From IMG/VR virus record IMGVR_UViG_3300021166_000096, positions 218-64,217 of that record: DNA of 64,000 bases; one strand, 5' to 3'. The stretch's first letter is position 1, and every line of letters begins with the position of its first letter. Below, in pieces: positions 1-64,000 of this stretch. Made by a program: the position numbers and the translations under genes. Origin of the DNA: a virus. Lineage: Duplodnaviria; Caudoviricetes. Under the pieces are notes generated by a model, which ran no database searches, had not been told where the DNA came from, and saw nothing but the letters and a program-made list of their open reading frames with translations.

Positions 1-1696
1 ACATATGGGTGACGGTCATCGCCTTGGAACCCCACGGCATGTCCCAGAGTTCCCACTGCGGCTGCGGAAAAGAAAGCAACCGACCATTGGGCATGGTCAT
101 GAACAGGAAATCCTGCTCGACGAAAAACGCAAACTTGGAGTTGGTCTCGACCTGGAAGAGTGTTCCTGGTGTCGCCACCGCCAACCTTGCGGCCTCGCCA
201 AAAGCTTTCCAGGTGGCCACCAGTTTTGGTCGCGCAGCCCGGAAGGCGTTGACGATCTCCTGGGCCTCGTCATCTGTGAAGGTGATACCATACTGTTCCG
301 CGAAACCGAGCAGCGCACCTTTTCCTCCCTGAAAACCGCAAGCCAATACCGCGATTTTTCCAGCCTGGCGCTGGTGCTTGGATACCTTTTTGTAATCGAT
401 GTGGTACATGCCTGCCGCCGAGGTCTTGTAGATGTCCTTACCTGCCCGGAAGGAATCCAGGATATCATCTTCCCGTGCGATCCAGGCGGTCATCCGGGCT
501 TCGATCTGGCCAAGGTCAGCGTTGAACAATTTGAACCCTGGAGGAGACCACAGCACCGGACGGCACATGGCCGAGGCCAGCGCCAGGACGTTACCGAAGA
601 CCATCTCGATTTCCATCAAACTGCAGGTCTTGAACATGTCGATGGCCAGCAGCACTTCATCCTCGCTGGCCCGGGGGAGATTCTGGATCTGAACACCAGA
701 ACCACTATCCCGGCCCGTAGCAGCCCCGTGGTAACGATGGTTGTCTTTGATGGTGCCATCACCACAGATCTGTTCGCGCATCTTCCTGAACTTCGCTATG
801 GATGTGTAATTGGCCATGGCGTACAGCTCAATAATCCTGCGGGCCCGTGGGTCGATATTTTTCTTTTTCAAAAAACGGAGCAGGGTCGCACCCTGCATGT
901 CGGCCAGGTTGGCGTTGTAGGTGTCGTTGAGATAATCTTTGATCAAGGCCTTCTGCCCAACGGTTTTCAACGTAGGAACCAGAGACTGAATGTCCTTGTT
1001 GATTTCGGCGACCTTTTCGTCGATCTTGGCGTTGATGGCATCGACCGTCTCGATATCCACAGGAATGCCGCGCTTGTTGGCCTCGACGGTCATCTTCCAG
1101 ATCTTACGCTCCGGATGATTGAGTGCCGTGGCCCTGTAAGGCATTTTCTTGACGGCGCTTACCTCGGCCCGGACATCCTGCTGGCAGTAGGTGTAGAGGC
1201 GCTGATACTCGTCAGGCACCTCTGTTTTTAACCACCGGGTGTTAGGGTGTTTCTTGGAAGGCTTGCAGGGCTTGCACAATTTCATCATCAGCTTGTGCCC
1301 TTCTGCGTCTTTCTTCTGCTCGGCTTTTACTGCTACCGTTAACTGGTCAAGGTTCGCCGGAAGACCGAGCGCCAGGGCGTCTGCCTGGCTGTCACACCAG
1401 CGATCAAGTGGAAGGCTAGGCCAGCCCATACGTTTGACGCAGATCTCTTCCCAGATGGCAATCTCGAACTGTGCGTTGAAGGCGGAAAACATCTCGCCGA
1501 CATGGATGTGCCGCATCAAACTTTGGGGAAGAGGAAGCCCTGGATACCAGAGATCTACCTGCCCATACTCCTCGACCTCGTCCTCATCCCCCCAGCAGAC
1601 GCACAGGATCTCGGTGCTTGGGTCTTCTGCGTAGCGCGAGACTCCAACATCTGTAATTTTTGTTTCGGAATAAGTTTCAAAGTCGAGTGAAATCAT
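1..1696 (-). CDS. polA: Phage family-A DNA polymerase, N-terminal ~565 aa (runs off the left edge; missing from the ORF track)
   Basis: Hand translation from ATG 1696 (GGAG RBS at 1701-1704): MISLDFETYSE (ExoI DxE), FSAFNAQFE (ExoII), YCQQDV (ExoIII), YHGAATGRDSG, FNADLAQIEAR (motif A), RQAGKIAVLACGFQGG (motif B). Frame is open to base 1. Confidence 0.95.
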   Translation of the reverse strand, partial: MISLDFETYSETKITDVGVSRYAEDPSTEILCVCWGDEDEVEEYGQVDLWYPGLPLPQSLMRHIHVGEMFSAFNAQFEIAIWEEICVKRMGWPSLPLDRWCDSQADALALGLPANLDQLTVAVKAEQKKDAEGHKLMMKLCKPCKPSKKHPNTRWLKTEVPDEYQRLYTYCQQDVRAEVSAVKKMPYRATALNHPERKIWKMTVEANKRGIPVDIETVDAINAKIDEKVAEINKDIQSLVPTLKTVGQKALIKDYLNDTYNANLADMQGATLLRFLKKKNIDPRARRIIELYAMANYTSIAKFRKMREQICGDGTIKDNHRYHGAATGRDSGSGVQIQNLPRASEDEVLLAIDMFKTCSLMEIEMVFGNVLALASAMCRPVLWSPPGFKLFNADLGQIEARMTAWIAREDDILDSFRAGKDIYKTSAAGMYHIDYKKVSKHQRQAGKIAVLACGFQGGKGALLGFAEQYGITFTDDEAQEIVNAFRAARPKLVATWKAFGEAARLAVATPGTLFQVETNSKFAFFVEQDFLFMTMPNGRLLSFPQPQWELWDMPWGSKAMTVTHM

Positions 1697-1704
1697 AAGG
1701 CTCC

Positions 1705-1737
1705 AAAAAGGAAAGGAGGCCCGGAGGCCTCCCTTTT
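1705..1737 (-). terminator. Intrinsic terminator between the SSB gene and polA
   Basis: Minus strand reads GGAGGCC-UCCG-GGCCUCC followed by UUUCCUUUUU. Confidence 0.75.
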
Positions 1738-1748
1738 ATCAGTTGATC

Positions 1749-2402
1749 TTACAGATCGTCGATGTCGTCAACCACCAGGGTAGAAGGACCGGCGGCACCT
1801 TGCGCCACACCGGCCAGCAACTTGCTGACCACGTCATCGGTGAGCGGCGTGGAAGCCGTGGCGGTCAGCACCTCACCGTCGCGGGTCTTGATCAGACCTT
1901 TGAGGCCGACGGAGCATTCCGAGCTACCGGCGTAACCCTTGCGGGGCTTGCTCTGGTAGCAGTTGATCCGGATGAACAACCGACCGTAGATCCCATCATA
2001 CAACTCGGCAGGATCCACCACCATGGTCTGGTCGGGCATGTAGAGCGACAAACCGTCGTCTTCCGGCGCTTCGACGTTCAAGTACCAGCAGCCCTGGTAT
2101 TCCTTGTACATCTCCTTCTTGTCCGCTTCCTTGGAGGCGTAGTACTCATCACCATCCTTGAGGATGGGTTTCTGGCCGCCGAGTACCTTGCGCAGGTTGG
2201 CGGGCACTTTCTTGAAAGCGGCCAGCGCCACCTTCTCCCGGGCATTCTCGAAGACCGAGAGGTCGGTGCCTTTGGAGATCAACAGGGTGGCGGTATGCAC
2301 CATGCGGACTTGATCATAAGCAAGCTTGCTGGTGTAAAGGTTCAACCAACGAAGGCGGCCTTCTGGGGTTACAATTACTTCTGCGTTGTCTTTATCAGCC
2401 AT
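1749..2402 (-). CDS. DUF2815-family ssDNA-binding protein
   Basis: N-terminal VIVTPEGRLRWLNL, SVGLKGLIKTRDGE, acidic tail VVDDIDDL; lies between DUF2800 and polA, the usual arrangement. Confidence 0.8.
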   Translation of the reverse strand: MADKDNAEVIVTPEGRLRWLNLYTSKLAYDQVRMVHTATLLISKGTDLSVFENAREKVALAAFKKVPANLRKVLGGQKPILKDGDEYYASKEADKKEMYKEYQGCWYLNVEAPEDDGLSLYMPDQTMVVDPAELYDGIYGRLFIRINCYQSKPRKGYAGSSECSVGLKGLIKTRDGEVLTATASTPLTDDVVSKLLAGVAQGAAGPSTLVVDDIDDL

Positions 2403-2422
2403 GGTCTTTCCTCCTTGGAAAG

Positions 2423-3748
2423 TTATAATGATTCTATATCGTCGTCAAAAACTGGCAGCAGCGCCAGCAGGTTTGGTTTATCCACTACCACGCCCGGGCG
2501 TTTGTCATCCTCTGGGGCGTAGGTCAATTCACCGAGCGGTTTCTCGATAAGCGCGGCGAAGGAATTCGACAACTTGGTTGTCAGCTCCATGCCCTTGAGT
2601 AACTTCTCAGCCTGCGAGACCGACTTCACTTTGAAATCGTATCGCTCTTTTTCTTTGAAACCCCTGGCGGCAAGCCACCGGGCGGCTTTGTCCTCATCCT
2701 TCCATTTCCGGTTGGCCCGGCCACGGATGAGCTTGAACCCGGGAATCTGGCCGCCTTCCTTCATGACGCGCATCGCATCTTCTTCGATGGCGTTGGCCAC
2801 CAGGCGAAGCAGGGGCACCGCTTTCAGACGTTTGGCCAACAGGTCGTCCTGCACGATCTCGCCGGTGGAAGTGTCGACCACCTCGTTTGCCAAGGTGGTT
2901 ACCAGTGGGCGGTTGTCCGGGCCGAGAAGGGACAACAGATCGATTTGATTGTGCGGAATTACTTCCATCATGGTCCCCTCCAATTCTGGGCAACCCAGTT
3001 TACTTTTACACCACTGGCATTGATGTTCACCAGCAGCAAACAGGTCGAACTCGATGAGATTTTCCTCATGCACCGTCCGGAGATTCTCGACCGTGATCGG
3101 TGATCCGTTCAAGCCTTTATCCAGCAACTGGATGGCGTCGTATTTCGGGAGAAGTTCGTTCTTCACCCAGGCTAGCAGCTCATCGATCGACAACTCGAAC
3201 GTCACCGGATACCGAGAAATCCGGGGTTGAATGACTGCCAGGATAATCTTGTCGATTTCCTGCGGCCCGCCGATACACCCCAGAACGATCAGCGCATAGA
3301 TCAAAAACTGGGGATTCATGCGCGGATCCACTTCGTTGTAGCCGAATTTGTAGTCACCAATCAACAACGTCCGGGTATGTCTGCCGTGCATCACCAGATC
3401 AATGGTGCCGTGGCAGTCGGGCATTCCTGGAACATGGTCGTTGAACTCGAGCTTGGTGGTATCCCGGTCATCGATCAGGTCTTCTAATTCCCAGGCCGCC
3501 ATCAGCGCAATTTTGGCCTGTTCTGCATCCTCGATTCCTTTCTTACCGGCATCGATCAAAGGTTGAAAGTTTACCAGCTCAATGTCACGGAGCGGGAAAT
3601 TTACCTCACAAAACGAATGTAACATGGTGCCCCGGAGCGAGTGGACGTTATCGGTCCGGGGCTTGTCGGCATTCAGTAGAGCGGAGGCAATACACGGCAG
3701 CCAGGTATGGCTCCCAGAGGGCGAAAAAAGCCGTGAATGCTCTCCCAT
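2423..3748 (-). CDS. DUF2800-family Cas4-like PD-(D/E)xK nuclease
   Basis: HSRLFSPSGSHTWLPC, RGTMLH, GTIDL, IGDYKFG, QFLIYAL, AVIQPR, CQWCKSKLGCP. Confidence 0.85.
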   Translation of the reverse strand: MGEHSRLFSPSGSHTWLPCIASALLNADKPRTDNVHSLRGTMLHSFCEVNFPLRDIELVNFQPLIDAGKKGIEDAEQAKIALMAAWELEDLIDDRDTTKLEFNDHVPGMPDCHGTIDLVMHGRHTRTLLIGDYKFGYNEVDPRMNPQFLIYALIVLGCIGGPQEIDKIILAVIQPRISRYPVTFELSIDELLAWVKNELLPKYDAIQLLDKGLNGSPITVENLRTVHEENLIEFDLFAAGEHQCQWCKSKLGCPELEGTMMEVIPHNQIDLLSLLGPDNRPLVTTLANEVVDTSTGEIVQDDLLAKRLKAVPLLRLVANAIEEDAMRVMKEGGQIPGFKLIRGRANRKWKDEDKAARWLAARGFKEKERYDFKVKSVSQAEKLLKGMELTTKLSNSFAALIEKPLGELTYAPEDDKRPGVVVDKPNLLALLPVFDDDIESL

Positions 3749-3750
3749 GA

Positions 3751-4272
3751 TTAGCTGTTGATAAAGGCCAAGAGTTTTTCCAGGGTGGCCATGTCCATAT
3801 CCGCCAGGGAGGGGGCACCAGTCTTGGTTTTCCAGCCAGAGATATCACCAACCACGTTGGGGCGGGTCGATCCCTTCAGCTCGGCGATACGGGCCTTGAC
3901 GGTGGCACGGAACTCGTCAACGGTGGGGGTCTTGGTGGGTTCCGTCTTTACCTCTGGTTCCGGTACCGGTTCCTCACCAGCCTCGAGCGCGGCGGCTTCG
4001 GCCTTCAGCTTGGCCAATTTCTCAGCCTTTGCCTTCGCGGCTTTGTCGGCGGCGGCGGCCTTCGCATCCGCGTCGGCTTTTGCCTTGGCAGCGGCTTCAG
4101 CTGCGGCTTTGTCAGCGATAGCAGTGTCAATAGCGACCTTGACCTCTGGTTTGACTGCGGCGACCTTGTCACCAACGGTGATGACCTGCGCCTGGCCGGA
4201 CCCGCACATGTCCTGCAGGATCTCTTTCAGCTCGGCGACGGTGGTGGTGGTTACTACGATCTGGGTTGCCAT
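3751..4272 (-). CDS. Hypothetical replication-module protein with an Ala/Lys-rich linker
   Basis: Start MATQIVV with AAAGGAG RBS; (A/K)-rich stretch; position upstream of DUF2800. Confidence 0.7.
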   Translation of the reverse strand: MATQIVVTTTTVAELKEILQDMCGSGQAQVITVGDKVAAVKPEVKVAIDTAIADKAAAEAAAKAKADADAKAAAADKAAKAKAEKLAKLKAEAAALEAGEEPVPEPEVKTEPTKTPTVDEFRATVKARIAELKGSTRPNVVGDISGWKTKTGAPSLADMDMATLEKLLAFINS

Positions 4273-4276
4273 GGTA

Positions 4277-4492
4277 TTACTCCTTTCGGGGTTTGATTTC
4301 GACGACCTCGTCAATGAGATCCTCATAATTAACTTCGTTGTTCGTAAACTTTACAATCTTGATTGCGGTCAGTAGGGAAGGTCGTGTCCCTTGCACAGTG
4401 ATTGAACTCAGGCTCGGAGTCCGTATTCCGATCGCGTCGGCAAACTCCTTCTTGCTCATTCCCTCCTTTTCGATCCATTCATTTAATCTCAT
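4277..4492 (-). CDS. Cro/XRE-like helix-turn-helix regulator
   Basis: MRLNEWIEKEGMSKKEFADAIGIRTPSLSSI..GTRPSLLTAIKI is a typical XRE HTH. Confidence 0.85.
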   Translation of the reverse strand: MRLNEWIEKEGMSKKEFADAIGIRTPSLSSITVQGTRPSLLTAIKIVKFTNNEVNYEDLIDEVVEIKPRKE

Positions 4493-4719
4493 AATTCCTC
4501 GATGTCGTTGTCGTATTCATGGTGAACGCAGCCGAAGTCTGCGTGGCAGATGAAGCCACTGCCGGTCTCTGATCGATTCCAATGGACGAAGCCCCCCAGG
4601 CCAAGTGTCCTTGATTGGAACTTCTCTGACCGGCAGTGACCTGCGTCTGGTCCGTAGAGTGCGCAGGCCTCGGTGTAGCCACCGACACGCCGCCACTGGA
4701 TGCACGATTTGCAGTACAT
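4489..4719 (-). CDS. Small Cys-rich phage protein
   Basis: CKSCIQW...C...DFGCVHH; AAAGGAG RBS; ATGA overlap with the HTH gene. Confidence 0.7.
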   Translation of the reverse strand: MYCKSCIQWRRVGGYTEACALYGPDAGHCRSEKFQSRTLGLGGFVHWNRSETGSGFICHADFGCVHHEYDNDIEEL

Positions 4720-4804
4720 TGTTTTCTCCTTTCAATGTGCCCGGTGGCTGGAAGCACGTTCAATCCCCTCTCGGTGCCGCGCTCCCAGACCTCCGGGAGT
4801 CCGC

Positions 4805-4833
4805 ACTCTACACCGCAATAACTAATCCTGCAA
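4805..4833 (-). promoter_or_regulatory. Sigma70-like leftward promoter
   Basis: Minus strand TTGCAG-N17-TAGAGT with an extended -10 TG; same TTGCA -35 as the promoter at 17335-17363. Confidence 0.6.
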
Positions 4834-4849
4834 CAACTAATATTAGTTA
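4819..4849. promoter_or_regulatory. Operator-like palindrome plus an extra half-site
   Basis: Perfect 14-bp palindrome AACTAATATTAGTT (4835-4848) and half-site TAACTAAT (4819-4826) in the promoter spacer. Confidence 0.55.
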
Positions 4850-5085
4850 TTCAACATACCCTGCATATCGTCTATCAACTTGGCCGCGTTCACTATGTTC
4901 ATGTTCTCCAAAAACCGACGAGCGCGGTCCTCATGATCGATTGATTTGACTTCTAACTTGGTGTCAATACGAGCGTCTTTGGTATCCGTAATGTTGTGGA
5001 TAATGGTCACATCTTTTTCTGGATCCAGCTCGGTATAGACGAGAAGCTGCTCATCACCGATGTCGAAAAGTCTGGCGAATTTCAT
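4843..5085 (-). CDS. Hypothetical protein (MKFARLFDIG...)
   Basis: ORF with GGAGG RBS; start reassigned to 5085 (ATGA overlap with the upstream stop). Confidence 0.7.
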   Translation of the reverse strand: MKFARLFDIGDEQLLVYTELDPEKDVTIIHNITDTKDARIDTKLEVKSIDHEDRARRFLENMNIVNAAKLIDDMQGMLNN

Positions 5086-5414
5086 TGTACACCACCTCCA
5101 CCAAACACCACCGCCGACATTGTTTCCGGGCGGACCGCACTGAGATAATTCTGCAACAGTTCCGCCACCCAAGGTTTGAGGTCATCAAGTTCGAGGTCAT
5201 CGATGAGTGCTAAACCCTCCTCGATTGTTTTCCTTACGTCCATGCTTCCGTCTTCGTAAGCCGGGTTAACTCTCGTTTCCATGGCGTACATCCCATTACC
5301 CATAACCGTCAGCGCCAGGGCGATATCAGGTTTTTCGGGATTCTCGGAATCGGTGACGAGGAGATGTAGCAAAATGTCCAAACTATCAATTTTAAAAATC
5401 TTTGCCAAGCTCAT
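5082..5414 (-). CDS. Hypothetical protein
   Basis: 110-aa ORF in a chain of overlapping minus-strand genes. Confidence 0.65.
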   Translation of the reverse strand: MSLAKIFKIDSLDILLHLLVTDSENPEKPDIALALTVMGNGMYAMETRVNPAYEDGSMDVRKTIEEGLALIDDLELDDLKPWVAELLQNYLSAVRPETMSAVVFGGGGVQ

Positions 5415-5893
5415 ACGGAATACCCCACTATTTCATAGATTTCAGAAACCAGCGCCCCGGAATCCTCGAGTAATTTGAACTCAGATTCCAGAGGCTCGGC
5501 GTCCATTAAGACTGCGGTGATCTGGTTCATCAGCTCCCGCAGCAGGATTAAGTCGGGAAGGATGATCGGATTCCTTACCTTGGTGGCCAGGTCATCGATC
5601 ACTATCTGCCCCATATTGGAGAGGATCACCGGATGCCATACTCCGGCGGCATCGTAGCCGATACCACTGTCGGCCTCCTTCCATTGGTCCAGCCAGCCGT
5701 CGATGACCTTTCTATTTTTTGCCCGGGTGCCCGTCTCCGGATATCCTTGGATCAGTCGCTCGGCGACCACCAGGGAGTGCGTGACCAGCTCCTTGATGCG
5801 CTCATCCGCAGGTACGGCAGCCTCCTGGAGCATGAGCAAAGTGGTATAGGTCATCGAGGTTATCGTCATGAACTGATTGCTGGCACGGCTCAT
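5411..5893 (-). CDS. Hypothetical protein
   Basis: 160-aa ORF abutting its neighbours. Confidence 0.7.
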   Translation of the reverse strand: MSRASNQFMTITSMTYTTLLMLQEAAVPADERIKELVTHSLVVAERLIQGYPETGTRAKNRKVIDGWLDQWKEADSGIGYDAAGVWHPVILSNMGQIVIDDLATKVRNPIILPDLILLRELMNQITAVLMDAEPLESEFKLLEDSGALVSEIYEIVGYSV

Positions 5894-6442
5894 TCAGTGC
5901 TTCTCCATGGTGTACTCGGCGGGCAGGCCCAGGTACTGGAAATGCTCCAGACCGGCCATGGCCTGACAGAACTGTTGCCACTGCGGAAGCTTGTGATTCC
6001 ACCGCTGCTGTAGAATATGCCGAATGACTTTGTAATTGGTGCATACAGATCGTCCTTGGAGGAAACCCTCCGGAAGTTCGTTTTTTATTATGTCGATGGG
6101 TTCGTTTTCTTGGATCATTGAATTTATGTGCCCGAGAGTCCCGCGATGGATTTCATACTCGAAATTCTCCTGGCTCAATGGCTGCCGTTTCAAGGTGTGC
6201 ATGGTGCTGTCGGACTGCTTGCTCATCCCGGCTCGGTAGGTGTCGAACTCGCTCCACCAGAAGCGGGGCGCATCTATCTCCATCCAAACCGCGATGCTTT
6301 CCAGAAATTTATTATGGCCGCGATCTTTGTCCGAAAGCTTGAGCGCCACTTCCGGCATGAACTTGGGATCCTGGTTATAGGATCGGGCGAGACCACGCAT
6401 GGCCCGATGAAAGCCGTGTTCTTCAATGTCGTAGATTCTCAT
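5894..6442 (-). CDS. Divergent ThyX-fold (flavin-dependent thymidylate synthase-like) protein
   Basis: GHNKFLE, EIDAPRFWWSEFDTYR, SKQSDSTMH and LPEGFLQGRSVCTNYKVIRHILQQR align by eye with ThyX blocks. Start reassigned to MRIYDIEEHG. Confidence 0.6.
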   Translation of the reverse strand: MRIYDIEEHGFHRAMRGLARSYNQDPKFMPEVALKLSDKDRGHNKFLESIAVWMEIDAPRFWWSEFDTYRAGMSKQSDSTMHTLKRQPLSQENFEYEIHRGTLGHINSMIQENEPIDIIKNELPEGFLQGRSVCTNYKVIRHILQQRWNHKLPQWQQFCQAMAGLEHFQYLGLPAEYTMEKH

Positions 6443-6687
6443 AGCATTAACTCCGCAAAGATGTTTTCGGCCCTGGCCACCGCTTTTTCGATACCCTCCA
6501 GGTCTCCAGGTATGGAGAGGCAGGAATCGCGCAGCAGGCACTCGTACATGGCCTGCAGGGCGAGATGGGTTTTTGGGTAGTAGCCGATGATTGCCTCGGT
6601 CTCGTTTCCTTTCTCAGTGATGTAGTTTTTCCGCAACACCCACTGCAGGGCGTCGGGAGTGATCTCATATTTTGAAGTTTGGGACAT
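6439..6687 (-). CDS. Small phage protein (DUF5405-like)
   Basis: KYEITPDALQWVL...GYYPKTHLAL pattern; start MSQTSK. Confidence 0.55.
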   Translation of the reverse strand: MSQTSKYEITPDALQWVLRKNYITEKGNETEAIIGYYPKTHLALQAMYECLLRDSCLSIPGDLEGIEKAVARAENIFAELML

Positions 6688-6850
6688 AACGTTCCTCGCC
6701 GGTCTGCTGTTCAATTCGTTTGATGGTCGTACCGAGGTCGGCCCGCATGCGGAGCTGGTCCTCGACCCGGCCACAGTCAACTGCGATCTGGTGCCAGTTG
6801 GTGGTTTGGTCAATCTTGATGAGCTTTGCCCTAAGCTTTTTCATTTCCAC
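6665..6850 (-). CDS. Hypothetical protein
   Basis: 61-aa ORF with AAGGA RBS. Confidence 0.6.
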   Translation of the reverse strand: MEMKKLRAKLIKIDQTTNWHQIAVDCGRVEDQLRMRADLGTTIKRIEQQTGEERYVPNFKI

Positions 6851-7163
6851 GTTTCCTTAAAATAATGAGTTCCTGGGTTATGGCGTTGGCCAGCAGAGAG
6901 TTGTTGTGCCGGTCAGGATGGCAGAGTTTGATCAGGTCCGTCAGATTGATCCGGCTCATATCGTGCCCGCTCCGCAGCCGTTCATTGATCCGGCGTTCTC
7001 GGCGCAAAATATCTTCCAGGTACACTACCTGATCCTTGAGCTGGCGAATCTCTTGTTCCAGCCGCTCGGTTTTCATCCCTGTTTCCAGGGGGCGATAGAT
7101 ATCATTGGCCATCGACATCCGCATCAAATCTTCCATCATCGCCGCGTATTGTGAACGATTCAT
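6831..7163 (-). CDS. Coiled-coil protein with a C-terminal J-domain-like HPD motif
   Basis: DLIKLCHPDRHNNSLLANAITQELI; AAGGAG RBS. Confidence 0.65.
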   Translation of the reverse strand: MNRSQYAAMMEDLMRMSMANDIYRPLETGMKTERLEQEIRQLKDQVVYLEDILRRERRINERLRSGHDMSRINLTDLIKLCHPDRHNNSLLANAITQELIILRKRGNEKA

Positions 7164-7169
7164 ATTTTC

Positions 7170-7428
7170 TCCTTTTAAAGGTTCCAGGTGGGGCGCGGGA
7201 ACGCCCCACCCAGTTTATCCGGTTCCGCTATTTCAAGTCTGGCAACACTGGGCCATAAGGATGGAAACCCTGCCACCGGATTTCGACCACGGAGGCTCAC
7301 GCCTCTCTTTTATGCCCACCTTCGCGAAGTTCACCAGCCGCTACCAAGCACGAAGGCAGGACCAGTATGCCGGGGAAAACGCGGTACCCCGTGCATCCGG
7401 CAATCTAAAACCCTGGCGCGGCGAATTC
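7170..7428 (-). ncRNA. Candidate structured RNA in a ~260-nt intergenic gap
   Basis: Multiple stems: GGUGGGGCG/CGCCCCACC, GAGGC-GUGA-GCCUC, AUCCGG/CCGGAU, UGCCGG/CCGGCA, CCUUCGUG/CGCGAAGG. Confidence 0.4.
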
Positions 7429-8136
7429 TCATAGGTTGTCTATTGTCTGTGTTACTTCCACTGGAGCCTCTACCTGCTCGACAGTGATCTGCTTTACTGG
7501 AGCTTTTTTCTTCTTTGGTTTTTTAGGAGTTGCCGGAAGGAAACTAAGCCCGAAACGAGCGAGTTCTTTTTCAATCCAATTCGCCTTCTCCGCGCCAATG
7601 CCCGCGATGCAGGAGTAGCTGACCTTTTGGCACCGGCAACAGTCCTGCAGGGTGTTGAACACCTTGATACCACTGTTGGGGTTTTTAGGGTGGCGGATGA
7701 GTTCTATCATGTCCGGCGGAAAAATATGTTCTACCGGGATGCACCTGGCCCGGTCGCGGATGAAGGCCATGGGCATTTTCTTGGAATCCAGCGAGATCAT
7801 TTCGCAGACGATGTCGGTGATCTTTTTGGTCATGCCGATCAAGCTGGCCATCTGATACAGAGGTTCGATTTTCTTATTTTCCTGTACCAGTTCGTTTAGC
7901 AAATTCTCAAACCGCTGCTTGGGATTTTCCAGGCGCTTGATCTCAGAGGTATCATACAGGCCCAGGACAAAGTCGTCGTTGCCGGTCACATCCTTCGTAT
8001 CGCTGTTGAGGACTGTCCCGACGCAGAAGATGCCCTTGTGACGGAAGCGGACCATCATACCGAATGGCAGCACTTTCTCGGAATAGCAGGTCATTTTCTC
8101 TCTGGTTTTTTGGTCTTCGATCTCGATCGTTTTCAT
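7429..8136 (-). CDS. Hypothetical protein with a C-terminal RNA polymerase alpha-CTD-like HhH region
   Basis: KVFNTLQ...IAGIGAEKANWIEKELARFGLSF followed by a Lys-rich tail; start MKTIEIED with AAGGAG. Confidence 0.55.
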   Translation of the reverse strand: MKTIEIEDQKTREKMTCYSEKVLPFGMMVRFRHKGIFCVGTVLNSDTKDVTGNDDFVLGLYDTSEIKRLENPKQRFENLLNELVQENKKIEPLYQMASLIGMTKKITDIVCEMISLDSKKMPMAFIRDRARCIPVEHIFPPDMIELIRHPKNPNSGIKVFNTLQDCCRCQKVSYSCIAGIGAEKANWIEKELARFGLSFLPATPKKPKKKKAPVKQITVEQVEAPVEVTQTIDNL

Positions 8137-8147
8137 CTTTCTCTCCT

Positions 8148-8357
8148 TTACAGGTTCTCGGCTTCCCATGAGCCAACTTTAATATCTTCAATCCGGAGAC
8201 GCGTAGGCGCGACTCCGGACCTCTTCTTCATATCATTTGAGGTCAGTACATTTCCCAGCTCATTCAGCCGATCACGCACTAACTGTTGCGAGACATTGAA
8301 GGCCTTGGCCGCCGTCGTGATGACGTACCATCTGCCATCTATTGTGAACCGTCTCAT
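8148..8357 (-). CDS. Small HTH-like DNA-binding protein
   Basis: FTIDGRWYVITTAAKAFNVSQQLVRDRL. Confidence 0.55.
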   Translation of the reverse strand: MRRFTIDGRWYVITTAAKAFNVSQQLVRDRLNELGNVLTSNDMKKRSGVAPTRLRIEDIKVGSWEAENL

Positions 8358-8542
8358 AGTTGCCTCTTTTTTGGTTTGGTTACCTGCGCGGGGCGCAGGA
8401 GCCGGGCCTTGGTAATCGTGCCGTTTTCGTATTGTTGCAGGCGAGCCCGGGCAGATTCGCGATGCAGTCCGGTTACCTCCATCACCAGGGGGACCGTGAA
8501 GACGTTGCCGTCTGGACTGCAGTAGCGACGAAGTGGTCTCAT
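8354..8542 (-). CDS. Small basic HTH-like protein
   Basis: MRPLRRYCSPDGNVFTVPLVMEVTGLHRESARARL...; ATGA overlaps at both ends. The upstream extension in the ORF track is judged spurious. Confidence 0.55.
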   Translation of the reverse strand: MRPLRRYCSPDGNVFTVPLVMEVTGLHRESARARLQQYENGTITKARLLRPAQVTKPKKRQL

Positions 8543-8742
8543 TTTGAACGCACCATGGTCAGTGCCAGCCGGAGCCGACGATTCTCTGCCCATTGGTACT
8601 TGTGCCGATGGATTAGATACAGCGGGCCGCCGTACAGGCAGGTTATAACCCAACCAATCAGGAAGATAGACACCCCATCGAGTTGGACATGTGTGCAGAT
8701 GTCTATACCAAAACTCAGTATCAGAAGAATCGCCAGGATCAT
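8539..8742 (-). CDS. Small membrane protein
   Basis: Two hydrophobic segments; ATGA overlaps. Confidence 0.55.
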   Translation of the reverse strand: MILAILLILSFGIDICTHVQLDGVSIFLIGWVITCLYGGPLYLIHRHKYQWAENRRLRLALTMVRSK

Positions 8743-8942
8743 CGCTCGAACTCCCTGCCGGTGACCCGGCTGTAGACTTTTGCCATGTGGCGGGCCACGG
8801 CCCGGGCATGTTTTTGATGGCCGGACTGGACCCAGGCATCGTGTGCGAATTGAGCCTCCTTCCGGATTTTCTCGAAAATCTCTTCACGCTCGTCGGCCCG
8901 GGCCTCATCCATTGAAGCCCTACATACATCCAATTCGATCAT
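8739..8942 (-). CDS. Hypothetical protein
   Basis: 67-aa ORF in the overlap chain. Confidence 0.6.
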   Translation of the reverse strand: MIELDVCRASMDEARADEREEIFEKIRKEAQFAHDAWVQSGHQKHARAVARHMAKVYSRVTGREFER

Positions 8943-9235
8943 AGTAACTGCTCCTGTAATGTTTCGATATCCACCCTGGCCTGGGCCAGGAGATTTTCCA
9001 TTTCATCCAACCGGCTGACCAGGCGCTCGATAATCTCACCACTGGTCCTAATAGGGGGAAGCGTCTTTTCGTAGGCCTCCTTGGCCTCGTTCCAGCCGTC
9101 CAACCAATCTTGTCGGTAGGAGGCCTGCGCGTCCCAATGTCTCCCCCTATATGGGCAGAAGGCCGTGGGATCGAGACCCGGCTCGAAGGCCTCCCGGCCC
9201 TCACGGCGTCGATGTGATGGTGTCCTGCTCCCCAT
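8939..9235 (-). CDS. Rmf/CrpP-like protein with a C-terminal coiled coil
   Basis: EGREAF..G.....CPY...RQDWLDGWNEA resembles Rmf (GYQAG...CPY...WLGGWREA); GGGAGGT RBS. Confidence 0.55.
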   Translation of the reverse strand: MGSRTPSHRRREGREAFEPGLDPTAFCPYRGRHWDAQASYRQDWLDGWNEAKEAYEKTLPPIRTSGEIIERLVSRLDEMENLLAQARVDIETLQEQLL

Positions 9236-9306
9236 CGTCTACCTCCCTGTTTTCGACATCAAGAACATCATAGCACTCCGGACAGTGAAGGATATTCACC
9301 GTCCAC

Positions 9307-9483
9307 TCAGCTCTGATCAAGGGCGTCGTTCCCGACCACCCGCAGTTTTCGCAATTCATGGAACTCCCGCAAGGTTATGGTTACAGGTTTACCGAGCCGC
9401 CGCATCCCAGGTACCACGGCCACTCCATTAACGAATTTATAAAGCTCACCATCAGGGCACCGCAGGTTGACCTTGAGCTTCAT
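9307..9483 (-). CDS. Hypothetical protein
   Basis: MKLKVNLRCPDGELYKF... Confidence 0.55.
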   Translation of the reverse strand: MKLKVNLRCPDGELYKFVNGVAVVPGMRRLGKPVTITLREFHELRKLRVVGNDALDQS

Positions 9484-9697
9484 GGCGGTCGTCCTCGATG
9501 TCTCCAATTCTTACAATCAAATCGATCGCCGCCCTGGCACCGCGATCAAACGGATGCTGCAGGAAGTCAACGTGCCTGGAGAGACTGGCAGGAGTCTCCT
9601 CCCGGCGCAGCAGTGCCCCGGCGGCCCAGTCGAATCCGTCGTTCCAGCGTTCCTGGTCTCGCCGTTCCCGGCGACGTTCAAAGAAGTTCGTAAACAT
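9452..9697 (-). CDS. Hypothetical protein
   Basis: Start MFTNFF with GGAG RBS. Confidence 0.6.
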   Translation of the reverse strand: MFTNFFERRRERRDQERWNDGFDWAAGALLRREETPASLSRHVDFLQHPFDRGARAAIDLIVRIGDIEDDRHEAQGQPAVP

Positions 9698-9699
9698 AA

Positions 9700-9885
9700 T
9701 CAATGCTCCATCCAAAATTCTTGGCAGGAGCATGGTATGCACCGTGTCCCGCAGTGCTTGCAATAGCCAGCCATCAGTCGATTCATCAGCTCGACCCGCT
9801 CGGCGTCAGTCATGGTGGCCATGTCCTTGTTGACGTAGTCGATGAGATCGCCGAGGTCGAATTCGTTAAGAGTCTTATCTGTCAT
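9700..9885 (-). CDS. Hypothetical protein with a C-terminal CxxC..CxC motif
   Basis: Start MTDKTL; GYCKHCGTRCIPCSC. Confidence 0.6.
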   Translation of the reverse strand: MTDKTLNEFDLGDLIDYVNKDMATMTDAERVELMNRLMAGYCKHCGTRCIPCSCQEFWMEH

Positions 9886-10201
9886 ATCCTTCCTCGATAT
9901 GTATGTGTAAAGTCGTATCTTTGTAGAGTTCATTATTTGCTATCCGGATAGGATGAACGATCGCCGCCCTGGTGGTGAACATAACAAGCCCCCAGACCTT
10001 ACCGAACATCATATCTTGCCCGATAAGCGTCTCGAAATGTTGATTATCAGTGGATTCGAGAACGAGAAAGACGGGTGCAGTAGTGACCCACGCCATCGCC
10101 GATCGCATGTCTTTTGGTACCGCGCCTCGGAAAAGCCACAACCAGGCGATCGGTGCCGGACGCTTAGGAGGTTCAGGTTTTTGCCAGAATTTCCAATTCA
10201 T
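9875..10201 (-). CDS. Hypothetical protein
   Basis: 108-aa ORF. Confidence 0.6.
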   Translation of the reverse strand: MNWKFWQKPEPPKRPAPIAWLWLFRGAVPKDMRSAMAWVTTAPVFLVLESTDNQHFETLIGQDMMFGKVWGLVMFTTRAAIVHPIRIANNELYKDTTLHIHIEEGYDR

Positions 10202-10476
10202 AAGTCGCTCACATTTAATTCAATTCTTAGGATATACCCCTTTGACATTTCCTTTACGTTATTATCAAATTCTCGGAAGAGAACCATCGACATATCACTC
10301 TTGTAAAGCCCCCAGGTAGGCATTCCGATAATATCTTTGCCATTAACGAACACATTCCCCACTTTATCCAGTCGACCTATCGGTTCGACATTCTTGGCGA
10401 TATACCTAGCTGACTTGAGATTTTTAGGAGCTGTCCCTGCGAAGATTAAAATATGTGGTTTCATTCCATCCCCCAT
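10198..10476 (-). CDS. Hypothetical protein (AT-rich)
   Basis: 92-aa ORF in visibly AT-rich DNA. Confidence 0.55.
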   Translation of the reverse strand: MGDGMKPHILIFAGTAPKNLKSARYIAKNVEPIGRLDKVGNVFVNGKDIIGMPTWGLYKSDMSMVLFREFDNNVKEMSKGYILRIELNVSDL

Positions 10477-10643
10477 TCCGACCGTAGCGCGTCGGCCACG
10501 GCCTCTTTGAGTTCGTCCACAGTGCTGGCCGACACAATGTCTTCCATGTGGTGCTGCCGGGTCAGTTGGCGCTTGGCCTGCATCATCGAGATACCGTAGT
10601 GGGCCGCGAATATCTTGATTTCGTCAACGGTCGGCTTGGTCAT
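10461..10643 (-). CDS. Hypothetical protein
   Basis: 60-aa ORF with GGAGG RBS. Confidence 0.6.
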   Translation of the reverse strand: MTKPTVDEIKIFAAHYGISMMQAKRQLTRQHHMEDIVSASTVDELKEAVADALRSEWGME

Positions 10644-10936
10644 TGCGCTACCTCCGGAGAAACAGGCCCAACGGCAGCGCTTGTGATTGGCTGCAGGGTA
10701 CGGCTGGAAGTCCCAGGGGAACTGACACCAGCTTTCGCTCGTTGGACCTTAATTTGAGGAGCGTAGTGGGCCGCCAGGAGCATTCCTGTGGTGAACCCGA
10801 CCGTTACTATGGCCAAGATGGCAATCACCCATCTACGGCGCAGCAGGATGGGTTTATCGCAGGTCTGGATCTCGACCGTCTCAGCCTGCAGCGCGGCCTT
10901 CAATGCTTTGCGTTGGTCTCGTCTGGTCCTCGTCAT
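10640..10936 (-). CDS. Single-pass membrane protein
   Basis: RRRWVIAILAIVTVGFTTGMLLAAH; GGGAGG RBS. Confidence 0.6.
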   Translation of the reverse strand: MTRTRRDQRKALKAALQAETVEIQTCDKPILLRRRWVIAILAIVTVGFTTGMLLAAHYAPQIKVQRAKAGVSSPGTSSRTLQPITSAAVGPVSPEVAQ

Positions 10937-11241
10937 TTTCCTACCTCCCCAAGAGCTGCAACACGTTCGTCAACGGTGGCCACATCCATGTACATCAGTT
11001 TACGCGGTGTCAGTGGTGGAGTCGTGGCCGGTACACCTCGCTCGGCGCTGTGGATGCCCTCCATAGCGTGGCGCAGCGTAGGGAAGCTCTGCCGACTGTT
11101 ACCAGTGGGGAAGATCCACCCGGCCTTCAGGAGGATGACAGTCTGGCCGTCTTCCTCGGTGAGTTTTGCCACCCGTTTGTACACCCGGACCCGCCGGTCA
11201 TGGCCTGCAGCCATGAAGTCTGGTTTCTCGTATTTGCTCAT
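10933..11241 (-). CDS. Hypothetical protein
   Basis: 102-aa ORF coupled to the primase stop codon. Confidence 0.65.
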   Translation of the reverse strand: MSKYEKPDFMAAGHDRRVRVYKRVAKLTEEDGQTVILLKAGWIFPTGNSRQSFPTLRHAMEGIHSAERGVPATTPPLTPRKLMYMDVATVDERVAALGEVGK

Positions 11242-14138
11242 AAATCCTCGATAGTTAGAATTTTATACATCCGGCGCTTTCGCGTCCGGCCATTGCGTGG
11301 AACCTTGCCATCCACATCCCAGGCGATCATGTTCTGGATGGTGCCAGAATACTTGGATAACTCCCAGGTGAAGCCTGCCAGCCGCTCAGGAACGCAACCG
11401 GATGGGTTGACTGTCCAGCGGATCTCCTCATGCTCGGATCGGATGATGACCTCGGTGCCGCCCTTGGCACGGACCCATAATCGATAGATATCGAACAGGT
11501 GCCGGGTAGAGTCGAGCAGCTCATACTTGCCCTGGGCCTCAACGCTCTGCAGCCAGGCGCACATGCCGAGGGCGAACTCACTGCTATCCAACATGTTCTT
11601 GGCTGCAGTGTACCGGCGCTGGGCCTGGACCAACTCGATCTGCGCCTGGTCGTAAAAGAGTTGATCAGCGAGGCCGAACCATTTGCGCCGGGTCTCGATG
11701 CCGGTGGTCACCTTACCATTATCCATCTGCCGCAGGCCATCGCTCAGGAGATGCAGCAGACCCATGAATAGATAAGGTTTGTCCTGCAACCACTCATCGA
11801 TCACGTTTTCCGACGGAATTGGGAACTGGGTATTACCGTTGAACTTGAAGGTCTCCTTACGACTATCCAGGTCTGGACGGGTAATGACGCTGGCCAGCGC
11901 CGTCATAATGATCGGTCTTTTGGCAAAAATCTTGGTGTAGCTGTTGGTGTACATGATCCGCTCGTCTTTGCTGGTGCCGGTGGATACCTGGCAGAGGATA
12001 TCCTGCCAGCCGACGCTCAGTTTGGACACGTTGTCGAACAAGGTAAAATACTTTTTGGCCACAACTGATATCAGCGCCGGTGGCTTGAGTGAGCCCAGGT
12101 CGCTGCGGGCCGCCTGCAGGGTCAGACCACCCTTGACTGGATCGATCAAATCAACCATCAGGTCAGCTGCGGTGGACTTGCCGGAGCCCGCCGGGCCGAC
12201 GAACTCGATCAGCGGGCTGGTGCCCCGGCCAGAGAGCATCGCGAAGATCATGCCCAGCAGCATTGGTTTTTTGTCTTCCTCGACCACCAAGAAGTCGAAC
12301 AGGCGGTTAACCGTCCAAGTCTTGAGCGCCTGGATGCTGCCGAACCGGTCCAGGATCTCCTGCTCAGAAGCGATCAGGATTGGTATCGACTGTGGATCCT
12401 GTCGCCAACGAACCGGGCAGTCGCTTTCCAGGCTCACCTGGACGCCCTCTGGCGTGATTAACGCGCAGAGGTACCGACCATCGTCTTGCAGGCCGAGATT
12501 GATCCAGGTGTGCGGCAGGCGACCGTTAGGACCACCCACAGGAGCGACTCGCAGACCGATCTCCGCAGTCTTGAAGATCGAGGCACTGCCGCCCTCATTG
12601 AGTTTTTCCTGCGCGAACATGTACTGTGCACAGTTTTTTCCGAAGTATGACGATACTTTATCGTCTGATAGATAGCAGCCCCGCCCATACAGAGCGACAT
12701 CGATGCTGTTTTCCAGGGTCGATACTCGATACCTGCCGTCGCTGACATTTTTCCAGCCCGCGTACATGGTGCCCAGGTCATCGACCATCCAGTCGAATGC
12801 GTCGATCACGGGGCGGAAATACTCCTGATCGGTTGGGGTTGCCTCGCCCCAATCGCTTTCTTCCTTCTCCTTTTTTGAAATGGTGATTTGTTTTTCGAGA
12901 TCGCTGATCGAGATCCCCGTGTTTTTGATCTGTTTCTTGACATCAGCATACAGGCCTGCGTGGCTTTGCTTGAGCGTGGCCAAGGCTTCGAGTACTGGTT
13001 GGTCGTAAAGCGCCAGGGCCGAACCGTCGGTGGCCTTGGTTCGCTCTACAGCGGCCAGGACCACCGCCTTGAGTTCATCCGCGCCTTTCCCAAAAGGCTT
13101 GGTCGCTGCCGAGGTTAGATACTGGCGGAAGCGGGCCACGCCGTAGGTCTCTTGGTCATCCTTGCGGTTGCGGCCCCCACCACCCTCATCTTTGGGAAGG
13201 TACGCAGGGGAGCAGTCCAGCGCCTCCCAGGCGGCGGCGTACATCAGGGCGGCGTAATGATCGAGCTGTTCAATCAGCGCGGTCTTACCGACCTTCTGGG
13301 CTATCTGCGCGGCAGCGCGGTAACATGGTTCGTTGATATCCGGGTTGCCGCACAGGCTCAGGGTCTCGAGCCAGGTCTTACCGATCGGCGCTTGATGGCT
13401 TTGGCCTGGGGTAAATCCGGCCTGCCCGACAGCCATGGAGATCTGCTCCTGCAGCACTTTGCAAGACAGCCGTGGTGCCGCGTCCTGGTAGTGGGAGAGG
13501 CGGGCCTCCTCGGGCACCGGATCCTCGAAGTCCTGGCAGCAGCGCCTGCTGATGTAGTCGGGCTGGACACTGCGTTGGGTTGCCGGGTCAAAGAGAGCGC
13601 GGCCACGGATCTTTTTGATCGATTGGCACCAGTCCCGCAGGGCCACGATGCTGATCGGATGATCGAGCATAAAATACAAATGGCAGGAGAGCTTGTTGGT
13701 ACTGAACTGACTGCTGGTCAACAGGCACAGGAACTGGGCATCGAGCAGGAAGGCGAAGCCCTCCTTGTGCAGCAGGTAACGCACAGCGGCATGGATCGAC
13801 TGGGGAGTGAAATCCATTGGGATATCGAGATCCCATTTATCCATGTCGAGCATCATCAGATCTGATGATGATTCTGGAAAATTCTCCTTGATGCGCTGGC
13901 ACTTGGGGGTGTCCAGTCCATCGATAGGCTCACCGTTTATGCGGATGAAGCCGTCAGCATGCTCGGAAAGCTCAAAATGCAGGTCACCAAGATCGGTGAT
14001 ATCAGCCTGATGGACGCTGAAATATTTCCCCAGTTTGTAATCGTTGACCTTGATCGGGCCGTCCGGACCTTTCCGGAAGGTCTTGGCCGCGAACGTGGGA
14101 TAGTCATTATTAGGGCGCAAAAACGTCAATTTGGTCAT
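11238..14138 (-). CDS. Primase-helicase (N-terminal AEP-like primase, C-terminal P-loop ATPase)
   Basis: LMMLDMD, SCHLYFML and FDPATQRSVQPDYI in the N-terminal region; GPAGSGKST Walker A and TLFDNVS Walker B in the C-terminal region. Confidence 0.8.
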   Translation of the reverse strand: MTKLTFLRPNNDYPTFAAKTFRKGPDGPIKVNDYKLGKYFSVHQADITDLGDLHFELSEHADGFIRINGEPIDGLDTPKCQRIKENFPESSSDLMMLDMDKWDLDIPMDFTPQSIHAAVRYLLHKEGFAFLLDAQFLCLLTSSQFSTNKLSCHLYFMLDHPISIVALRDWCQSIKKIRGRALFDPATQRSVQPDYISRRCCQDFEDPVPEEARLSHYQDAAPRLSCKVLQEQISMAVGQAGFTPGQSHQAPIGKTWLETLSLCGNPDINEPCYRAAAQIAQKVGKTALIEQLDHYAALMYAAAWEALDCSPAYLPKDEGGGGRNRKDDQETYGVARFRQYLTSAATKPFGKGADELKAVVLAAVERTKATDGSALALYDQPVLEALATLKQSHAGLYADVKKQIKNTGISISDLEKQITISKKEKEESDWGEATPTDQEYFRPVIDAFDWMVDDLGTMYAGWKNVSDGRYRVSTLENSIDVALYGRGCYLSDDKVSSYFGKNCAQYMFAQEKLNEGGSASIFKTAEIGLRVAPVGGPNGRLPHTWINLGLQDDGRYLCALITPEGVQVSLESDCPVRWRQDPQSIPILIASEQEILDRFGSIQALKTWTVNRLFDFLVVEEDKKPMLLGMIFAMLSGRGTSPLIEFVGPAGSGKSTAADLMVDLIDPVKGGLTLQAARSDLGSLKPPALISVVAKKYFTLFDNVSKLSVGWQDILCQVSTGTSKDERIMYTNSYTKIFAKRPIIMTALASVITRPDLDSRKETFKFNGNTQFPIPSENVIDEWLQDKPYLFMGLLHLLSDGLRQMDNGKVTTGIETRRKWFGLADQLFYDQAQIELVQAQRRYTAAKNMLDSSEFALGMCAWLQSVEAQGKYELLDSTRHLFDIYRLWVRAKGGTEVIIRSEHEEIRWTVNPSGCVPERLAGFTWELSKYSGTIQNMIAWDVDGKVPRNGRTRKRRMYKILTIEDL

Positions 14139-14148
14139 TCTGCGCTCC

Positions 14149-14298
14149 TTATTTTTTGGGGTTATTCCATCTTGTATTTCGGCATTTCGGACATTGAACC
14201 GGGAGCTTATTGATTAAGCGCGGTATCCATTGATGGCTACAACACTTGCATGATAATTTCACAGTGTTTTCAAGGGGTTTCGGTTTTGGGAGCAGCAT
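14149..14298 (-). CDS. Zinc-ribbon micro-protein (49 aa; absent from the ORF track)
   Basis: Hand translation: MLLPKPKPLENTVKLSCKCCSHQWIPRLINKLPVQCPKCRNTRWNNPKK; alternative GTG start at 14262. Confidence 0.7.
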   Translation of the reverse strand: MLLPKPKPLENTVKLSCKCCSHQWIPRLINKLPVQCPKCRNTRWNNPKK

Positions 14299-14635
14299 TC
14301 GGTAGACCTAGTAAAGGTTTAATGGGTACCCCGGTATACTCATTTTGTTTGTTATCATCAACTACAAATTTGAGGTCGTAACCGTCGATATGACCCGACT
14401 CCCAGTCGCGGGAAATGTTAACCATTGTCAAACGGTAAATTTTCCCATGCACGATATTGTCAAGAAGGGGAATGTCTCCCTCGGTCACATGCCCCGGCAG
14501 CAGGTCGCCGCCGCACTCCTCACAACCAGGACAGGAAAGGCGTTTTTGAATCATCATCTTGGTCGTTGAGACAAAATACTCCTGGTTATTAATGAAATTA
14601 GTTATGTTTGCCTTGTAACGTTGTCCTTTGCACAT
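14270..14635 (-). CDS. Hypothetical protein (CPGCEEC motif)
   Basis: Start reassigned to MCKGQRY (GGAGG RBS); the upstream extension lies in the origin repeats. Confidence 0.65.
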   Translation of the reverse strand: MCKGQRYKANITNFINNQEYFVSTTKMMIQKRLSCPGCEECGGDLLPGHVTEGDIPLLDNIVHGKIYRLTMVNISRDWESGHIDGYDLKFVVDDNKQNEYTGVPIKPLLGLPNAAPKTETP

Positions 14636-14653
14636 AAAACCTCCATTTTTAGG

Positions 14654-14969
14654 TGGTGACGCGTGTGACATGACAGCACTTCCGGTTACCTTTTGACGTG
14701 TCACCCTCCAAGTGCGTGAAATGGTTGAGATCTTCCGACGTGGTGACGGGAATGACGATGGTGACACGGGGTCGAAAAATTTTTATATATATATTAATAA
14801 AAAATAAATAAATTATATATATTTTATTTTTTCTCTATAAGAAGCATAAACCATCGTGTCATTCGTGTCATACGCGTCACCAGGGTAAAAAATATCAAGT
14901 AAATAAGGCATCTATGAGGTGACACGATAAAAGGTGCTCATATGTGTAGTCGTGTCACACGCGTCACCA
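14654..14969. promoter_or_regulatory. Putative replication origin: TGAC/GTCA iterons around an AT-rich core
   Basis: Perfect 17-bp inverted repeat TGGTGACGCGTGTGACA (14654-14670) / TGTCACACGCGTCACCA (14953-14969); further copies at 14741-14768, 14855-14882 and 14919-14928; near-pure A/T core at about 14776-14832. Confidence 0.75.
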
Positions 14970-14972
14970 TTT

Positions 14973-15386
14973 TTAGCGTTTTATTAGTTTTATCCTCGTT
15001 TTTGCGTCACCGACGCGCCATTTCTCTGACATTTCAAGAACAACTAATTTCTCGCCAGGAGTGAAGGCCTTAACTAATTCCAGAAGATCTCGCTGAAGAT
15101 GCCACTTTTTTGCGAGGTCATCGATGTCAAGAGAGTCCTCGACAGCATATTCGATGCCCTGAATTAGTTTATCAATGACTAAATTCTTAGGCGGCTCGTT
15201 GAGCATCGCCTCCATAAGTGCGGCCCACTCGTTTTCCAGAAGCTCGGGCCGACTCTTTTCGAGTACCCAATCGAGCCGATCCGCCGTCAGGTTGATAGTC
15301 GAACTGATCGACGAATCGATTTTCATCCGATCAGCGATCCGAGTTTGCAATTGGCCAGAGATGTAAATGGAAGTTCGTTTACTCAT
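14973..15386 (-). CDS. Probable ribbon-helix-helix-type regulator
   Basis: N-terminal MSKRTSIYISGQLQTRI strand-helix pattern. Confidence 0.55.
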   Translation of the reverse strand: MSKRTSIYISGQLQTRIADRMKIDSSISSTINLTADRLDWVLEKSRPELLENEWAALMEAMLNEPPKNLVIDKLIQGIEYAVEDSLDIDDLAKKWHLQRDLLELVKAFTPGEKLVVLEMSEKWRVGDAKTRIKLIKR

Positions 15387-16029
15387 GAATTTTCACCCTC
15401 GTAAGGACTGTTGATTTTTCCCCTTGGTACTCGTCCAAGGATTTGACTTTGCCAGTCAGATTTACGTCACAACCAAGAAGCTCGGCCAGGAGGTGTCCAG
15501 CCTTCCCACTCGAAAAACCCTTGACTTTATTACCACCAGGATCGACACCGATCCACAACAGAGAAGATCCGAACTCGGTGGCACACCATTTGAGGTAAGT
15601 GACCTTGATCCGGCAGGTGATGGTATGTCCGACTTCGCCGATCCACTGCGATACCCGGCGGGCCTGATCCTTGTGCCAGCGGATCGAGAACTCGATCATC
15701 TCGCGGACCTCTTGATCAGTCAGCCCACCATTGAGGTTGCGCTGTGCTTCGAGCTTGGTCTCATACAAGGTTTTCTTGACCATCTCACTATTGGTCAGGC
15801 CACCATTGCGCAGGCGCTGCCGGATGATCGCTGCGTCACGCTTCAGGCGATTCTGCAGAGTTGAGACTTTCACCCGCACTCGACCAGTACCGCCACATTG
15901 GAAGCAGGTCGTGCCGTGCATCTGGCAATAAGAAAAGTGTCCGCTACCACCACAACGGTGACAGGATTCGGTTGTCATTGCTTCGGATTTTTTAGGTTCT
16001 ACCATGTTGATGGTCTGTGCAGTTTTCAT
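15379..16029 (-). CDS. Zn-finger plus OB-fold-like protein
   Basis: CHRCGGSG and CFQCGGTG; C-terminal LTGKVKSLDEYQGEKSTVLTRVK. Confidence 0.65.
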   Translation of the reverse strand: MKTAQTINMVEPKKSEAMTTESCHRCGGSGHFSYCQMHGTTCFQCGGTGRVRVKVSTLQNRLKRDAAIIRQRLRNGGLTNSEMVKKTLYETKLEAQRNLNGGLTDQEVREMIEFSIRWHKDQARRVSQWIGEVGHTITCRIKVTYLKWCATEFGSSLLWIGVDPGGNKVKGFSSGKAGHLLAELLGCDVNLTGKVKSLDEYQGEKSTVLTRVKIHE

Positions 16030-16070
16030 AATTCCTCTCCGTTGATGGTTGATGTGATTGTCTAAAGCGC

Positions 16071-16086
16071 GAGGCCCGTAGGCCTC
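16071..16086 (-). other. C(UACG)G hairpin between genes (attenuator or processing element)
   Basis: GAGGCC-UACG-GGCCUC; same stem as the 1705-1737 terminator but followed only by GCGCUUU. Confidence 0.5.
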
Positions 16087-16091
16087 ATGAT

Positions 16092-16379
16092 TTAACCAAT
16101 CTCGATGATCTTGAGGATTTTGTCATCACCGTAGCTTGACGGCTTGCAGAGATCCCGCCGACTGTGGAAGCTCATGTACCCCTGCGGGCCACCCACCGAG
16201 CAGACCTTGCGGCTATGGATAGCGATGAAGCGTTGGTCGATTCGTTTACTCTTGCGAAGGACCAAGTACCCGGCGGTGATGAGCCTGCAGCCGGTTACCT
16301 GCGCCCGATTGTGTCGAGCATAGGTTTTTTCCATCATCACTTTCTCGATTGCCAATGCTTTTTCCAAATCGAAGTTCAT
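16092..16379 (-). CDS. Hypothetical early protein
   Basis: 95-aa ORF with GAGG RBS. Confidence 0.6.
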   Translation of the reverse strand: MNFDLEKALAIEKVMMEKTYARHNRAQVTGCRLITAGYLVLRKSKRIDQRFIAIHSRKVCSVGGPQGYMSFHSRRDLCKPSSYGDDKILKIIEIG

Positions 16380-16567
16380 GCGATCACCACCTCGGCATTA
16401 ATGCCGGTACCAGTAAGGATTGAAACGTGCAGGTCGTAGGCTAGTTGGATGGCCTCGCGATCACCAAGGCAGGGGATGCTTACTGGCTCACCGAAGCCGG
16501 TCAGTACCACATTGTATACCTTGCTTCCATCAGTCAGGGTCTCGGTTTCCAGGATTAGTTTGCTCAT
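16376..16567 (-). CDS. Hypothetical early protein
   Basis: 63-aa ORF; TGATG overlap. Confidence 0.6.
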   Translation of the reverse strand: MSKLILETETLTDGSKVYNVVLTGFGEPVSIPCLGDREAIQLAYDLHVSILTGTGINAEVVIA

Positions 16568-16830
16568 CAGACCACCTCACAGTTGGCTACCAGGATTCCC
16601 CAGGCGCAGGCCTTGTCATCATATCGCTCGTACTCAATCTCATCGACCTCGCCCTTCGGGCAGCGGCATTCCGACATACCACAGAAATGGTTTGCGATCT
16701 TTCGGGCCTGACCCTTGCTGATGGTGAAGACCTCCTCATCCTGGAAATTCTCAGCCTTTTTACCAGTGATGACCAAGTCGATTGCCGGAGATTGGTGGAA
16801 ATTGAATTTAGGCTCATATTTGATTTTCAT
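16567..16830 (-). CDS. Hypothetical early protein
   Basis: 87-aa ORF with AAAGGA RBS. Confidence 0.6.
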   Translation of the reverse strand: MKIKYEPKFNFHQSPAIDLVITGKKAENFQDEEVFTISKGQARKIANHFCGMSECRCPKGEVDEIEYERYDDKACAWGILVANCEVV

Positions 16831-16887
16831 AGCACTTTCCTTTAGGTAGAGCTTTTGAAGGGGAGCCGAGATGGCTTCCCAGAATGA

Positions 16888-17088
16888 TCATGCGTTGTCT
16901 CTCAGCCACCGCTGCATTACCAGGATGGCTGCTTCAACTTGTCGAGGGGAGAGAATAATCGAGTTAGGATCATGCTCCCCTTTGTCGAGGACCAACTGTG
17001 GTCGGCCCTCAAAGTCCATTTCTTGGACGTAAACTATTCCCTGCGATCCATCGTGGTGGGTTTCAACAAGCATTGCGATTTGTTCCAT
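16888..17088 (-). CDS. First early gene, hypothetical (MEQIAMLVE...)
   Basis: AAGGAG RBS before ATG 17088; the longer ORF-track start overlaps the ribozyme. Confidence 0.65.
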   Translation of the reverse strand: MEQIAMLVETHHDGSQGIVYVQEMDFEGRPQLVLDKGEHDPNSIILSPRQVEAAILVMQRWLRDNA

Positions 17089-17117
17089 GATTGCTTTCTC
17101 CTTGAGTAGCTCTTTTG

Positions 17118-17170
17118 GATGTTTCGGCCTGATGGCCATCTTCAGTACCGGTGAAGAACCGGTAGACATC
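17118..17170 (-). ncRNA. Type III hammerhead ribozyme
   Basis: GAUGU-C^-UACCGGU-UCUUC-ACCGGUA-CUGAAGA-U-GGCC-AUCA-GGCC-GAA-ACAUC: GUC cleavage triplet, 5-bp stem III, 7-bp stem I, 4-bp stem II, complete CUGANGA and GAAA core. Confidence 0.85.
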
Positions 17171-17328
17171 TCAGGGACTCGCGGCTGTTAAGCAGGCGGC
17201 CCTGGTCGTATCTGGGACGGTACTAAAACCGGTTGCCTCTGCGATGCTCTCTCCCAGCTACGACATCGCTGGGGAGGTTGGGGAGACCCGACTTCGCTCC
17301 TCCTGTCTGACAGCCGAACCGCACCGTC
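17171..17328 (-). ncRNA. Structured 5-prime leader upstream of the hammerhead
   Basis: 12/13-bp inverted repeat 17205-17217 / 17252-17264 plus competing stems; non-coding. Confidence 0.5.
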
Positions 17329-17334
17329 AAGGAC

Positions 17335-17363
17335 AGATTACTCAAATATGATTAATAGTGCAA
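17335..17363 (-). promoter_or_regulatory. Sigma70-like early promoter
   Basis: TTGCAC-N17-TAATCT on the minus strand at the divergence point of the two arms. Confidence 0.65.
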
Positions 17364-17454
17364 TAGGAAAAAGCATGTTCGATTCATAAAAATGCATTTT
17401 TCTGTAGACGGGAGAATTCTATCGAGTTATCAGCATCTTACCGGGAGGTATTTT

Positions 17455-18075
17455 ATGGAGAAAATAATCGCATGGGAAAAATTGAGACCGATTTACGAGA
17501 CAGGACGAATCTCTGTCCGTGAAATTGCTCGACAATTTGACTGCGCAGAATCAGCAATAAGAAAAAAAGCAAAGGCTGAAAATTGGGCCAGGGATTTATC
17601 GTGGCGCGTCCAGGAACAGGTGCGCACCGATTTAGTGCGCTCTACGGTGCGCATTTCCAACGCAACTGAGCGAGAATGCATAGAAAGTGCCGCCGCTGAG
17701 ATAGTTCAGATCTCTCATCGTAACCGAGAATTAATCGAGCGACTTGAGAGCATCCTGCGCGGCTTGCTTGAGGAACTGCAGTACATCCCTACAGAGGAAG
17801 CCGCGTACGAGCGCCTAATCGAAATCGAAGCGCCCCACAGTCCAGCAGATGTCATCAAGGAGATGCGCCGGATGACGCTACCGCTCGAAAAGCGTACAGC
17901 CCTGGTAAAAACAATGTCCGAAGTCGCCGAGCGCCTGATCAAGCTCTACCGCTTGTGCTACGGCATGGACGCACAGCCCGCGGAGACGCCAGGCAATATC
18001 CTGTCCGATGTGTTGTCGGTGATCGCTGGTCGCGGCACCGTCCGCTGCCTACCTGGGAGCATCGACGCGCTGTGA
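17455..18075 (+). CDS. terS: Terminase small subunit
   Basis: IAWEKLRPIYETGRISVREIARQFDCAESAIRKKAKAENWARD HTH; directly upstream of TerL; GGAGG RBS. Confidence 0.75.
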   Translation: MEKIIAWEKLRPIYETGRISVREIARQFDCAESAIRKKAKAENWARDLSWRVQEQVRTDLVRSTVRISNATERECIESAAAEIVQISHRNRELIERLESILRGLLEELQYIPTEEAAYERLIEIEAPHSPADVIKEMRRMTLPLEKRTALVKTMSEVAERLIKLYRLCYGMDAQPAETPGNILSDVLSVIAGRGTVRCLPGSIDAL

Positions 18076-18150
18076 TTAGACCTTTGAGAGCAGATCGCCT
18101 GTGTCAATGGCCAGGTCCATTTCAACGGATCAATGCAGGAAGGGATAAAA

Positions 18151-19716
18151 ATGATCACAACTGAACAGATGCAGCGCGAATTGCTTGTTCACTTGGGCGA
18201 TCGCGAATGGCGGATGGACAACCTCTACCAGATCGAGGACAAGATGGGCAACGTTGTGCCCTTCGTCCGTAACGATTCGCAGCGAGAATTCTGGCATCAT
18301 ATGTGGTGGCTCAACGTCATCCTAAAGGACAGGCAGCGAGGCTTCTCCACACTGATCGCGATCTTCATCCTGGACTCTTGTTTGTTCGCCCCGAACACGA
18401 CGGCAGGCATCATCGACATTACGCTGCCTGATGCCAAGAAGAAGCTGGGCAAGATCCTGTTCGCCTACGATCGCCTGCCGGAGAGCATCAAGGCAGAAGT
18501 CCCGACACTAACCAGGGCGAAGGAGTCGATCGAGTGGGTCAACGGCTCCCGGGTCGACGTGTCGACGAGCCATCGTGGCGGCACTTTGCAGATTCTGCAC
18601 ATCAGCGAGTATGGAAAGATCGCGGCCAGGAAGCCCGACGTGGCCAAGGAAATCAAGACTGGCGCGATGAACACGGTTGCGGCGGGTAATTTTATGATCG
18701 TTGAATCGACCGCTGAAGGGCAGGAAGGTGAGTTCTTCGAGATTTGCCAGGAAAGCCAGCGCCAGGCTGCAGCCAAGTCAATCCTGACGCCGCTTGATTT
18801 CAAGTTCCACTTTTTTGGTTGGTGGATGGGCCACGAGAATGAGCTGGAAGAAGGCACGGTCGCGATCACCGACGAAGTCCACGCCTACTGTAACAAGATC
18901 GAAGCCGAACTGGGCATCACCATTAACAATAGGAAGCGGGGCTGGTATCAGAAGAAGCAGAAGCAGCAGGGCGATGACATGATGACGCGGGAGTTCCCGT
19001 CGACTCCGAAGGAGGCCTTCGCGGCCAGCATCGACGGCAGCTACTACGCCAAGGCCATGCTCAAAGCCCGTCAGGAAGGTAGGATCTGCCACGTCCCATA
19101 CGACGAGGGCTTCCCGGTGGAGGTTTTCTGGGATCTCGGGATGGACGACAGCATGAGCCTATGGTTCCGCCAGCGGATCGGTGGCTCCAATCGGCTGATC
19201 GATTATTATGAGGCCAGCGGTGAAGGCCTGGCGCACTATGCCAAGATCCTGAATGAGAGAGGTTACCTCTACGGCAAGCACTACATGCCGCATGACGCCA
19301 GCGTTCGTGAGCTTGGGACTGGTATCAAAAGAAGTGAGAAAGCGGAAGAGCTGGGCATCAAACCTGTTGTCACGGTGGTGCGACCTCGAGACACGGAAGC
19401 GGTGTTGGATGGAATTGAGGCAGTACGGACATTCCTATCTACCTGTTGGATCGACGAACGAAAATGCGCAGCGGGAATAAAATGCGTGGACAACTATCGA
19501 AAAGAGTGGGATGAGAGATTAGCATCCTTCCGTCGTGGTCCGCTTCATAACTGGGCGTCACATGGGGCAGATAGCCTGCGGACAGGTGCGGTAGCACTCA
19601 AAGGGGAGACAGCGTTGATGCCAACTGCGGAGCAAAAGAAATCGTGGCGTGATCGACTGAGCGGTGGTGGCAGCATTAATGGTGGCCTGCGTCCACGCGG
19701 AGCGAACGTCGCATGA
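18151..19716 (+). CDS. terL: Terminase large subunit
   Basis: ILKDRQRGFST (Walker A variant), LHISEYG (Walker B), IVESTAEG, VFWDLGMDD nuclease, WASHGADSLR. Confidence 0.95.
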   Translation: MITTEQMQRELLVHLGDREWRMDNLYQIEDKMGNVVPFVRNDSQREFWHHMWWLNVILKDRQRGFSTLIAIFILDSCLFAPNTTAGIIDITLPDAKKKLGKILFAYDRLPESIKAEVPTLTRAKESIEWVNGSRVDVSTSHRGGTLQILHISEYGKIAARKPDVAKEIKTGAMNTVAAGNFMIVESTAEGQEGEFFEICQESQRQAAAKSILTPLDFKFHFFGWWMGHENELEEGTVAITDEVHAYCNKIEAELGITINNRKRGWYQKKQKQQGDDMMTREFPSTPKEAFAASIDGSYYAKAMLKARQEGRICHVPYDEGFPVEVFWDLGMDDSMSLWFRQRIGGSNRLIDYYEASGEGLAHYAKILNERGYLYGKHYMPHDASVRELGTGIKRSEKAEELGIKPVVTVVRPRDTEAVLDGIEAVRTFLSTCWIDERKCAAGIKCVDNYRKEWDERLASFRRGPLHNWASHGADSLRTGAVALKGETALMPTAEQKKSWRDRLSGGGSINGGLRPRGANVA

Positions 19717-19931
19717 CCGTTCAGGATCTACTCAAAGCGATGTGGCAGGCCTGCAGCAATTGCCCTAAACTCAATCCGCAGATGACCATCTTCCTGGGCC
19801 GCAAAACTTGGATCGAGATCGCAGGCGACATCGACATCCGCCCCTATTGCAACAAATTTCCCCTCAAATTCAACGGTGCCGATGTCCTCATCGTCAACGT
19901 CGACGAATATCTAAAGGTTATAGCCGAATGA
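19713..19931 (+). CDS. Hypothetical protein
   Basis: ATGA overlap with TerL. Confidence 0.6.
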   Translation: MTVQDLLKAMWQACSNCPKLNPQMTIFLGRKTWIEIAGDIDIRPYCNKFPLKFNGADVLIVNVDEYLKVIAE

Positions 19932-20068
19932 TAATCTGCGTTTGTAATGAAGCCAATAAAGCAACCTGCGAGAAATGCCTGAAAGGGCGGATGATCAAAC
20001 CTAATGTCAAAATGAACGCGCCAACATGGCCACGCCGACCACTACTGTGGAAGCGGCCCGAGGAGTAA
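19928..20068 (+). CDS. Small Cys-containing protein
   Basis: MIICVCNEANKATCEKC...; ATGA overlap. Confidence 0.45.
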   Translation: MIICVCNEANKATCEKCLKGRMIKPNVKMNAPTWPRRPLLWKRPEE

Positions 20069-20072
20069 GACT

Positions 20073-22295
20073 ATGCCCCCCACCGAACTACCAATCGAAG
20101 ATTATGCCATCGTCACCCGCAATTGGCAGCGATTCCAGTACGGCAAGGATCGCGGGCATTTTCGCTACGTCAACGAGGCCCGCCACTGCGAGGACATGTA
20201 CCTGGGAGCCGGGCTGCAGTGGAGCCAGGAAGACCTTGAGTACCTGACACAGATCGGCAGGCCTGCGCAGGAGCAGAACCACATCTTTCCGGCGATCAAC
20301 ACCGCGATCGGCCTGCAACTGCAGAGTCGCGTGGACATCGCCTTCCGACCCGCAAAAGAGGGAAGCTCGGAAAACACCGCCAACCTGTTGTCGAAACTGA
20401 TCATGCAGATCGGCGAGGACATCCACTATCGATGGCATGAGACCCAGGCCTTCAGCGACGGCATCATCATGCGCCGGGGTTATCTTGAGTTCAAGATGGA
20501 CTGGGATGAGAATCTGATGGGTAACGTCACCTGTTCAGACATCAATCCCCTGCACGTCATCCCTGATCCTGATTCCTCGAGCTACGATCCTGACACCTGG
20601 GCAGATGTGATAATCTTGCGATGGATGACCATTGATCAGATCGCGCAGACCTACGGCCAGGACAAGGCCGACGAGATCTCTGCATATTACGGCGACACCT
20701 ACAAGATCGACCCTGATCTCGACATTCAGGAGACGGAAGGCTTCGGCGACGATGAGACGGGCCTCGCGGGCCAGGACTCTGATGCCGAGACCAGTGTCCG
20801 CCGCGTCCTGGTCATCGACCGGCAGCACAAGCGCCTCGAAATGCAGAAGTCCCTGGTCTTTGCCACCGGCGATGTCAAAAGCTGCGTCACCATGACGCCC
20901 GAACAGATCGAGGCCTCACTGGCGGCAGGCGCGTACATGACCAAGCGCAACCTGACACGCATCCGCTGGACGGTAACCACCGCCGACATCCTGCTGCACG
21001 ACGACTGGAGCCCGTACAAGACCTACACCATCGTGCCCTATTTTCCCTATTTCCGACGTGGTCGCACCCGGGGCATGGTTGACAACGCCATCAGCCCGCA
21101 GATCGCTTGCAACAAGATCGTCAGCCAGGTGATCCACATCCTGAACTCGACAGCCAACTCCGGCTGGATTGTAGAAGAAGGCAGCCTCACCAACATGACC
21201 GTGGCGCAGCTTGCCGACTTCGGCAGCCAGACCGGTGTCGTGGTTGAGTACCGGAAGGGCAGCCAACCACCGGTGAAGATCCAGGCCAACACGCTGCCCA
21301 CTGGGCATGAACACCTGATCGACCGGGCCGAGATGTCCATCAAGACCATCATGGGCATCAGCGACGCGCTACAAGGCCTTAATGGTGCCGAAGTGTCTGG
21401 TGTCGCGATTACCACCAAGCAATACATGGGTCAGACCCAGCTCGGTGGACCAATGGATAACCTGGCGCGGACCCGTCACCTGGGCGCAGCCAAGCTGCTC
21501 GAGCTGATCCAGACCTTCTATTCTGAGCAGCGCGTGGTCATGATCACCGACAGCACGGACATCAGCAAGATTGAGCACAATCCCGTCACCCTCAACGAGG
21601 TACTACCTGACGGCACCGTGGTCAACGACCTCACTTTAGGTGAGTACTCAGTTGTGATCAGTGATATGCCGACGCAGGCCACGTTCATGGACAACCAGTT
21701 CCGTCAGGCGCTCGACATGCGCAAGGAAGGCATCGCTATTCCAGATACCAGCGTGATCGAGATGTCCACCCTGACCAAGAAGCACGACATCGCGAAGGTC
21801 ATGAAAGAGCAGATTGCCCAAGCGGATCCGGTTGAAGAGGCCAAGGCCCGCGACTTGAACGCTTCCGCAGACCTGAAGGCGGCCAGTGTCCTGAAGGCCA
21901 AGAACGAGGCAGCCAACGTCGGCGTTGACGCCATGTTCAGCGCCACGCAGGCTGCAGGCATCTTGGTGACCAACCCGATGATCGGTCCGATGGCCGACCA
22001 GATCGCACGGTCTGCAGGCCTGGAAGATCAAGACGCCGCGCCGATCATACCCTCTATGCCGATGACTTCGGCTACGCAAATGCCAGGCGCGGATCTGGCT
22101 CTCGCAGGCCTGCCGGGGCAGGGGGCGCAACCCTCCCAACCTCCTGGTCCGGCAGGCGCTGCACTCCCGGTCTCGACTACCCTTGATCCCCTGCCATCCG
22201 GGCAGCCCACTCCTGCTCCGATGGGCTTGGCCGGACCCGACATCAGCGGCCCGGATGGTATGGGGCAAGGCATCGAGACCGTGAGGAACGACTGA
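20073..22295 (+). CDS. Portal protein (P22-like) with a Pro/Gly-rich tail
   Basis: CEDMYLGAGLQWS, NHIFPAIN, YTIVPYF, GMVDNAISPQ..NKIVSQ, SGVAI; located after TerL. Confidence 0.9.
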   Translation: MPPTELPIEDYAIVTRNWQRFQYGKDRGHFRYVNEARHCEDMYLGAGLQWSQEDLEYLTQIGRPAQEQNHIFPAINTAIGLQLQSRVDIAFRPAKEGSSENTANLLSKLIMQIGEDIHYRWHETQAFSDGIIMRRGYLEFKMDWDENLMGNVTCSDINPLHVIPDPDSSSYDPDTWADVIILRWMTIDQIAQTYGQDKADEISAYYGDTYKIDPDLDIQETEGFGDDETGLAGQDSDAETSVRRVLVIDRQHKRLEMQKSLVFATGDVKSCVTMTPEQIEASLAAGAYMTKRNLTRIRWTVTTADILLHDDWSPYKTYTIVPYFPYFRRGRTRGMVDNAISPQIACNKIVSQVIHILNSTANSGWIVEEGSLTNMTVAQLADFGSQTGVVVEYRKGSQPPVKIQANTLPTGHEHLIDRAEMSIKTIMGISDALQGLNGAEVSGVAITTKQYMGQTQLGGPMDNLARTRHLGAAKLLELIQTFYSEQRVVMITDSTDISKIEHNPVTLNEVLPDGTVVNDLTLGEYSVVISDMPTQATFMDNQFRQALDMRKEGIAIPDTSVIEMSTLTKKHDIAKVMKEQIAQADPVEEAKARDLNASADLKAASVLKAKNEAANVGVDAMFSATQAAGILVTNPMIGPMADQIARSAGLEDQDAAPIIPSMPMTSATQMPGADLALAGLPGQGAQPSQPPGPAGAALPVSTTLDPLPSGQPTPAPMGLAGPDISGPDGMGQGIETVRND

Positions 22296-22464
22296 TGAAG
22301 CTATTGCTGGGGAGATTCCTGCCCGATGGACGTAGAGTGGTCACAGGAGATGAGCTTCGCGCAGGCAGTCGCCCCCGTAAGCCGCAGGTTAAAAAGAAAG
22401 TGGGCAAATCTGCTGCAGACCGCAGCAGAAGCTGAAGTTGATAAACTACTGAAAGGAGAGAACG

Positions 22465-22839
22465 ATGCACGAGACGATGGTTGCAAAGGCCTGTCACGAG
22501 GTGAACCGAGCGTATTGCGAAGCTTTAGGAGATCACTCCCAGGTTCCATGGGATGAAGCCCCACAGTGGCAGAAGGACAGTGCAGTGATTGGTGTTCGAC
22601 TACATACCTCGAATCCTGATGCCGGTCCCCAGGCGAGTCATGAATCCTGGCTCAAACAGAAAGTTGAAGAGGGTTGGACCTACGGCGTTACCAAGGACGC
22701 CGAGGCCAAGACGCACCCTTGTATGGTGCCGTTTGCTGATCTTCCGGTCGCACAGCAGGCCAAAGATTTCATCTTCCGCGCTGTTGTCCACGCGATCAGC
22801 GACATCGCTGGTCCGATTATGGGAGGTATCTTGCGATGA
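22465..22839 (+). CDS. RyR-domain phage protein
   Basis: CHEVNRAYC...SHESWL..KVEEGWTYG..KD.EAKTHPCMVPF..LP..QQAKD. Confidence 0.8.
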   Translation: MHETMVAKACHEVNRAYCEALGDHSQVPWDEAPQWQKDSAVIGVRLHTSNPDAGPQASHESWLKQKVEEGWTYGVTKDAEAKTHPCMVPFADLPVAQQAKDFIFRAVVHAISDIAGPIMGGILR

Positions 22840-23135
22840 GCTTCGAAGATGCAATTGAGCAGCGGCTCAAATCCAAGCAGGCACCACGGCTGCATCCCCA
22901 CGATATCAATAGTGTGATCGTTGGCAAGACCTTCACCGTCTTGCCGTCAGGAAAGTGTATGATTTGTGAGCTGACGTTGGAGAACGGCTTCACCGTTATT
23001 GGTGAGTCTTCGTGCGTCAGCAAAGAAAACTTCGATCTTGAAATAGGTGAGGATATCTCGTTCGAGAATGCCCGCGACAAGATCTGGCTGCTCGAAGGCT
23101 ATCTTCTGCAGCAGAGGTGCCACGATAATGGGTAA
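22836..23135 (+). CDS. Phage gp49/gp66-family protein
   Basis: CELTLENGFTVIGESSCVSKENFDLEIG...NARDKIWLLEGYLL. Confidence 0.85.
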   Translation: MSFEDAIEQRLKSKQAPRLHPHDINSVIVGKTFTVLPSGKCMICELTLENGFTVIGESSCVSKENFDLEIGEDISFENARDKIWLLEGYLLQQRCHDNG

Positions 23136-23424
23136 ATTCGCACATTGCTACGATCTACCCGGCGGCGAACAGATCCTGATGGTCGCCTTTGATCACCCAG
23201 AAAATGGGCCGTCGGTTCAGTTCGCCACTGAAATCCACGGGCAGCAGGTCACTGCTGAGATCCCACTCCTCGACGAGGAGCAGATGGCGCAGCCAATCAT
23301 GCGGATACAGGCCTTGGCCGACGCCAAGCGCAGTGTATCCGAGTATCCAGAGGAAGCGGTGTTGGATATACGACGCCGCTTTGTCGCCGAACACAACGAT
23401 AAGAAGGGAGTATATAATGGTTGA
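23128..23424 (+). CDS. Hypothetical protein (MGKFAHCYDL...)
   Basis: Start reassigned to 23128. Confidence 0.6.
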   Translation: MGKFAHCYDLPGGEQILMVAFDHPENGPSVQFATEIHGQQVTAEIPLLDEEQMAQPIMRIQALADAKRSVSEYPEEAVLDIRRRFVAEHNDKKGVYNG

Positions 23425-24373
23425 TTTTACCGATGAAGAAGAGATCGAAGAGGTAGTGATCGAAGATGAGGAGACTGACGAGGATCGCGGTGATGACTTT
23501 GTTCCTGAAGACGATGCTCCGGCTGAGGTTGCTGCAGTGGAGCCCGAACCAGATGCCGAGGAGAAGGAACCAGAGGTAGAAGAGGAAGAGAAAGGTGTCC
23601 CCTTCTCCCGCCTCAATGAGGTCAGTCGCACCAAAACTGCTGCCACTCAAATCGCTGATGCCATCGTCAATGGGGAGATCGCACCCCAGACCATCAAAGA
23701 TATGGGCGGCACCAACGCGGTGGCCAAAGCCATGGCGGCCCGGGAGATCACGCTCGAAGATCTGAAGACCGGGACACCGATGGCGTCAGTGCCTGCAGTC
23801 CCGTCACAAGAGAAAAGCCTGGACGAGATGTATGTTGAATACCAGGAGCTAGTTGAACTGGGGCAGATCAAGGATTCCGCCGCGTTGTTTCAGAAGATCA
23901 ATCGCATGGAACGCGCCCTGGAACGGGCCGAGGAGAAAAACCAGGCCGAGTATCAGACCGTCAAGGACACTGTGGCGCAGTTGCTCAAAGATTACCCCAC
24001 CCTCAACGAGGTCGACCATCCCGACCACGAGGCGGTGATGGCCTGGGCAAACTACTTCCAACGTGACAAAGGAATGAATCGCGCTGAGGCCTTACAAAAA
24101 GCGTCGACAAAAGTATTTACTGCGGTTAAGCCTGAGCCTGAGCCTGAAACGAAGGAAACAGATGAAACCGTGCAGCAGCGGGTCATCCGCGAACGAAAAA
24201 CCGCAGCACAAAAGAAGAATGCAGGAGCTTTGAAATCTCAACCCCCGAACATGGGTCTCGGCGCGGCACCAGGAGATGGTACCCCGCTCGACATCGCGTC
24301 ACTACCCGATGAGGAATATGCGAAGGTAAGCGAACGGGATAAAGCCATTGCCCGGGGAGATATTTTGAAATAA
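23417..24373 (+). CDS. Head scaffolding protein
   Basis: Acidic N-terminus, VPFSRLNEV, coiled coil, C-terminal DIASLPDEEYAKVSE; lies between portal and capsid. Confidence 0.8.
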   Translation: MVDFTDEEEIEEVVIEDEETDEDRGDDFVPEDDAPAEVAAVEPEPDAEEKEPEVEEEEKGVPFSRLNEVSRTKTAATQIADAIVNGEIAPQTIKDMGGTNAVAKAMAAREITLEDLKTGTPMASVPAVPSQEKSLDEMYVEYQELVELGQIKDSAALFQKINRMERALERAEEKNQAEYQTVKDTVAQLLKDYPTLNEVDHPDHEAVMAWANYFQRDKGMNRAEALQKASTKVFTAVKPEPEPETKETDETVQQRVIRERKTAAQKKNAGALKSQPPNMGLGAAPGDGTPLDIASLPDEEYAKVSERDKAIARGDILK

Positions 24374-24623
24374 GGATCGGGCCGTTTACCTGATCCACAA
24401 CCGGCCAGGGGGAGTTATTCTCCTTTCGTCCCCTGGCCGGTGTTTTTGACCACAGGAGAATAGGCTTGCCACCCAAGGCATTACGTCCGTCAGCACGATA
24501 GCCTGGCCGGTTGGACCCGTCATCCATCCAAACTCGCAGCTTGGGAGCGAAATTCCAGGGAAATAAGCGGTCAATGTCGCAACGACAGACCATTTTTAAA
24601 CTTTTTCCTTCAGGAGAACTCTC
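24374..24623 (+). promoter_or_regulatory. Structured 250-nt leader of the capsid gene with alternative pairings
   Basis: 12-bp stem 24400-24411 / 24430-24441 followed by GUUUUU; alternative partner at 24502-24513; loop complementary to 24454-24462 and to the capsid RBS. Confidence 0.55.
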
Positions 24624-25721
24624 ATGTCCCAAACTAACTTCGCTGGCCTTACTACCAAACAAAAAATGATCTGGAGTCGCGACGTCTGGGAAGCCGCCCG
24701 CGACAAAATGTTCATCAAAAAGTTCATTGGCAAAGGCTCCGGCGCGATGATCCAACAGATCAACGACCTGACCAAAACCGAGAAAGGTGAGCAGTGCATC
24801 ATGTTCCTGGTAGCTGATCTGATCGGCGACGGCGTTATCGGTGACAACGAGCGTGAAGGTCAAGAAGAAGGGATGCAATCCTATGAGCAGGTCATCACCA
24901 TTGACTTGATGTCTCACGGCGTCAAGAACAAAGGTAAGATGAGCGATCAGAAGACCGTCATCAACTTCCGGGAGCATGCCAAAGACAAATTGTCGTACTG
25001 GCTTGCCAACCGTCTTGATCAGCTTGCGTTCCTCACCCTTTCCGGCATCTCTTATGCGTACAACAACAACGGCTCGGCCCGCTTGTCTACCGCGTTCAGC
25101 CAGTTGGCCTTCGCTGCCAACGTCGCTGCACCGACCAGCAAACGGTCCCTGATGTGGGACGGTTCCGCGTTGGCTGCCAGCGTCACCGGCAACATCACCT
25201 CCGGTTATGTTCCTAATTACAAGATGATCACCAGCTTGGTCGCTTATGCGAAAGATCATTACATCAAACCGTTGATGAATGGCGGCAAAGAGTATTACGT
25301 CCTCTTTGTCAAGCCTGGCACCTTGGCCGCATTGAAGAACGACACCGATTACAAGAACGCGGTCGTCTCCGGTAATGTTCGCGGAGATAACAACCCCTGG
25401 TTCACTGGCGCTTCTGTCACCATCGACGGTGTTGTCATCCACGAACATAACCTCGTGTACAGCACCACCGGTGCCACCACCAAGTGGGGCGCTGGTAATG
25501 CGATCAACGGTACCCGTTCACTGCTTTGCGGTGCCCAGGCGCTCGGCATGGCTGATCTCGGCACACCGGAATGGGATGAGAAGACCTTCCAGTATGGCAG
25601 CCAGACCGGTATCAACATCGACAAGATGGTCGGTTTCTTGAAACCGAAGTTCTATTCCATCTATGACGGTTCTGATCAGGATTTCGGCTGTATCTGCGTC
25701 GACCATTATCTGGCACTGTAA
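24624..25721 (+). CDS. Major capsid protein (N4-gp56 / DUF4043 family)
   Basis: MSQTNFAG...IWSRDVW..ARDKMFIKKFIG, DLTKTEKGE, GDGVIGDNEREGQEE, DFGCICVD. Confidence 0.9.
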   Translation: MSQTNFAGLTTKQKMIWSRDVWEAARDKMFIKKFIGKGSGAMIQQINDLTKTEKGEQCIMFLVADLIGDGVIGDNEREGQEEGMQSYEQVITIDLMSHGVKNKGKMSDQKTVINFREHAKDKLSYWLANRLDQLAFLTLSGISYAYNNNGSARLSTAFSQLAFAANVAAPTSKRSLMWDGSALAASVTGNITSGYVPNYKMITSLVAYAKDHYIKPLMNGGKEYYVLFVKPGTLAALKNDTDYKNAVVSGNVRGDNNPWFTGASVTIDGVVIHEHNLVYSTTGATTKWGAGNAINGTRSLLCGAQALGMADLGTPEWDEKTFQYGSQTGINIDKMVGFLKPKFYSIYDGSDQDFGCICVDHYLAL

Positions 25722-25741
25722 TCCTTAGTTGATATTCAAGT

Positions 25742-25770
25742 CCGGGAGGACTCGATCCTCCCGGCTTTAC
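25742..25770 (+). terminator. Terminator-like hairpin after the capsid gene
   Basis: CCGGGAGGA-CTCGA-TCCTCCCGG followed by CTTTAC. Confidence 0.65.
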
Positions 25771-25806
25771 ATCCTTTTTAACACATAATTCCTAGGAGGA
25801 ATTACC

Positions 25807-26217
25807 ATGGGAGCTACTCTCCAAACTAAGTCCGAAGGGCGTCAAGCGGCTAAGGTCGCCATCGCTCGTTTCACTTCCGCTGACATCCAGACCACCAGCT
25901 TTGTGCCGCTGATCAAGATCCCGGCCAATGCCATTATCCTGCGTGGTTACCTGGCGGCCAAGACCGCCTCCGGCGCTGCGTTGACCTTGGCCGTTGGTAA
26001 CTCCTCGGTCGGAAACTCTATGCTGGCTGCCACCTCGGTTGCTGCTCAAGGTGTTACCGCGTTCACCGGCCATGTCCTGGCCGCAGGTAACTTCGGAACC
26101 GAAGTACTTGGTCAGGTACTTGGTGTCACCCCGTCTGCCAACAACAGCACCTTGTTGGACGCAGCCCTGGTGGTTGAGTACGTCACCCTCGGCAAGTCCG
26201 AGTGTACTGAGTCCTAA
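25807..26217 (+). CDS. Probable capsid decoration / minor head protein
   Basis: Small Ala/Thr-rich beta protein directly after the capsid gene; AGGAGG RBS. Confidence 0.65.
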   Translation: MGATLQTKSEGRQAAKVAIARFTSADIQTTSFVPLIKIPANAIILRGYLAAKTASGAALTLAVGNSSVGNSMLAATSVAAQGVTAFTGHVLAAGNFGTEVLGQVLGVTPSANNSTLLDAALVVEYVTLGKSECTES

Positions 26218-26231
26218 TCCATAACTTCGTT

Positions 26232-26260
26232 GCCGGGGTCTCAATGGCCCCGGCTAATTT
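26232..26260 (+). terminator. Terminator-like hairpin
   Basis: GCCGGGGTC-TCAAT-GGCCCCGGC followed by TAATTT. Confidence 0.55.
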
Positions 26261-26282
26261 CAATTCCGAAAAGGAGAATCAA

Positions 26283-26717
26283 GTGGCTAATAACAAATTC
26301 CGATCACGGCAGATCGGTGAGTCAGTTCGCATCGCTTCCACTTCCGGGCACATCTGTATTATCGGTGACGAGTTCACCGAGGTGCCCAGCCATATGGTTT
26401 CCGACGCCTACGCTGCAGGAGCCATCTCGGAAGACATGTATCTGTCCATCCGTGCCGATATCGAAAAAGAGCAGAAGGCCGCGGCCCTGATCGATCGCCC
26501 TGCGGTTGTCGATGCCAAGCTGCAGGAGATGCTCGATTCCGATGACAAAGGATATTTCACCACGCAGGGGATTCCTAACCGCAAGATATTGAACAAACTT
26601 TGTGCGTTCACGGTCAGCAACGAGGAATTCGAGCTTGCTTGGAATAAGGTCGTCACCGAGCGTGACACCAAAGCCTCCACCGGTGATACCAAAACCGGAA
26701 CCGTCGAGGATCTATAA
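26283..26717 (+). CDS. Hypothetical head-region protein
   Basis: GTG start after AAGGAG; FTTQGIPNRKIL pattern. Confidence 0.65.
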   Translation: MANNKFRSRQIGESVRIASTSGHICIIGDEFTEVPSHMVSDAYAAGAISEDMYLSIRADIEKEQKAAALIDRPAVVDAKLQEMLDSDDKGYFTTQGIPNRKILNKLCAFTVSNEEFELAWNKVVTERDTKASTGDTKTGTVEDL

Positions 26718-27361
26718 TGGCAACCGGTAGCGAATTAGCAGAGCAGGTACTTGATATCGTCCAGGATCCATCCTTTGATGAGGATATGGTCCTGGTGCAG
26801 TTCAATAAGGCCGCCGCGCAGATCTCTGCGCAGGTATTGCTGCCCTTTCTCGAGGCGACAGCCACGGTGATAGCGGATCCCACCAAGACTGCTGTTTCGC
26901 TACCATCCAATTTTCAGCGCAACCTGTTCAAGTGCGACGATGATACCGAGTACAACGAGATCAAAGTCCTGAACAGCAAAGCACAAATGATCGACCGGCT
27001 TGGCCGGTCGTTTTACATACAGGAGACTTTGGTCAAGGCCGTGGCCGTGGTCCAGCCGGACCTCCTGTACGCCCCGTCGCCGGTAGCCCTAACCAATCTG
27101 CACCTCAGCTACCACCGGAAACCGGAGCTAATTACCTCTGATGAGATCGAAGCCTTCCTCCCAGAAGGCTATGATGATATGCTTCTCAATTTCGCCTGCT
27201 GGCGGCTGTACGCAAAGCTTGAGCAAGGGCTGGAAGGAGCGAAGACCGACACCAATTACTACCGTGGTCTGTACGTCGAGCAGCTCGAAACCCTGCGGAT
27301 TGCTTACAAGCAAGGTGTATCGATGCCGGATCCGCCGGTTTCCCGGGGGGAACGATGGTAA
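26717..27361 (+). CDS. Head-tail adaptor / connector protein
   Basis: Size and position; LYAPSP, LSYHRKP, FLPEGYDDMLLNFACWRLY. Confidence 0.65.
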   Translation: MATGSELAEQVLDIVQDPSFDEDMVLVQFNKAAAQISAQVLLPFLEATATVIADPTKTAVSLPSNFQRNLFKCDDDTEYNEIKVLNSKAQMIDRLGRSFYIQETLVKAVAVVQPDLLYAPSPVALTNLHLSYHRKPELITSDEIEAFLPEGYDDMLLNFACWRLYAKLEQGLEGAKTDTNYYRGLYVEQLETLRIAYKQGVSMPDPPVSRGERW

Positions 27362-28290
27362 AGCCTATCGACATTTACAACGGGACATTCGGGCTCAATA
27401 CCATCACGGATCCTGTTCGGATCTCTGCTGGGTCGGATAAAGCCCCAGGAATGATCGAGTTGGCTGTGGCTGTGGATGTGTCCATTGACGACACTGGGAT
27501 GGTCTCCCTGCGCAAAGGGGACTTGCTGGCAGAGTCAGGTACCTTTCACTCCTTATTTTGCAGTGGCGGCGACGCATTCGTCATCCAGGACCGTACCGAC
27601 GATGCCGCGCTAATGAAGATCGCGACGGACCTCTCGATCTCTGGAATTAGAAGTGGGTTGATAAAAGGGAAGCGAATGAGCTTCACCCAGGTGAACACTG
27701 ACACCTATTACAGCAACGGCCTGCAGAATGGCTACGTTCATGAAGGGTTGTCAGCGGCATGGCCAGTAAATACCTACCACGGCCCTGACACGAACTCGCA
27801 GTTCGTTCCAACCCCGGTGGGCAATCACATCGCCTTCAAGGCTGGCGGTCTGATGCTCATCGCAGAAGGCCCGACACTATGGATCTGCCACGAACCGTTC
27901 GCTTTCGGGTTGTTCAATAAGCGCAGCGGGTTCGTCCAGTTCGGATCGGACATCACCATGATCTGTCCAGTAGCGGCAGGTGTTTTTGTTTCCGACTGCG
28001 AGAAGACATGGTTCCTGCGCGGGACGAGCTGGTTCGACTTCATCCAGGTGAAGGTTGCTGATTACCCGGCGCTGGAGTGGTCCCTGGCGCACGACGCCAT
28101 CGACCTCAAAGTCGCCATCTCCGACAAGCTCAATGGGTTTGGACGGGTCTGGGCAACGCCGGAAGGCGTCTGCCTGGGGATGGACGACGGGAATATGATC
28201 AATCTTACGCAGGAAAAAATAGCATATCCGTCTGGATATACCACCGGTGCTTGTCTGATTACGGACTCGCACATACTTCACACAGTTTAA
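27355..28290 (+). CDS. Tail nozzle / stabilization-like virion protein
   Basis: GLNTITDP...LAVAVDVSIDDTG..SLRKG and repeated beta-rich blades; follows the adaptor. Confidence 0.55.
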   Translation: MVKPIDIYNGTFGLNTITDPVRISAGSDKAPGMIELAVAVDVSIDDTGMVSLRKGDLLAESGTFHSLFCSGGDAFVIQDRTDDAALMKIATDLSISGIRSGLIKGKRMSFTQVNTDTYYSNGLQNGYVHEGLSAAWPVNTYHGPDTNSQFVPTPVGNHIAFKAGGLMLIAEGPTLWICHEPFAFGLFNKRSGFVQFGSDITMICPVAAGVFVSDCEKTWFLRGTSWFDFIQVKVADYPALEWSLAHDAIDLKVAISDKLNGFGRVWATPEGVCLGMDDGNMINLTQEKIAYPSGYTTGACLITDSHILHTV

Positions 28291-28301
28291 GGAGCATCAA
28301 A

Positions 28302-28769
28302 ATGGCCGAGAGATTAAGCACCGGGCACGTCCAGGCAGAGTTAGTCGCACAACGAACCACCTACACCAATGGTATTCTGTGCATCTTCTCAGGGACGCAA
28401 CCGGCGGATTGTAACGACGTTGAATCAGGAACCTTGCTCTGCAAGATCACCCTTGCCAGCGGTGCGTTTGTCGCGGGTCAAGCGGCCAACGGTATCAATT
28501 TCGATGCACCGGTCGCAGGAGTATTGAGTAAGGCCGCAGCCGAGACGTGGTCTGGAGTAGGTGAAGCGGGAGCCGGTGCGGGCACTGTAGCAGGTTGGTT
28601 TCGTTTCTATGACAACGCCTACGTCACCGGGGCAAGCACCAGTGCAAAACGTTTCGATGGCGCGATCTCCACGCTCTCGACTGCGGAACTGCAGATGACC
28701 GTTAACACCATCGTTTCAGGCGCTCCTGTCGTTATCAACTCGTTTGTGTACACTCCTCCGAGGGCATAA
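28302..28769 (+). CDS. Virion structural protein (MAxRLSTG family)
   Basis: MAERLSTG...ILCIFSGTQPAD...GTLLCKITL...GWFRFY..RFDGAI; AAGGAG RBS. Confidence 0.65.
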   Translation: MAERLSTGHVQAELVAQRTTYTNGILCIFSGTQPADCNDVESGTLLCKITLASGAFVAGQAANGINFDAPVAGVLSKAAAETWSGVGEAGAGAGTVAGWFRFYDNAYVTGASTSAKRFDGAISTLSTAELQMTVNTIVSGAPVVINSFVYTPPRA

Positions 28770-28772
28770 TCC

Positions 28773-29789
28773 ATGGCCTACGCTAACCTGGTAAATATTC
28801 CATGTGCGAATCGCGCAGAAGTATTCAAACGATTTCGTGATTTCGTCTGTAAGCGCAATGGCTCATATGACTATTCGACCACAGGAATTGGGTGGACGCT
28901 CCATGATTCATTCTACGCTGTCAACCAGGATACTATCTCCACCAACGATTACTTTGTTATCAAGTCTGTGGGGGAATCTGGTAATGAGGATTTATATTTT
29001 AAAGTAGCGTACGTAGCCAACTATATCAGTATTTCTGGATATCTATACTGGAATAATTCCACCCATGTAGGCGTACAATTGTATGGGGGAACGAATAACT
29101 GGAGTATATCAGACACCGACGTCCCTATTCTCTGGATTTATGGGAATCTGAATGCTGTGTATGGAATATCCAGGCAAAATAGTGGGAGTATCCTTTATTA
29201 CCCGGCCTTCTTTGGTATGCTCACTGATTCCTTATATGACCCGACAGTAGTGACGAGTACTGCAGCCATCACTGCTGGATCTTCCGTGGTAATCGATGTC
29301 GGAACGGTACCAGCTACTTGGAGAGTTGGAGATCGTCTTTTTATTCGTGATCTTACCAGAATAGACAGAACTGCCGCAGTGATCACAGCTAAGAGCGCAT
29401 CGACGGTAACCATCACTGTTGCCTACAGTTATAACGCTGGAGCTAAATTATCACAGGAAATGCCTTACTTCGTCAATAATGGGTTTTCCTTCAACTCTGG
29501 TGTAGCAGTACTGGTTGATCATGCTGGCACTAAAGGTGCTGGATTTTCAGGAGTCACTGCAAGTCCATACCTACTTTCCGCAGCTCCCGACCCATTGAAC
29601 TCAGAGCATGTACTGGATCAAGTTGGATGTGCATCCTTGGCGAGTGGCTTTATAGGGTACTTCCCACATGTTTGGATCAGACAATCCACTCCCTTGGTTA
29701 ATCTAGATCTGCATCAACTCACGGACGGAACTAACGTTCGAGTTTTTACCCTGTACAGCTCCAACTATGTTGTCATTAAAGAGGTGTAA
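28773..29789 (+). CDS. Tail-associated protein (AT-rich)
   Basis: 338-aa beta-rich ORF in the tail module. Confidence 0.65.
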   Translation: MAYANLVNIPCANRAEVFKRFRDFVCKRNGSYDYSTTGIGWTLHDSFYAVNQDTISTNDYFVIKSVGESGNEDLYFKVAYVANYISISGYLYWNNSTHVGVQLYGGTNNWSISDTDVPILWIYGNLNAVYGISRQNSGSILYYPAFFGMLTDSLYDPTVVTSTAAITAGSSVVIDVGTVPATWRVGDRLFIRDLTRIDRTAAVITAKSASTVTITVAYSYNAGAKLSQEMPYFVNNGFSFNSGVAVLVDHAGTKGAGFSGVTASPYLLSAAPDPLNSEHVLDQVGCASLASGFIGYFPHVWIRQSTPLVNLDLHQLTDGTNVRVFTLYSSNYVVIKEV

Positions 29790-29792
29790 GTC

Positions 29793-30089
29793 ATGGCTAT
29801 TTTGAGAGTGGTCCCCCACACTATTAGCCGCGTACTTGCTCCTAAACTCGCCCTCATAACCGGAACAGTTGAAGATGCTTCTACGACCCCAGCGGCAAGA
29901 GAGGTTATTGTCCACCGTAATAAGGTAGATTTTGGAATAATGGCAAAAACTACATCTAACCCAACTACAGGGGCTTATTCGCTGACGGTATCAGCTAATC
30001 CGGGGGACAGCTTCAGGGTCGAGGCTATCGGTGCTGCTGGGGAAAACACCCAAGTTCTTGACGGGATCGTACCGATCCCAGCGGCATGA
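29793..30089 (+). CDS. Small tail protein (Ig-like/carboxypeptidase-regulatory-like)
   Basis: ITGTVED...REVIVH...TTSNPTTGAYSL. Confidence 0.55.
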   Translation: MAILRVVPHTISRVLAPKLALITGTVEDASTTPAAREVIVHRNKVDFGIMAKTTSNPTTGAYSLTVSANPGDSFRVEAIGAAGENTQVLDGIVPIPAA

Positions 30090-32743
30090 GCTATACACCA
30101 CCGGCGGCCAACGCCGCCAACTTCACGATGGCTTCGGGGTATACGCCTCCCGCAGCCAACGCTGCCAACTTCATTATGGCGGACGTTGCTCCTCCAGTAA
30201 CAACTATCACGGCCAAGAGTGTTGTCATAGACATAGCTGATAACTGGGGAGATGTTAATTATATGGGAGTGAGGGCCATTGAGTTTTGGCTTAGTGGCTC
30301 CCTCATCCCGGTAACCTCTGGTTTCACGGCGTATGCCACGACTACTTATACAGGCACGGATTATGTAGCGAGAAATGCTTTTGATACATCACAGTCGAAA
30401 GTAGGAAGTTATATAAATAGTATATGGCTTTCTGGTTCAACTGGACATAATAATCAAAGACTTATTATTGTTTTTGACAATCCTATTACTTTTGACAGCG
30501 TTATTATTAGCAATACTGTAGGTAGTAATTACGGTGTTAAAAATATAGTAATTACCAGTTCAACAGATAGTATTACTAATACTGTTTATAACGCAGCTAT
30601 TACTAATAGCACTGTTCTAGTTGATACATACATACCAATTGCAACTACTACAAGCGTCGATGATCCTATAACAATTTTTTCTCCAACAGTAAATTTAGAA
30701 ACAATAGGTTACCGAAGTGTAGTTTTCGATATAGCAGACGCTTATAATACAACAAATTTTATGGGTGTGCGTTCCATTGAGTTTTTCAATAATGGATCTC
30801 TAATCCCACTTATTTCTAACTTTTCTGCATTTGCTACAACAAGTTATGATTATCAGCGTCTTCCAGAGTTTGCCTTCAATACCTCTTTATCAAAAACTGG
30901 GAGCTACCTTTACAATGCTTGGTTATCTTCAGCCTCATGTGTAAACCAAAGACTTACGGTTGTATTCAATACTCCATTTGAATTTGATGAAATAGTAATA
31001 AACAATAGTCACACAACAGGTGGATCTACCCAATACGGGGTAAAGAATGTAAAAGTAACCGCCTCTCCTCGTCGGATCGCAGATACCACTTATAATGCAG
31101 CTATTTTAAGTCCCACGGTACTGGCTCAAGTCGTTGTTGATAGACACCCCGACCTCGATATAGCAAGTCCGCAGACCCTCTGGGAAGCTGAACCCCCTGC
31201 TTCATCAAATGCTGGTGACGTTCGACCTCCGATCGCCACAGTTACCGGATCGGGATTCTCTACGCTGCTGGCTTCCGGGGATGTCAGACCACCAATTACC
31301 ACTATTACAGGAACCGCAGAAACCTCAGCAACCGCTGGAGATGTCCGACCCCCACAACCGGTGATTACGGGCGCAGGCTCTGCTACATTATTGGCCACCG
31401 GCGATTTCAAATCTCCGATTCCTGCAATGGTAGGGGCAGGGGAAGCCACCATCCCCCCAGCCACTTATGTGACCGCTAAGAGTGTTATTTTCGACGTCCT
31501 TAGTGACTGGGGACTTACCGACTTCATGGGTGTCCGCCGGATCGAGTTCTATCTTGCGGGTAATTTAATCCCAATGACCTCTGGATACACCGCCTATGCG
31601 TTGTCCAGTTCTAATGGAAACTACGCGGCAGCGAATGCGTTCAACACCTCCTTATCAAAAGTAGGATCTGCGGCGTTAACGTCGTGGTGGAGCGGGTCTA
31701 ATGATTACGCAAGTCAACGCCTGATCATTGTTTTTGGAACCCCAGTCTCATTCGACAAGATCGTCATAAATAATAACCACTCGAGTGGGAGCTACAACAC
31801 TGCGGGATTTAGAAGCACAACCATAACGATATCCAGCGATGCAATAACGGCTACCACCTATGGCCTGGCGATATCCAATAGCCAAGTTATTTTTAATGGC
31901 GAAATTGCAAAGCATCCAGCCACAGATACCGTCGATGATGTCACCGCGTGGGAATGGGAGCCACCAGGTGGGACAGTAAATTTCGCACCTTTAAAACCCA
32001 GTATTTCGAGCTATGGCAGTTCCTCGATCTTTGGTGTCGGTGCTTATTCTCCAGGGATCTGCGGGATAGTAGCTCGGGTATATGGGGAGATCGCAGGATC
32101 CTTCGGTGATTACCTTCCCTCCACCCCAAAGGTCAGCGGGCAAGGAACGGTCTACTTCAATACTGGGGATTACCGACCTCGGAAAAAACAGGTCAGCTCT
32201 TTTGGTTACACGTTGGGGTTGGTGACAGACGGAAAGTATGGTCCCAAAGTCCCGGTTGTCACGGCGTCGGCATCTACCCCGGTTAGTGGTCGCGGTAATT
32301 ACGCGCCCCAGAAACCACAGGTATTCGGAAAAGAGTACGTCGAGCCATATAATGAAGGTCGGTACGTCGTCAAAAAAGTTGAGATAATCGGACAAGGATC
32401 CACACCGATCATCGGATTCGGTCGAGTTGTTCCAAAAATAGCAGTAGTCACGGGCCAACGAAGCACGTCCGAGATATCGTTTATCCCCCGGCAGATTGTG
32501 GTTTCGGCATCTGGGACCATTGGGGTAGCGGGAGATGCTGATTTCAGACCGAGGAAAGTCGATTACCAGGGAAGCGGATATCTTCTAGTTTTCGGAGATA
32601 GCAGTTTCCACGCGCCTCTACCCCTCATAAGGGGTACAGTCAAATCCTCTCGTCCAGGGATTTTACAATACACGCAGGATGAGGCGATCTCCGCGACTGT
32701 ACCAGCAAATTCTTCGTCTCCAATTTTATCTTTTGAGAGGTAA
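30086..32743 (+). CDS. Tail fibre / receptor-binding protein with three discoidin (F5/8 type C)-like domains and stalk repeats
   Basis: Three ~150-aa repeats starting near 30215, 30713 and 31478 (KSVVxD..MGVRxIEF..AFxTS..W.S..QRL..VF..FD...N); duplicated YTPPAANAANF at the N-terminus; GDVRPP and GxYxP repeats. Confidence 0.75.
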   Translation: MSYTPPAANAANFTMASGYTPPAANAANFIMADVAPPVTTITAKSVVIDIADNWGDVNYMGVRAIEFWLSGSLIPVTSGFTAYATTTYTGTDYVARNAFDTSQSKVGSYINSIWLSGSTGHNNQRLIIVFDNPITFDSVIISNTVGSNYGVKNIVITSSTDSITNTVYNAAITNSTVLVDTYIPIATTTSVDDPITIFSPTVNLETIGYRSVVFDIADAYNTTNFMGVRSIEFFNNGSLIPLISNFSAFATTSYDYQRLPEFAFNTSLSKTGSYLYNAWLSSASCVNQRLTVVFNTPFEFDEIVINNSHTTGGSTQYGVKNVKVTASPRRIADTTYNAAILSPTVLAQVVVDRHPDLDIASPQTLWEAEPPASSNAGDVRPPIATVTGSGFSTLLASGDVRPPITTITGTAETSATAGDVRPPQPVITGAGSATLLATGDFKSPIPAMVGAGEATIPPATYVTAKSVIFDVLSDWGLTDFMGVRRIEFYLAGNLIPMTSGYTAYALSSSNGNYAAANAFNTSLSKVGSAALTSWWSGSNDYASQRLIIVFGTPVSFDKIVINNNHSSGSYNTAGFRSTTITISSDAITATTYGLAISNSQVIFNGEIAKHPATDTVDDVTAWEWEPPGGTVNFAPLKPSISSYGSSSIFGVGAYSPGICGIVARVYGEIAGSFGDYLPSTPKVSGQGTVYFNTGDYRPRKKQVSSFGYTLGLVTDGKYGPKVPVVTASASTPVSGRGNYAPQKPQVFGKEYVEPYNEGRYVVKKVEIIGQGSTPIIGFGRVVPKIAVVTGQRSTSEISFIPRQIVVSASGTIGVAGDADFRPRKVDYQGSGYLLVFGDSSFHAPLPLIRGTVKSSRPGILQYTQDEAISATVPANSSSPILSFER

Positions 32744-32748
32744 CGACA

Positions 32749-34365
32749 ATGTCCAACGTCGGTGATTATGTAACCGTTCCAAGTATCGTAGGCACAATGG
32801 CCATAGGGGATCCGTATGCTCCCTACGCTCTGGTCGAGCAGCGATTCAAATTATCTCTTGAAAAAGCTGAAGAGATGCTCGATCTTCTCGTTGGTGCCGA
32901 CGGGGATTCCGGATATCTGGGAGACATGTCTGCGGCCATCGCCAGCGCCCCAACGATCGCCATCGATGTCCCGGCAGTTGATACCACCATCGGACTGAAA
33001 GAGAGTGGGTTGACGGCTCCCACCTTCGATATGGGAACACTACAGACCGTGCAGGATGAGAGCTATTCCGTAACGCTCACATCGACCGGACTCGATGTCC
33101 CTGAATTTTCTTCAACGTTGAAAGCTTTTCCTCCCGATGCGACGTACGCGGAACCAGTGATCTCTGCTCTTCCCGGAATTACCACCAACGATCTCACCGA
33201 CACCACCTTACCTGCAGAGGTTAACGCCTCGATGGTCTGGTCAGCTTCCCTGATCCCGACTACCCTGTACGATGCGATCCTGGTCCGGATGCTGACGGAC
33301 CTGCAGCAGGGGGCCACGGGCCTTGATCCTATTGTCGAGCAGGCCATCTGGGATCGCGCCCGGAATCGGCAGCAGACGGCCCGGGACGTGGCCTACCAAA
33401 AACTCAATAACGATATCGCGGGACGAGGATTTACGCTGCCTCCTGGTGCGCTCCTGAGCGCCCTGACCGATTTCGCAGCGGAAGGCATACGTCAGGACAC
33501 CGAGATCAACAACAGCATCATAACCACGCAAGGCGACCTTGCGCAGAAGAACAGTCAGTTCATGATGCAGCAGGCCGTGGCGCTCGAAACACTGATCAGA
33601 AACACGATCAACGAGAAGGACAAAACCGCGCTGGAGTATGTGAAGTCCCAGGCCACTCTGCTGGTGCAGGAGTACGCCGAGCGCATCCGCGCCTATGTGG
33701 CAGGCTGGGAAGGGAAGAAGACCCGAGTGCAGGCCCAGGTAGAAGCTCTTAAAGGCGTGATCGAAGGCAACAAAGGTGCAATTGAGATTTTCAAAGAGCA
33801 GTGGAATTCTCTTAAAATTCGGGTCGAGGCCGCAGCCTCTGAAAACAAGAGCATCGTTGACGTCTACAACGCCGAGGTGCAGGGCTTCGCGGAGGCGGAA
33901 AAAGCTGTAGCGGCCAGGAACAACTCGGCGGCAGAGATCTTCAAGACGCAATACGATGCCTTCAAGACCAAGGCCGACGTGGTTACCAGCAGCAATAAAG
34001 GACTGATCGATGTCTTCAATGGCCGGGTTCAAGGGTACTCTGAAACCGAGAAGGCGATCGCCATGCAAAACTCCTCAGCCATCGAAGTGATCAAGGCCAA
34101 GGTAGCGGCGGCGGATCTCGAGGTGCGGGCAGCCATCGCCACCGCCGAGCAAGAGGTTGCCGGGTACAATGCCGAGATGAGTTTGAAGGAGCGGGTAACC
34201 GGTGACATGGCCAAGATCGCCGCGCAGACCGTGGCTTCGATGATGGCCGCTGTCAACGCCAGCGCAAGCATGGGTTACAGCGGAAACGAATCTTCCTCTA
34301 AATCGGTATCGAACCAGGCATCGCTCAGCGAGTCGCACTCCTACGAGCACGATCCGCTTGCATGA
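32749..34365 (+). CDS. Coiled-coil virion protein (probable internal/ejection protein)
   Basis: EQAIWDRAR, GFTLPPGAL and long heptad repeats. Confidence 0.6.
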   Translation: MSNVGDYVTVPSIVGTMAIGDPYAPYALVEQRFKLSLEKAEEMLDLLVGADGDSGYLGDMSAAIASAPTIAIDVPAVDTTIGLKESGLTAPTFDMGTLQTVQDESYSVTLTSTGLDVPEFSSTLKAFPPDATYAEPVISALPGITTNDLTDTTLPAEVNASMVWSASLIPTTLYDAILVRMLTDLQQGATGLDPIVEQAIWDRARNRQQTARDVAYQKLNNDIAGRGFTLPPGALLSALTDFAAEGIRQDTEINNSIITTQGDLAQKNSQFMMQQAVALETLIRNTINEKDKTALEYVKSQATLLVQEYAERIRAYVAGWEGKKTRVQAQVEALKGVIEGNKGAIEIFKEQWNSLKIRVEAAASENKSIVDVYNAEVQGFAEAEKAVAARNNSAAEIFKTQYDAFKTKADVVTSSNKGLIDVFNGRVQGYSETEKAIAMQNSSAIEVIKAKVAAADLEVRAAIATAEQEVAGYNAEMSLKERVTGDMAKIAAQTVASMMAAVNASASMGYSGNESSSKSVSNQASLSESHSYEHDPLA

Positions 34366-34949
34366 GCATCCCCACCAAAATAGTCATCAACGGCGATAAG
34401 GTCGCCGGGTACTCCTTTGTCGGTGATGGGCATCGGCAGATGCTGCTCTTGGAAAATGCGATGGAGTTCCAAGGTCTCGAACAATACACCTCTCTTTCCC
34501 GCCCGGCTCCTGGAGTATTAATAAAATGCTCCAAGGTGTTTGGGCTGCGAACGATGGAGATCACCACGAAAGGAGGAGGTGGGGATAAGTCAGAAAAAAG
34601 TAGGGAGTGTTACTGTTTTCCCCATTTCTCTATGGGGATAATCAAGAAGATTTATCCAGAGCAGCCCACCTACGAGGACATGCGGCGTAACCGATTCAAA
34701 TATGATATCGACGTCTGCAAAGGGAAAGGTTATGTGCTTAAAAAAGAGATCTTTTCTGCAGGTTGGGAACGATATTATGTTGGTCAATATGTGCTGGTAA
34801 CCATAGGCGCAAAACTTGATAAGCCCCCTGTTCCGGATTTTGATCAGGACCGTAACTGTTTGATGCAGCAACCCCAGTTCGATGTCCTTACCGTCTCTCC
34901 CTTTTATTTCCATGGTAAGATGCAAAAATGGGCAACACCCAAGGAATAA
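34362..34949 (+). CDS. Hypothetical virion-module protein
   Basis: 195-aa ORF; ATGA overlap. Confidence 0.6.
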   Translation: MSIPTKIVINGDKVAGYSFVGDGHRQMLLLENAMEFQGLEQYTSLSRPAPGVLIKCSKVFGLRTMEITTKGGGGDKSEKSRECYCFPHFSMGIIKKIYPEQPTYEDMRRNRFKYDIDVCKGKGYVLKKEIFSAGWERYYVGQYVLVTIGAKLDKPPVPDFDQDRNCLMQQPQFDVLTVSPFYFHGKMQKWATPKE

Positions 34950-34952
34950 GCG

Positions 34953-36548
34953 ATGATAATTACCGAGCCGCTCTGGCCGGGGCGACCAGATCATGAGTAT
35001 TACGAATATCTGGCCACTATCGGTCTGACAAAGGATGCGCTGAAAAAGTGCTATGTCAAGCTTGCGGTCGTCGTAGGTCTCGCGTCGCGCCAAAACGTAA
35101 AAATAAAATACACCGCTCCCCAGGGGGAAGTGGTCGTGGACGACGTTCCGGTGTGGATTCACACGGACATCGGGACACGGAAGGCGATGGTCAAGGGCGA
35201 GGAGGCGACGCTCCCGGAAGATTACTTTGAAGATGCGGCCCTGATGTTCCCTATGCCGGAGGTCCAGAATTTTTTAGAACCGCAGGTGCTAGTGGCGGTG
35301 ATATGGGACGCCGAGACGAATACTGATACCGTCCTGGGGGTTATTCATATCCTCCAGAATCTGAACTATGTATTTCCCGAACAGGAATTTGCTCCTCCTA
35401 CCTATCGTCCCCACATCTTGTTTACCTTCATGACCGAGGCAGGAGAAACAGATTTTCTGTCTTTATACAACGTACTGGATGATAGCTTCGCTGTTGTTCC
35501 CCATTCCGCTGGAGGGATTCCTACAAGTCTAACGCAGACCCAAGCTCTCACTCTTAAAGATACTGCACTATTCTCAGATATCGCAGCGTATATTGGATCA
35601 GCTATACCTGTAACCTCTAGCGAATGTTTCACTGATTTACATTTTACTTCAGGTGACTACGTTTCTCACGGAACAGATAAAGAATGGGTTAGTTCATCGA
35701 GTTGGATAACCTCCGGAACGCTAACATTTAAAGAGCGGGACACCGGTGAAACTATAACAATAAGAAGGGATCTATTAACTAAAGAGTACATAACTTCTTA
35801 TTATTACGATTATGTAGATGGAAGAATTAATTCTAACAATCCAATTGTAAAAAGTGGCACTGTTCTTCCCTATTGTTATTATGTTACAGATGGTACTAAT
35901 CATTATTCAAACGTTTCCGCATCTGATTCAAATGGTATATATGCGTATGGTGATTCTACTTTTACATCTCTTACTTTAAATACCTTTTTTGATAATATTG
36001 ATACATCTTCTGAAATATCAAATGGCACAGTATTAACACAACAGGTGTGGTATAACGGTCAATTTTATACACAATGTTGGAATGAATGGGATTGGAAGTA
36101 CAGTTCGTATATTAACAATTCTGCTATTGTTGATTCTGTAGTAGATTTCAATAAATGCTTTTTATATGACACAGCCACCGAAGTTTTTATCAAAATGTCC
36201 ATTGTTACGTCCCACGAGTATTCATCCCACAAGGCGATGTCCGCTCCTGAAGGAAGCATTCTTCCCTTAATAGACACAGAAACAAATATAGTTATCACTG
36301 ACGCAAGTACCGTAAAATTCGATTTTCTATTCGGGAACAGGCCAAGGAGTGGGGCACTCCCCCATCAACCACTGACGAGCGCCTTGGCCCGGATCAAGAG
36401 TGCTTACGAAAGTACCTTCCCTTCAACGACAGTGGATGTCACCTCGGAAAAGCCAGCTAGTTGGCCAGTGTGGCCTTTGCATAAAATAACCTTTGCTCTT
36501 TACCTCGTTCCATATGACGTAGGTACCGCCACCTTGGAGATAATCTAA
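34953..36548 (+). CDS. Tail-module protein with an AT-rich variable core
   Basis: GC-richer ends; visibly AT-rich Tyr/Ser/Asn-rich centre at about 35570-36180. Confidence 0.65.
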   Translation: MIITEPLWPGRPDHEYYEYLATIGLTKDALKKCYVKLAVVVGLASRQNVKIKYTAPQGEVVVDDVPVWIHTDIGTRKAMVKGEEATLPEDYFEDAALMFPMPEVQNFLEPQVLVAVIWDAETNTDTVLGVIHILQNLNYVFPEQEFAPPTYRPHILFTFMTEAGETDFLSLYNVLDDSFAVVPHSAGGIPTSLTQTQALTLKDTALFSDIAAYIGSAIPVTSSECFTDLHFTSGDYVSHGTDKEWVSSSSWITSGTLTFKERDTGETITIRRDLLTKEYITSYYYDYVDGRINSNNPIVKSGTVLPYCYYVTDGTNHYSNVSASDSNGIYAYGDSTFTSLTLNTFFDNIDTSSEISNGTVLTQQVWYNGQFYTQCWNEWDWKYSSYINNSAIVDSVVDFNKCFLYDTATEVFIKMSIVTSHEYSSHKAMSAPEGSILPLIDTETNIVITDASTVKFDFLFGNRPRSGALPHQPLTSALARIKSAYESTFPSTTVDVTSEKPASWPVWPLHKITFALYLVPYDVGTATLEII

Positions 36549-36991
36549 TGCTTGAGATCAATTTGAAAACAAGGGCTGCGGCCCAGACCACCAAGGCCTA
36601 CAACTCGATGTGCAAATTTGGAGACAAATATCTCGGGGTTACGGATTCTGGATTGTTCGAGATCGAGGGGTATAACGATAGTGGGGTGCGAATAGCCGCC
36701 AGGATCGATACTGAAAAAATGGACATGGGAATAAATAACTCAAAACGATTCCGATTTTTTTATTTTGGCGTGGACACTTCCGGATATCTAAAGTTGAGTG
36801 CGTTTGCAGATGGCGTCCTGGCCTTCACCCAGACGGTGAAAGGAAATGGATTGGGGAATATCCGCGTTCCTGTACCGCGAACGGCGCAGCCCCGATACTG
36901 GCAGATCCGAATTGAAAACGTAGACGGCGCATTCTTCGCGCTGTACTCAATAAAAGCGTTACCGGTGGTGTTGCACCCCGGAGCGAAGTAA
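36548..36991 (+). CDS. Small tail protein resembling the C-terminal part of a nozzle/stabilization protein
   Basis: YNSMCKFGDKYLGVTDSGLFEIEG.ND.G..I.A.IDT..MDMG..NSKR. Confidence 0.5.
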   Translation: MLEINLKTRAAAQTTKAYNSMCKFGDKYLGVTDSGLFEIEGYNDSGVRIAARIDTEKMDMGINNSKRFRFFYFGVDTSGYLKLSAFADGVLAFTQTVKGNGLGNIRVPVPRTAQPRYWQIRIENVDGAFFALYSIKALPVVLHPGAK

Positions 36992-37003
36992 GAGGTAGGA
37001 ACG

Positions 37004-38707
37004 ATGGCATACCCTGAAGACAATAAAAAATTAGGTCTGGCACCCACATTTGAATCTGGGTTAAAGCCTGCGGCAGCGCCAGCACCTTCTCCTGTTTATG
37101 ACGCGGTAGCGAATAATCCACTGATCGACGTGGCCAAGAAGTCGGGCAATGCTGTTGCGCTCGGTGTGGGTATCAACCAGTTAGCCCGAGATGCAGGTAC
37201 AAATATCGCCAAGAATGTTGGGAATACTGTCGAAAATTACGCCAACGACGTAACTACAGGAGCGAAAGCCGTTGGAGGGCAGCAGTTGGACGCCCTCAAA
37301 TATGGTAATGAGAAACTCTATCAACCCCTGGTGAATTTAACTAAGGGAGCTATGGATACAGGCTATGCTGCGTTAACTGGGGACACGCAACCTCTAACGC
37401 AGAAGCAGTTTAATATTGGTCTTCCTAAGACTGCAGAGATAGGTGTTCCTGCCGCTGCAGCCCAGGAAACACCAGCAGCTAAATCCCTTCAAGGTCCGAT
37501 GCAACAACCAGGGATGATGGTTCAGTATGGGCCTGAACCTGCACCTCGCACCAATATCCCCACCACCCCTGGACTTCCTCCTGGTTACGCTCCACCACCC
37601 TCGGCTGAGAAGATCGCCACCCAGGCGCAGTTGAGAAGGAGCAACGCCAACGATGCCGCCCAGCGGAATCTTGCAGGCGATATAGGAACTACCACGGCCA
37701 ATGGCTATACCATCACCGGATCCGGTGCTGACCGGGCTGCGTTCAACGAGCCGACCGGCGTCAACGCGGGCAGCATGGCTGCGATGAAAGCGCAGTTCAA
37801 TCAGATGAATGCAGGAAGCGGTTCCGGACCCACCCGGACACCCAGTTTACATGCTGATGAGAACTTGGCAGGCGTTCCCAAGATGATGACCCAAGAGGAG
37901 AGGAGAGCTGCGGGAATCGGCTGGAAGACCGGTAACGCCATGTACAAAGAGCAGATGGATGTCTTCCGGAATACCCAGACCAATAAATCCGCTTTGGAAC
38001 GAGAAAAACTTTCTCAAGAAGGTGCCACCGGACGTACCGGCATGCAAGAGGCGGGAGCCACCAACCGTACAGGCATGCAGAATGCCAACGCGGTACTCAC
38101 CACCGGGATGAATAATACCAATACTGCAGGCATCGCGGCCAACGCACAGGCCGGAGAGAATCAACGTCTCGGCACCACTATCGGTGCCAACGAAGCTGCC
38201 GCCAGAAATTTGGCCGCTAATCAAGCTCGGGGCGATGCCAACCGGCTCACAAGTCAGGCCATCATCCAAGGTGTCGATCCTGCCAGGGCCAGAGTAGATG
38301 TCGGCGGCAACAACGAGCTGCAGACCAATAACCTGCAGCAGGTGCCCACGAGAGGTGAGAGCAACGGTGAGAGCTTCACAGGTCACGTCGTCAATGATCC
38401 TGCCGGGATCAAACCTCCGCAGGTAGTCTATACTGGAAATCGTGGGACAACGAAGGCTCAGGCCGTTCCAGAGAATAGTCCTGCGGGAACCAACCTTGCT
38501 GGTCCTCCGCAACAAGGTGGGACCGCCCAAACGGCTAACACCACCCAGAAGGCCCAGGACGCCACAGGGCATATCTCCATGCTTGCCAGTATGGGAGATG
38601 AAACGAGCAGAGAGGCCTACCTGCAACAGTTACGGACGGCAGATCCTACTACCTATGCAGAGGTAGTAAATCGCCGAGCGCAAGCCGAAGCACGTCAACA
38701 ACGATAA
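37004..38707 (+). CDS. Low-complexity internal virion (ejection) protein
   Basis: Ala/Gly/Thr/Gln/Asn-rich with REKLSQEGATGRTGMQEAGATNRTGMQNA repeats; precedes the giant gene. Confidence 0.6.
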   Translation: MAYPEDNKKLGLAPTFESGLKPAAAPAPSPVYDAVANNPLIDVAKKSGNAVALGVGINQLARDAGTNIAKNVGNTVENYANDVTTGAKAVGGQQLDALKYGNEKLYQPLVNLTKGAMDTGYAALTGDTQPLTQKQFNIGLPKTAEIGVPAAAAQETPAAKSLQGPMQQPGMMVQYGPEPAPRTNIPTTPGLPPGYAPPPSAEKIATQAQLRRSNANDAAQRNLAGDIGTTTANGYTITGSGADRAAFNEPTGVNAGSMAAMKAQFNQMNAGSGSGPTRTPSLHADENLAGVPKMMTQEERRAAGIGWKTGNAMYKEQMDVFRNTQTNKSALEREKLSQEGATGRTGMQEAGATNRTGMQNANAVLTTGMNNTNTAGIAANAQAGENQRLGTTIGANEAAARNLAANQARGDANRLTSQAIIQGVDPARARVDVGGNNELQTNNLQQVPTRGESNGESFTGHVVNDPAGIKPPQVVYTGNRGTTKAQAVPENSPAGTNLAGPPQQGGTAQTANTTQKAQDATGHISMLASMGDETSREAYLQQLRTADPTTYAEVVNRRAQAEARQQR

Positions 38708-38719
38708 AAGGAACAGCTC

Positions 38720-41700
38720 ATGGATATCTGGAAACAGTTGGACGCTGAGAATACTGATGCCCTCGTAGCACAAGCCACTGAACGTAGCAAAGCGGATGAC
38801 GCTGCGACCAATCTCACCGGCTCTGCTCCAGTCATTAACGGTCCACAACCTGACCGCAACTGGAAGACCAACACACAGGATGTGTTGGCGACGGGGGCGA
38901 AAGGTATCACCAATCTTGGTGATGCGCTGATCGGTATAGCAGATATTCCCACTATGGGACAAGCGGGCCGGTCGGCCAGTCTTGTCGGCCTCAATGATGT
39001 CTATGGTGATCCCCTGCAAGCCGAGCAAGCCCTGCTTGGACATGAGCAGGATATCGCTGATAAGAAAAGCAACCCATATATAGAGGAGTCTCCTTATTCT
39101 GCTCCTCAACAATGGGCGCAGCAACAGGTTACCAATGCGAAAGGTTTCGGTGGTAAATTCGCCGCTGCCGTTCGTAACCCCAGCACAATTGCGACTACTG
39201 TTGGTGAGTCACTTCCAACTAGACTTGCGGGAGGTTTGGTAGGTGAAGGGTTAGTAGCGGCCACAGGATTGTCACCGGTAATTGGGGGCGCTCTAGGTGA
39301 AGGCATCATGGGTGCCGGATCGGCTGCAGAGAGTATCCGTAAAGATTCGGCCTCTGGAACCATCACCCCATCCCAAGCAGGTATGGCTGTGGGGTCAGGT
39401 ATTGGCACCACTGCGTTTGGGGTATTAGGTGGTAAATTTGCGCAGAAATTAGGACTTACCGACGTTGACACTCTATTCGCTAATAATTTCAAAAAGATCG
39501 CAACTAACGCAGGAATAGAGCAAGGTGAGCAAGGATTCGCTTCGTCGGTTGCTCAAGTCGCTGGACGTATGGCTGCAGGAGGCTTCACCGAAGCTGTTTT
39601 TGAGGAGCTACCCCAGACCATTCAGGAGACTATGTGGCAGAACGCCGCGACAGGAAAGCCGCTGACGGAAGGCCTCGACGAAGCTGCGGCCATGGCGATT
39701 CTCTCTGGTGGCGCGATGGGGTCAGCAGCCAACATAGGTGCAACCTCCCATGGTCAAAGTCAAACCCCAGAGCAGAAGGCTGAGGCTAAAGCCGCACTGG
39801 ATCGCAACCTCGCCGCTGCTGAACTGCGCAAGGCCAATCTTCCAACTCGTGATTTGATCGCCCTCAAAGAGGGAAAAGATGTCGAAGGATATACTCCGGA
39901 AATGCTTGCTTCCAAAGGTTTGGGAGTAGAGCATATCGACGCCATTATCAACGAGCGAGAGGCCTCACTTAACTCGGTGCAGCAACGCCTTAACGACGTA
40001 GAAGCTGCAGGTAAAGGTGGACCTCTTACTAAGGTCTCACAGTTGGTCGTCGCTGATGACACCAACCTCCTGGAAGCAGAACAGATTCGCCGCTATACCC
40101 AGGCCCAGAACGATATCGCTCGTAAAAATACCGCGCTGGAAGCCGCTGATGCTGCTTTCCAAACATATAACCCAGAAGCCCCTGCTGCACAGGCCGCTCC
40201 TGTATTACCGCCGGTGCAGACCGGTCCGGTTACCAAGATCCTCGATCCTGAGACTGAAGCGGACTGGGCCAACCAAGAGCGCAAGTCGCTGGCCGAGCGC
40301 CGAGCAGCCATTATCACGGGGGACATCACCACCGTAGCCAACTCGGAAGACTATAAACAATGGGCCACTGCTGCAAGCGCGGCGCTGCAGAACGCAGGCC
40401 TGCGTCAGGAAGAGGTCGCCCCGTTCGTCACACCAGAGGCCTACCAACGCCAGGTACGAGAAACGCCTGCAGAAAACGCGCCTGCTCCTGCTCAAGAACC
40501 AGGGTTACCGAAATACAACGAGCTTAATAACTTCGATGATCGGGCCAGCATCGTCGGCATCTCTGATCCTAATCTGGTCAACAAGACACCCGAGCAGCAA
40601 CTTGACGAGGCCAAACGGGCCGCCGCTGCACCCAAGCTCGATGCCCAGGCCGCAGAGGCCGCTGCCGGGTACACCGAATGGCAGACGCAGACCCGTGCCG
40701 CCCTGGAGCATAACCAGACCGCCAACGCCACCGGCAAGCTCAGTGAGCGCCGGGCCGCTGCCAAAGAGAAGGAGGCCCAGGAGGCCGCTCAGGCCGCCGT
40801 GGTGAAGGAAGCCGCACGACGTGAAGCCATAGCCGCAGTCAACAAGAAAAACCCCAAGTACGCCCAGGCGGACGCTGCTGCCGTCGAGTATGACGAAACC
40901 TTCCAGGCGTACGGCACCGTTCCGGAGACCGGCGGCAACATCGATGAAGTCGAGGCCCAGAAATTCGAGCGCGAGGTCAGGATCGAACGTGCCCGCGCCC
41001 GCGCCATCACCCGCGACAAACAATGGGCAAAAGAAGAAGCCGAGCAGGATGCCGTTATCAATGACAAGGCTATCCCCAAAGAAGTCAGAGCATCAGCAAA
41101 AGCTGAGGCCATGGCCACTATCAAAAGCGATCCGATCTACGCGCATGTCGATGAGATCAAAAAACGCGGCAAGCTCAACTCCGAACAACTTGCCCAAGAT
41201 TACGACAGCGATACTCTATCCCAATTAGGGAAACGGTACCCGGGCCTGCTCTCTAAAGTCGGAACCCAGCAGCCTGACACGGTTGCCGGAGAACTTGGAT
41301 ATCAAAATCTCGATCACATGGTGCAGACGCTCCTCGCGGCCAAGACCCAGAAATCCTTGGAGGCCGAACTCACTCAGCAGCACCGGGACGCCTGGGAGAA
41401 TGCCGAGGAGGCTAGCAAGCAGGAGGCCGCTAAACCAGATACCTCGTTCAACCCCGACGAACTGCAGGAAGACAAGATCACCTTCGTCAAGGATGAGCAG
41501 ATCGGCGGCATCGTCGATCAGATCGAGAACGACCCGCGCAGCTTCAATGCGCAGTCCTTCGACGGTCCGGAATACAACGACAAGCAGCGGGAACATCTCA
41601 AGGCCGCTTACCGGAATTCCTGGGTAAAACCTGAGCAGAAACCAGGCGAGAATCCAAAAGTTTATCGGCGGCGAGTGCTGGCTGATAAGGCTGAGTATTT

Positions 41701-44700
41701 AGGTGAAGAAGTAAACGACAAACTATTCAAGGAGAAAGACAATGGCCAAAGCACCACCGAAAAAAGCACCAGTGAAAGCACCACCGAAGGGATTTCCGCC
41801 ACCGAAGGGAACACCACCCAAGAAGTGCTGACCAAAGAGCAGAGAGGGAAGATCCGTAAGGCGCTTTCCTCTCTGTCTCCTATCCAGCGCCAGGCCGCCG
41901 AGGCGTTGATTCGCAGTGGTAAGATCAAGGTCTTGACGCAAGCCGAGGCCGAGGCCATGACCGGCGTCAATGAAGACGGCACCCAAGGTTTCGTCGACAA
42001 CAAGATCACCTACTTGATTCCAGAGAATATCGCTCCCGACAATCTCTGGGGACTCATCCGCCATGAGATTGGCACCCATGTCGGCAAACTGATCCGCGAC
42101 AAAGGCGACTTCAAGGCGCTCTTGAAATCGATCCACGCCCGGCAACAGGAGCGCGGGGAGACAGGGGACGCCATCCGGGCCGCCTACTACCGCGTCAACC
42201 AGGACGAGAACAACGACAACAAGACCGACGACGAACGCGCTGAGGAGGCCTTGGCCTATCTTGTTGAGGATGCTCCGGAGACCGGCCTGGTCAAACGCTT
42301 CATCCAGAAAGTAAAGGATGCGCTCCGGGCTATCGGGATCAATCCTGGAAACTTCTCTGTTGAGGATCTGACCGCGCTGGCCGACGCCGCCATCCATCAG
42401 GAGGCAGGATTCGGCAGCGTTCAGAAGGACTTCATGGCAAAGAACACCCGGGAAAAAGGATCGATCCTTTCCCCTCCAGGGCCGGGGGTGCAGCGCAGCA
42501 CCCACAACACCAAGGAGCGGGCGACCTCCGTCAAGAATTACCTTAAAAAGAATGACGTTGCTCCGGACAAGATCGAAAAGTTGCTGGTCAGCGAGAAAGA
42601 GTTCCAGATCCTCAAGGATCTCCTTGAGAAAAACGCGGACCGTCTCCCCCGGCAGGCGATGGTGGACGGCGGCCCGATACGGAGCAATAACGATAACCTT
42701 TATCTCTGGTCGTTCGACCTGGCTTCGATGTGCGTCAAACGTCTCGGCTATGGTGCCAACCTTTCCGAGTTCGCCAAGCGGCTCGGTCGCGCTCCTAACA
42801 TCGACGAATCGATCATGCTCACCATCCAGATGGTGGAAGACGGCCATGATGCACCCTGCCTCTATTGTTATGTGGAATCGCCCCGGCGTATCTTCCTGCA
42901 AGAGGTCAACCGCTACGCGGCGGCCATGGCCGGTCAGACCGAATTCCTCAATGAAAAGGCACCAGGGTATCAAGCCGACCTGGCTATGGCCAAGAAGGCC
43001 CAGGCGGCTGGGTTCGCCCTTGAGGATTTTGATTACAGGTATCTGATCGATCCAGAGTACGCCCAGCGGAATGTCTCTGAACATCAGAAGAAATTTGCGG
43101 AGATTTATCAGCACATCAATAACCGCAGTGCCTCGGCCTCCACTCAGAACAAGGTGAAGACCTATCAGGAGTACAAGGCCCAGATGCTCACCAAGGCCAA
43201 CTCCTCTTCTGATAAAACACACAACCTGCCGCTGCGCGAGTATCTGAACGCTCGGGCCGGGTTCCGCATCTTCTCGACTTCGGACTTCCAGATCGAGCAT
43301 GCGATGGACCTGATGCAGTTGGTGCAGGATCTGCACATCACCGACATGATCGCCCACGCCTACACCAAGGTCGAGGATTTCGTTCGCACCTTTGGAAAGA
43401 CGGGTCTGAAGATTCAATGCTCGGTATTCGGGGTTGAGCAAACCAACGCCGACGGAACGTTTGAGATCAAGCAAGACACCACCATGGGCATGGAATGGGA
43501 AGCCGCCAAGAAGTTCCGCAAGATCGAAGGCGGCAACGTCGGCACGGTGTTCGTTACCACCAGCGAGAACATGACCCACTGGGCACTGCAGCAGCCGTGG
43601 ATCGATTATATCATCCCCTTCCATGCCAGCGGCATGCCCAAGGAATATTACACCGAGGATCTCTCCTGGACAAACTTCACTGGTACCCAACTGGAGAAGA
43701 TGCAGAAGCCCCGCTTCAGCGCGAAGACCGGAAAGAATACCGACTATGGCGTCGGCGACCTCAAGATCCTGATGGCCGATATCCTCAACGTCGGCGACGG
43801 TTCCAATCGCAAAGGGATGACCGACAAGGAAGCTACCAACCGCTACCTCGCGCTTCTTAAAGAACGCGGCACCGTAGGGGTTTTTCCACAGTTCCAGTTC
43901 ATCCACCAGCAGGTCATGAAGGATGGCAAGATGACCTGGGAACCGACCAAGAAGGTCAACCCCAATTACATCAAGCTCAAAAAAGATTACTCCCGGACCG
44001 ACACCGATTTTACTGTTCCTGATCCGACCAAGATCGATGCGAATCGCCTCTTCCGGCTCACCAAGGAATGGCTCAAGCGTGGTGGTGACAAACCTGTCGA
44101 GGCCGAAACAGCGACCATCGACAAAGTCATGAAGCGCATCGCCAACGGCGAGACCGGCAGCTCTATGCTGCAGGGTAGCAGTCTGCGCAATGTTCAACGG
44201 TCGGTCAGGGCCAAACTTGATGCGTTGAAAAAGGATCATAACGTTATTTCTTCTCTCACCCATGAACGTGAGAACGGGGACTTAGTACTCTCTTCATTTA
44301 TTGTTGACAAGGCCAACCGAAAGCAGGGTATAGGCTCTTCTTACATGAAAGACCTGATCAAAATTGCCGATGAGAATGGACGGCGGGTACTCCTTAGCCC
44401 TGGCGTTAAGGGCGATCTGAGTGGCAGCACGTCCCGAGGAAGGCTTGTTACTTTTTATAAAAGATTTGGGTTTGTCGAGAACAAAGGACGGAACAAAGAT
44501 TACTCCATAAGCGAAGGTATGATCCGCTACCCCAAAGACGTCCAGCGTTCAAAAGCCTGGGGTACACCACAACAGCGGGTGTCTAGTGCTTCGACTTCGA
44601 TCTCTTATCCGAATCCAGAGACTAAAGCGCCGGTCATCTTTTCTGCGTTCCGGAAAGGTCAGATCCAACTCGGCCCATTGAACGCGGATATTGGTGGCGG

Positions 44701-47700
44701 TCGATATGATCAGATCACCGATTGGTTGAAAACCAAAGATGTCGAGAATGTCGTCTGGGATCGGTTCAACCGCGAAGAAGCGCACAACGCTGCAGCGGAA
44801 GCCAAACTCAAAGGTGGCCAGGCTGACACGGCCACGATCAGCAACGTCCTCAACGTGATCCCTGAAGCGGAATCCAGGACCAGTGTCATAGCCACAGCGC
44901 ATGACTCCCTGAAACCTGGAGGTAAGGCCTTCTTCTCGATGTATGAGGCTCCAAAGGCCGGAGAGGTGGCTAAAAAAGATGCTTATCAGGTTGGCCAGAA
45001 AACCTCCGCATACATCCCAGAGATCGAGAAGGTTTTCGGAAAAGGATCGGTGGTTAAAAAAGGTCCGGTGCTGATCGCTACCAAGAAGGGTGGTCCTGCG
45101 GGCGGCGGTAAATACAAACCCGTCGACACCAACAGCACCAACTTCAAGAAATGGTTTGGTGCCAGCAAGCTGGTCGATGAGAAAGGCGCGCCGGTTCGCG
45201 TGTACCACGGCAGCCCCGAGACCTTCGAGGCGTTCGACAAGACCAAACTCGGCAAGAACCGGCTCTCCCCCGGCGCAGGCCTCGGGCATTTCTTCGCTAT
45301 GGACCGCACCGAGTCCCAGGCCTATGGCGACGTGCAGTCGTTCTTCGTCAAGCTCGAAAACCCTCGGACCATGAACAGCTACGAGCTGCCGACCTTCCGG
45401 TCCGTTGAGGAGGCGCAGGCCTGGACGAAACGGCAGCAGCTTGCTGGCTACGATGGCCTGATCCTGCAGGACGAGGAGCATGTCGTCGTCTTCGAGAACA
45501 ATCAGGTTAAGAGCGCCGAGTTGAATACTGGCGAGTTCAACCCCAACGACGCCCGGTTCAACCGGTCCAAGTACAAACCTGTCGATACCACCAGCGAGAA
45601 CTTCAAGCGATGGTTCAAGGACAGCAAAGCCGTCGATCAAGATGGCGATCCTGTCCGCGTCTATCATGGTACCACCTTCGGGTTCTTCGCTTTTGACCGC
45701 GAAAAAGCCCGGAAGGAAAACGATCTCGGCAGTGCCTTCTATTTCAGTGATGAGCGTGGTGACTCGGACCAAAATTACGCAGGGATGGGGCCGGACCTCA
45801 CCAACCGTTACGAGGCCAAAGTTGAACGGCTGCAGCAAGAGATCTCCGAAGACCCAGAGGCCTTTGGTCTGCGCGACAACGCGACGGATGCCGCCATCGA
45901 GAAGAAGGCCCATAGCCTGGCCAAGAAGGAACTGGTCGGCAAGAAGCCCCAGGTGATGGAGCTGTACCTCTCCCTACAGAATCCTGTGGTCCTCGGCGGC
46001 GATAACCCCACCTATCTCGGCTACGATCTGGAGATTGATGAGGATGAGCTGAACAACTTTAAGGCCCAGGCCTGGGACGAGATCAAAGCTGATGAGGATC
46101 TCACCGACGAAGATCGCGAGGATTATGAAGACCAGATCGAGGATCGCGCCCGCGAGATGTTCGACGAGAACAATTATGACCAGGAACCTTCTGGGCCGAT
46201 TGCTGATATCCTCAAGTCCATCGAAAAACAAATATGGCGGCTGGATGAAGGAAATTTCGATCAGGTCCGCGAGGATGTGCAGCAAGCGGTTTATTTCGGT
46301 GACATCATCCGTGCTGATAAACTGATCAAGATCCTCAAGGAAAGTGAAGGCCTGGCTTACGCCACTGATTATGACAACGACAGTGGTTTGATGTCTGCTG
46401 AGGTTATCCGCCAGGCTTTTGAGGATGCAGGTTTTGACGGGTTCATCGACCACACCGTCTCCCGGTTCAACATGGACGGCGTCGGCCAGACCCATTACTT
46501 GGCCTTCCAACCGGAACAGGTCAAGAGCGCCGTCAGCAATACTGGTGAGTTCGATCCGACCAACCCCGACATCCGTCGGTCGAAAGCGTTCTTCTCCAAA
46601 CTGCAGCAGGTCACCGATACCAAATTCACCGACATGAAAGCGCAGTCGGTCGAGAACTTCCTGCTCAAGCAAGGCGTCAAGAAAGGTGAGATGGACGACC
46701 TCCGGCCCTGGTTGGCTGCCAAGAAGCCGACTGACAAGGTGACCAAGGCCGAACTCTCCGACTTCGTCAAGGCGACCACCGTCGACTATGAAGACGTGAT
46801 CCTGAGTGAATCCCAAGATGAGACCGTGGAGGAGGTGAGTAACGCCAAACAGATCATTGCCGACGGCGGTAAAATCTACGCGATAGATAGTGAAGGAAGA
46901 GCGATAAAAATCGTGACAGATAGTGGGGTGATTGCTCCCTATATCATTGATAATTGGGAAAACTATACGGTCAAAATTGGAGACATTTCCAACGCGAAAA
47001 GTGAAGGGAAAACCCACTTCGGCACTTACACCACCCCTGGAGCGAAGGAAGGTAGCTACCGGGAGATGTTTGTCACGGCACCGGGACTGAAAGCGCCACC
47101 TGCAGACAAGTCCGCATACCTGGCGCTCAAGAAACAACGGGATGCACTGGGCTTCGATGGCTACGGGACGAAAGAGTATGCTGATCTCGATGCCAAGATG
47201 AGCTTGATGGCTGAACGACTGAACGATACCACAAAGTGGAAGGACGGCCATGGTCAGTACGAACATATCGCCAACCCTATCGTCCGCATCCGCTTCAACG
47301 AGGTCGCCGGGCCGAACAGTGAGCGCATCCTGCGCGTCGAGGAAATGCAAGGTCCGAGCGAGTTCAATCAGACCAAGATGCCTGGCTACATGAAGGACAA
47401 CATCTACCAAGTCGGCGTCAAGCGCATCCTGGCCTATGCCAAGGAGAAGGGTTTCGACGGCGTGGCGCTGGCCACCGAACCAGGCCGCACCGCTGGCGAG
47501 ACACAGGCCGACCGGTATTCTCTCGAGAAGCAGATATCCAGGATCGTCCATGCCGAATCTGAAGGTGGGGGGTATGACGTTTCAGTTGAGGATAAAGATG
47601 GAGGGGTTGTCTACGAAAAATATGGGCAAACTCCAAAAGATCTTGAGAGTCTGGTAGGGAAAGAAATCGCGAATAAGATAGTCGCAGGAGAAGGAAAAGA

Positions 47701-50527
47701 TGTCGATGGAAGTGTTGGTTTCGAGGAAGACGCTGAGACCTACGCAACCCCAAAAGAACTCTCTGGCCTCGATCTTAAAGTCGGAGGAGAAGGCCTCAAA
47801 CAACTCTACGACGTTGACCTGCCCAACATCTTCAAGGCCTGGGGTAAGGAGAAGATGGGAGCTATTCTTACCACAATCCCTATAAGTGGTGATGCTCTTA
47901 TCGATTATTTTAATGGAGAAGGAGCAGGGGAAGACGTGCAAACCTCCCTGCCCTACATCCCGATCACCGACAAGACGCCCAGCTCGTTCCCGATGCGCTC
48001 CAAACGCACCTACGATGCGGCCACCATCCAGGCCAAAAAGAACGTAGGTGCGATTGTCGAACCGGTGACCATGAAGGACTGGTGGACTGAGACCCGTAAA
48101 GACCTCAAGCTGAAGATTCAGCACTATTTGGTAGACCAGTATGCCCCGTTGAAAAAACTCGGCCAGGATGCTTATATCCAGGCCCGGATGGCTGCCGGTC
48201 AAGGTGGCGCGTTGGAAGCGATGATGCACTTCGGTGATCTCATCCTCCGAGACGGTGTCACCGATGTCGTCGTCGGCAAGACGAAGGGAATCATCGAATC
48301 GCTGCAGGCGCTGCAAGGTGAGCAGCACGACTTCCTCTGGTGGATCGCGGCCCACCGGGCTGAGAAACTCACCGCCGAGGAGCGGGAGAACCTTTTCCAG
48401 GAAGCGGACATCGAAGCACTTCTCAAGCTCAACCAGGGAAAAATGCCTGACGGCAAGGACCGGGCCACCGTCTATAAAGAGGTGCTGAAAGACTACGTCC
48501 GCGCCAACAAGAACGTCATGGACATCGCCGAGCAGTCGGAACTGATCGACAGCGAAACCCGGGCGCAATGGGAACACGACATGTACGTCCCCTTCTATCG
48601 GGCTGCAGTCGATGGCGTCGATAACCCACGCAGTGGCAGCGGCCTGGTCCGGCAGTACGCCTTCAAGCAGTTGAAGGGTGGCACCAGGAAGCTCCACAAC
48701 GACCTGCTGGCCAATGTCCTAATGAACTGGTCGCACGTCCTCGATGCCTCGGCCAAGAACCGGGCCGCGTCCAAGTCGCTCCAGGCTGCGGAGGATATGG
48801 GGATCGCCGAATATCTTGGGGAAAGCCCCAAGGGAAAAGGTTCCGTCTATTACATGGGCCGATTCGACAAAGAGATCAAAGCCGGAACGAAGTATTTCGA
48901 GAACGGGATCGAGAAGACCGCCACCACGGACACCACTGTTTCGATGTGGGGTAAGAAATATTACTCGGTCAGTGATCCCCTTATCCTCGAATCCCTGAAC
49001 GCCCTGGAGTTCAGCGGGTTCAAAGGGATGGCTATGGACGCGCTCACCAAGACCAAACGGCTGCTCACCATGGGCGTCACCGCAAATCCCGCGTTCAAGA
49101 TCCGCAACCTGATTCGCGACTCGATGACCACTCCTGCACTCTCCGGGGCGTCGTACAATCCGCTCAAGAACGCTGGACAAGGTTTCCGCGCCATGCGGGA
49201 GAAAGGTCAGACCTATGCATCGCTGCTGGCTGGCGGTGGCATCATCCGCTTTGGATCGATGTTGGAAGACAATAGTGCCGCCCATGTCGACAAGTTGATC
49301 AACGCAGGCGTCAAGCGCGGCGACATCCTCGACACCAAAGAAAAGATCACTGGTTTCTTCAGCACTGTCTGGGACAAGTACAACGAGGTTGGCGACATCT
49401 CTGAGGGTGCTAACCGGGCCGCGCTGTACGAGCAGCTCCGCGCTCAAGGGAAGACGCATGCAGAAGCTTCCTACCAGGCCCGCGACTTGATGGACTTCCA
49501 CCTGCGTGGTGCCGGACCCGCTGCCCGCTTCCTGGCGCAGACGGTACCGTTTTTCAATGCCCGGGCGCAAGGCCTTTACAAGCTGGCCCGCGCCGGGCAT
49601 GCGGATCCCAAACGTATGGGTGCGGTCCTGGGGGCCACGGCCATGGCCAGCATCGCTCTGATGCTTGCGTACAAGGACGACGACGATTGGAAAGAGCGCG
49701 AAGATTGGGACCGCGATACCTACTTCTGGTTCAAGGCCGGTGGCCGCACCCTGCGCATCCCCAAGGGATTCGAGATCGGGGCCATCGCCACCCTGGCCGA
49801 GCGCGGCCTGGAGTACTTCATCTCCGACGAGATGACCGGCAAGCGCCTGGGTGATCGCGTCCTGGCCATGCTCGGCCAGACACTTTCCTTCAACCCGACA
49901 CCGCAGATCATCAAACCACTGGTCGACCTCTACGCCGACAAGGACAGCTTCACCGGTCGCCCCATCGAAGGCCCGACACTGGAAGGCCGGTTGAAATCCG
50001 ACCGGATGACCAATCGGACCTCCGAGTTCGCCAAGCTGATCGGCGCTGCCGGGGACACCACCGGGATCTCGCCGGTGCAGGTTGATCACCTCATCCGGGG
50101 CTATTTCGGCTGGCTGGGGACCGCGGCAACTGTGATTACGGACATCGCATCACGTCCGGTGTTGGATCGTCCAGAGGCGGCTGACATGCGGCTGCGTGAT
50201 ATGTTCCTCGCCGGTAACTTCGTTGAAACGTTGCCTCGCGGTTCCAGCCGGTACGTCACTGAATTTTACGACCAAGCTAAGGAGTTGCAGCAGAGCTGGA
50301 ACTCCGTACGGGACAGCATCAAACGTGGTGACAAAGCGCCGGAGGATGCAGGAGTCATCCACTCCAAGGCCCAGCAGGCCAGCAGAGCGCAGAAGCTGAT
50401 GGGTGTCATGACCAACCGCATCCGCGCTGTGGAAAATGACAAGATAATGTCCGGTGCAGAAAAACGTACGCAAATTGATCTGCTCACCGAGCGGAGAAAC
50501 CAATTGGCAAAAAAGGCGTTGCAGTGA
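38720..50527 (+). CDS. Giant (3935 aa) polyvalent virion protein: zincin-like, Cys-containing barrel, GNAT, SAM-MTase, 2x ART-PolyVal-like, LPD38
   Basis: HEIGTH..EEALAY; CLYCYVE..RIFSTSDF..AYTKV; RKQGIGS..LVTFYKRFGF; ADIGGG..SNVLNVI..LKPGG; two NFKxWF..VxxxGxPVRVYHG..F..FD domains; C-terminal FWFK..RIPKGFEIG...DLYADKDSFTGRPI...QVDHLIRGYFGWLG. Confidence 0.9.
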   Translation: MDIWKQLDAENTDALVAQATERSKADDAATNLTGSAPVINGPQPDRNWKTNTQDVLATGAKGITNLGDALIGIADIPTMGQAGRSASLVGLNDVYGDPLQAEQALLGHEQDIADKKSNPYIEESPYSAPQQWAQQQVTNAKGFGGKFAAAVRNPSTIATTVGESLPTRLAGGLVGEGLVAATGLSPVIGGALGEGIMGAGSAAESIRKDSASGTITPSQAGMAVGSGIGTTAFGVLGGKFAQKLGLTDVDTLFANNFKKIATNAGIEQGEQGFASSVAQVAGRMAAGGFTEAVFEELPQTIQETMWQNAATGKPLTEGLDEAAAMAILSGGAMGSAANIGATSHGQSQTPEQKAEAKAALDRNLAAAELRKANLPTRDLIALKEGKDVEGYTPEMLASKGLGVEHIDAIINEREASLNSVQQRLNDVEAAGKGGPLTKVSQLVVADDTNLLEAEQIRRYTQAQNDIARKNTALEAADAAFQTYNPEAPAAQAAPVLPPVQTGPVTKILDPETEADWANQERKSLAERRAAIITGDITTVANSEDYKQWATAASAALQNAGLRQEEVAPFVTPEAYQRQVRETPAENAPAPAQEPGLPKYNELNNFDDRASIVGISDPNLVNKTPEQQLDEAKRAAAAPKLDAQAAEAAAGYTEWQTQTRAALEHNQTANATGKLSERRAAAKEKEAQEAAQAAVVKEAARREAIAAVNKKNPKYAQADAAAVEYDETFQAYGTVPETGGNIDEVEAQKFEREVRIERARARAITRDKQWAKEEAEQDAVINDKAIPKEVRASAKAEAMATIKSDPIYAHVDEIKKRGKLNSEQLAQDYDSDTLSQLGKRYPGLLSKVGTQQPDTVAGELGYQNLDHMVQTLLAAKTQKSLEAELTQQHRDAWENAEEASKQEAAKPDTSFNPDELQEDKITFVKDEQIGGIVDQIENDPRSFNAQSFDGPEYNDKQREHLKAAYRNSWVKPEQKPGENPKVYRRRVLADKAEYLGEEVNDKLFKEKDNGQSTTEKSTSESTTEGISATEGNTTQEVLTKEQRGKIRKALSSLSPIQRQAAEALIRSGKIKVLTQAEAEAMTGVNEDGTQGFVDNKITYLIPENIAPDNLWGLIRHEIGTHVGKLIRDKGDFKALLKSIHARQQERGETGDAIRAAYYRVNQDENNDNKTDDERAEEALAYLVEDAPETGLVKRFIQKVKDALRAIGINPGNFSVEDLTALADAAIHQEAGFGSVQKDFMAKNTREKGSILSPPGPGVQRSTHNTKERATSVKNYLKKNDVAPDKIEKLLVSEKEFQILKDLLEKNADRLPRQAMVDGGPIRSNNDNLYLWSFDLASMCVKRLGYGANLSEFAKRLGRAPNIDESIMLTIQMVEDGHDAPCLYCYVESPRRIFLQEVNRYAAAMAGQTEFLNEKAPGYQADLAMAKKAQAAGFALEDFDYRYLIDPEYAQRNVSEHQKKFAEIYQHINNRSASASTQNKVKTYQEYKAQMLTKANSSSDKTHNLPLREYLNARAGFRIFSTSDFQIEHAMDLMQLVQDLHITDMIAHAYTKVEDFVRTFGKTGLKIQCSVFGVEQTNADGTFEIKQDTTMGMEWEAAKKFRKIEGGNVGTVFVTTSENMTHWALQQPWIDYIIPFHASGMPKEYYTEDLSWTNFTGTQLEKMQKPRFSAKTGKNTDYGVGDLKILMADILNVGDGSNRKGMTDKEATNRYLALLKERGTVGVFPQFQFIHQQVMKDGKMTWEPTKKVNPNYIKLKKDYSRTDTDFTVPDPTKIDANRLFRLTKEWLKRGGDKPVEAETATIDKVMKRIANGETGSSMLQGSSLRNVQRSVRAKLDALKKDHNVISSLTHERENGDLVLSSFIVDKANRKQGIGSSYMKDLIKIADENGRRVLLSPGVKGDLSGSTSRGRLVTFYKRFGFVENKGRNKDYSISEGMIRYPKDVQRSKAWGTPQQRVSSASTSISYPNPETKAPVIFSAFRKGQIQLGPLNADIGGGRYDQITDWLKTKDVENVVWDRFNREEAHNAAAEAKLKGGQADTATISNVLNVIPEAESRTSVIATAHDSLKPGGKAFFSMYEAPKAGEVAKKDAYQVGQKTSAYIPEIEKVFGKGSVVKKGPVLIATKKGGPAGGGKYKPVDTNSTNFKKWFGASKLVDEKGAPVRVYHGSPETFEAFDKTKLGKNRLSPGAGLGHFFAMDRTESQAYGDVQSFFVKLENPRTMNSYELPTFRSVEEAQAWTKRQQLAGYDGLILQDEEHVVVFENNQVKSAELNTGEFNPNDARFNRSKYKPVDTTSENFKRWFKDSKAVDQDGDPVRVYHGTTFGFFAFDREKARKENDLGSAFYFSDERGDSDQNYAGMGPDLTNRYEAKVERLQQEISEDPEAFGLRDNATDAAIEKKAHSLAKKELVGKKPQVMELYLSLQNPVVLGGDNPTYLGYDLEIDEDELNNFKAQAWDEIKADEDLTDEDREDYEDQIEDRAREMFDENNYDQEPSGPIADILKSIEKQIWRLDEGNFDQVREDVQQAVYFGDIIRADKLIKILKESEGLAYATDYDNDSGLMSAEVIRQAFEDAGFDGFIDHTVSRFNMDGVGQTHYLAFQPEQVKSAVSNTGEFDPTNPDIRRSKAFFSKLQQVTDTKFTDMKAQSVENFLLKQGVKKGEMDDLRPWLAAKKPTDKVTKAELSDFVKATTVDYEDVILSESQDETVEEVSNAKQIIADGGKIYAIDSEGRAIKIVTDSGVIAPYIIDNWENYTVKIGDISNAKSEGKTHFGTYTTPGAKEGSYREMFVTAPGLKAPPADKSAYLALKKQRDALGFDGYGTKEYADLDAKMSLMAERLNDTTKWKDGHGQYEHIANPIVRIRFNEVAGPNSERILRVEEMQGPSEFNQTKMPGYMKDNIYQVGVKRILAYAKEKGFDGVALATEPGRTAGETQADRYSLEKQISRIVHAESEGGGYDVSVEDKDGGVVYEKYGQTPKDLESLVGKEIANKIVAGEGKDVDGSVGFEEDAETYATPKELSGLDLKVGGEGLKQLYDVDLPNIFKAWGKEKMGAILTTIPISGDALIDYFNGEGAGEDVQTSLPYIPITDKTPSSFPMRSKRTYDAATIQAKKNVGAIVEPVTMKDWWTETRKDLKLKIQHYLVDQYAPLKKLGQDAYIQARMAAGQGGALEAMMHFGDLILRDGVTDVVVGKTKGIIESLQALQGEQHDFLWWIAAHRAEKLTAEERENLFQEADIEALLKLNQGKMPDGKDRATVYKEVLKDYVRANKNVMDIAEQSELIDSETRAQWEHDMYVPFYRAAVDGVDNPRSGSGLVRQYAFKQLKGGTRKLHNDLLANVLMNWSHVLDASAKNRAASKSLQAAEDMGIAEYLGESPKGKGSVYYMGRFDKEIKAGTKYFENGIEKTATTDTTVSMWGKKYYSVSDPLILESLNALEFSGFKGMAMDALTKTKRLLTMGVTANPAFKIRNLIRDSMTTPALSGASYNPLKNAGQGFRAMREKGQTYASLLAGGGIIRFGSMLEDNSAAHVDKLINAGVKRGDILDTKEKITGFFSTVWDKYNEVGDISEGANRAALYEQLRAQGKTHAEASYQARDLMDFHLRGAGPAARFLAQTVPFFNARAQGLYKLARAGHADPKRMGAVLGATAMASIALMLAYKDDDDWKEREDWDRDTYFWFKAGGRTLRIPKGFEIGAIATLAERGLEYFISDEMTGKRLGDRVLAMLGQTLSFNPTPQIIKPLVDLYADKDSFTGRPIEGPTLEGRLKSDRMTNRTSEFAKLIGAAGDTTGISPVQVDHLIRGYFGWLGTAATVITDIASRPVLDRPEAADMRLRDMFLAGNFVETLPRGSSRYVTEFYDQAKELQQSWNSVRDSIKRGDKAPEDAGVIHSKAQQASRAQKLMGVMTNRIRAVENDKIMSGAEKRTQIDLLTERRNQLAKKALQ

Positions 50528-50555
50528 ACGCTATAGCCGTTAGAAGGAGAGCAGG

Positions 50556-50720
50556 ATGAACCTCTTTAATAAGATTGGCGAAGTGGTGATGAAATGGATA
50601 GATCGTACCGCAGATCCTATTCCAGTCCCCAAGGAAGAGATGGACAAATTCAAGGCCTCGGTAGAGGAAGGGATAGAAAGGGAATGTTCGACGAGATCAC
50701 CACCTTCTGGCTCAAAATAG
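50556..50720 (+). CDS. Small hypothetical protein
   Basis: 54-aa ORF with AAGGAG RBS (hand translation). Confidence 0.4.
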   Translation: MNLFNKIGEVVMKWIDRTADPIPVPKEEMDKFKASVEEGIERECSTRSPPSGSK

Positions 50721-51142
50721 TCGCTCAGGTCATTGCTTTTTTCTGCTCCTTCGTTTTCGGTATCGTGGCCGCGACCTTGTCGGTGGCCAAGCTTATCCGA
50801 GGTTTTGAAAAGAAACAAATCGATACCGATAACGAACTGAACGCACTGAAAAATACCGTCGCGGATATGCACGTTAAATGTGCTGAAAACCGCGATGATA
50901 TGAAGATCGCCATCACCCAGGCCGTACGCGAGGGGATGAATGGGATGGAAGGTCGATGGGGGATTGAATTGGCAGGAGCCAGCGCCCAGCGGGCCAAACA
51001 AGAGGAGATGCTACAGAACGTGCAGAAATCAATCGATAAGCAAGATGTGGCCATTGTCCGCGTTCACGAGCGGATAGACGCCATCGCTATCTCGGGACTG
51101 GATAATGTCCCAGGAAGAAAGGAACAACGACATGAATCTTAA
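50684..51142 (+). CDS. Membrane-anchored coiled-coil protein (holin/spanin-like candidate)
   Basis: IVAQVIAFFCSFVFGIVAATLSVA TM segment followed by a coiled coil. Confidence 0.55.
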   Translation: MFDEITTFWLKIVAQVIAFFCSFVFGIVAATLSVAKLIRGFEKKQIDTDNELNALKNTVADMHVKCAENRDDMKIAITQAVREGMNGMEGRWGIELAGASAQRAKQEEMLQNVQKSIDKQDVAIVRVHERIDAIAISGLDNVPGRKEQRHES

Positions 51143-51671
51143 ACCAGGGGATGTCTTCTGCGTGGAAGGATCGATGCCGGTAATCGCTCCGCTCATCCGC
51201 ATGGCAGAGAGATTCTGGAGTATCGACGATCACGCCGACTTCGGTCACGCCGGGATCATTACCACGGAACTCGGCGATACCTTCGAGATGTTGTGGACGG
51301 CGCAGCGCAGCCACCTCAACCAATACGCAGGCCAGCAAATCCTCATCGCCCGTCCGACACACTATTATGATTCTGATCGGCATATAAGCCAGAGGATCGT
51401 GAAGATTGTCCTGCAGGACGTTACCTGGGAGGATGCAGGAAGATGGTACCCAGTTCACCGATTGTTGCTGCACCTGATTCCACCACTGGCGAAGTACCTG
51501 AGCGCCCATAAATTTCTGGTATGTTCAGAATTGACGGCTAAGTTTCTTTGGAAAATAGGAGCGCGGCCCTGCATCTATAGCGGTGTCAATCCTGATACCC
51601 TTGCCGATGAATTTACTGATTGGCGCAATTTTGAAATAATTTATAAAGGAGTATGGAAATGCCCACGTTAA
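51132..51671 (+). CDS. Permuted papain-like (YiiX/YaeF, NlpC/P60) amidase
   Basis: LKPGDVF, FGHAGII (His) preceding LVCSELTA (Cys), NPDTLA. Confidence 0.8.
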   Translation: MNLKPGDVFCVEGSMPVIAPLIRMAERFWSIDDHADFGHAGIITTELGDTFEMLWTAQRSHLNQYAGQQILIARPTHYYDSDRHISQRIVKIVLQDVTWEDAGRWYPVHRLLLHLIPPLAKYLSAHKFLVCSELTAKFLWKIGARPCIYSGVNPDTLADEFTDWRNFEIIYKGVWKCPR

Positions 51672-51967
51672 CAGAAGTATCAGTACTGCTCGACTCTACC
51701 GGTGCCCTTTACCACAAAGTTCGTGGGGGGATCATTAAACAAGCCTCTGTCATTTATGGCGAAGATGGGGCGACGGTCAACCACGCGAATCGCCTTCTCT
51801 GGGCGCAGGACGTGCTGCTCAAAGGGAATCTTGATCAGCGAACCAAGGAGATGTACCGGATGGCGATGACCAACGACACAATCGTTACCGCTGGTGAGGC
51901 CGCGCTCGACACTGATGTCGAGTGGGTGATTGCCTTCTTCCTTAATACCGTCGCTACAGGAGCATAA
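51659..51967 (+). CDS. Small virion-module protein
   Basis: TVNHANRLLWAQDVL; AAAGGAG RBS. Confidence 0.6.
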   Translation: MPTLTEVSVLLDSTGALYHKVRGGIIKQASVIYGEDGATVNHANRLLWAQDVLLKGNLDQRTKEMYRMAMTNDTIVTAGEAALDTDVEWVIAFFLNTVATGA

Positions 51968-51971
51968 TGAC

Positions 51972-52367
51972 ATGGCATGGGGAGCAAAAACAACGCTGAC
52001 CGGGCTTAATACCTCGCTCAGTGAGACCACCAACGTCGATGCCGATTACGTCGCCACTAACCATTACACCCAGTGGGATACGTTGAACCCCGGCGAGTCC
52101 GTCCAGTTGCAGATCGCAGCCGCGTTCGGAACCACGGGCAGCGACATGTACTTCCGGATTGTCACCTGTGAAGACCCGACCTCCGAGACCGCCGACACCG
52201 TGGCGTTCGTGGCCGGGTCCGTACCGTTCGTCCTCAGCACCACGCAGCTCAGGACCATCGTTCTTTCCAACGTCTACAAATACCGGGTTGAAGTTCGTAA
52301 AGGTGGCACCACCGCCGGATCTTACACACCCAACGTCTACGCCAAGAAGAACGGAATCTCAGTATAA
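51972..52367 (+). CDS. Small beta-sandwich virion protein
   Basis: CAGGAG RBS; Thr/Val-rich. Confidence 0.6.
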   Translation: MAWGAKTTLTGLNTSLSETTNVDADYVATNHYTQWDTLNPGESVQLQIAAAFGTTGSDMYFRIVTCEDPTSETADTVAFVAGSVPFVLSTTQLRTIVLSNVYKYRVEVRKGGTTAGSYTPNVYAKKNGISV

Positions 52368-54058
52368 TGTTAATACCCATCAGAGTTGACAGAACCAGCA
52401 AGCCGCCCATCGGTACGCCGTTGCGCTCTGATGGGCATTGGAGTGTTCAGGGGCTGGTCGGGGCTTGGGCGTTTAATGAGGGTGCAGGACAATCCACTAT
52501 AAATGTTGTTACTGGTTCAAGGGTGGTAATACAGCAGGGTTCAGGAGTTATTACATGGACCCCTGATGGAATGAGAATTGACGATCTGGCGGTGTCTCTC
52601 AATACTCCCCCTCCCCTTGGAGCGATGACCATTGTCTCAAAGGGAGATTATTCAAATACTCCAGACATTGCTTTAAGTTTTAAGGCTGGGTCCAATTATC
52701 CAGGAATACGATACCAAGGAGTTGATTATACCGTTTTATGGTTGGCCGCATCAGGAAACTACCGAGTATTTAACGCTCCCCTTGGCTATGCTACAAGGTT
52801 AAACATCATCGTTATACCAGGAAATTCCCAATCAGATGTTAACAGCTCTTCGTGGTATGTAGATGGAAAGGCATTAAGTGTATCATCAACAGATTCAACA
52901 TCTCCACAAGATTCAAGGGATTCTCTTTTAAAGGGGATTATAGGACTTCAATGGATCAACCAGCGGAACGATTACCTTGGCATCTATAACCGAGTATTAA
53001 CCCCAGACCAAGTCAAATCCCTCTCCGACAACCCGTGGCAGATCTACGAGCCGGAAACCATCTGGGCCAACCTCGCCACCGGGGCAACGCTCGACCAGTA
53101 TTCTTTCCGCTTCATCAACGACGACAGCTCGGAAGATGCCGGAACCTTCCTGGCCGCTGAGAATGCCAATGTCACCCAACCACCAGGCTCAGTCATGCGG
53201 CTGCGGATGCTGCTGAACGCCACCGGAGATCCAGACGAGAAGCGATTCCAGCTTGAGTACCGGCGCAAACCTTCCGGCGGTGAGTTCGGCGCATGGGCCA
53301 TCGTCCAGGCAGCGACCAGTGCCTTGCGGATGATCCCGATTCGGGTTGACCGGACCAGTAAGCCCCCTATTGGTACTCCTCTTCGCACCGATGGGCATTG
53401 GAGTGTTCAAGGCTTGGCTGGAGTGTGGGCGTTTAATGAAGGAGCAGGTTTCTCTGTATTTGATGGGGTTACGGGGACTGTCGGATCGGTAACAAACAGT
53501 GCTGGAGGCAAAATCGACACACTTGGTGTAGATTTCCCACAAGGTACTAGCGGAACCCCTAATTACAATGATGCGATTTTACTAAAGCGCAAGATTCCAT
53601 CTCCTACATTGACTATTACCGCCGTAGTGTTCCTGCACTCCAGCATGTCGGGTTTGGGGTGGGACATCATAACTCATGGTGAAGGTGGGCCGGCTCTTAG
53701 AATAGTAGAATTAAACCTAGTAAAGGTTAGTGCTGATCAAGGAGTATCAGCCCCAACTTCTGGATTAGCACTAGTTCCAGGTAAAACACAGACTGTCTGT
53801 GCTAGTGTGGGTGGTGGGTCAATTGTTTATGGATTGAATGGGGATACTGAGACGTATACGTATTCTCCTTCATTCACATTCAATAACAACATATTCTGCA
53901 ACGGTATATACTTAGAAGACACAAGGTACTATGGTAGAACCAGCAAATACTACCTTGTTTTATGGCATACTGTTGCCCTTCTCCCCCAACAAATAGCCTC
54001 CCTCTCAGAAAACCCCTGGCAAATCTACGAACCCGAAACCCTTTGGATACAGGTGTAA
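52367..54058 (+). CDS. Tandem LamG / concanavalin-A-like lectin protein
   Basis: Two copies of IPIRVDRTSKPPIGTPLR.DGHWSVQGL.G.WAFNEGAG...SLSxNPWQIYEPET; IYNRVLTPDQV LamG signature. Confidence 0.75.
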   Translation: MLIPIRVDRTSKPPIGTPLRSDGHWSVQGLVGAWAFNEGAGQSTINVVTGSRVVIQQGSGVITWTPDGMRIDDLAVSLNTPPPLGAMTIVSKGDYSNTPDIALSFKAGSNYPGIRYQGVDYTVLWLAASGNYRVFNAPLGYATRLNIIVIPGNSQSDVNSSSWYVDGKALSVSSTDSTSPQDSRDSLLKGIIGLQWINQRNDYLGIYNRVLTPDQVKSLSDNPWQIYEPETIWANLATGATLDQYSFRFINDDSSEDAGTFLAAENANVTQPPGSVMRLRMLLNATGDPDEKRFQLEYRRKPSGGEFGAWAIVQAATSALRMIPIRVDRTSKPPIGTPLRTDGHWSVQGLAGVWAFNEGAGFSVFDGVTGTVGSVTNSAGGKIDTLGVDFPQGTSGTPNYNDAILLKRKIPSPTLTITAVVFLHSSMSGLGWDIITHGEGGPALRIVELNLVKVSADQGVSAPTSGLALVPGKTQTVCASVGGGSIVYGLNGDTETYTYSPSFTFNNNIFCNGIYLEDTRYYGRTSKYYLVLWHTVALLPQQIASLSENPWQIYEPETLWIQV

Positions 54059-54061
54059 ATA

Positions 54062-54901
54062 ATGGCAATCACGACAAGAGATCAACTCATAAACGCAATG
54101 GGCAACAACAGCTCACGGCTGGTCATCGACAAGGCGAGCATAGCAAACGCTGCAGCGGCTCAATTCCACAGCCTTTGGAGAGCCACCGGGCAACCGGGTC
54201 AAGGAGCGATTCCTGGCGCTGCTGCCATCTGTAATAACACCTTGACTGGTGCAATGGGATTCAACCAGCAGACCACCCCGGCCACCTCATATCTGGCGAT
54301 ACTTGAGGGGCTGTGTTCAAACAGCGCAACCGTTCTTGAGATCCATGATCGACTCATGCATATGGGAGGTTTGAGTGGCACTACACTTACCGCTCAAACG
54401 GCCAATCTTGATGTCTACGCCAACATTGCGACCGATAACCTTGATGTCAGGAAGGGCGACGCCAACTACTCGGACATCACCTGGTGGCTCGAATGGTACA
54501 CGGATACAGGTGCTTCAGTGGTCACCGCTACAGCCAACGTCACCTATAACGACGGTACGTCTGGCGACTTAACAGCCATCTCCCTGGCCGCGACAAGACG
54601 CGCTTCATTTATGCAACCGCTGAACGGCCTGATACCTGCCGCCTCCTCCGGGAAGTATATACGCGACGTGAATACTGTCCTTCTTTCAGCCACCACCGGT
54701 ACCGCCGGGTCATTCGGTGTCACCGCAACCCGATACAGGGCGGCACTTTACAAGCCCCTTGCAAACGCCCGATTCACATCAGACTGGGCAGGGCTTGGCC
54801 TTCCTGAAATACCCAACTCTTCGTGCCTGATGCTGATCCAGCTTGCAGGTACGACTTCGACAGGAACGGTCAGAGCAACCGGAAAGGTCATCCACGGATA
54901 A
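54062..54901 (+). CDS. Virion structural protein
   Basis: MAITTRDQLINA...FHSLWRATGQPGQG; Ala/Thr/Gly-rich. Confidence 0.65.
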   Translation: MAITTRDQLINAMGNNSSRLVIDKASIANAAAAQFHSLWRATGQPGQGAIPGAAAICNNTLTGAMGFNQQTTPATSYLAILEGLCSNSATVLEIHDRLMHMGGLSGTTLTAQTANLDVYANIATDNLDVRKGDANYSDITWWLEWYTDTGASVVTATANVTYNDGTSGDLTAISLAATRRASFMQPLNGLIPAASSGKYIRDVNTVLLSATTGTAGSFGVTATRYRAALYKPLANARFTSDWAGLGLPEIPNSSCLMLIQLAGTTSTGTVRATGKVIHG

Positions 54902-54904
54902 GGC

Positions 54905-56830
54905 ATGGCACCGCTACAACATCCACAACATGATCTGCCCCGTGACTTCTGGGGCAGGACTTCGGGGGCAAGCCTTGACTCCGATATCATTGATGGGGAG
55001 TTCTTTGCCGAGTCGAGAGGAGCCACGCGCAACCTGACCGCCAACATCGCGGCCACCTCCAATACTGGGGCCGCAACAGGGAATGTTACTCGGAACCTAA
55101 CCGCCAATATTGCGGCCACGTCCAGCACCAGTGTGGCAACTGGTGAGCTTGGAACAGCAGCCGCAGATGTAGCACTCCAGGTGTCAACCAACATTACTGC
55201 TGGTGCGGTCACGGCAACGACCGCCCGGTTGACGCCGCCCGCGGGGAAAACCACTGGGAATTTTCACGCAGGCAAGATCAGCGATGATACCAATCCTCTG
55301 GGCGTAATCGATCTTGATGAAAACGATTATACCGAGGTCGAGTGGTGCATCAAAACATCTGACGCCGTTGGAACCTTTGATGAGTTTGAGTTCCGGGTTA
55401 CGGATAACGGAACGCTGCTCGATTCCTATACCTCAACCCCGAAAGTCACCGTCGGCAATGGTTCAGTTACCAGAAACCTGACGGCTAACATCGCGGCAAC
55501 CTCCAATACCGGGACCGCAACAGGAAACATTACCAGGAAACTAACGGCGAACGTCGCGGCCACAACCGGTACCAGTACCGCAACTGGGAATGTTAACCGG
55601 AAGCTGACGACCAACGTAGCGGTTACCAGCTCCACCGGGGATGCGGCAATCCAGACCACCCGGAAGTTACTGGCCAACGTGGCGGCGACCAGCTCCACCA
55701 GTACAGCAACTGGTAATATTACCAGGAAGCTGGCGGCCAACATCGCGGCCACCTCGGGTACCGGGACTGCGGCAATCCAGACCACCAGGAAGCTGGCGGC
55801 TAACATCGCGGCGACTACCAGTACAAGCACGGCCACCGCCACGATGGGGAACGTGCTGAATCTGGCGGCCAGCATCGCGGCCACCTCTGGTACCGGGACT
55901 GCAGCAGTCCAGACCACCAGGAACCTGGCGGCCAACATCGCGGCGACTACCAACACCGGAACGGCAACCGGGAACGTTACCAGGAAGATGACTGCCAACG
56001 TGGCAGCTACCAGCTCCACCGGGGATGCGGCAATCCAGACCACCCGGAAGCTGACAGCCAACATAGTAGCCACCAGTTCCACCAGTACCGCCACAGTGGC
56101 GATGGGATCAATTAGGAACCTGGTTGCCAACGTAGCAGCAACCAGCGCCACAGGGACCGCAGCGGGGAACGTCACCAGAAACCTGACTGCCAACATCGCG
56201 GCCACATCCAGTACCGGGGCTGCGTCAGTCCAGACCACCAGGAAACTGACGGCGAACATCGCGGCCACCAGCAATTCCGGGACCGCAGCAATCCAGACCA
56301 CCAGGAAGCTGACGGCCAACATCGCGGCCACCAGCAACACCGCAGTCATCGATATTACGATGGGTGGGATAAGGAACTTGGTTGCCAATATAGCGGCCAC
56401 TAGTTCCACTGGTGCAGCAATCGGGAACATGCAGCGTAATCTCCTGGCCTCAATTGCCGCCACGACCAGCACTGGGATGGCAACGGAGAGAACAAGTCGG
56501 AACCTGACAAGCAACATTGCAGCAATCAGCACCACAGGCACGGCAAGTATCATCACTGGCAGACGGCTGGCCGCAAACATAGCCGTCACGACACTGACGG
56601 CAAACGACTCCCTGGCGGTCCTCGTATCCTTGGGGATGATCCTTGATCCTGTTATCGTCAGCATGACGCCAAGAAGGTTGATGTCTTCTGTTACGTTGGC
56701 GAGATCCATTACGAGCCGCACGACAGCAGGGAATATCACGAGTGGCACCCCGATCCAGATTATCAACGCAGAAACTCCGACTCAACGGATTATAAGCGCA
56801 ACCCCAACACGGCGGATAGAAGCCACTTAA
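54905..56830 (+). CDS. Repeat-rich fibre / stalk protein
   Basis: 20 copies of a 21-23-aa R(N/K)LxANIAAT repeat plus C-terminal 9-aa repeats. Confidence 0.8.
   Translation: MAPLQHPQHDLPRDFWGRTSGASLDSDIIDGEFFAESRGATRNLTANIAATSNTGAATGNVTRNLTANIAATSSTSVATGELGTAAADVALQVSTNITAGAVTATTARLTPPAGKTTGNFHAGKISDDTNPLGVIDLDENDYTEVEWCIKTSDAVGTFDEFEFRVTDNGTLLDSYTSTPKVTVGNGSVTRNLTANIAATSNTGTATGNITRKLTANVAATTGTSTATGNVNRKLTTNVAVTSSTGDAAIQTTRKLLANVAATSSTSTATGNITRKLAANIAATSGTGTAAIQTTRKLAANIAATTSTSTATATMGNVLNLAASIAATSGTGTAAVQTTRNLAANIAATTNTGTATGNVTRKMTANVAATSSTGDAAIQTTRKLTANIVATSSTSTATVAMGSIRNLVANVAATSATGTAAGNVTRNLTANIAATSSTGAASVQTTRKLTANIAATSNSGTAAIQTTRKLTANIAATSNTAVIDITMGGIRNLVANIAATSSTGAAIGNMQRNLLASIAATTSTGMATERTSRNLTSNIAAISTTGTASIITGRRLAANIAVTTLTANDSLAVLVSLGMILDPVIVSMTPRRLMSSVTLARSITSRTTAGNITSGTPIQIINAETPTQRIISATPTRRIEAT
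55472..56620 (+). repeat. Coding tandem array of 18 units of 63/69 bp
   Basis: RKLTANIAATSSTGTAxxxTT consensus; two further units at 55028-55150. Confidence 0.9.
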
Positions 56831-56844
56831 CAAGGAGCATTATC

Positions 56845-57684
56845 ATGGGTACCCTGACCAACTATGGACGGACGTTTTTACTCAATCACCTCATCAACAC
56901 GGCGCAGACCCGGCCCGCAACGGTCTATCTGATATTAAGCACTGCAGATCCGACGGCAGCGGCAACCGGTGCCTCCTGTAGTGAGGTGGCGAATGCCGGG
57001 AACTACACCCGGAAGGCCATCTCCTTCGGTGCGGCGGCAGCGCGGCGAATCACCCAGGACGCCCAGGTGGATTTCAATCAAGCATCTGCCGCATGGGGGA
57101 CCGTTACCCACTGGGCAATTTCTGACAGCGCCACCTATGGGGCAGGTAATGTCCTGGCCTTCGGTTCTTTTGGAGCGCCCTTCTCGCCGGTCAACGGCAA
57201 CATTCCGAGAGTCCTGACCACGACTGTCTGGGTTGAGATCACGGCCATTGCTAACTACGGCCTGACCACATATTGCGCCAACGCCCTGCTCAACTTCCTG
57301 TTCGACAACGTGGCCTTCACCAGCACGGCAGGAAGTACCTTCCTGGCTCTGCTTAACGCCATTTGTTCGGATGCCGCAACCACCATGGCAGGACAGACCG
57401 AGGTATCCGGGACCAGCTACGCTCGGAAGCAAATCAACATCAACGGCGGGGCAGTTCCGGCATGGTCGACCGTAACCAACGGGGTCGCCAGTAACGGGGC
57501 CGACACCACTTTCGCCACTCCCGGCGGCACCTGGACTAACCTTGTGGCCGTAGCCATCGTTGACGCCTTGTCTGGCACCAGCGCAAACGTCCTCGCCTAC
57601 GATAACAACGTCCAGGATCAGGTGTCCGTTTCTGGTGACACGGTGCAATTCGTAGCTGGTGATTTTGACATCTCCATCGCGTAA
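56845..57684 (+). CDS. Tail-fibre-associated protein with two tandem copies of one domain
   Basis: YLILSTADP..EVA..NYTRK..WGTVTHWAISD..GNVL and FLALL..EVSGTSYARK..WTNLVAVAIVD..ANVL. Confidence 0.7.
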   Translation: MGTLTNYGRTFLLNHLINTAQTRPATVYLILSTADPTAAATGASCSEVANAGNYTRKAISFGAAAARRITQDAQVDFNQASAAWGTVTHWAISDSATYGAGNVLAFGSFGAPFSPVNGNIPRVLTTTVWVEITAIANYGLTTYCANALLNFLFDNVAFTSTAGSTFLALLNAICSDAATTMAGQTEVSGTSYARKQININGGAVPAWSTVTNGVASNGADTTFATPGGTWTNLVAVAIVDALSGTSANVLAYDNNVQDQVSVSGDTVQFVAGDFDISIA

Positions 57685-57699
57685 GTAGGGGGGCCATAA

Positions 57700-58062
57700 A
57701 TGTCATCCAACACTGTTACCGAGACCATCTACCTCACCCGGAATAACGCCAACGACCTCCTCCTTACCTCTGTGGATGTAGACGGCGTTACTTCGTTGGC
57801 GGATATGCGGGCGGTGACCAAAGTCGAGATTGTCGACAGTGGTTGCGCGTTCACCATTGCTTCCGATACCTCTGCCGGGGCTTTCTCCTGGAGTAGCACC
57901 GTCGCCGATGGGAAGCTTCAGGTTAAGTTGGGACAAGAACCTATTCCCCCGGCAACGTACACCTGCAAGCTTATCCTTTATGATCCCACCAACCCGGATG
58001 GGATTGTATGGGGGGAATTGAAGCTCACCTTCAAGAAGGCTTGCCCCGTTGTAACGCCATGA
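57700..58062 (+). CDS. BppU N-terminal-like Ig-fold protein
   Basis: IYLTRNNANDLLL...LQVKLG..YTCKLILYD...GELKLTF. Confidence 0.55.
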   Translation: MSSNTVTETIYLTRNNANDLLLTSVDVDGVTSLADMRAVTKVEIVDSGCAFTIASDTSAGAFSWSSTVADGKLQVKLGQEPIPPATYTCKLILYDPTNPDGIVWGELKLTFKKACPVVTP

Positions 58063-58226
58063 AAGCAAGATATTACGTCCTGGCATATTTCGTTTTGCTC
58101 GGCACCTGGGTGGCGTTGATTTATTTCAACGTCTCCGGTGCCGGGGCACTGATCGGCTACATTCAAAACACGCTGGCGGCGTTGACCGGCCACGCGCTTA
58201 CCATGATTAATCCGGAGGGGAAATGA
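58059..58226 (+). CDS. Putative holin (two TM segments)
   Basis: YVLAYFVLLGTWVALIYF / ALIGYIQNTLAALTG. Confidence 0.55.
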   Translation: MKARYYVLAYFVLLGTWVALIYFNVSGAGALIGYIQNTLAALTGHALTMINPEGK

Positions 58227-58474
58227 GATATTTACTGTTCTTATTTTTAAGTGGATGTGCCAGTGTCCAGCCAACCATCGATGGGTATCGAGCAGCGGCG
58301 AAGACCAGCTATATTGCGGCACAGGATGCCCATGTCGAGATCCTGCGAAGTGATATCTGCAACCTCCCCTGGTTCGAGATCCAGAAGAATCCGTGGGTGG
58401 CGCAGGTAGTGGAGGCGGCATGCTTGCAAGGTGCAAGCACACCGCCGAGTAGATTGTTAGAAGAGGTCCGGTAA
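58223..58474 (+). CDS. Lipoprotein (o-spanin-like candidate)
   Basis: MRYLLFLFLSGC lipobox. Confidence 0.65.
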   Translation: MRYLLFLFLSGCASVQPTIDGYRAAAKTSYIAAQDAHVEILRSDICNLPWFEIQKNPWVAQVVEAACLQGASTPPSRLLEEVR

Positions 58475-58822
58475 TTCCCATTTTCGGAAAGCGATAGTGG
58501 AAGAGCTGGTCCAGCTTGTCTTCCCATCGACAAAAACGAAGGCTTGGCCGTCGTCCCCCCAATGAGAGAAATGCCTCCGTAGTAGATCCCCCCGTTCAAA
58601 GACGATGATCGGGTCATCGACTTTCAAATCCGGAAGATCTTTCTCTAATCCCTCTGCCGTTATTCGATAAAGGGATTCACCGAATTGCGGGACCAAAGGA
58701 ACCTGCTTGAAATCCCCTTTGTCCCGCCACCGGCCACCAACCAAGTTGGGTTTCAAGGTGCAGACGAAAACCTCGCCGTCAGGCTGCTGGCACAGCCATT
58801 TATATTTTTCCAAAAATTGCAT
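58457..58822 (-). CDS. Hypothetical protein
   Basis: DDPIIVF..RRHFSHW..DGKTSWT; last gene of the minus arm. Confidence 0.65.
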   Translation of the reverse strand: MQFLEKYKWLCQQPDGEVFVCTLKPNLVGGRWRDKGDFKQVPLVPQFGESLYRITAEGLEKDLPDLKVDDPIIVFERGDLLRRHFSHWGDDGQAFVFVDGKTSWTSSSTIAFRKWELPDLF

Positions 58823-58825
58823 AGA

Positions 58826-59245
58826 TCAGCCCTCCCGCAGGAATTGGTGCCGACCGATCTTGACGCAAGGCGTCATCGACGCAGCCCAGTAAGGAGGCTT
58901 GCCGGTGAGTTTACCGGAATCAGTGGAAACACCGTGAAGCTCGTAGTAATGGGTGGCACCGCTCAGGCGGTCGCCTTTGTCCCATTCCGCTGCAGCTTCC
59001 TGCACGGTCTGCCAGATCGCGATGAAGACCGGGATCTCTTTGATGTGCAGGAGCGCCGAGGTTAGTCCGTCGTTGTAGCAGGAAAATTGCTTCTTCGCTT
59101 TGACCACGTCCTGGACCTCCCAACCCTTCGCCTTGGCACGGTTAAGGATGACCTTCACCACAGCTTTTTGTCCGACCACAGCCTCACCACGGGCCTCGTA
59201 GTAAACAGTGAGTGCCAACCAGAGTAGTGTCGCTGGAGATGTCAT
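58826..59245 (-). CDS. SleB-like cell-wall hydrolase (Hydrolase_2)
   Basis: LALTVYYEARGE...VILNR...KQFSCYN...GATHYY...PYWA...IGRHQF. Confidence 0.9.
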   Translation of the reverse strand: MTSPATLLWLALTVYYEARGEAVVGQKAVVKVILNRAKAKGWEVQDVVKAKKQFSCYNDGLTSALLHIKEIPVFIAIWQTVQEAAAEWDKGDRLSGATHYYELHGVSTDSGKLTGKPPYWAASMTPCVKIGRHQFLREG

Positions 59246-60012
59246 ATGTCCCCCATGTCGTAATCTTTATTGGGAACCATTTCCCCTTGCAAGGTTACAG
59301 TGGCAATCTTATTTCCCATCTTGAAGAAGGCCAAACATGCGAAATGGGCGATCTTCATCAGATCGATTTCCTGCTGACCTTCCCGGGCGTTGGTACCGAA
59401 GCGGTGCCGGTACTTGAGGATCTGGGAGGCGCAATACGACGGGGTGTACCCCGTGGCATAATCTTTTCCTTTATCCCCATACTGCGGAACCGTGTACTGC
59501 TCGATATGGTCAGCGACTTTTTGCCGAAACTCGGTGAAGGAGTTGACGGAACTTGCCAGCCACGCCAGCAGAGCGATCCGCAGCAAACTATTGCCGTTTG
59601 GAGAGTTGACGAATTTTAAGCATTCAGCTTCTACTTCCTCCATGCATTTTTCTGCTGCAGGAAAACCCGCCGTAAGTTTTTCAGGAAAAGCTGCAGCCCG
59701 TAAACCGAAGGCCGCCCACTCCTGGCCGCGCAGACTTAACTCTTTTTCCTCGGGTTTTGCCAGCGCGTACAGTCGCTTGATCTTTTCGGCTTTCACCCGG
59801 TCGACCGCTTCGTCGCCGTAAATCACCCGGGCCTGGAGGATCATGATCTCCACGTCCGCGCATTCTCCGAGGAACTCCTCGTCCGTTATCCGGCCACGTT
59901 GGAGATGGTTGACGGCTACCACCACCTCCGCGCACTCCTCCTGCAATTGACGAAGCTGCGGCCATTTGCCAAACTTCTCAATCGCCAGGGCACATACCTC
60001 TCTATCTGTCAT
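59242..60012 (-). CDS. MazG-like NTP pyrophosphohydrolase fused to a second all-helical domain
   Basis: QLRQLQEECAEV..GECADVEIM (MazG ExxE..ExxD); C-terminal HIEQYTVPQYGD..KYRHRFG..DLMKIAHFA. Confidence 0.75.
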   Translation of the reverse strand: MTDREVCALAIEKFGKWPQLRQLQEECAEVVVAVNHLQRGRITDEEFLGECADVEIMILQARVIYGDEAVDRVKAEKIKRLYALAKPEEKELSLRGQEWAAFGLRAAAFPEKLTAGFPAAEKCMEEVEAECLKFVNSPNGNSLLRIALLAWLASSVNSFTEFRQKVADHIEQYTVPQYGDKGKDYATGYTPSYCASQILKYRHRFGTNAREGQQEIDLMKIAHFACLAFFKMGNKIATVTLQGEMVPNKDYDMGDI

Positions 60013-60350
60013 CGTCTACTCCTTTGTTGTCGCAACATTTCTCGGTAATCATCGTTGCGTTTATCTGTTTCCGACCGGGTCTTTTCCTGATCGGCTTGAA
60101 CTTTTTCTTTCTCTTTCGCCAGCGATACCACGCCGCAGGTTCCGTCCCTTGGTTTCGGGGGCTTGTGGACTTTCCCTACGGTCAGCGCCATGGCGGCGTT
60201 CTTGGCCATCTTCATACCCGATCGGCACTTATCGTCGCAGAAGTGGTGGGTGTTTCGCTGCCCGCTTTTGTAAAGAATAACCTCTGATTCCTTACCACAA
60301 TGCCTGCAGGTTTTGGTACTTTTCATTGGATATGCTTGCTGCCGTCCCAT
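60009..60350 (-). CDS. Zn-finger (TRASH-like) protein
   Basis: CRHCGK...HFCDDKCR. Confidence 0.65.
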   Translation of the reverse strand: MGRQQAYPMKSTKTCRHCGKESEVILYKSGQRNTHHFCDDKCRSGMKMAKNAAMALTVGKVHKPPKPRDGTCGVVSLAKEKEKVQADQEKTRSETDKRNDDYREMLRQQRSRR

Positions 60351-60604
60351 CAGATCACCTTCCTGGCGTTGATGCGGCGAAGGGTAGCAAGGGAGCTGGG
60401 ACGAATTTCTTCAGCCAGCATGTCGAATTTGGCGGCCATATCCCGGAGCTGTTTCGCGGCCCGGCGGATGGTCTGTTTGCGGTGTTTACTGATGGTGTTG
60501 GCTAAGACGATACTCGTTCGTCCCTTGGCGATACTGGCCGAGCTTCCTCCTTCTGGTTTTTCCTGAAAAAAGATTCGCATCTTGTTCAAATCTTCTATTC
60601 TCAT
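60350..60604 (-). CDS. Hypothetical protein
   Basis: 84-aa basic ORF. Confidence 0.55.
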   Translation of the reverse strand: MRIEDLNKMRIFFQEKPEGGSSASIAKGRTSIVLANTISKHRKQTIRRAAKQLRDMAAKFDMLAEEIRPSSLATLRRINARKVI

Positions 60605-60933
60605 AGATCAAGCTCCTCAAAATATTCTTTCACCTCTTGCTGCCCGGAGACAACCCTTGCATCGAAGCCCATGTCCTGCAGGCGCTGCAACTCCCGAGCT
60701 TGAGCATCAGTCGCGCCTTTTCCCTCTCGTTTCATTTCCACAAAACGAACATATCGGGAGACGATCTCTTGATGCTCAAGCGGGACCGGAAGCAGGCAGA
60801 TTCTATCCGGCACCGACCGACGGCCCGGACTGACGAACTTGAAGGCAATCCCGCCGCGCACCTTGAACCCGTCGCGGAGCGCGATCTCGCTTACCTTCTC
60901 TTTTAACGGTCGCTCAAAGGGATTTTTCATCAC
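60601..60933 (-). CDS. VRR-NUC domain nuclease
   Basis: GGIAFKFVSPGRRSVPDRI..FVEMKREG..Q.REL..LQDMGF. Confidence 0.9.
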   Translation of the reverse strand: MMKNPFERPLKEKVSEIALRDGFKVRGGIAFKFVSPGRRSVPDRICLLPVPLEHQEIVSRYVRFVEMKREGKGATDAQARELQRLQDMGFDARVVSGQQEVKEYFEELDL

Positions 60934-62302
60934 GGTACGCCTTCAGTCGTTGCAGAAGTTTTTCCTGGGTGAACTCTTTATCCTCTCTCGCAGCCATCAC
61001 CACCTCATCAACCGTGTCCTCCATGATCAGATGATGGATCTGACACACCTCCGGCTGGCCCTGCCGGTCGATCCGGCCATTGAGCTGCAGGTAATGTTTC
61101 AGATCCCAGGTGGTCGAGAACCAGACCAGGATATGGCCGCCGTCCTGCAGGTTGAGGCCTTCGCCGCCAGACGCGGGGTGGATGAGTACCAGGGGATGCT
61201 CACCACGGTCCCATGCCGCCAGGATCTCGTCTGTTTCGCGCTCCGTCGTCTTTCCGTAGATCGCCGGGATGCGATACCCGAAGATGTGCCGGAGCATATC
61301 GACTTCATGTTGGAACTGGATGCCGCAGAGAATCGGTTTACCGCTTGACGCCTCGACCAATTCCTTGAGGACTTCCGCTTTTGTTGAGTTGACGTGCTGG
61401 GCCTCTTTCGTTTCGGTGTCGTACAAGAACCCTTGGATGAACTGCCGAAGCTTCATCGACAGTGAGCTACCACTGAAGACCTCGATCTCTGCACCATTTT
61501 CCAACCGGACGAAGAATTCCTTCTCCAGCTCCCGGTACTTCTTCATGTCCTTCTCTTCCATCTTGCAGGGGATGACGTTGTGGTGCGCTCTCTCGCGATC
61601 CAGGCAATCCTCCTCGCGCATCACCTTGCAGTAGGGAGCCATCTTTTTGGAAAGGATATCGGTTATCCCTCGGCGTGGGTACCATTTCCGGTTTCCCGTT
61701 TCTAAATCCGGGGGAACGAAATATGACTTCCGGTATTCCGTAATATTCTTGGCCAGCAGGCCCGGCACCAGGAAGTCAACCTGCCCGTACAAATCGATCA
61801 GGCCATTAGGTGACGGGGTGCCGGTCAAGATTATCTTGTTGGGGACCGTGTGGAACAACCAAGAAATACCCTGGCTGCGTTGGCTCTCCGAGTTCTTGAT
61901 CGCGGTAGATTCATCGATCACCAGCAGGTCGAACCGGGGGAGGTTCTTGTCCTTGGCATATTGCCTGGACAACCATTTGAGTCCGTCGTAATTGATCAGG
62001 TAGACATCAGCGTTGGTCCGCAACGCGATGTCCTTGTCTTTGCCATGCAGAACCGAGAATTTGAGATTCTCAAAATTTTTCCATTTCTTTATTTCTTTCG
62101 GCCACGCCACCCGGATAACATTCTTGGGTCCGATAACCAGGGTCTTAACGACGTTGAAATGGTTGAACATCGCCTCGTTGACATAGTCGAGGACGATGGA
62201 AGTTTTTCCCAGCCCCAGGTCCAGAAAGAGACCGGCCCGAGGTGTCCGTTCGAGAAATTCCCGGCACTCTTTCTGGTACCAGTGGGGGACGCGCTCTTTC
62301 AT
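60914..62302 (-). CDS. SNF2-family helicase
   Basis: LFLDLGLGKTS, LVIDEST, LTGTPSPN, GEGLNLQ, QLNGRIDRQGQ. Confidence 0.93.
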   Translation of the reverse strand: MKERVPHWYQKECREFLERTPRAGLFLDLGLGKTSIVLDYVNEAMFNHFNVVKTLVIGPKNVIRVAWPKEIKKWKNFENLKFSVLHGKDKDIALRTNADVYLINYDGLKWLSRQYAKDKNLPRFDLLVIDESTAIKNSESQRSQGISWLFHTVPNKIILTGTPSPNGLIDLYGQVDFLVPGLLAKNITEYRKSYFVPPDLETGNRKWYPRRGITDILSKKMAPYCKVMREEDCLDRERAHHNVIPCKMEEKDMKKYRELEKEFFVRLENGAEIEVFSGSSLSMKLRQFIQGFLYDTETKEAQHVNSTKAEVLKELVEASSGKPILCGIQFQHEVDMLRHIFGYRIPAIYGKTTERETDEILAAWDRGEHPLVLIHPASGGEGLNLQDGGHILVWFSTTWDLKHYLQLNGRIDRQGQPEVCQIHHLIMEDTVDEVVMAAREDKEFTQEKLLQRLKAYRDEKSL

Positions 62303-62958
62303 GATCTTAAAATATGGTTGTCGGTTCTAGTTTTACCCCAGGTTTTTACCTTCTGGGATGCTTCTAAAAAAATTGGGATTTTTCTCTTTTCTTTTATGAA
62401 AAAGAATCTCCTTTTTGGGACATCTTTCTCGATGGTTATCCTATCACCATAATGTTGTTTCACTACAGAAATAGCGGATGTCCCTAGTTCCGCAAAAAAG
62501 CGTTTTCTGCTACATATAGCTCCGTCTAACCTCCATAAATAACCATCAGGTTGGGCGTCCTGTGGAAGTCGCTCCCAGTTTGCAGCCAAATAAGTGTTTC
62601 CAGTATGCTGCTGCATGGGGTCTGCATAGGTCACGAATATGTCGTACTTTTCTTTCAACAACTTTACAGACTTTGCCAACAGAGAAGACGTAGCCCAGTG
62701 TTTGCCTTCTACTCCGACCATCCGTATCAACTCTATTGGGTTGAAACCTTTTTCTTTCAGTCGTTTGTCCCATGCTCGGCTACGGAGTACGCCCCAGACA
62801 GTGCATCCTTCTTCATGTCCTAAACACTCGGAACACGTTCTAATTCCTCCAAGATAATGATATTTATCCAGTAGGTAGTTGGCATCGTTCTTGGATACTA
62901 CTTTTACTTCAGGGCTTTTTATCAAACCACTTTCACTATAGGAAATTCGATCTTTCAT
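62299..62958 (-). CDS. mom: Mom-family (GNAT-fold) DNA modification enzyme
   Basis: KYHYLGG, IELIRM, SSLLAKSVKLL, FVTYAD..QHTGNTYLAANW; visibly AT-rich. Confidence 0.75.
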   Translation of the reverse strand: MKDRISYSESGLIKSPEVKVVSKNDANYLLDKYHYLGGIRTCSECLGHEEGCTVWGVLRSRAWDKRLKEKGFNPIELIRMVGVEGKHWATSSLLAKSVKLLKEKYDIFVTYADPMQQHTGNTYLAANWERLPQDAQPDGYLWRLDGAICSRKRFFAELGTSAISVVKQHYGDRITIEKDVPKRRFFFIKEKRKIPIFLEASQKVKTWGKTRTDNHILRS

Positions 62959-63101
62959 AACTCGATGGTTCCCCAATTGGTGTAAACCATATCACCTTCA
63001 TCTGTGCCTTCGATCTCTTCCTGCAGCTCATCGTCGTCAAAAGCCATTTGGATTTTCTCAAGGGCGTCTTCAATGTTGTCGCAATTAATCGTTATAATCA
63101 T
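62955..63101 (-). CDS. Highly acidic 48-aa micro-protein (absent from the ORF track)
   Basis: MIITINCDNIEDALEKIQMAFDDDELQEEIEGTDEGDMVYTNWGTIEL; ATGA overlaps with both neighbours. Confidence 0.7.
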   Translation of the reverse strand: MIITINCDNIEDALEKIQMAFDDDELQEEIEGTDEGDMVYTNWGTIEL

Positions 63102-63772
63102 ATCCCTTCCTCCTCTAAAGAATGGTCTGTTCCGAAACGCCCGTCTGTCAGAATGAAAACGGTTTTCTCCAACACCTTTTCATAATAGGTGTGTACCTCG
63201 CCATAATGTTCGTGACGAGCCTTCCCCATAGGTATGCCGTGCGTCCTGCTTATCCTTGAGGCCATTCTCCCTATTCTTTGCGCGGAGGCGTTATTACAAA
63301 CGACGCCGATAAGCTTGCAGTAGGCGATCACTGAAAAGAATTCGTTTCCTTTTTGGATCGCGTCCTGTTGACACTGAAGAGCTTTTATTTTCTTATCCTG
63401 CTCCTCGAATCGTTTCCTGTGTTCGACCATCATCTGGGCTTGTTTCAATAACATTTCTTCGGGGTTTAACATCAGCGACTTATTTCGATAGTCGATGAAA
63501 TACTGCCGACAAGTGTGACCCTTCTCAGTCTGACTGAGCATGCAGATATGGTCGGCGGCGTCGAGACCGAGGTGGTATTCAATTCGGGTTGTTCCACCGA
63601 TAGCTCGCTCGCCCTTTTCGGCGCGCGAGACATAGTCCCGATCCTCGATTAATCTGGCCCTATCAATCTGATCCTTAATCCAGTTTGAGAAGTCGCGTTT
63701 TACTTCCAAGAAGACGTGAAGCTCCCGGGCATTTACAGTCGGCTTTCCGCCTCGATCGTCAATCGTGATCAT
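63098..63772 (-). CDS. antA: AntA/AntB antirepressor-family protein
   Basis: TVNARELHVFLEVKRDFSNWIK..IEDRDY..EYHLGLDAADHICML..GHTCRQYFI. Confidence 0.9.
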   Translation of the reverse strand: MITIDDRGGKPTVNARELHVFLEVKRDFSNWIKDQIDRARLIEDRDYVSRAEKGERAIGGTTRIEYHLGLDAADHICMLSQTEKGHTCRQYFIDYRNKSLMLNPEEMLLKQAQMMVEHRKRFEEQDKKIKALQCQQDAIQKGNEFFSVIAYCKLIGVVCNNASAQRIGRMASRISRTHGIPMGKARHEHYGEVHTYYEKVLEKTVFILTDGRFGTDHSLEEEGI

Positions 63773-63783
63773 AATTTCTCCTT

Positions 63784-64000
63784 TCATTTATGGTAGCGGG
63801 TATCGACCCATGGATCGCAAATGATCGGAAGGTCGGTACACCATTCTGGAGTCCGGATGAACTCGGCAGCAAACTCGTCGAGATCTCCCTGGTCCTCGTG
63901 GATACAACTGGTCAACTCATCATGCACTCGGAAGATGTGAGGGTAGCCGATATCGTGCAGCCGCATACACCCTTCCATCAGGATATCGCGGCTCAGTCCC
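63784..64000 (-). CDS. polA: C-terminal end of the family-A DNA polymerase
   Basis: GLSRDILMEGCMRL..IFRVHDEL (motif C)..PEWCTDLPI; frame is open from base 64000. Confidence 0.9.
   Translation of the reverse strand, partial: GLSRDILMEGCMRLHDIGYPHIFRVHDELTSCIHEDQGDLDEFAAEFIRTPEWCTDLPIICDPWVDTRYHK

Follow-up and report, generated by a model that had tools for sequence, protein, structure and literature searches.

Positions 17118 to 17170 of a tailed phage genome carry, on the minus strand, what is probably a genuine and active self-cleaving ribozyme, a type III hammerhead located in the 5′ leader ahead of the leftward arm's first gene, as judged from its sequence. The motif is complete and improbable by chance, and it belongs to a covarying family of phage hammerheads that are placed before genes. 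The window (the whole 64,000-nt stretch of DNA that was analyzed) spans nearly all of a 64,217-bp IMG/VR virus record, which has direct terminal repeats. A 2011 study described hundreds of hammerheads in bacteria, including many from prophages, and assayed some intergenic phage copies (PMC3088659). The biological role of this class of phage hammerheads is still unproven, and the present motif adds one more example.

Sequence and Predicted Fold of the Hammerhead

Read from 17170 to 17118, the minus strand is GAUGU-C-UACCGGU-UCUUC-ACCGGUA-CUGAAGA-U-GGCC-AUCA-GGCC-GAA-ACAUC, which contains the following elements.

17118 to 17170, minus strand: complete type III hammerhead ribozyme motif, 53 nt (sequence reading, RF00008 alignment, minimum free energy [MFE] fold and model R1)
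17166 to 17170, minus strand: 5′ strand of stem III, GAUGU (U16.1 is 17166), which pairs with 17118-17122
17165, minus strand: C17, with the predicted scissile bond between 17165 and 17164 (position set by the hammerhead consensus)
17146 to 17164, minus strand: stem I hairpin of 7 bp, UACCGGU/ACCGGUA (17164-17158/17152-17146), with loop 1 UCUUC at 17157-17153 (reading and fold)
17139 to 17145, minus strand: core C3 to A9, CUGAAGA (reading and RF00008 alignment)
17138, minus strand: extra U between A9 and G10.1 (insert in the RF00008 alignment)
17126 to 17137, minus strand: stem II hairpin, GGCC (17137-17134)/GGCC (17129-17126), with loop 2 AUCA at 17133-17130 (sequence reading)
17118 to 17125, minus strand: G12, A13 and A14 (17125-17123) and the 3′ strand of stem III, ACAUC (17122-17118; A15.1 is 17122) (reading, RF00008 and fold)

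All elements listed in a preliminary description of this DNA (the stems, GUC triplet, loops, core, extra U and GAAA) were found on the minus strand by direct reading. The required core C3 U4 G5 A6 N7 G8 A9 is present as CUGAAGA at 17145-17139. G12, A13 and A14 are intact, and A15.1 (17122) pairs with U16.1 (17166) to close stem III. Nucleotide 17 is C (an H, not a G), giving a GUC cleavage triplet. The helices have 7, 4 and 5 bp, all Watson-Crick and including G10.1-C11.1 and U1.1-A2.1, with no mispair beside the core. Stem III is the open helix and the other two end in loops, a topology that the MFE fold reproduces. The type III consensus has no insertion in the core, and here the motif departs from it by one U (17138) between A9 and G10.1. 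The earlier reading of the site as a type III hammerhead with one extra base at this point is supported throughout at the sequence level and by a family of phage hammerheads with the same insertion.

The 66-nt segment 17175-17110 is predicted to form the three-way junction both as the MFE and as the centroid structure (−20.2 kcal/mol, z −2.57). When different 5′ and 3′ ends of the leader were combined, the hammerhead was the MFE structure or within 2.4 kcal/mol of it in 18 of 18 contexts. In the contexts tested, stem I has a pair probability of 0.58 to 0.96 and stem II of at least 0.97. The 5-bp stem III is outcompeted by other pairings in some predicted leader folds, where its pair probability drops to as little as 0.01. 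The hexamer GAUGUC (the 5′ strand of stem III plus C17) occurs a second time on the minus strand at 17267-17262, roughly 100 nt upstream, as part of a hairpin loop closed by CCCAGC/GCUGGG; this copy could compete for the 3′ strand of stem III, or it could be a coincidence.

A conditional switch, in which the short stem III strands pair instead with parts of the leader or of the downstream mRNA and so gate cleavage and tune the early arm, is quite unlikely. For some 5′ ends stem III has a pair probability of 0.01 to 0.10 with stems I and II still formed, alternative folds lie 0.7 to 2.4 kcal/mol from the hammerhead fold, GAUGUC recurs upstream, and regulated cleavage was proposed for some phage hammerheads by Perreault et al. 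(PMC3088659). However, a weak stem III is common among ordinary hammerheads (PMC3088659), fold predictions are unreliable for RNAs longer than 200 nt, and cleavage is likely to be co-transcriptional.

Loop 1 (UCUUC) and loop 2 (AUCA) fit the published motifs UNmYN and RNnA, respectively, a match at the motif level only (PMC2632901). The 5′ U of UNmYN and the 3′ A of RNnA make the tertiary contact of classical hammerheads (PMC2632901), and the loop sequences agree with the earlier remark that loop 1 begins with U and loop 2 ends with A. The two loops are unable to form a loop-loop pseudoknot, unlike those of most members of the U-insert family, so activity at physiological Mg2+ would rest on the classical contact. 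Cleavage in trans at other sites was considered and rejected on reasoning, as stems I and II each form a closed hairpin and leave no strand for a substrate to supply.

Position in the Phage Genome

The ribozyme lies in a 303-nt divergent gap between the plus-strand genes terS, terL and portal and a leftward arm on the minus strand. The plus-strand genes extend from 17392 to about 57.7 kb and begin with the small terminase, large terminase and portal genes, and the plus-strand neighbor of the gap is terS, not a repressor. The leftward arm, which starts at ATG 17088 (minus strand), contains small ORFs, a gene for a 966-aa P-loop protein, an exonuclease gene (phrog_69) and others; these are genes of the replication and nucleotide-metabolism type. 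The features around the ribozyme are given below.

17392 to 18075, plus strand: terS, small terminase subunit, first gene of the rightward (late) arm (phrog_1206, E 2.2e-33)
17171 to 17391, minus strand: upstream divergent intergenic part, presumed to hold the promoter and a leader detachable by cleavage
17098 to 17103, minus strand: Shine-Dalgarno (SD) sequence AAGGAG of the first leftward gene, ending 9 nt before ATG 17088
16888 to 17088, minus strand: first ORF of the leftward arm, 66 aa, an ORFan, starting 29 nt past the ribozyme 3′ end

The divergent gap separates the late arm from the replication-type arm, and therefore the ribozyme is at the head of the leftward arm. The gene map, with the gap next to terS, fits the earlier placement of the motif at the head of the early transcript, and ATG 17088 follows the cut by 76 nt, in agreement with the preliminary description. 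The SD sequence and the AUG are 15 nt and 29 nt, respectively, beyond the 3′ end of the ribozyme. The leftward arm would be transcribed early, presumably from a promoter in the gap. The preliminary description had placed a sigma70-like promoter about 160 nt upstream, but this element (TTGCAC-17-TAATCT) is absent from the sites that a consensus scan returned there and matches 6 of 12 consensus positions by hand count. The consensus scan found no promoter in the divergent gap; the lone minus-strand match (17478-17450) falls within terS, and a single match does not exceed the chance expectation.

The motif overlaps an upstream extension of the first ORF, and the sequence could in principle be protein coding, a 93-aa ORF from ATG 17169 with an incidental likeness to a hammerhead. 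That ATG (17169-17167, minus strand), inside stem III, shares its frame with ATG 17088, and no stop lies between them. Such a reading is extremely unlikely, as ATG 17169 has no SD sequence before it while ATG 17088 has AAGGAG, the gene call in the protein database is the 66-aa form, and 27 stop-free codons are unremarkable and leave the full core and three perfect helices unexplained.

About 1 kb downstream in the same arm, 15379-16029 (minus strand) encodes a 216-aa protein that has CxxC pairs and a match to phrog_4046 (E 1.1e-09). In other phages, two ORFs located immediately after family hammerheads also match this PHROG. There is a weak hint of a host in the Pseudomonadota.

Chance Expectation, Rfam Scores and Related Phages

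A descriptor scan of both strands of the 64-kb window found the site at 17118-17170 and no other type III site. Of 300 shuffles of the whole window with dinucleotides preserved, none contained a site whose stems reached 7, 4 and 5 bp, and a far more permissive descriptor (minimum stems of 4, 3 and 3 bp) averaged 0.06 sites per 64 kb of shuffled sequence.

Rfam searches of the whole window returned nothing at the gathering thresholds or at E ≤ 1, and the hammerhead surfaced only when the local 601 nt (16900-17500) were searched alone. Hammerhead covariance models had been suggested as a check on the motif, and there RF00008 (Hammerhead_3) aligned at full length (model positions 1-54) with the extra U shown as an insert, but its score of 26.4 bits is below the gathering score of 48.5. 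No second ribozyme of any Rfam class was found in 16900-17500. On 16 loci with verified members of the family described below, RF00008 gave no hit at the gathering score and a best score of 32 bits; a single verified site among these loci, in L165, was matched at E < 0.01 (31 bits). Since these verified members also fall below it, the gathering threshold is uninformative for the U-insert subgroup, and the low RF00008 score is no evidence against a hammerhead. The blindness of RF00008 to this phage subgroup means that annotation pipelines will overlook its members.

No orthologous copy of the ribozyme was found in any collection searched, in answer to the earlier suggestion that related phages be surveyed for one at the same position. 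No similar phage DNA was detected by blastn of 16000-18500 against phage records, and no exact 25-mer copy of the ribozyme was present in the viral contigs or the metagenome contigs. The TerS protein has only two matches in viral contigs, both 30% identical, and none in metagenomes, and the first ORF has no homologues in the protein database beyond the phage's own 66-aa call. At 80 viral loci with TerL relatives (up to 69% identical) no hammerhead was found by descriptor, nor was one found by model R1 on the TerL-relative loci; the best RF00008 score over 50 whole records of TerL relatives was 16.9 bits. In L004, the closest TerL relative, the genes that precede terS run in the same direction as it does, and thus the terS junction is not conserved there. 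Patchy occurrence is what is usually reported for phage hammerheads.

The score under the Rfam gathering threshold, the inserted base next to the core and the lack of a conserved orthologue are features that a functionless sequence, either an inactive relic or a look-alike that arose by chance, would share, and some hammerhead-like sequences are inactive according to Perreault et al. (PMC3088659). This explanation is nevertheless very unlikely. The core bases are all intact, the stems (7, 4 and 5 bp) are perfect Watson-Crick helices, the site was equaled in none of the 300 shuffles, the same insertion recurs in a covarying family, the distance to the ORF start is typical of that family, and the published descriptors permit a base after the core.

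A Phage Family with the Same Inserted U

Viral contigs were searched with a family pattern consisting of CTGANGATGGCC, a gap of 3-7 nt and GGCCGAAAC, which fixes the core, the inserted U, stem II and GAAAC. The pattern matched 87 sites in 81 viral stretches, compared with about 1 match expected by chance for 20 fixed bases under an assumed collection size. Type III flanks are present at 60 of the 87 sites and at least 13 are type I permutations; by eye, most of the remaining sites are type I permutations as well. A pattern without the inserted U matched at least 120 stretches in viral contigs. The U-insert form is thus a common minority of the phage hammerheads that have this stem II.

Fifty non-redundant type III members (the window was excluded, and at least 3 bp in each stem were required at selection) were aligned. 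Stems I and III covary across these members, with 221 double-sided changes against 79 in shuffles, and 0 of 500 shuffles reached as high a count. The covariation score is 0.545 compared with 0.121 in shuffles, and it collapses in slid controls. This covariation comes from other phages and applies at the level of the family. Stem I is 98% paired in the 50 members, part of the pairing being imposed by the selection. The length of stem I (6 bp), C at position 17 and a fixed spacing are uniform without having been selected for. Most family members have a pseudoknot between loop 1 and loop 2 that partly covaries.

Position 17 is C in 50 of 50 members although A, C or U was permitted. Among siblings that have the same stem II and no insertion (L168-L286), position 17 is A in 15, C in 29 and U in 4. 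There may be a link between the U insertion and the cleavage triplet, which has C in 50 of 50 members with the U (L087-L167) and A, C or U without it.

Under model R1, a covariance model built from the 50 members with the window left out, the site reaches 52.9 bits (E about 5e-14); the next hit in the window has 10.5 bits. There is some circularity in this score: the pattern that retrieved the family was taken from the core and stem II of the window itself, and about 25 of the 57 model positions match the window by construction. The independent parts of the score are the GUC triplet, the stem I hairpin, stem III and the spacing.

Placement of the Family before Genes

The family hammerheads lie just upstream of genes. 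In 42 of 53 (79%) non-redundant type III members, the ribozyme 3′ end is followed within 40 nt by the start of an SD-led ORF of 50 codons or more, compared with 8% for random same-strand positions in the same loci. The gap of 29 nt in the window is inside the main cluster of the family (8-29 nt). An ORF start is placed alike in 32 of 43 siblings without the U insertion, and type I members are often 20-33 nt before an ORF. The 43 ORFs that follow family ribozymes have no PHROG family in common, and Perreault et al. likewise observed that downstream genes share no family (PMC3088659). Thus, the constant feature of the family is a predicted cut just 5′ of the ribosome-binding site of a gene. The tightly constrained distance to start codons points to a role in gene expression and not in replication or mobility.

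The upstream side is less regular. By a crude classing, a co-directional ORF ends within 60 nt upstream in about one-third of the members, and others have a divergent neighbor, as in the window. Greedy gene calling is too noisy to orient the upstream neighbor at single sites, with 23 of 50 sites in likely shadow ORFs. In the window, the leader 17171-17391 is unusually long (221 nt) and partly G+C-rich, its predicted fold is not significantly more stable than those of shuffles (z −1.61), and it has no Rfam match.

The long and partly G+C-rich stretch between terS and the ribozyme is compatible with an active ribozyme that serves chiefly to free the leader (about 160 nt or longer) as a separate small RNA whose precise 3′ end bears a 2′,3′-cyclic phosphate, with any effect on the mRNA being secondary. 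The type III topology would leave almost no ribozyme on that upstream product. The release of a small RNA as the main function is unlikely, however, given that the leader fold is no more stable than expected from shuffles, that the leader has neither an Rfam match nor a homologue in the collections searched, and that the constant feature of the family is the start of a downstream ORF while about one-third of the members have a co-directional ORF, not a non-coding RNA, closely upstream.

Proposed Mechanism

As a self-cleaving element in the 5′ leader of the first leftward gene, the hammerhead would act on the mRNA of the arm, provided that the minus strand is transcribed through it. As the leader is transcribed, stems I and II would fold, and stem III would close once ACAUC emerges. 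The RNA would then cut itself between C17165 and U17164, and the upstream leader would depart bearing a 2′,3′-cyclic phosphate; dissociation is expected since the leader is held by only the 5 bp of stem III. The mRNA would be left with a 5′-OH end followed by both ribozyme hairpins. The steps from folding to cleavage, through the 5′-OH end, are established hammerhead chemistry applied to this sequence.

The likely benefit lies in the 5′ end of the mRNA, to which cleavage would give a defined form that is independent of the promoter and poorly recognized by 5′-end-dependent decay. A 5′-OH end is a poor entry point for RNase E, which is stimulated by a 5′ monophosphate, and it is no substrate for RppH. 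The effect on RNase E- and RppH-dependent decay put forward in the preliminary description is a reasonable expectation. Unmasking of the ribosome-binding site by cleavage was considered and rejected, as the predicted unpaired probability of the SD sequence is 0.54 with the leader and 0.54 after cleavage. A translational benefit is therefore not evident, since predicted SD accessibility is unchanged. The motif would be a natural counterpart of engineered ribozyme insulators. Because it is a single compact ribozyme at an operon head, 29 nt before an SD-led gene, leaders with an active and a cleavage-dead ribozyme can be compared directly for mRNA half-life and protein.

Comparison with Known Hammerheads

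The site resembles the type III hammerheads of bacteria, prophages and phages (RF00008; PMC3088659) in its core, its three-helix topology, its GUC triplet and its intergenic position beside phage genes. It differs from them in that it is below the RF00008 gathering score and is a single copy at an operon head and not part of a cluster that flanks a gene. Phage type III examples commonly use a loop-loop pseudoknot, whereas the site in the window has the short loops UCUUC and AUCA. Perreault et al. proposed in 2011 that such ribozymes process phage transcripts into gene-length mRNAs (PMC3088659), and their RNAMotif descriptors include "one base allowed after core" (PMC3088659).

A natural parallel for the inserted base is found in the viroid CChMVd, which the preliminary description had correctly named as a precedent. 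The (+) hammerhead of CChMVd is a natural, active type III ribozyme with an extra A10 between A9 and G10.1 (PMC1636495, citing De la Pena and Flores 2001), and it uses the classical contact between a loop 1 U and a loop 2 A, which the loops in the window match at the motif level (PMC2632901). The two differ in that the viroid RNA processes rolling-circle multimers and in that its extra base is an A while that of the window is a U. Judged from sequence descriptors, CChMVd A10 and the 87 viral sites, a base after A9 is accepted natural variation among hammerheads. De la Pena and Flores are said to have found in 2001 that a U at the extra position after A9 raises the rate.

The close precedent for a hammerhead at the head of an early transcript, by analogy, is HHphage of the haloviruses HF1 and HF2. 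In these viruses an early transcript has HHphage 13 nt ahead of its first ORF, and the mapped 5′ end of this transcript is at most 3 nt from the cut (PMC3088659). Both hammerheads lie shortly before a first ORF, that of an early polycistronic transcript for HHphage and that of a presumed early transcript for the motif in the window. HHphage is a structural variant of archaeal viruses that depends on high salt, whereas the hammerhead in the window has the standard compact fold.

Hammerheads also occupy 5′ untranslated regions (UTRs) in engineered circuits and in eukaryotic viruses. RiboJ-type hammerheads normalize the 5′ UTR in engineered circuits, and uncleaved mRNA has been modeled as decaying about 2 times faster (PMC7536230). 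As is proposed for the hammerhead in the window, RiboJ lies in the 5′ UTR between promoter and ribosome-binding site, where a variable leader is removed and a 5′-OH with hairpins is left; it is a synthetic part derived from a plant satellite RNA, and the parallel is one of mechanism, not ancestry. Self-cleavage of hammerheads in the 5′ UTR of fungal and plant RNA viruses enables translation initiation (PMC13725137). These are likewise viral 5′-UTR ribozymes that serve gene expression and not replication, a role that is proposed for the hammerhead in the window. They are from eukaryotic viruses, mostly of type I and associated with cap-independent translation, whereas the present motif is a type III hammerhead of a DNA phage with SD-led initiation.

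Possible Ribosome-Binding Site Fusions and Hammerhead Arrays

In part of the family the ribozyme and the translation start appear to overlap. Ten of the 15 members in which loop 2 is (A)GGAGG have an ORF of at least 50 codons that starts 1-3 nt after GAAAC, compared with 3 of 40 other members with an ORF start that close. In this subset (L093, L099, L102, L106, L123, L127, L129 with two sites, L133 and L153) the AUG is in the 3′ strand of stem III, and GGAGG of loop 2, 9-11 nt upstream, is an apparent SD sequence. This suggests that ribozyme and ribosome-binding site (RBS) are fused in these members, where cleavage would release the start codon.

It is possible, and we propose it tentatively, that the hammerhead in the window belongs to a large subgroup of phage hammerheads (GUC, U after A9 and a GGCC stem II, with type III and type I forms) that RF00008 misses at the loci tested and that generate 5′ ends just before start codons. 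A subset of these would couple cleavage to translation initiation, with loop 2 as SD sequence and the AUG in stem III. Hammerheads would then serve phages as natural ribozyme-RBS modules with which expression is set gene by gene, here for the first gene of the early arm. The chief by-products of the analysis concern the family, namely the tight placement before start codons, the invisibility to RF00008 and the subset with an SD sequence in loop 2.

Hammerhead arrays with 2-5 copies per viral contig, spaced by a few hundred nucleotides, were observed (for example, L129:5323-5636 and L133:1078-1497). Three hammerhead sites about 360 nt apart are present in L113:9514-10257, and there are 5 sites in L202, 4 in L230 and 4 in L235. 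These arrays resemble the hammerhead clusters flanking single genes that were reported by Perreault et al. Hammerheads of other types also occur near U-insert type III copies. A type II hammerhead is located at L163:2384-2453 on the minus strand (RF02276, 50.6 bits, above the gathering score) and a type I hammerhead at L161:4585-4638 on the plus strand (29.5 bits). Near another U-insert copy, L125:2066-2111 (minus strand) is a second type III hammerhead that is cut off at the contig end.
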